Source: Octopus sinensis
Taxonomy: Eukaryota
Reading direction: 5' to 3'
Assembly: GCF_006345805.1 (NCBI RefSeq)
Contig: NW_021835641.1
Coordinates: forward strand, 1 to 26,370
DNA: 26,370 nt
In this document: in pieces, positions 1-26,370 of the stretch
How the letters are laid out: every line of letters starts with the position of its first letter
Numbering within the stretch: the first letter of the stretch is position 1
The notes under the pieces: generated by a model
Databases searched by the model: none
Seen by the model: the letters and a program-made list of their open reading frames with translations, nothing else
Told to the model about the DNA's origin: nothing
Translations under genes and position numbers: made by a program

Positions 1-56
1 AAGAGTAAAAGAGAGAGAGTAATAATATCTGACCAGCGAATCTTTTAGCTTTTATA

Positions 57-256
57 TATTTTACTTCTTTCAGTCATGAAACTGCGGCCATACTGGGGCA
101 CCGCCTTGAAGAAGTTTTAGTAGAATGAATCGACCCCGGGAATTATTTTCTTTTCTTAAGCCTGATATTTATTCTAACAGTGTCTTTTGCCGAACTTTTA
201 AGTTACGGGGACGCAAACACACCAACACCGGTTGTCAAGCGGTGGTGGGCAACATA
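57..256 (-). mobile_element. SINE family B, 3' half (host element, resumes at ~643-715 after a nested insertion)
   Basis: Matches the 3' half of the full copies at 9730-10139 and 15893-16346 (cagtcat..actgcggccat..ggggcaccgcctt; gacg.aaacacacc..cggttgtcaagc). Confidence 0.8.
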
Positions 257-640
257 GGAAGCACTCCGTCGGTTACGACGACGAGGGTTCCGGTTGATCC
301 GATCAACGGAACAGCCTGCTCGTGAAATTAACGTGTAAGTGGCTGAGCACTCCACAGACACGTGTACCCTTAACGTAGTTCTCGGGGATATTCAGCGTGA
401 CACAGAGAGTGACAAGGCCGGCCCCTTGAAATACAGGTACAACAGAAACAGGAAGTAAGAGTGAGGGAAAGTTGTGGTGAAAGAGTACAGCAGGGATCAC
501 CACCATCCCCTGTCGGAGCCTCGTGGAGCTTTTAGGTGTTTTCGCTCAATAAACACTCACAACGCCCGGTCTGGGAATCGAAACCGCGATCCTACGACAG
601 CGAGTCCGCTGCCCTAACCACTGGGCCATTGCGCCTCCAC
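257..640 (-). mobile_element. tRNA-derived SINE (head A + tail Y), full length, nested in SINE B
   Basis: Minus-strand head has A box TGGCCCAGTGG and B box GGTTTCGATTCC; near-identical copy at 18373-18752; GGTGGGCAACA at 244-254 and 643-653 is a likely target-site duplication. Confidence 0.9.
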
Positions 641-717
641 AAGGTGGGCAACAAATACAGACGCAAACACACACACATGCATACAAACACACATATGTAC
701 ATACATAGGAGGAGGAG

Positions 718-1052
718 ACCCCCTTCAGTCATGAATGACCATGGGATTGCACCGAGAAAGTTACCCTTCCAGGCACAAGTCCGGGCAAGGTTGTTTATGG
801 AAAGACAGCAGTCATCCATGCATACCAGGATCCCCTCTCCACATCCCTGATGTTATCCAAGGGAAAGGCAAAGGGGCCGATACAGCTTGGCACCTGTGAT
901 GTCGCAACTCATTTCTACAGCTGAGTGAACTGGAGCAACGCGAAATAAAGTGTCTTGCTCAAGAACACAACACGCAGCCCGGTCCGGGAATCGAACTCAC
1001 AATCTCATGATCGTAAGCTCGACGCTCTAACCACTGAACCATGCACCTTCAC
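718..1052 (-). mobile_element. tRNA-derived CORE-like SINE (head C + tail W)
   Basis: Minus strand: TGGTTCAGTGG A box, AGTTCGATTCC B box, then TGTGTTCTTGAGCAAGACACTT..CAGCTGTAGAAATGAG resembling the CORE domain; the 3' tail differs from other copies in the window. Confidence 0.8.
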
Positions 1053-1053
1053 A

Positions 1054-1084
<31 letters not shown>

Positions 1085-1193
1085 GCTCACTTAGCCACGG
1101 GGTGGCGTCGTGGCGTCATTTGAAGGCTAAAATAATGTGAAGCGCATTGTGACCAGCGATGTGTAGCAATATCAGATAGCCTGGCCGGTCACG

Positions 1194-1235
<42 letters not shown>

Positions 1236-1438
1236 TATATGTATGTATGTATGTATGTATATAACTTACTTAGAAAAGGATGCGTGGCGTTCGATCATAT
1301 AATAATATAAATAATAATTAAATATATGCATACATACATACATATATGTACATACTTACATATATATGTATATATACATGCATATATGGGTACAGGACAT
1401 ACAAAAAAACGTGGAACACAATGAGAAACGAAACGATA

Positions 1439-1598
1439 AGCTTCTTTCAGTTTCCATCTACCAAATCCTTTCACAAAGCTTTGATTGCCCCGAGGCTACA
1501 GTAGAAGGCACTTGCCCAAGGTGCCACGCAATAGGACTGAACCCGGAACCATGTGGTTGAGAAGCAAGCTTCTTAACCACACCGCCACGCCTGCGCCT
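1439..1598 (-). mobile_element. SINE family B, 5' head segment
   Basis: Matches cttctttcagtttc..gccacgcctgcgc of the full copies. Confidence 0.85.
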
Positions 1599-2139
1599 AT
1601 TCTTTGTTAATGCGAACAAAAATAATAATCATAATTTTTGACATTACATATCGAAAGACCAGCGAACAAACGATTGACAATCCAATGCAATAACGTTTTA
1701 ACTACATCAAATAGTCGAATGTCAAAGCCCATATTTAACCGCTTTTTTATTGGCTTTTTTTTTTCTAATTTGTTATTTATTCAGCATATAAATATAAAAT
1801 AATTTTATTTATCGATTACTTGGAAGCTGATAAAACGGTGAACTAATGACTGTAATCGATGTAATTTCATCTTAAAATCAAATTTATAACACACCCTGTA
1901 ATATTGTATTGGACTTATTACAACCATTGGATTGTTCACACTGGTGCGTAACTGCTTCATTATACATACATAACTACATACATACATAAGTACGTACGTA
2001 CATATGTCTGTGTGAGTGTGTGTGTGTGTGTGTTGTTTATGTGTGTTTCGTTGAACAAACAGGAGAAATAGAACTCGTACATGTGTGTACGTATATATAA
2101 TTTTTTAACTATAAGTAAAATGCAAGCATACAAAAAAAT

Positions 2140-2329
2140 GTGGAGGCGCGTGGCTTAGTGGTTAGGGTGTCAGCATCATGATCGTAAGATTGTGGTTTCG
2201 ATTCCTGGACCGGGGTGACGCGTTGTGTTTTTGAGCCAAACACTTCATTTCACGTTGCTCCAATCCACTCAGCTGGCAAAAATGAGTAACGCGGCGATGG
2301 ACTGGCGTCCCATCCAGCTGGGGAACATA
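2140..2329 (+). mobile_element. CORE-like SINE (head C + tail Z), 3'-truncated; same family as the array unit
   Basis: GTGGAGGCGCGTGGCTTAGTGGTTAGGGTGTCAGCA..GGTTTCGATTCC; reverse complement aligns with the 249 bp array unit. Confidence 0.9.
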
Positions 2330-2438
2330 GGCAAAGTCGTCGACCTCGGCGGAATTTGAACTCAGAACGTAGCGGCAGACGAAATACCGATAAGCATTTC
2401 GCCCGGCGCGCTAACGTTTCTGTCAGCTCGCCGCCTTA
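2330..2438 (-). mobile_element. SINE family D, 5' half
   Basis: ggcaaagtcg..cctcggcggaatttgaactcagaacg..gctcgccgcctta, shared with copies at 7870, 8351, 19347, 20107, 25051 and 25161. Confidence 0.85.
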
Positions 2439-2529
2439 GAATTAGTGAACAATTGCGAAATTAACGAAGACAGAATTAAACTTACAAGCATCGAATGACA
2501 AAGACGGCAAATTTATAAACATAAATGGA

Positions 2530-2905
2530 GTGTTATCAGCTCATTTCAGGGAATATTTGTAGATCAGGAAATCCCAAAACACAAAAGGCAACATACCCTC
2601 TACCTTCTGAACGAGCAGAAAAAAAGCCTTTCAATTTGTTTGTGAGCGACATCTAACTGAAGTGTTCTTCAAGATCTCTACTGCACTGAAGCTGTACTCA
2701 ACAATGCCTAACACGTGCTGTGAAGCAGAAAGGTATTTCTTAAAGCTATCCTTTATAAAGAACAAATTTCGGTCTAGCATGACTGAAGAGCGCTTAAATT
2801 CTTTATACACCATATTGTCTCCAGAAAATGACTTTACAAGGAAGCTCTCGAACGACTAAACTGTACGTGAATATATGAGGAAAAGAAATAAGAAAAAGAA
2901 GAATG
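2530..2905 (+). pseudogene. Decayed hAT-superfamily transposase, C-terminal dimerization region
   Basis: Translation AFQFVCERHLTEVFFKISTALKLYSTMPNTCCEAERYFLKLSFIKNKFRSSMTEERLNSL matches the hAT dimerization motif (P-x-T/S-x-C-E-A-E-R-S-F-S-x-L-x-x-I-K-x-x-x-R-S-x-M-x-x-E-R-L); in-frame stops at 2608 and 2857. Confidence 0.85.
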
Positions 2906-3317
2906 GGGGATGTTTTGTAATAGGTGCTTGACGTAGTCTGTATTCTGTTAAGTTGATGTAGTTTGTATTCTAAAATGAGATTACATTAACAGCGATCTTT
3001 CCAATGTTTTATTTATCTCTTCATTCTATGATGCAATACTCATGTATAGAATGTGTCCCTGGTTTTCATCCCACGCACTAGAAAACTTGAAATATGGAAA
3101 ATGGATGGGTTTTTTTTTTCTCCAGACCTGTGACGTTTATAATCCACTAAAAGCAATTTTAATCAGAATATGAGAGGTTGTGGTGGAATTCAGGAATTGC
3201 GGTGATTCATTCAAGAAAATAACTATGGTGACGCAAACCTCGTTGTAGCTAACACAGGGACTCTCTGAAAGTGCTAAGCTTCAGACATCCTAAACTATAG
3301 ACCCATCACTATAAATG

Positions 3318-3372
<55 letters not shown>

Positions 3373-3373
3373 A

Positions 3374-3532
3374 CTTTATTAAAAGCAGCAGAAAATTCAA
3401 CAAAACCTGTTATTCTGAGTTTCACGTTTCCGTTCGTCGGACAGTTTTTTCTAGCAAAAACTGTCCGACGAACGGGAACGTGAAACTCAGAGTAACAGGT
3501 TTTGTTGAATTTTCTGCTGCTTTTAAATAAAG
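3374..3532. repeat. Palindrome, ~76 bp arms (3374-3449 / 3456-3532); probable inverted Penelope-like element terminus
   Basis: Arms are reverse complements with about 3 differences; flanked by (AT)n; each arm carries a hammerhead-like motif. Confidence 0.85.
3461..3498 (+). ncRNA. Type I hammerhead-like motif with U4C core variant (mirror copy on minus strand at 3407-3444)
   Basis: CUGU-CCGACGA-ACG(GGAA)CGU-GAA-AC(UCAGA)GU-A-ACAG: stem I CUGU/ACAG, GNRA-capped stem II, GUA cleavage triplet. Confidence 0.6.
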
Positions 3533-3623
3533 CATATTACTCTACCCATGGTATTTGAGTACTCTTTTTTCCACCTTGTTTCACATTTATGTGTTTACCC
3601 CGGTATATTATATATATATAATA

Positions 3624-3665
<42 letters not shown>

Positions 3666-3865
3666 TTTGAGCGTTATATATATATATATATTGAGCGTTA
3701 TATATATATATATATTTTTTTTTTTTTGAGCGTTAGACGATATACCAGAAAACCCTATTTTGTCGGGTACGTTCTGAGTCTGCGCAGTGATTTGAATAGT
3801 TTAGAAAGAGCAATTTAATAGACGCACGTGCCTCTATTAATGTGCGCTTCCCATAATAACAGGAA

Positions 3866-3938
3866 TCTTACTGAAGAGCCTACCTGAGTAAATAAATATT
3901 ATTTTTATTGCTGAAATAGGCGAAACTGCAGTCTAAGA
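3866..3938 (+). ncRNA. Canonical type I hammerhead ribozyme
   Basis: UCUUA-CUGAAGA(3871-3877)-GCCUA..UAGGC-GAA-AC(UGCA)GU-C-UAAGA; complete core, G10.1-C11.1 pair, palindromic stem III ACUGCAGU, GUC triplet with predicted cleavage after 3933. Confidence 0.85.
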
Positions 3939-4104
3939 AGAACTAAGTTTGTAAAAGTTTTTAATTTCATCTCATTAAATTTATCCAGCTTTTGTGTATC
4001 TAGTACACACTTCGCCTTTTATGTACTTTATATGAATAATATATGGCGTGTCCTAGAACACCGGCGATTATAATTAATTTTATTGTATCGCATTTGACTT
4101 TGTT

Positions 4105-4187
<83 letters not shown>

Positions 4188-4353
4188 ATAAAGTCGATAT
4201 TTAGAATACCGATCTTATCAGGTGGCCAGCATGGGAATAAAAACCTTTCAAAGGTAATAATTATTTAATTATAATTTAGGGTATCTAACAGATACCTCCA
4301 CGCTGGAAATAGGCGGTCTCAGGCGAGTTGGTATCAAAAGAGCTTATCTAATA

Positions 4354-4685
4354 AGTGACGGGGACTTAAACACACTAGTATCGGTTGTCAAGCGATTTTT
4401 TTTGGGGGGGGGACAAACACAGACACACAAACATATACATATACATACACATATATATACATATGTATATATATATATATATATATATACATACACACAT
4501 ATATATACATTATATATATATATACGACGGGCTTCTTTCAGTTTCTGTCTACCAAATCCACTCACAAGACTTTGGTCGGCCCGAGGCAATAGTAGAAGAC
4601 ACTTGCCCAAGGTTCCACGCAGTGGGACTGAACCCGGAACCATGTGGGTGGTAAGCAAGCTACTTACCACACAGCCATTTCTGCG
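4354..4685 (-). mobile_element. SINE family B, 3'-truncated, with internal microsatellite
   Basis: Collinear with 9730-10139 from aagtgacggg to acagcca. Confidence 0.85.
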
Positions 4686-4709
4686 ATGTAACGGTTAAGT
4701 TTTTTAAAA

Positions 4710-5362
4710 AATTGATGATACGTTCTAGAAGATAACTGTAGCTACGCAGGCCTCGTTGCTACTTAAGAAAGCGCTCTCTGAAAGAGTCATACTTCAGAGC
4801 CCATCAAATGTGGACCCATCTGGTCATTTACGATAGAGAAGCTAAAAGATGCCACATCAATACAGTGGTTCTAGTTATTACTGAGCACCAGATCTCAGCC
4901 ACTGCAGCTTTTCAGCAATTCTGGGGAACGGTGAGGTGTGTTTAGAACAACAGAAAGCAGAATGCATAGAGTGTACTATCATACCGATCGCATAAGAAGC
5001 TCAAGGAAAGAACATCGAATAAGAGACGGACCATAGAACGTTACTGGTAAAGTGAAGCTGCAAACCTGGAAAGAACAAAAAAGACAGGAATCTGAAGATG
5101 CAAGAGAAATGATGCAAAGATGCCATACTGCATTGCCAGGAAGCTGATGGGATGAAGAATGAAGCAGCTGTGTATTGCTACTCAAGTAACAACAATCTGG
5201 CGAAACCCTGTTAACACTAAAAAACAAAAAGAACAAAGTGCCAGATGGTTGGAGTACTTCCAAGAGACGCTAAACCAGCCACATCCTATCGCCCTCTTTG
5301 ATATCAAATCAAGGCCCCCATCTGAAGTTTTTCATGTAAGAAGTGATGAGATCACAGAGAAG
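4710..5362 (+). pseudogene. Degenerate non-LTR retrotransposon (RTE-like) ORF2 fragment, endonuclease-to-RT linker
   Basis: Translated segments FTIEKLKD, RRTIERYW and EQSARWLEYFQETLNQPHP..SDEITEKEI resemble the LINE ORF2 linker (RWxEHFxxLLN..PTxxEI); multiple stops and frameshifts; truncated by a (CA)n tract. A related, more decayed piece lies at ~3210-3305. Confidence 0.75.
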
Positions 5363-5623
5363 GAAATACTACACGCACATACACACAAACACACACAGAC
5401 ACAGACGAACACACGCACACACACACACACACACAAATACACACATATACACACACATATACAAACATACAGATCATCAGACACTGACGCAAAAACATAC
5501 GCACACACGTATGTGTATGCCTGGGTGTGCTTATATATGCATGAAAAGTACAAATATAGTCTCACCTGTATGTATGCATATATATGTAGACATATGTGTA
5601 TGTGTATGAATATGCGTGTGTGT

Positions 5624-5908
5624 GTAGGCACATGGCCTAGATCAGCGGAATCGCGGTCGAGGTATCGCGGGTTCGAATCTCAGACCGGGCGATGTGTATG
5701 TTTATGAGCGAAACACCTAAGCTCCACGCGGCTCCGGCAGAAGGTAATGGCGAACTTCTGCTGACTCTTTTGCCACAACTTTCTCTCACTCTTTCCTCCT
5801 GCATCCTGCAGCTCACCTGCGACGAACCGGCGTCCCGTCCAGGTGGGGAACCTATACGCCAAGGAAACCGTCCCTTATGAGCCAGGAGTGGCACGAGAAG
5901 GAACAAAC
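5624..5908 (+). mobile_element. SINE (head A + tail Z)
   Basis: Head and body match 257-640 (tttatgagcgaaacacctaagctccacg); the 3' end matches the array tail (ggcgtcccgtcca..tatacgcca.ggaaaccg). Confidence 0.8.
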
Positions 5909-5982
5909 ATATGTGTGTGTGTATGTGTGTGTGTGTGTGTTGTATGCATATATATATACCCATACAAAGCATATATATGCAT

Positions 5983-6303
5983 GTGAAGTCACGTGGCTTA
6001 GTGTTTACAGTATTCAGCTAACTATCGTTAGGTCGTGAGTTCGATTCCCGGCCTCGCGTTTTGTCCTTGAACAAGACACTTCCTTTCACGTTACTCCAGT
6101 TCATTCACCTGGAAAAATGAGTTGGACCTGTGTTTCAAAGGGCCGGCCTTATCTCATTCTGTGTCACACTGAATCTCTCTAGGAATTTAATTAAGGATAC
6201 GCATGTCTGCGGAGCACTCAGCCCCTTGCACCTTCATTTCGCAAGCAGGCGCTTTCGTCGATCGGATCAACTGGAACCCTCATCAGCATAAGTGATGGAG
6301 TTC
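5983..6303 (+). mobile_element. CORE-like SINE (head C + tail Y), diverged
   Basis: GTGGCTTAGTG..GAGTTCGATTCC + ttgaacaagacactt CORE-like part, followed by the tail of 257-450 (tcaaagggccggcctt..gatcggatcaactggaaccctc). Confidence 0.8.
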
Positions 6304-6408
6304 TAGTATATGTATGTGTATGTGTGTGGTTGGGAAGCTAGCTTCTTACCACGCAGCCACGCCTGCATATATATATGAAAATAAGCAACAGGGATATCCA
6401 GAGGTAAT

Positions 6409-6493
6409 GTAGTACGATCGTTTCATGCAACTCCATTTAATTGAACAATGCAATCATTACATCAATTTAAAATGCAGAGCAATCCTCAGCTGT
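6409..6493 (-). ncRNA. Type I hammerhead-like motif, partly decayed
   Basis: Minus strand: AG-CUGAGGA-UUGC..GCAU-GAA-AC(GAUC)GU-A-CUAC; intact core and palindromic stem III ACGAUCGU, weakened stems I and II; abuts (AT)n. Confidence 0.6.
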
Positions 6494-7083
6494 ATATATA
6501 TATATATATACTAAATCAACATTTATTTATACGTACTAAAAATTAACTAGAATAACCTGCTAGAAAAAAAATGCATTTGTCCGAAATGTTTATTTTTCTT
6601 TTTCCTATTTGAAAAGGGGAAACTTTCCCGAAATCTTACAGAATCACCAAACAATCTGCAAAATGGGTAATACAATGTCGTTTTGCTTTCATTTATTGAC
6701 ATCACCTTGCATATTTTGACTAATTTCTCTCCGGCATTGCTCAAAGGTCTATTTTGATTTTTTAAGAATTATATAATTTACAATTAATAAACATTGTATA
6801 TATATATATATATGTGCGTGTGTGTGTATATATATGTATATTTGTATGTATGCATGTATGAATGTGATATGTATGTATGCATGTATGTCATTCTTCAGTT
6901 TTATTCCAGGATTTCTTGCCAATAGAGAAAGAGCCGGTTTCTAGATCCAAGGCTCGTGTTTACAAACATAAGAAAAATACATATCATGCTCAGTTAAACG
7001 GTTTCTAAGGTAACGTATTCAGAAGGTTATCGTTTCAGAATTTGATACATAGGAACAGCTTGGAAGCATTTCGCATTTGCGTG

Positions 7084-7121
<38 letters not shown>

Positions 7122-7153
7122 TGTGCATATTTCGTCACGCGAAAGCATATACC

Positions 7154-7188
<35 letters not shown>

Positions 7189-7490
7189 TATATATATATT
7201 ATATATATAATATACATGTATGTATGTAAGTATATGCATATGTATGTATGTATGTATGCATGTATGCATGTATAGGCGTGTGTGAGTTTGAGAATGTGTG
7301 TATATGTGCACGCGCGCATGTTTGTGTATTCTGTGCCAATATGCTGACACATTTAACTTCTAGGTAACTCAGCCATTTCTTAAATGGAAACTGGAATATG
7401 TAGTGAGATCGATATGATCGATCGAACCTTCGGAAACTGTGCAGTAGCATCACCGCCATCCCCGTACTGAAATCAGTAAAAAAGGAAACG

Positions 7491-7648
7491 GTAGGAGTGG
7501 CTGTGTGGTAAGTAGCTTGCTTACCAACCACATGGTTCTGGGTTCAGTCCCACTGCGTGGCACCTTGGACAAGTGTCTTCTACTATAGCCTCGGGCCGAC
7601 CAAAGCCTTGTGAGTGGATTTGGTAGATGGAAACTGAAAGAAGCCCGT
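7491..7648 (+). mobile_element. SINE family B, 5' head segment
   Basis: ggagtggctgtgtggtaagtagcttgc..gaaagaagcccgt, nearly identical to the heads of the full copies. Confidence 0.9.
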
Positions 7649-7649
7649 T

Positions 7650-7806
7650 ACCCAACACCCATCACCACTGATACAGTCACTATCACCACTGACCACCACC
7701 ACTACTTCTGTCACCATTACGACTACCATCGCCACCACCACCACCACCACCACCGCCACCACCATCGCTACCACAACCACAACCATTTTTGCCACTACTA
7801 CTACTA
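7650..7806. repeat. Imperfect (CAC)n/(TAC)n trinucleotide repeat
   Basis: Direct reading of the sequence. Confidence 0.9.
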
Positions 7807-7869
7807 AGAGAATAATAGAAAAGTATGGTTGCAAAATCTGAACTTACACTAGCAGATTTAAAAAACATG

Positions 7870-8079
7870 ACCCCTTTCTACTATAGGCACAAGGCCTGAA
7901 ATCCTGCGGGAGTGGGGTCAGTCAATTTGGTCCACCTCAGTACGCAACTGGTACTGAAATTAATCGACTACTCCGAACGGATGAAAAGCAAAGTCGACCT
8001 CGGTGGAATTTGAACATAAAGTCAGACGAAATGCCGCTAAGCATTTTGTCCGACGTGCTAACGATTCTGCCAGCTTGAC

Positions 8080-8081
<2 letters not shown>
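7870..8081 (-). mobile_element. SINE family D
   Basis: ctttctactataggcacaaggcctgaaat..aaagtcgacctcggtggaatttgaac..ctgccagct. Confidence 0.85.
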
Positions 8082-8141
<60 letters not shown>

Positions 8142-8350
8142 GTCTTTCATTGGCCAAAATGGCTGACAAAAATTAATTATAACACAAAAGGGACAAAACA
8201 GGACGAAAGGTTACAAAGGGTTTTGTCCGTTTGTAAAATCCGCGTAAAAAATCAGTTCAACAACGAAATACTCCCACTAGGGGGAGGCGATATGAAAGGT
8301 TCCTGGTGGAAAACCCCATAAAAGCCAACGGGAGCCTGGTCAAAAGGGGG
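8081..8350 (-). mobile_element. (AAT)n tract plus probable 3' end of a non-LTR retrotransposon
   Basis: Unique ~210 bp block that on the minus strand ends ..ggccaatgaaagactt(tat)n; wedged between two SINE D copies. Family not identified. Confidence 0.4.
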
Positions 8351-8565
8351 GTAATAATCCTTTCTTCGAAACGCAAGGCCACAAATTTGGGAGAATGGTT
8401 TAAGTCGATTACATCGACCCCAGTGCGTTACTGGTACTTATTTAATCGACCCTCGAAAGGATGAAAAACAAAGTTGACCTAGGTGGAATTTGAACTCAGA
8501 ACATAAAGACAGACGAAATGCCGCTAGGCATTTTGTCCGGCGTGCCAACGATTCTGCCAGCTCGT
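8351..8565 (-). mobile_element. SINE family D
   Basis: Collinear with 25161-25389 and with the reverse complement of 19347-19560. Confidence 0.85.
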
Positions 8566-8964
8566 CTAAAAAAAACAAAAACATGCATGAAATCAAAAAT
8601 TGCCATGCAAAATGCAAGCGAAGCGTAACGCTTCTAAGCCGAAAGGCGTAACGCTTCTAAGCAGTAAAAACCATGGAAATTATGGAGAAACGCTGGATTT
8701 GACGTTTCAGTGGATTTCACGCCACAGACTCATTTTGCCCTCTCTCTCCAAAAGCATTATCCGGTAAAAGGCGTTGAAGTTTGGTTTATTAATTGAAACA
8801 AGAAACTGAAGAAGTCACTCAAATATTTGTTGCTTCGTGTGTTTGTTGTTCGAAGAGTGTAAGAGACAATCTATTGATCTAATCTCCATAGTGTTCGAGT
8901 AACAGGTGAATTGGCAAGTGCTGTTCCTCAGACTGCATCGGAATTTTGTTTCATCCATGAGTAT

Positions 8965-8966
8965 TA

Positions 8967-9001
<35 letters not shown>

Positions 9002-9150
9002 TTATCTATCTATATATATATATATAGATAGATAGATAGATAGGTAGATAGATATTTATATATGTATATGTACATGTATACACACACACACAGACACAGA
9101 CACACCACACACACACACACACACGCACACACGCACACACACACACACAC

Positions 9151-9233
<83 letters not shown>

Positions 9234-9245
9234 GTATGTATGTAT
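8965..9245. repeat. Compound microsatellite (TCTA)n/(AT)n/(CA)n
   Basis: Direct reading of the sequence. Confidence 0.95.
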
Positions 9246-9296
9246 CATCTCATAGTTTTGCCATTAAACGCTTGCTTACCATTCTGATACCCTTAG

Positions 9297-9480
9297 AGAA
9301 GTGGTACTCAACCATTTCTTTCTGGGGGTTTTTTTGCCTATAGACCCCTTCGATTCCTATTCGATTTGACTTCACTGAACCCCTATAATCATTCGATGAT
9401 TTTAAAAAATCCCTATTGTATTTTTGCTGTTAAATATTAGAAGGGATTGTATAAACGTTATTGTTAAAATATAGATTTTG
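9297..9480 (+). mobile_element. Possible hAT/Charlie-type MITE fragment
   Basis: Starts gaagtggtactcaacc, resembling the Charlie-type terminus CAGTGGTTCTCAA; a similar terminus cagtgtttctcaaa is at ~17802. No matching second TIR seen. Confidence 0.35.
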
Positions 9481-9487
9481 AATTTTA

Positions 9488-9657
9488 GCTCAAAGCCAGC
9501 AATTCCGAGGGAGAGGGTACGTCTATTACATCGACCCCAGCGACTTGAGATGAAGTGTTTTGTTCAAGAACACAACGGGCCGCCCAATTAGGAAATCGAA
9601 CCCAGGATCTGGCGATCGTGAAGGCAACAGTCTAACCACAAGGCCACGCGTCTTCAT
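9488..9657 (-). mobile_element. Fused fragments of a SINE D tail and a SINE C head
   Basis: attacatcgaccccag (D) joined to atgaagtgttttgttcaagaacacaacg..ctaaccacaaggccacgcg (C). Confidence 0.65.
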
Positions 9658-9729
9658 AAAGAAGAATTAGAAGTTCGAAATACGACGCCAAAATAATCAA
9701 CACGTGGTGCTTATTATATTCTTCATACA

Positions 9730-10139
9730 TTACTCTTTACTCTTTTACTTGTTTCAGTCATTTGACTGCGGCCATGCTGGAGCATCGCCTTTAGTCGAGC
9801 AAATCGACCCCAGGACTTCTTCTTTGTGTGCCCAGTACTTATTCTATCGGTCTCTTTTGCCGAACCGCTAAGTGACGGGGACGTAAACACACCAGCATCG
9901 GTTGTCAAGCAATGCTAGAGTGACAAACACAGACACACAAACATACACACACACATATATATATACATACATATATACGACGGGCTTCTTTCAGTTTCCG
10001 TCTACCAAATCCACTCACAAGGCTTTGGTTGGCCCGAGGCTATAGTAGAAGACACTTGCCCAAGGTGCCACGCAGTGGGAATGAACCCGGAACCATGTGG
10101 TTGGTTAGCAAGCTACTTACCACACAGCCACTCCTGCGC
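9730..10139 (-). mobile_element. SINE family B, full length
   Basis: tRNA-like head, internal (AT)/(GT) microsatellite, 3' part ending in an (AAGAGT)n tail; reverse complement of 15893-16346. Confidence 0.9.
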
Positions 10140-10165
10140 TTGTAAATATAAATAAATAAAATTGC

Positions 10166-13100
10166 GCCCTTTTAAAGCCTAGCCAGGCTCATGGGCCGGT
10201 TTCCCGGTTTCTATGGCGTATATGTCCCTAACTGGATGGGATGCCAGTCCATCGCAGCGTTACTCATTTTTGCCAGCTGAGTGAACTGGATCGACGTGAA
10301 ATGAAGTGTTTTGCTCAAAAGCAAAACGCGTCACCCGGTCCAGGATCGAAACCACAATCTTACGATCATGGTGCTGACACCCAACCACTAAGCCACGCAC
10401 CTCCACTTCTGCCCTTTTAAAGCCTAGCCAGGCTCATGGGCCCGGTTTCCCGGTTTCTATGGCGTATATGTTCCCTAACTGGATGGGATGCCAGTCCATC
10501 GCAGCGTTACTCATTTTTGCCAGCTGAGTGAACTGGATCGACACGTGAAATGAAGTGTTTTGCTCAAAAGCACAACGCGTCACCCGGTCCAGGAATCGAA
10601 ACCACAATCTTACGATCATGGTGCTGACACCCTAACCACTAAGCCACGCACCTCCACTTCTGCCTTTTTAAAGCCTAGCCAGGCTCATGGGCCCCGGTTC
10701 CCGGTTTCTATGGCGTATATGTTCCCTAACTGGATGGGATGCCAGTCCATCGCAGCGTTACTCATTTTTGCCAGCTGAGTGAACTGGATCGACGTGAAAT
10801 GAAGTGTTTTGCTCAAAGCAGCACAACGCGTCACCCGGTCCAGGAATCGAAACCACAATCTTACGATCATGGTGCTGACACCCTAACCACTAAGCCACGC
10901 ACCTCCACTTCTGCCCTTTTAAAGCCTAGCCAGGCTCATGGGCCCGGTTTCCCGGTTTCTGGCGTATATGTTCCCTAACTGGATGGGATGCCAGTCCATC
11001 GCAGCGTTACTCATTTTTGCCAGCTGAGTGAACTGGATCGACGTGAAATGAAGTGTTTTGCTCAAAAGCACAAAGCGCGTCACCCGGTCCAGGAATCGAA
11101 ACCACAATCTTACGCTACATGGTGCTGACACCTAACCAACTAAGCCACGCACCTCCACTTCTGCCCTTTTAAAGCCTAGCCAGGCTCATGGGCCCGGTTT
11201 CCCGGTTTCTATGGCGTATATGTTCCCTAACTGGAGGGGATGCCAGTCCATCGCCAGCGTTACTCATTTTTGCCAGCTGAGTGAACTGGATCGACGTGAA
11301 ATGAAGTGTTTTGCCTCAAAAGCACAACGCGTCACCGGTCCAGGAATCGAAAACACAACATCTTACGATCATGGTGCTGACACCCTAACCACTAAGCCAC
11401 GCACCTCCACTTCTGCCTTTTTAAAGCCTAGCCAGGCTCATGGGCCCGGTTTCCCGGTTCTATGGCGTATATTGTTCCCTAACTGGATGGGATGCCAGTC
11501 CATCAGCGTTCGACGTACTCATTTTTGCCAGCTGAGTGAACTGGATCGACGTGAAATGAAGTGTTTTGCTCAAAAGCACAACGCGTCACCCGGTCCAGGA
11601 ATCGAAACCACAATCTTACGATCATGGTGCTGACACCTAACCACTAAGCCACGCACCTCCACTTCTGCCCTTTTTAAAGCTAGCCAGGCTCATGGGCCGG
11701 TTTCCCGGTTCTATGGCGTATATGTTCCTAACTGGATGGGATGCCAGTCCATCGCAGCGTTACTCATTTTTGCCAGCTGAGTGAACTGGATCGACGTGAA
11801 ATGAAGTGTTTTGCTCAAAAGCACAACGCGTCACCCGGTCCAGGAATCGAAACCACAATCTTACGATCATGGTGCTGACACCCTAACCACTAAGCCACGC
11901 ACCTCCATTCTGCCCTTTTAAAGCCTAGCCAGGCTCATGGGCCCGGTTTCCGGTTTCTATGGCGTATATGTTCCCTAACTGGATGGGATGCCAGTCCATC
12001 GCAGCGTTACTCATTTTTGCCAGCTGAGTGAACTGGATCGACGTGAAATGAAGTGTTTGCTCAAAAGCAAACGCGTCACCCGGTCCAGGAATCGAAACCA
12101 CAATCTTACGATCATGGTGCTGACACCCTAACCACTAAGCCACGCACCTCCACTTCTGCCCTTTTAAAGCCTAGCCAGGCTCATGGGCCCGGTTTCCCGG
12201 TTTCTATGGCGTATATGTTCCCTAACTGGATGGGATGCCAGTCCATCGCAGCGTTACTCATTTTTGCCAGCTGAGTGAACTGGATCGACGTGAAATGAAG
12301 TGTTTTGCTCAAAAGCACAACGCGTCACCCGGTCCAGGAATCGAAACCACAATCTTACGATCATGGTGCTGACACCCTAACCACTAAGCCACGCACCTCC
12401 ACTTCTGCCCTTTTAAAGCCTAGCCAGGCTCATGGGCCCGGTTTCCCGGTTTCTATGGCGTATATGTTCCCTAACTGGATGGGATGCAGTCCATCGCAGC
12501 GTTACTCATTTTGCCAGCTGAGTGAACTGGATCGACGTGAAATGAAGTGTTTTGCTCAAAAGCACAACGCGTCACCCGGTCCAGGAATCGAAACCACAAT
12601 CTTACGATCATGGTGCTGACACCCTAACCACTAAGCCACGCACCTCCACTTCTGCCCTTTTAAAGCCTAGCCAGGCTCATGGGCCGGTTTCCCGGTTTCT
12701 ATGGCGTATATGTTCCCTAACTGGATGGGATGCCAGTCCATCGCAGCGTTACTCATTTTTGCCAGCTGAGTGAACTGGATCGACGTGAAATGAAGTGTTT
12801 TGCTCAAAAGCACAACGCGTCACCCGGTCCAGGAATCGAAACCACAATCTTACGATCATGGTGCTGACACCCTAACCACTAAGCCACGCACCTCCACTTC
12901 TGCCCTTTTAAAGCCTAGCCAGGCTCATGGGCCCGGTTTCCCGGTTTCTATGGCGTATATGTTCCCTAACTGGATGGGATGCCAGTCCATCGCAGCGTTA
13001 CTCATTTTTGCCAGCTGAGTGAACTGGATCGACGTGAAATGAAGTGTTTTGCTCAAAAGCACAACGCGTCACCCGGTCCAGGAATCGAAACCACAATCTT

Positions 13101-15142
13101 ACGATCATGGTGCTGACACCCTAACCACTAAGCCACGCACCTCCACTTCTGCCCTTTTAAAGCCTAGCCAGGCTCATGGGCCCGGTTTCCCGGTTTCTAT
13201 GGCGTATATGTTCCCTAACTGGATGGGATGCCAGTCCATCGCAGCGTTACTCATTTTTGCCAGCTGAGTGAACTGGATCGACGTGAAATGAAGTGTTTTG
13301 CTCAAAAGCACAACGCGTCACCCGGTCCAGGAATCGAAACCACAATCTTACGATCATGGTGCTGACACCACACCTAACCACTAAGTCACGCACCTCCACT
13401 TCTGCCCTTTTAAAGCCTAGCCAGGCTCATGGGCCCGGTTTCCCGGTTTCTATGGGGTATATGTTCCCTAACTGGATGGGATGCCAGTCCATCGCAGCGT
13501 TACTCATTTTTGCCAGCTGAGTGAACTGGATCGACGTGAAATGAAGTGTTTTGCTCAAAAGCACAACGCGTCACCCGGTCCAGGAATCGAAACCACAATT
13601 CTTACGATCATGGTGCTGACACCCTAACCACTAAGCCACGCACCTCCACTTCTGCCCTTTTAAAGCCTAGCCAGGCTCATGGGCCCGGTTTCCGGTTTCT
13701 ATGGCGTATATGTTCCCTAACTGGATGGGATGCCAGTCCATCGCAGCGTTACTCATTTTGCCAGCTGAGTGAACTGGATCGACGTGAAATGAAGTGTTTT
13801 GCTCAAAAGCACAACGCGTCACCCGGTCCAGGAATCGAAACCACAATCTTACGATCATGGTGCTGACACCCTAACCACTAAGCCACGCACCTCCACTTCT
13901 GCCCTTTTAAAGCCTAGCCAGGCTCATGGGCCTGGTTTCCCGGTTTCCATGGCGTATGTGTTCTGCAGATGGACGGGACGCCAGTCCATCGCAGCGTTAC
14001 TCATTTTTGCCAGCTGAGTGAACTGGATCGACGTGAAATGAAGTGTTTTGCTCAAAAGCACAACGCGTCACCCGGTCCAGGAATCGAAACCACAATCTTA
14101 CGATCATGGTGCTGACACCCTAACCACTAAGCCACGCACCTCCACTTCTGCCCTTTTAAAGCCTAGCCAGGCTCATGGGCCTGGTTTCCCGGTTTCCATG
14201 GCGTATGTGTTCTGCAGATGGACGGGACGCCAGTCATCGCCGCAGCGTACTCATTTTTGCCAGCTGAGTGAACTGGATCGACGTGAAATGAAGTGTTTTG
14301 CTCAAAAGCACAACGCGTCACCCGGTCCAGGAATCGAAACCACAATCTTACGATCATGGTGCTGACACCCTAACCACTAAGCCACGCACCTCCACTTCTG
14401 CCCTTTTAAAGCCTAGCCAGGCTCATGGGCCTGGTTTCCCGGTTTCCATGGCGTATGTGTTCTGCAGATGGACGGGACGCCAGTCCATCGCAGCGTTACT
14501 CATTTTTGCCAGCTGAGTGAACTGGATCGACGTGAAATGAAGTGTTTTGCTCAAAAGCACAACGCGTCACCCGGTCCAGGAATCGAAACCACAATCTTAC
14601 GATCATGGTGCTGACACCCTAACCACTAAGCCACGCACCTCCACTTCTGCCCTTTTAAAGCCTAGCCAGGCTCATGGGCTGGGTTTCCCGGTTTCCATGG
14701 CGTATGTGTTCTGCAGATGGACGGGACGCCAGTCCATCGCAGCGTTACTCATTTTTGCCAGCTGAGTGGACTGGAGCAACGTGAAATGAAGTGTTTTGCT
14801 CAAAAGCACAACGCGTCACCCGGTCCAGGAATCGAAACCACAATCTTACGATCATGGTGCTGACACCCTAACCACTAAGCCACGCACCTCCACTTCTGCC
14901 CTTTTAAAGCCTAGCCAGGCTCATGGGCCTGGTTTCCCGGTTTCCATGGCGTATGTGTTCTGCAGATGGACGGGACGCCAGTCCATCGCAGCGTTACTCA
15001 TTTTTGCCAGCTGAGTGGACTGGAGCAACGTGAAATGAAGTGTTTTGCTCAAGAACACAACGCGTCACCCGGTCCAGGAATCGAAAACACAATCTTACGA
15101 TCATGGTGCTGACACCCTAACCACTAAGCCACGCGCCTCCAC
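10166..15142 (-). repeat. Tandem head-to-tail array of 20 SINE copies (head C + CORE-like domain + tail Z), ~249 bp unit
   Basis: 20 occurrences of the ttgctcaa(aag/gaa)cacaacgcg motif and its variants at ~249 bp spacing; each unit has A box TGGCTTAGTGG and B box GGTTTCGATTCC on the minus strand; the (TTTA)n tail is present only at the left end (10146-10165); junction cctccac-ttct-gccctttt. Confidence 0.97.
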
Positions 15143-15175
15143 CTTCATACATTGTACGAACAGAATAAGCGGATA

Positions 15176-15240
15176 CGTTCAGGAATCGAACCCGTGTCTG
15201 CGAACTCCGTTTGGTACTAGCCACAACCTTTAGCTATTTA
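15176..15240 (-). mobile_element. Degenerate tRNA-like or SINE head fragment
   Basis: Minus strand TAGCTAAAGG (A-box-like) and GGGTTCGATTCC (B box); no cloverleaf evident. Confidence 0.35.
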
Positions 15241-15831
15241 CGATGTAACTCACAAACCATGACGCACTTCAACAGTACTTCCTGCTCAGGGATTTGATCT
15301 TGAAAAAAAGTAAAAAGTTATTGAGGTTTGGCAATGTAATGTGAGAGACTTTTTTTTCAGAACAAACTGTTAACGGAATTACCATTAGCGAGTGCTGTTT
15401 GAAGACTATGTAACGTAGGGAATACCTGGAGCGGGGGTACTTTCTATAGAGATATATAAATCGGCAGGGGGTGTTTTAACTCTGTGAGTAGGAGGAAAGC
15501 TTGTATATTCTTTAATATCCTCACAAACACACACACACGCACACACACATGAATAAGTACACATTCACTTGAATGACATACGCAAACAATTCGTACGCAC
15601 TCACCCATTCACCAAACTCACGCATTCGCATCCATACACACACACACACACACACACGTTTATGCATCCTGAAATATGTAAAAAGATAATAATTACATGG
15701 TAGTAATATTTCCTGAACAAATCAAAAGTCTCTCAAGGAACAGAAAGAAAAATATTAGGCAAACAACACCAAACCGCTAAAACTAATACGCATGTGTGTC
15801 TTTATAGGAAGATGAAAACGTACATACATAC

Positions 15832-15864
<33 letters not shown>

Positions 15865-15892
15865 GTGGTGTGTGTGTGTGTGTGTGTGTGTA

Positions 15893-16081
15893 GGCGAAGG
15901 GGTGGCTGTGTGGTAAGTAGCTTGCTTACCAGCCACGTGGTTCCGGGTTCAGTCCCACTGCGTGGCACCTTGGGCAAGTGTCTTCTACTATAGCCTCGGG
16001 CCGACCAAAACCTTGTGAGTGGATTTGGTAGGCGGAAACTAAAAGTAGCCCGTCGTATATATGTATGTATATTATATATAC

Positions 16082-16125
<44 letters not shown>

Positions 16126-16346
16126 ATGTTTGTGTGTCTGTGTTTGTCCCTCCAACATCGCTTGACGACCGATGGTGGTGTGTTTACGTCCCCGTAAGGT
16201 AGCGGTTCGGCAAAAGAGACCGATAGAATAAGTACTAGGCTTGCAAAGAATAAGTCCTGGGGTCGATTTGCTCGACTAAAGGCGGTGCTGCAGCATGGCC
16301 GCAGTCAAATGACTGAAACAAGTAAAAGAGTAAAAGAGTAAAGAGT
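15893..16346 (+). mobile_element. SINE family B, full length
   Basis: Head ggtggctgtgtggtaagtagc, internal (GT)n, tail agtaaaagagtaaaagagt. Confidence 0.9.
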
Positions 16347-16381
16347 ATATATATATATATATATATACATACATATATACA

Positions 16382-16631
16382 CTGTTGTGTCTGGGGAGAG
16401 TCATTCTCTTTCACAGTGCCTTATAATGTAACACTCTCACCGGTAAAATTTCCTCTCATTTACATATTTATATTTGTAAAATTTTCGTTACGTCTTTGCA
16501 ACTATTGAAAAGGTTGCAAAGACGTAACGAAAATTTTAGAAAAATGAATATGTAAATGAAAGGAAATTTTACCGGTGAGTGTGTTACATTATAAGGCACC
16601 AAAAGAGAACGACTCTCCCCAGACACAACAG
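16382..16631. repeat. Palindrome, ~120 bp arms (16382-16502 / 16513-16631), with a decayed hammerhead-like motif at the centre
   Basis: Arms are reverse complements with a few mismatches; centre reads ttgaaaa-ggttgc(aaagac)gtaac-gaaa-atttta; flanked by (AT)n. Confidence 0.85.
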
Positions 16632-16705
16632 AATATGCTTCAACACACGAACTCACATAAAGAATCTTGCAAACCAAATCCCAAAACGAAATATATATAG
16701 ATGTA

Positions 16706-16741
<36 letters not shown>

Positions 16742-16943
16742 TGTATGTATGTATGTATGTATGTATGTATTTATGTATGTATGTATATATGTATGTATGT
16801 ATGTATATGTATATGTGTGCGTGTATAAATAGCTACGTATATAGTGTCACATTATACCAATATATATCTGCATTTCCTTACCTATCTATCTACCTATATA
16901 CACACTAACACACACACACACATATATATTATTTGAGTCAAGT

Positions 16944-17056
16944 CAGTCCTCTTGCTATTCCGTGGGTGATGCACACGATCTTCAGGCAAGTTATGTGTCA
17001 CAACTTTCCAGAAGATCCTGTGCAGCTACAGCTGAAACTCAAAATAACAAGACACT
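16944..17056. repeat. Diverged inverted pair of hammerhead-like motifs
   Basis: Minus arm cttgcctgaagatcgtgtgca..aatagcaagaggactga versus plus arm ctttccagaagatcctgtgca..gaaactcaaaataacaagacactga. Confidence 0.45.
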
Positions 17057-17540
17057 GATTAGATCAACCTAAAATATATTATTAATCTCTACTTTAGTAT
17101 CGAGTATTCGTTTTTACAACGGTTACCACTAAACGGGCCTCTCTGTCTCCCTATCCCTGCAGTAAGGCTTCATTTCCACACACGCCAGCTTACTTTAATT
17201 CAGCCTTAGTCGAAAGACACCTCTTATGTCTTATTATTTGTATTGCATTTGTGTAACATTGGTGGGGTTTTTTCCGTCCTTGTTTTTGTATACATTCGCA
17301 GCTTTCTTCCAAGGAATCTAATGCTCTTAGCTTAGTTTTTCCTTGGGGCTGGCCAGATTGGAGCAATCTCGAGCATAATCAGCCGAAATTGCGAAGATAA
17401 TCTGGTGCTCGACTGAGGAACGAAAACTTCGAATGACCCGTCCTTGTTTTCTTTGTATCGTCTATCTGGATGTTTTGTTGTCCCATTTTTGTACCACCTA
17501 ACTGTCCGGATATTTTGCGTTCTTGTCCCATTTTGTATTA

Positions 17541-17715
17541 TCTATTATATAAAATCCGTTCTACCTGTCTGTATGTGTGTGTGTGTCTTCTAGGATCTCA
17601 AGCATCCTCCATCCGACTGCGCTCAAATTTGATATGTAGATACCGACGGTATCAGGGCGTGTATAAGTCTTGAAAAAATTATAAAAATCGATTCCAGGTG
17701 AGAATGCGATCGATA
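17541..17715 (+). mobile_element. Possible non-autonomous Helitron-like 5' end
   Basis: A|TC start (a-tctattatataaaa), a GTCT/GT microsatellite, then ccgact.cgctcaaatttg, as in DINE/Lep1-type elements; no 3' CTRR hairpin identified. Confidence 0.4.
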
Positions 17716-18001
17716 AAGTGAATAAAATCGTTTTTCTTTGGAATAGAAAAAAAGTCTATCTTTATTTCTTCTTTTGCTGGTGTTTCAAATTTAGGTTAAA
17801 TCAGTGTTTCTCAAAGGGGAGGCCCATGGGATGGTCGGACAAGTTGTTTTGAGAAAATTTGGTTTAAATGTTTGACAACTCAGCACCGTCCATATATATA
17901 CAGCAGTATCAGCGCCAAGCTGTGTTTAAACATATGTGAACTTTGAGTTCAAATATCTTCAACTTGTAATGGCAAACTCACTGCAGTTTCATATAGTCCT
18001 A

Positions 18002-18795
18002 CAGCACTAACCCTCTTCCACACTAAACTATTGCCACCAATGGACCAACACCACCCACCTCTCTTCGACTGTATTACCACTAATAGAGGTGCAGCACTAA
18101 CCACTAATAGAGGCGCACCACTAACCTACTCAGTACTATTCTTTTGCGACTGGTATATCTACAACACTAACCTCTTTTGAGCTCAACTACCACCGACAAA
18201 CGTGTAGCACTAACCTATTTAATATTATACTATTACTAATGTTATGTTTACAGCACAAACTTATCTTAAACTAACTTACCATTAATAGAGCTGCAGCACT
18301 AACCACTCTCACGCAATACTATTGCTACAAATAGACATACAGCACTAACTTATCTTTGACTGTACTGGATATGGAAGCACTCCGTCGGTTACGACGACGA
18401 GGGTTCCAGTTGATCCGAATCAACGGAACAACCTGCTCGTGAAATTAACGTGTAAGTGGCTGAGCACTCCACAGACACGTGTACTCTTAACGTACTCGGG
18501 GATATTCAGCGTGACACAGAGAGTGACAAGGCCGGCCCTTTGAAATACAGGTACAACAGAAACAGGAAGTAAGAGTGAGAGAAAGTTGTGGTGAAAGAGT
18601 ACAGCAGGGATCACTACCACCCCTGCCGGAGGCTCGTGGAGCTTTAGGCGTTTTCGCTCAATAAACACTCACAACGCCCGGTCTGGGAATCGAAACCGCG
18701 ATCCTATGACCGCGAGTCCGCTGCCCTAACCACTGGGCCATTGCGCCTCCACTCTGACTGTACTACCACCTACAGAAGTGCAGTGCTAACCTACT
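18002..18795. repeat. Degenerate ~44-46 bp minisatellite (CAGCACTAACC motif) interrupted by a SINE
   Basis: Motif variants at 18002, 18046, 18092, 18116, 18162, 18205, 18251, 18294, 18340 and 18781. Confidence 0.75.
18373..18752 (-). mobile_element. tRNA-derived SINE (head A + tail Y), full length
   Basis: Near-identical to 257-640; target-site duplication TGACTGTACT at 18357-18366 and 18755-18764. Confidence 0.92.
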
Positions 18796-19147
18796 TTTAA
18801 TGCTTCTATGAAAAGAAAACTAGAACGATAACATTTAAAACTGGTAGTTTATATGTTTTTTTTTTCTTCTGTGTGTTGTTTTTAATAGACTTTCCTCTTC
18901 CTCTTTTCCATCTTACGAAAATCATCAACAAACTTATAAGACAATCCTGTAAGATGTTAAGATCCCATTGAGGTCATCCGACCCCCAACTTTAAAGTGAG
19001 TCATCCAATCTATACAAGTAAGCTTTTCTCATCGATGCAGCGCATAGAGGGAACCGATCAATTGTGTAAAGTGAAAATCCAGCTGCCAACTCTGTGGGCA
19101 ACGAGGTCTAATGAGTACAGATGATCAGCGGGTGGGTCGTGAATGAC

Positions 19148-19242
19148 TTAACCCGACAGGCACATCAATGCAGGCTGGTTTGTGATTTGCGACGATTGTG
19201 GAGTAAGCGACGGTGTAGTTGGTGTACACGAGCGACGAAGAA
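19148..19242 (-). CDS. Candidate terminal coding exon of an unknown gene
   Basis: Minus-strand acceptor tgctttgcttttctcccctaAG, then a phase-2 frame LRRSCTPTTPSLTPQSSQITNQPALMCLSG*, in non-repetitive, GC-richer sequence. No homology recognised. Confidence 0.25.
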
Positions 19243-19346
19243 CTTAGGGGAGAAAAGCAAAGCATTAACCACGGAAAGCTGTTTGTAATCATCTGATATC
19301 TTTAAACGCAAACAATCTAAAGGACATTAATATTAAGGTCAGAAAC

Positions 19347-19915
19347 TAAGGCGGCGAGATGGCAGAATCGTTACCCCGCGCCGAGCGAAATGCTTAGCGG
19401 CTTTTCGGCCGTCGTTACGTTCTGTGTTCAAATTCCGTCGAGGTCGACTTTGCCTTTCATCCTTTCGGGGTCGATAAATTAAGTACCAATTGCGTACTGG
19501 AGTCAATCTAATTGACTGGTCCCCTCCCCCCGAAATTTCAAGCCTTGTGCCTAGATTAGAGAAAAAAGAAATTTCGTCCGTCTTTACGTTTTGAGTTTGA
19601 ATTCCGCCGAGGTCGACTTTGCCTTTCATCCTTTCGGGGTCGATAAATTAAGTACCAATTGCGTACTGGAGTCGATCTAATTGACTGGCCCCCTCCCCCC
19701 AAAATTTCAGGCCTTGTGCCTAGATTAGAGAAAAAAGAAATTTCGTCCGTCTTTACGTTTGGAGTTTGAATTCCGCCGAGGTCGACTTTGCCTTTCGTCC
19801 TGTCCAGATCGACTTTGCTCTCGTCCTTTCGGAATGGGTAAAATAAGTTCCATTTGAAGTCTGGGATCGATGTAATCGAGTTACCCTTCCGCTGAACTTG
19901 CTGTCCCCGTGCCAA
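19347..19915 (+). mobile_element. SINE family D trimer (full copy + chimeric copy + 5'-truncated copy), 169 bp period
   Basis: Junction tagattagagaaaaaagaaatttcgtccgtctttacgtt is repeated (tttcgtccgt at 19572 and 19741). Confidence 0.9.
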
Positions 19916-20106
19916 AATTTGAAACCAAAACCGTTTTCAACAACGGGAGGGGTAAAGTGTTAGGTAGTTAACACATGACTACATTGACTCACTGATGAGT
20001 TATTTTTCAGTTGTGTGTTCGAGTCCTACCAATGTCAAACTGTTTGTCTATTTTCCTGGAATTGATTATAAAATTACCTACCAGTTGCAATTTAAATAAT
20101 AGCTTC

Positions 20107-20298
20107 AAATTTTGGCACAAGGCCATCAATTTTTATGGGAGAGTGGTATAGTTGATTCCATCGACCGACTGGTACTTATTTTATCGACCCTGAAAGGATG
20201 AAAGGCAAAGTCGACCTGGGTGGTATTTGAACTCAGAACGTAAAAAGCCGGAAGAATTGCTGCCAGACGCACTAATGATTCTGCCAGCTCGCCACCTT
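20107..20298 (-). mobile_element. SINE family D
   Basis: ggcacaaggcc..gaaaggatgaaaggcaaagtcgacc..ctgccagctcgccacctt. Confidence 0.85.
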
Positions 20299-20394
20299 GT
20301 TTGCATTTTAAATAACCCCTCCTAACTTTGACACGAGTTAGCAATTTTGCATATTAAATAATGAAATTAGGTTGTGTGTTCCTCCTACCTCCAA

Positions 20395-20555
20395 TATTAG
20401 ATAAGCTCTTTTGATACCAACTCGCCTGAGACCGCCTCTGGTTCTATGAATTAAATTTCCTGTTTAAAGTGATTTAAATTAAAAACATCCATAAAAAAAT
20501 TTCCTGTTGATTTATGTTCTAACCATCAGCTTCATAATGACGAAGTTATTTCACT
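20395..20555 (+). mobile_element. Probable non-autonomous DNA transposon end fragment
   Basis: The first 43 bp are an exact reverse complement of 4311-4353; classification is from recollection of similar repeats only. Confidence 0.4.
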
Positions 20556-20557
20556 CG

Positions 20558-20712
20558 AATGGCTGTGTGGTGCAGAAGCTTGCTTTCCACCCACGTGGTT
20601 TCAGGTTCATTCCCTCTGCATGGCACCTTGGGCAAGTGTCTTCTACTATAGCTCCGAGTCAACCAACGTCTTGTGAGTGCACCTGATAAACAGAAACTGT
20701 ATAGAAACTTGT
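20558..20712 (+). mobile_element. SINE family B head, diverged
   Basis: atggctgtgtgg..ggcaccttgggcaagtgtcttctactatagc. Confidence 0.8.
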
Positions 20713-20850
20713 CATATATATATATATTAATAGAAGGGTAAAATTTATTAATTAAATTAATTAATTAATTAATCAATCAATTAATTAACAATTTTACCAA
20801 GTAAATCGGTACGTTAAAATAAAATTATAGGTAAAATTATGCACATAATT

Positions 20851-21147
20851 ATAATTAGGGTTCAGCTAACTGTTTCACCACATACCGAAATTAGAAAAAG
20901 GAGTTAAAAATTCCTTTTCTGCTACTGTAAGAATCTCCATGAAGGTAAACATACTTTTTCACGAAGACAAAGAGAAAAACAATGAATCAATTAATCCTGG
21001 TCGTGTTGATTAATTGTTTTTTCTCTTTGCCTTCGTAAAAAAAGTATGTTTACCGTCATGGAGATTCTTATAGTGGCAGAAAATGAATTTTTAACCCCTA
21101 TTTCTAATTTTGGTATGCGGTGAAGAAGTTAGCTGAACCCTAATTAT
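20851..21147. repeat. Palindrome, ~140 bp arms, unclassified element
   Basis: ataattagggttcagctaac..caattaatc / gattaattg..gttagctgaaccctaattat with an 11 bp spacer (20997-21007). Confidence 0.85.
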
Positions 21148-21215
21148 ATCGCCATGATAGATCGTTAGCCACTACACACATTTTTTTTCTCTCCTTGTTT
21201 TTTTTTTCTGTGTCC

Positions 21216-21251
21216 CTTTCTGTAGAAGAGCGTAGGCTCGAAACGTAAAAG
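21216..21251 (+). ncRNA. Minimal type I hammerhead-like motif with A6U core variant
   Basis: CUUU-CUGUAGA-A-GAGC(GUAG)GCUC-GAA-ACGU-A-AAAG; palindromic stem III ACGU, GUA triplet. Confidence 0.6.
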
Positions 21252-21363
21252 ACTTTTTCTATTCCTGAGCGTTATACTAAAACATCTGTTTGTTGTCTAC
21301 ACCACCTGTCTTCGTCTTTTTTTTTTTCGTAAACTCTCCCTACATATATCAATTTATCTATCT

Positions 21364-21470
<107 letters not shown>

Positions 21471-21562
21471 GTGGATGCCGTATATTGAAATAAACCAGCA
21501 TTTACTGAAAAAAAAAACACTATACTATTTCTCAACATAAGACTATACTATTTCTTACGTCA

Positions 21563-21730
21563 GAGTGCAGGTGCTGTATACTCGAATGATTAAGAGGCTT
21601 GCTTCGCAAACACCAGGTCCCAGGTTCGATTTCACGACAGGGCGTCTTGGACAAATGTCATTTTCTATAGCTGCGGATCGACCCATACCTTGCGAGTGAA
21701 ACTTCCTAGACAGAAACTACGCAGAAGGCA
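21563..21730 (+). mobile_element. Old, diverged SINE B-like head
   Basis: gcttgcttcgcaa..caggttcgattt..cttggacaaatgtcattttctatagc. Confidence 0.6.
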
Positions 21731-21899
21731 TTAAGATATATCACATATGTTTGGGGCATATTCGAACCCCTAAGACAGCTATTCACTGTATTTAGTCATG
21801 GGGAAAATTTCTTGTTGTAGACAATAGGTGTAAATACACCTAAAATCAGCTCGCAGCGCCACCTACCGAGATTGTGAGATTACAGAAGTTTGCATTAAT

Positions 21900-22184
21900 T
21901 GGATAGATAGAAAGATAGATATACAGATAGAAACATACATACATACATACATACATACATACATACATACATACATACGTACATACATACATACATACAT
22001 ACATGCATGCATACATACATACATACATACATACATACATACATACATCATACATACATACATACATACATGCATACATACGTACGTACATACATATATA
22101 CATACATAATATATACATACATACATAGACAGACAGGTAGATAGATAAACAGACAGACAGGTAGATAGATAGACAGACAGACGA

Positions 22185-22278
<94 letters not shown>

Positions 22279-22340
22279 GACAGACAGAGAGACTGACTGA
22301 CAGACAGACAGAAGAACAGATACACACTGGCACAAGAAAC

Positions 22341-22373
<33 letters not shown>

Positions 22374-22400
22374 AAGACAGATAAACAACACACATATACA
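21900..22400. repeat. Compound microsatellite (ACAT)n/(AGAC)n/(AGAT)n
   Basis: Direct reading of the sequence. Confidence 0.95.
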
Positions 22401-22959
22401 TGATTGTGTGCGCACGCGTGTGGATGTGTGTCCGTCATTCAATACACCACGCCTTAGATAATTTAATCCGACTGAACAGACTTCAGATCAAAGATGTTCC
22501 AACCGTGACCATGCCAACTGTTATGAATGGATTATATACTCCTAGATGTAGCCAACACATTGGATAACACAGCACCAGATTCAGACGCGGGGCATCCAGT
22601 ACAACATCACCCAATGTTACATTTTACCTCTTAAAACAACAGGTTATGTTTTGAGGGTGATTTCTCTGCTATTTCGAAGAGGTGGAGCCAACGCCATAGA
22701 GTTGTCCCTCGTTGGTTCGTAATACAAGCCGTAAAATATCGAGGAGGAAACAGCACCTCTATTTGGATTTGGTTTCTAAGAAAAACAGTCGTGATGAGAA
22801 GAACAACATTTTAAAAAGTTTCCAGTGTAAAAGCTTGTTTACATAACCACGTTGTCATATGGTTTTTCTGTTTGGCAGACACCCTGTGATAGCCCTGTGA
22901 TAGCCCGAGTCACTCTGTAGGGGTACGCGTTCGTTCAGTGTTTGATCATGTGGGACTAC

Positions 22960-22963
22960 ATAT

Positions 22964-22996
<33 letters not shown>

Positions 22997-23004
22997 TGTA
23001 TATA

Positions 23005-23049
<45 letters not shown>

Positions 23050-23380
23050 TATATACACATATATATATATATGTATGTATATATATATATATATGTATGT
23101 ATGTATGTATGTATGCATGTATCTATGTATGTATGTATGCGTGTTCGTATGTGTGTGTGTACGCGTGCCTTGTATCATCATATGTATACATATACACATA
23201 AGATGATACATGTACATATATAAATACATACATGCATTTATATATACATACATATATATATATTGATATGTTGATATGAGTGTGTGCATTTATATATATA
23301 ATAGTGTATGTGCATATATATATACATTCATACAAATGCACATTCTTAGTAAATACATATAGATGGTTCATTATATATAT

Positions 23381-23427
<47 letters not shown>

Positions 23428-23465
23428 GTACGTTTATATATTGCTGTGCAAGATTTTTTATATAT
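22960..23465. repeat. Compound (AT)n/(GTAT)n low-complexity region
   Basis: Direct reading of the sequence. Confidence 0.9.
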
Positions 23466-23547
23466 ATGTGTGTGAGTTTTCAGGACATTTATAAGGAAAG
23501 AGATATAGTCTTCTCAAATATCTACCTCTATTTAACCATCTCACATC

Positions 23548-23595
23548 GTCTCTGATGAAGGGATATCCACAATATCCCAGAAACAGCTGTAAGAA
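23548..23595 (+). ncRNA. Type I hammerhead ribozyme motif
   Basis: GUCU-CUGAUGA-A-GGGAUAU(CCACA)AUAUCCC-A-GAA-AC(AGCU)GU-A-AGA; intact core, palindromic stem III ACAGCUGU, 3 bp stem I, predicted cleavage after 23591. Confidence 0.7.
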
Positions 23596-23892
23596 TATAT
23601 CTATATGCATGCTAATACAAGACCCACATTAGACTCCTCACTCGAACCAAGAGTTTATCCACAGTCTGTCCATAGCACTTACTTAGTGTTACCTGCCATT
23701 TTTTGGGTCTTCTAGATAAATGTTTCTTTTTTTGTTTTTCTGTACACAAATGTGAAAATGAATAATTGTTTAACTCCAGATTATTTCCCTTCTAATAAGC
23801 ACTGTTATATGTGTCCCCTACAAACGTATTCCCTACAATGCGCATACCATATAGTGTATATTCTCTGTGAAGCAGAGAGAGAGAAGGGGGTG

Positions 23893-24379
<487 letters not shown>

Positions 24380-24532
24380 TTTTTGATATATATGTAGTAG
24401 GAGATCTGGTTGATTGAGTATTGACGTCAGTAAAATTATATGTAAACATCCCAGGGTTTTCAAGTGATGACGTCAACTCTGGTCTATCCAATCAGATTTT
24501 TGGCCTTGTGTAAAATAAAAATAAAAGTATAG

Positions 24533-24943
24533 GGCGCAGGCATGGCTGTGTGATAAGGGGTTTGCTCTCCAGCCACGGTTCCGGGTTCTACCTTGTGATT
24601 GGATTTAGTAGACGGAAACTGAAAAGACCATCGTAGTATATATATATATATAATATATATATATATTATATATATATATATATATATTGTGTGTGTGTGT
24701 GTGTTTGTGTGCGTTTATGTTTGTGTTTGTCCACCACCACCGCTCGACAACTGATGCTGGAGTACTTACGCCCCCATAACTTAGCGGTTCGGCAAAAGAG
24801 TAACCGAGAGAATAAATACCAGGATTTAGAAAAGCAAATATTTATTTGACTAGATTTATTTGATTTATTTGACTAGAATTCTTCAATGCGGTGCCCCAGC
24901 ATGGCCGCAGTCTCATGACTGAAATAAGAAAAGATTAAAAGAT
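24533..24943 (+). mobile_element. SINE family B, internally deleted head, with internal microsatellite
   Basis: ggcgcaggcatggctgtgtg..gcggtgccccagcatggccgcagtctcatgactgaaa. Confidence 0.8.
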
Positions 24944-24944
24944 C

Positions 24945-25057
24945 ATCGGCAACCTACCCGACCCGTCTTGAAACACGAACCGAGGAGTCCCAGTCGACTG
25001 CGAGTCGTTGGAGACTTTTACTTCGCGAACTCCGACGGCACAGCCAAAGCGAAAGGC
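24945..25057 (+). rRNA. 28S rRNA fragment (non-functional dispersed copy, core segment around D3)
   Basis: TCGGCAACCTACCCGACCCGTCTTGAAACACGAACCGAGGAGTC matches the conserved eukaryotic LSU motif CCCGACCCGTCTTGAAACACGGACCAAGGAGTC; downstream helix GTCGTTGGAG/CTCCGACGGC pairs fully. Confidence 0.85.
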
Positions 25058-25160
25058 AAAGTCGACCTCAGCGGAATTTGAACTCAGAACGTAACGGCAG
25101 ACAACATTCGGCTACGCATTTCGCCCGGCGTGCTAACGTTTCTGCCAGCTCGTCGACTTA
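25051..25160 (-). mobile_element. SINE family D, 5' half
   Basis: gaaaggcaaagtcgacctcagcggaatttgaactcagaacg..ctgccagctcgtcgactta. Confidence 0.85.
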
Positions 25161-25389
25161 ATAATAATAATAATTCTTTCTACTGGAAGCACAAGGCCTC
25201 AAATTTGAGGGAAGGGATTAAGTCGATTACATCGACCTCCAGTGTTTCACTGGTACTTAATTTATCGACCTCGAAAGGATGAAAGGCAAAGTCGAACTCA
25301 GTTGAATTTGAACTCAGAACGTGAAGCAGGGTGAAATACCGCTAAGCATTTTGTCCGACCTGCTAACGATCCTGCCCGCTCGCCGCCTT
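25161..25389 (-). mobile_element. SINE family D, full length with (TTA)n tail
   Basis: Collinear with the other D copies. Confidence 0.88.
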
Positions 25390-25840
25390 TAAATTGGAAG
25401 CAATAATTGATATCAGTAGCTCCATGTCAAACCCGCCCCTATCAATAAAACTTTTATTAATACCTTCTGGTATTAATATCTCGAGGCACGCCCAGTAATG
25501 TAAATTGAAGATCTTTGTCCTTTTCTATTAGTTTAATACAAAGAATAGTGACAGTTCTAATAACCCCCTGCTGATTCTCCGAGAAACGGAATTAAAAATA
25601 AATGTTGCGAAATTGGTACCGACAGCCAGTCATTTTGCCCATCAGGAAATTATTGGGTTTTTTTTATTGTTGTGGACGATGAGAGATAAAAGACAGCGTT
25701 TCCTAATCTAGGGGCTGCGATCTAAATTAGGTAGCGCTTTAATTCTGAAAGGATCGCGAAGCGAAATCTTTCACTTTTTTCAAGATATTTGCTGAAATGC
25801 GTAAAAATGTAAAATGTTTGTAATGAATATGATGCGGGCA

Positions 25841-25999
25841 ATTGGCCGTGTAGTTCAGAAGCCCGCTTTGCAACAATGTGGGTTCAGGTTCATTTCCACG
25901 ACGCAGCACCTTGGGCAAGTGTCTGCTACACAAGCCCTGAGGTGGGCCAATCGATTGAGAGTGGATTTGGTAGGCAGAAATTGCATCGGAAGCCTGTCC
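25841..25999 (+). mobile_element. Diverged SINE B head
   Basis: gcaccttgggcaagtgtctgctac..gagtggatttggtaggcagaaa. Confidence 0.7.
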
Positions 26000-26027
26000 T
26001 ACATACATACATACATACATACATACA

Positions 26028-26063
<36 letters not shown>

Positions 26064-26064
<1 letters not shown>

Positions 26065-26280
26065 ACGATGGGGTAGCTGAAAAGTTCCTGGCTTTGGGTA
26101 AAAGGAAATACAGGAAGATCAGTTAATTATGATTTTATTCAACATATTCTCCTCTCAGTTTCACACACTTATTGCAGTGATCCCTCAGTTTTTCTAAGCC
26201 CAGTAAAAGATCTCAGAAGATTGGGATTCCAACCAAGCCTTTCGCGATATCCTTAAACCTAGGAACTCTTCAGCACTCCA
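26064..26280 (-). pseudogene. Mariner transposon right end: TIR plus transposase C-terminus remnant
   Basis: TIR-like cacgatggggtagctgaaaagttcctggc at ~26064-26092; the minus strand encodes (frameshifted) AWLESQSSE..GLEKLRDHCNKCVKLRGEYVE* with the stop at 26135-26137, the typical mariner C-terminus (W-x-K-C-V/I-x-x-x-G-x-Y-x-E). Confidence 0.85.
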
Positions 26281-26370
26281 CATACATACATACAAACATA
26301 TACAACAAATTAGAAAGGGTGACTTATTAGCAATTAGAACCTAAAGGCAACATTAATAGAGTTCTAAAAA

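What the first reader, a model, noticed from the sequence alone, without database searches (positions are those of the whole stretch)
10166..15142. A SINE turned into a 20-copy, 5 kb satellite with a Pol III promoter in every unit
Seen: 20 head-to-tail copies of a ~249 bp unit that is a whole SINE (tRNA-like head, CORE-like middle, tail). The (TTTA)n tail occurs only at the left edge, and internal junctions fuse head to tail through just 'ttct'. A dispersed relative lies at 2140-2329. Known: SINEs normally insert as dispersed monomers; SINE-derived satellites are reported in some vertebrates, and I do not know of a description in cephalopods. Inference: a young SINE-derived satellite forming a dense cluster of TFIIIC/Pol III sites that could act as an RNA source or chromatin boundary.
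Basis: partly seen in the sequence, partly recalled or inferred. Interest (0 to 1): 0.82.

Follow-up and report, generated by a model that had tools for sequence, protein, structure and literature searches.

The report
Tandem array of 20 SINE copies
A short mobile element (a CORE-type, tRNA-promoter SINE) sits here as 20 head-to-tail copies that grew by out-of-register recombination between two older neighbouring copies; this kind of SINE array is already known in other molluscs and there is no evidence yet that it does anything.

Summary
TRF finds 20.0 copies of a 249-bp unit at 10166-15142 (97% matches). The SINE sense strand is the window's minus strand. Each unit runs from the first to the last base of a SINE body. 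All 19 internal junctions are identical (GGGC-AGAA-GTGGAGG). The A/T-rich tail (10140-10165) follows only the last unit.

The interpretation needs trimming.
- The head is not detectably tRNA-like in fold. It only carries A- and B-box motifs, and most units also have a TTTT run at about position 89.
- The array is not uniformly young. It holds two parental unit types about 7% apart, u1 and u6-20. Between them lie chimeric units (u2, u3-5) whose breakpoints form a perfect 5'-to-3' staircase. This is the signature of unequal crossing-over starting from an old heterodimer, followed by recent block expansion.
- Most remaining differences are 1-nt homopolymer indels, probably long-read consensus noise.
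- One 5-kb locus is a SINE multimer, not a demonstrated satellite.
- Tandem SINE arrays of 4-15 units are published for bivalves, and SINE-derived satellites for squamates. The same window holds two more SINE tandems.

The Pol III/TFIIIC function is untested. The organism, copy number and genome-wide spread could not be checked. I rate it a new member of a known kind, of modest interest.

The parts
10166..15142 (-). Tandem array of 20 complete SINE bodies (245 nt body + AGAA spacer = 249-bp unit).
   Evidence: TRF. Unit starts. Alignment.
14894..15142 (-). Unit 1, the pure parental type A and the 5'-most unit in the SINE sense.
   Evidence: Variable-site table.
14645..14893 (-). Unit 2, a chimera: B-type up to about position 90, A-type from position 116 on.
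13897..14644 (-). Units 3-5, a chimera: B-type up to position 125, A-type from position 167 on.
10166..13896 (-). Units 6-20, the pure type B block. The copies are near-identical apart from small indels, mostly in homopolymers.
10140..10165 (-). A/T-rich (TTTA-type) SINE tail, present only after unit 20.
9964..10139 (-). A full copy of a different SINE family in the same orientation. Its 5' end abuts the array's tail. Other copies lie at 1420-1594 and 4511-4685.
2140..2329 (+). Dispersed monomer of the same family (93% identity, unit positions 1-189). It is cut at its 3' side where another SINE begins.
5622..5905 (+). A longer related SINE that shares the head boxes and the 3' module (unit positions ~150-243), followed by a (TG)n tail. 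It shows that the unit's 3' part and end point belong to the SINE.
907..1052 (-). Dispersed relative (80% identity, unit positions 1-147), used as an outgroup.

Best explanation
This is a real, locally amplified multimer of a CORE-type SINE with a tRNA-promoter head. It is a by-product of recombination rather than a dedicated functional element.

Proposed history:
1. Two copies of the same SINE family came to lie head-to-tail, with only AGAA between the body of the upstream copy (type A) and the head of the downstream copy (type B, which kept its tail). This happened either by insertion of one copy at the body/tail boundary of the other, or by an early duplication.
2. The two copies are about 7% apart.
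3. Out-of-register homologous recombination between them (unequal sister-chromatid or meiotic exchange, possibly with conversion) repeatedly produced 5'-B/3'-A chimeric units between the parents and raised the copy number.
4. The B block (15 units) and the chimera blocks then expanded very recently.

Shown: the architecture, the identical junctions, the two parental lineages and the chimeric staircase. Inferred: the order of events, the mechanism of the first dimer, and the neutrality of the array. Each unit keeps A- and B-box motifs, so the locus is a potential cluster of Pol III/TFIIIC sites, but nothing here shows that it is used.
For: Identical junction: the same AGAA junction occurs in all 19 internal positions and a tail follows only the last unit, so there was one junction-forming event and not 20 insertions.

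Staircase: the 16 informative sites sort perfectly along the unit. Positions 8-90 separate u1 from the rest, 116-125 separate u1-2 from the rest, and 167-198 separate u1-5 from u6-20. The chance of such an order is about 2.5e-6.

Polarity: with the dispersed copies d1, d2 and d5 as outgroups, type A has its own derived states (positions 56, 177, 181, 182, 188) and type B has its own (88, 116, 118, 167, 180, 198). Units 2-5 combine derived states of both. This is incompatible with a mutation-only tree and requires recombination. The chimeras are 5'-B/3'-A and lie between A (upstream) and B (downstream), which is exactly the product expected when a downstream B pairs with an upstream A.

Age: u1, type B and d1 are about equally distant from one another (JC 0.061-0.072), so the two founders are as old as an ordinary dispersed copy. 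Within the B block the differences are mostly small indels, chiefly 1-nt homopolymer deletions, so true identity is close to 100%.

Recurrence: the same window has two more SINE tandems, at 19347-19920 and 25019-25390.

Precedent: SINE arrays of 4-15 units, attributed to unequal recombination, are described in bivalves (PMC11481361). Initial duplication by unequal homologous recombination is proposed for squamate sSats (PMC10702118).
Against: Polarity rests on only three in-window outgroup copies. No reads or second assembly were available, so the copy number is unverified. No target-site duplication could be identified; only a 4-nt GAAG is shared between the 5' flank and the junction, which is weak. 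The differences between A and B cluster at positions 167-198, which could also reflect a conversion patch from a third copy. Neutrality is assumed, not shown.
Confidence: 0.72

Rival explanations
1. Functional Pol III/TFIIIC cluster. The array is maintained because its 20 A/B-box pairs recruit TFIIIC or Pol III, so that it acts as a chromatin boundary or as a source of small tRNA-like or SINE RNAs.
For: There are 20 A+B box pairs in 5 kb, against about 7 such elements in the other 21 kb. The boxes are the best-conserved parts of the head across 8 family members. tDNA and SINE boundary activity is established in yeast and mammals (general knowledge).
Against: There are no expression or binding data. 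The boxes are inherited passively from a SINE that was copied very recently, so their presence says nothing about selection. A TTTT run at about position 89 in 17/20 units would truncate transcripts. No gene lies in the 26-kb window for the array to insulate.
Confidence: 0.1
2. Assembly artefact or mis-estimated copy number. A long-read assembler inflated a short SINE dimer or trimer into 20 units.
For: The indel-rich differences, mostly in homopolymers, show that the region's consensus is poorly polished. Tandem repeats are prone to length errors.
Against: Four distinct unit types lie in an ordered, biologically sensible arrangement with clean unique flanks on both sides. An artefact would not create graded chimeras. 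At least 4 units with 3 junctions must be real.
Confidence: 0.1
3. Rolling-circle amplification. A circularised SINE monomer (eccDNA or cDNA) was amplified by rolling-circle replication and the concatemer reintegrated.
For: A single circularisation would explain one identical junction in all units.
Against: It predicts one unit type. Instead there are two ~7% diverged parents with graded chimeras. It does not predict that the array starts exactly at the SINE 5' end and finishes with a normal tail.
Confidence: 0.05
4. Retrotransposition of a multimeric read-through transcript, or serial RT template jumping, created the array in one step.
For: Template jumping by non-LTR reverse transcriptases is known (general knowledge). 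The tail occurs only at the 3' end.
Against: A 5-kb Pol III transcript through 17 TTTT runs is implausible. Independent jumps would not give 19 identical junctions. The presence of two diverged unit types and chimeras fits DNA recombination better.
Confidence: 0.03

Closest known systems
Tandem SINE arrays in bivalves (Scapharca broughtonii; PMC11481361)
   Same: A mollusc host. Full-length tRNA-related SINEs with a conserved central domain lie head to tail. The units are truncated at the same point of the 3' tail, with 4-15 units per array. Unequal homologous recombination is the proposed cause.
   Different: Here there are 20 units. The spacer is only AGAA and cannot be shown to be a target-site duplication. 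Only the last unit has a tail, a mix of the two published layouts TSD1-(SINE-TSD1)n and TSD1-(SINE)n-TSD1. The host is probably a cephalopod, which I could not verify. The chimeric staircase that documents the recombination was not reported there.
SINE-derived satellites (sSat) of squamate reptiles (PMC10702118)
   Same: Tandem repeats derived from tRNA-related SINEs, with a terminal unit that extends to the SINE end. The published model is duplication, then amplification, then homogenisation.
   Different: sSat units are portions of a SINE, occur at many loci with up to ~1000 units, and favour subtelomeres. Here the unit is the whole SINE body and only one locus is known.
SINE multimers in the jerboa Allactaga bullata, and tandem-like SINE arrays in potato (as cited in PMC10702118 and PMC11481361)
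   Same: Full-length SINEs in direct tandem.
   Different: Those reach up to 8 units and generally keep tails between copies, pointing to repeated insertion. Here the junction is tail-less and the array was amplified as DNA.
Amphibian Pol III-transcribed tandem repeats (PolIII/TAN of Cynops, OAX/satellite I of Xenopus, Rana/polIII), as reviewed in PMC10702118
   Same: Tandem units of ~250-750 bp carrying tRNA-type A/B boxes. PolIII/TAN is reported there as capable of in vitro transcription.
   Different: For those repeats no parent SINE is known and they are highly abundant. Here the parent SINE family is evident, while abundance and transcription are unknown.
CORE-SINE superfamily, including Octopus OR2 (Ohshima and Okada 1994, as cited in PMC4758252)
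   Same: A Pol III box head followed by a central domain matching the CORE motif (…TTGAGCAA..CACTT…TCCAGTTCACTCAGCTG..AAATGAGT).
   Different: A related conserved domain (Deu) is not excluded.

Membership tests
tRNA-derived SINE | Internal Pol III promoter: an A box (TRGCNNAGTGG) and a B box (GGTTCGANNCC) at tRNA-like spacing near the 5' end. | tested here: met
   The A box is exact in 18/20 units. The B box GGTTTCGATTCC (one extra T, or one mismatch) is present in 17/20 units, 44 nt downstream of the A box. The boxes are conserved across 8 family members.
tRNA-derived SINE | Recognisable similarity of the head to a tRNA (cloverleaf or an identifiable parent tRNA). | tested here: not met
   ARAGORN finds no gene, and its only calls at the most relaxed threshold are spurious. 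The Rfam tRNA model gives no hit at E<=1 on the window or E<=10 on a single unit. The head is tRNA-related only through its boxes.
tRNA-derived SINE | Dispersed copies with different flanks and a simple-repeat or A/T-rich tail. | tested here: met
   Seven dispersed relatives have unrelated flanks. Tails are seen after unit 20 and after the relative at 5622-5905. Only one close relative (93%) is in the window, and it is 3'-truncated.
tRNA-derived SINE | Target-site duplications and a partner LINE sharing the 3' end. | tested here: inconclusive
   No convincing TSD was found; only GAAG is shared between the 5' flank and the junction. No LINE in the window shares the 3' module.
CORE-SINE superfamily | A central ~65-nt CORE domain. 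| tested here: met
   Unit positions 90-148 align with the core of a SINE family from an unrelated metagenome (0/1000 shuffles reach the score, though the seed pattern came from the unit). Positions 83-105 align with the published MIR core oligo (18/1000 shuffles) (PMC6344866). No curated CORE model was available, so CORE versus a related domain is not fully resolved.
Tandem SINE array (bivalve type, PMC11481361) | Several elements of one SINE family directly one after another, truncated at the same tail position. | tested here: met
   20 units, all cut after ...AAAAGGGC and joined by AGAA.
Tandem SINE array (bivalve type, PMC11481361) | Units separated or flanked by the same target-site duplication. 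| tested here: inconclusive
   The spacer AGAA(G) resembles the 5' flank GAAG. The match is only 4 nt and is absent after the last unit.
Satellite DNA, strict sense | Long arrays at many loci or a high genomic share, usually heterochromatic, evolving in concert between loci. | not testable with these tools
   Only this 26-kb window is available. The head pattern had no match in the metagenome, prokaryote-genome or viral collections. ORF-based protein searches were empty.
Pol III-transcribed tandem repeat (PolIII/TAN, OAX type) | Demonstrated Pol III transcription of the units. | not testable with these tools
   Only motifs are available. A TTTT run at about position 89 (17/20 units) predicts short products if the units are transcribed.

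The most novel reading that the evidence does not exclude
The array is one visible locus of a cephalopod SINE-derived satellite family, or an actively used domain: a dense block of TFIIIC/Pol III sites that produces ~90-nt tRNA-like RNAs or insulates chromatin, and possibly a master locus feeding SINE amplification. The very multi-kb, low-divergence 'SINE insertions' listed for Octopus vulgaris (tRNA-Deu: 5 insertions totalling 26.9 kb; tRNA-CORE: 1 insertion of 1.9 kb; PMC13282606) would then be more such arrays.
Probability: 0.12. Interest if true: 0.6.

Novelty: new member of a known kind. Interest (0 to 1): 0.3.

Why it matters
It is a clean, dissectable example of how a dispersed retroelement turns into a tandem repeat. 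Both parental copies, the single founding junction and a graded series of recombinant units are still readable in one 5-kb locus. That gives direct sequence evidence for the 'duplication, then unequal exchange, then homogenisation' model of satellite birth, which in the two papers read here is proposed from the layout of the arrays. It would extend tandem SINE arrays from bivalves to what is probably a cephalopod. For annotation it is a warning: such arrays are easily scored as single, very recent 'active' SINE insertions. If the locus were bound by TFIIIC or transcribed it would become more interesting, but nothing here shows that.

Tried and rejected
- tRNA detection on the head: ARAGORN at default and at thresholds relaxed down to -ps60 (the only calls, at -ps60, are spurious), and Rfam on the whole window and on a single unit. 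All negative. The 87 Rfam 'miRNA/scaRNA' hits are microsatellite artefacts.
- Route to related loci through mechanical ORFs. The 72-aa junction-spanning ORF and a LINE-like ORF fragment both found nothing in the protein database. This closed the way to other assemblies and to naming the organism.
- Exact-pattern scans with the SINE head in the metagenome, prokaryotic-genome and viral collections gave 0 hits. A CORE-motif pattern retrieved 24 contigs from one metagenome. They carry a different CORE-SINE from another animal, with only ~35 nt shared. They were useful for the CORE test only.
- Full-text searches for the SINE's own sequence strings gave 0 papers. Albertin 2015 and Gilbert & Labuda 1999 are not held.
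- Stepwise-mutation explanation of the unit types: rejected because the intermediate units combine derived states of both end types.
- Twenty independent insertions: rejected because of the identical tail-less junction.
- Target-site duplication search around the array: inconclusive.
Full report
**1. The observation**

Tandem Repeats Finder reports one outstanding array in the window: 10166-15142, period 249, 20.0 copies, 97% matches, 1% indels, score 9029. G+C rises from about 0.37-0.43 in the flanks to 0.51-0.53 across it. Anchoring on the first 22 nt of the unit finds 20 starts on the minus strand, spaced 245-253 bp apart. The sense strand of the element is therefore the window's minus strand. 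'Left edge' in the finding means the 3' end of the array.

The multiple alignment and the raw sequence show that every internal junction reads, in sense...GGCTTTAAAAGGGC-AGAA-GTGGAGGTGCG.... Only the last unit (u20) is followed by an A/T-rich tail, GCAATTTTATTTATTTATATTTACAA (+ strand 10140-10165).

**2. Is the unit a whole SINE?**

BLAST of the unit consensus against the rest of the window finds these relatives:
- 2140-2329 (+): 93% identity over unit positions 1-189.
- 907-1052 (-): 80% identity.
- 5992-6122 (+), 9541-9649 (-), 536-640 (-) and 18677-18752 (-): more diverged.
- 5622-5905 (+): a longer element that shares the head and, separately, unit positions ~150-243.

All eight heads start at the same base (GTG[GAT]AG...). 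Their best-conserved blocks are the A-box and B-box regions. The 5622-5905 element ends within a few bases of where the unit ends and is then followed by (TG)n. The 249-bp unit is thus a complete SINE body of 245 nt plus four extra bases. It is not a fragment and it contains no captured flank.

*Head.* The A box TGGCTTAGTGG is exact in 18 of 20 units. A B-box-like GGTTTCGATTCC (the consensus GGTTCGANNCC with one extra T) lies 44 nt downstream in 17 of 20 units. The head is nevertheless not detectably a tRNA:
- ARAGORN finds nothing at default thresholds and nothing meaningful at thresholds relaxed to 60%.
- The Rfam tRNA model gives no hit at E<=1 on the window or E<=10 on a single unit.

'tRNA-like' here means 'carries tRNA-type promoter boxes'.

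*Middle.* Unit positions 90-148 align with the central domain of a SINE family that I recovered from an unrelated JGI metagenome (Ga0256846, loci L001-L024). The search pattern was taken from the unit. None of 1000 shuffles reached the alignment score, but part of the match is there by construction. Positions 83-105 also align with the MIR core oligonucleotide printed in PMC6344866; 18 of 1000 shuffles reach that score. The literature lists an Octopus SINE, OR2, among CORE-SINEs (PMC4758252). The O. vulgaris repeat annotation lists tRNA-CORE families (PMC13282606). 'CORE-like middle' is therefore reasonable. I could not test identity with OR2 or exclude a related conserved domain.

**3. Anatomy of the array**

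The units fall into four types in order: u1, u2, u3-5 and u6-20. The sixteen informative substitutions sort perfectly along the unit:
- positions 8, 56, 88, 90 separate u1 from all the others;
- positions 116, 118, 125 separate u1-2 from u3-20;
- positions 167-198 (nine sites) separate u1-5 from u6-20.

The chance of such a perfect staircase is about 2.5e-6.

I polarised the sites with the dispersed copies at 2140, 1052 and 5815. The u1 lineage ('A') has private derived states at positions 56, 177, 181, 182 and 188. The u6-20 lineage ('B') has private derived states at 88, 116, 118, 167, 180 and 198. Units 2-5 carry derived states of both lineages. Two overlapping, non-nested sets of derived states cannot arise on a tree by mutation alone, so these units are recombinants. 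They are B-type at the 5' side and A-type at the 3' side, and they lie between A (upstream) and B (downstream). That is exactly the product expected when a downstream B unit mispairs with an upstream A unit and an exchange occurs inside the unit.

The JC distances are 0.072 between u1 and B, 0.061 between u1 and the dispersed copy d1 (2140-2329), and 0.066 between B and d1. The two parental units are therefore as diverged from each other as from an ordinary dispersed copy. The calibration quoted for O. vulgaris is JC 0.065 to consensus at about 18 My (PMC13282606). Applied here it would put the A/B split on the order of 10 My. This applies only if the window is from a comparable octopus, which I could not verify.

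The 15 B units, by contrast, differ almost only by small indels, mostly 1-nt deletions in short homopolymers (AAAAA to AAAA, GGG to GG), and by small clusters that are misaligned indels. Indels this far in excess of substitutions look like unpolished long-read consensus error rather than biology. The B block is probably close to 100% identical and very recent.

**4. Most likely history and mechanism**

(i) Two copies of the family came to lie head to tail, with AGAA between the upstream body and the downstream head. The downstream copy kept its tail. This could be an insertion of one copy at the body/tail boundary of the other, since A/T-rich tails are common targets. The abutting SINE of another family at 9964-10139 shows that such nesting happens here. 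It could equally be an early duplication. The 5' flank ends in GAAG and the junction reads AGAAG, a 4-nt resemblance too short to count as a target-site duplication.

(ii) Out-of-register homologous recombination between A and B created chimeras and added units.

(iii) Individual blocks, especially B, expanded recently.

The single shared junction excludes 20 independent insertions. The two diverged parents and the graded chimeras argue against rolling-circle amplification of one monomer and against one-step retrotransposition of a multimer. I put about 0.72 on this account.

The main residual doubts are the true copy number and the small outgroup set. An assembly artefact cannot be excluded without reads, but four ordered unit types and clean flanks mean that at least a multi-unit array is real.

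**5. Function**

The array carries 20 A+B box pairs in 5 kb, against about seven such elements in the remaining 21 kb.

Several points weigh against reading more into this:
- The boxes were copied passively and recently, so their integrity says nothing about selection.
- Seventeen of 20 units have a TTTT run at about position 89. This is a minimal Pol III terminator in well-studied systems (general knowledge), so any transcripts would tend to be ~90-nt head RNAs rather than full SINE RNAs.
- No gene is visible in the window.

I treat the boundary/RNA-source idea as an untested rival (about 0.1).

**6. Comparison with what is known**

Tandem-like SINE structures have been surveyed in bivalves. 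In Scapharca broughtonii, 64 elements form arrays of 4-15 units with the layouts TSD1-(SINE-TSD1)n and TSD1-(SINE)n-TSD1, and the arrays are attributed to unequal homologous recombination (PMC11481361). Squamates have SINE-derived satellites of up to ~1000 units. The same paper notes SINE multimers of up to eight units in a jerboa, and reviews the amphibian Pol III tandem repeats PolIII/TAN, OAX, Rana/polIII and Hy/polIII (PMC10702118).

The present array fits the bivalve kind most closely. It differs in three ways:
- it has more units (20);
- it has a 4-nt spacer, with a tail only at the end;
- it preserves both parents and the recombinants.

It does not meet the strict definition of a satellite on present evidence, because only one locus is known.

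Two literature searches on octopus or cephalopod SINEs and tandem repeats returned no paper describing such arrays. The O. vulgaris 'recently active' table lists SINE 'insertions' averaging several kb: tRNA-Deu, 5 insertions totalling 26,935 bp; tRNA-CORE, 1 insertion of 1,900 bp. Such entries would be expected if arrays like this one were merged into single annotations. This is a hint, not a demonstration.

Within this window SINE tandemisation recurs:
- at 19347-19920, a full copy of another SINE is followed by two copies 5'-truncated at the same base, each with its A-rich tail (period 169);
- at 25019-25390, two diverged copies lie side by side.

**7. Limits**

The tools hold no cephalopod genome, no Dfam or Repbase library, and no reads. 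Head-pattern scans of the metagenome, prokaryote-genome and viral collections, and two protein searches, were empty. The following could not be tested:
- the organism;
- the family name;
- the genome-wide distribution of the unit and its junction;
- the real copy number;
- any transcription or binding.

**8. Verdict**

It is a new member of a known kind (tandem SINE multimer or nascent SINE-derived tandem repeat), with an unusually legible recombination history. Interest is modest at 0.3. The more exciting readings, a genome-wide SINE satellite or an active Pol III/TFIIIC domain, remain possible at roughly 0.12.

Noticed in passing
window 19347-19920 (+): A second SINE-derived tandem repeat, from a different SINE family. 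One full-length copy is followed by two copies 5'-truncated at the same base. The period is 169 bp and each copy has its A-rich tail (GAGAAAAAAGAAA). The third copy has a diverged body. The layout resembles the published bivalve TSD1-(SINE)n-TSD1 type.
   Followed up: partly
window 25019-25390 (-): Two diverged copies (78% identity) of that same second SINE family lie side by side in the same orientation, 230 bp apart. They are probably independent neighbouring insertions.
   Followed up: partly
window 15160-15240 (-): A tRNA-like box pair (…GTGGCTAGTACC…GGGTTCGATTCC…) lies directly upstream of array unit 1. ARAGORN and Rfam do not call it a tRNA. It may be a remnant of another SINE head or a tRNA pseudogene.
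   Followed up: no
window 9964-10139 (-); also 1420-1594 and 4511-4685: A full copy of a third SINE family (head GCGCAGGAGTGGCTGTGTGG…, CORE-like CCTTGGGCAAGTGTCTTC) starts exactly where the array's tail ends, in the same orientation. This is a nest of SINEs inserted into or next to each other's tails.
   Followed up: partly
window 10166-13896: Differences among the 15 type-B units are dominated by 1-nt deletions in short homopolymers, several of them recurring at the same runs in non-adjacent units. This looks like systematic long-read consensus error, so the sequence and perhaps the copy number of this stretch are not polished.
   Followed up: partly
loci L001-L024 (JGI metagenome Ga0256846): At least 24 contigs of one metagenome carry a ~330-bp tRNA-headed CORE-SINE from an unidentified animal. 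It shares the stretch TCCAGTTCACTCAGCTG..AAATGAGT exactly with this window's SINEs. This illustrates the cross-taxon conservation of the CORE domain and shows host DNA in that sample.
   Followed up: partly
window 5159-5400 (+): An ORF fragment with a LINE-like motif (…RWLEYFQETLNQP…). It is probably a decayed non-LTR retrotransposon piece. It had no match in the protein database.
   Followed up: partly
whole window, e.g. 23912-24379 (AGAT)119, 21933-22381, 3310-4524: The window is extremely rich in microsatellites. All 87 sub-threshold Rfam hits (mir-297, mir-1277, SCARNA7 and others) fall on these repeats and are artefacts.
   Followed up: yes
window 2329/2330: The 93% dispersed relative stops at unit position 189, exactly where an inverted, internally truncated copy of the second SINE family begins. 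Both are cut at the joint, which suggests a deletion or recombination between neighbouring SINEs.
   Followed up: no
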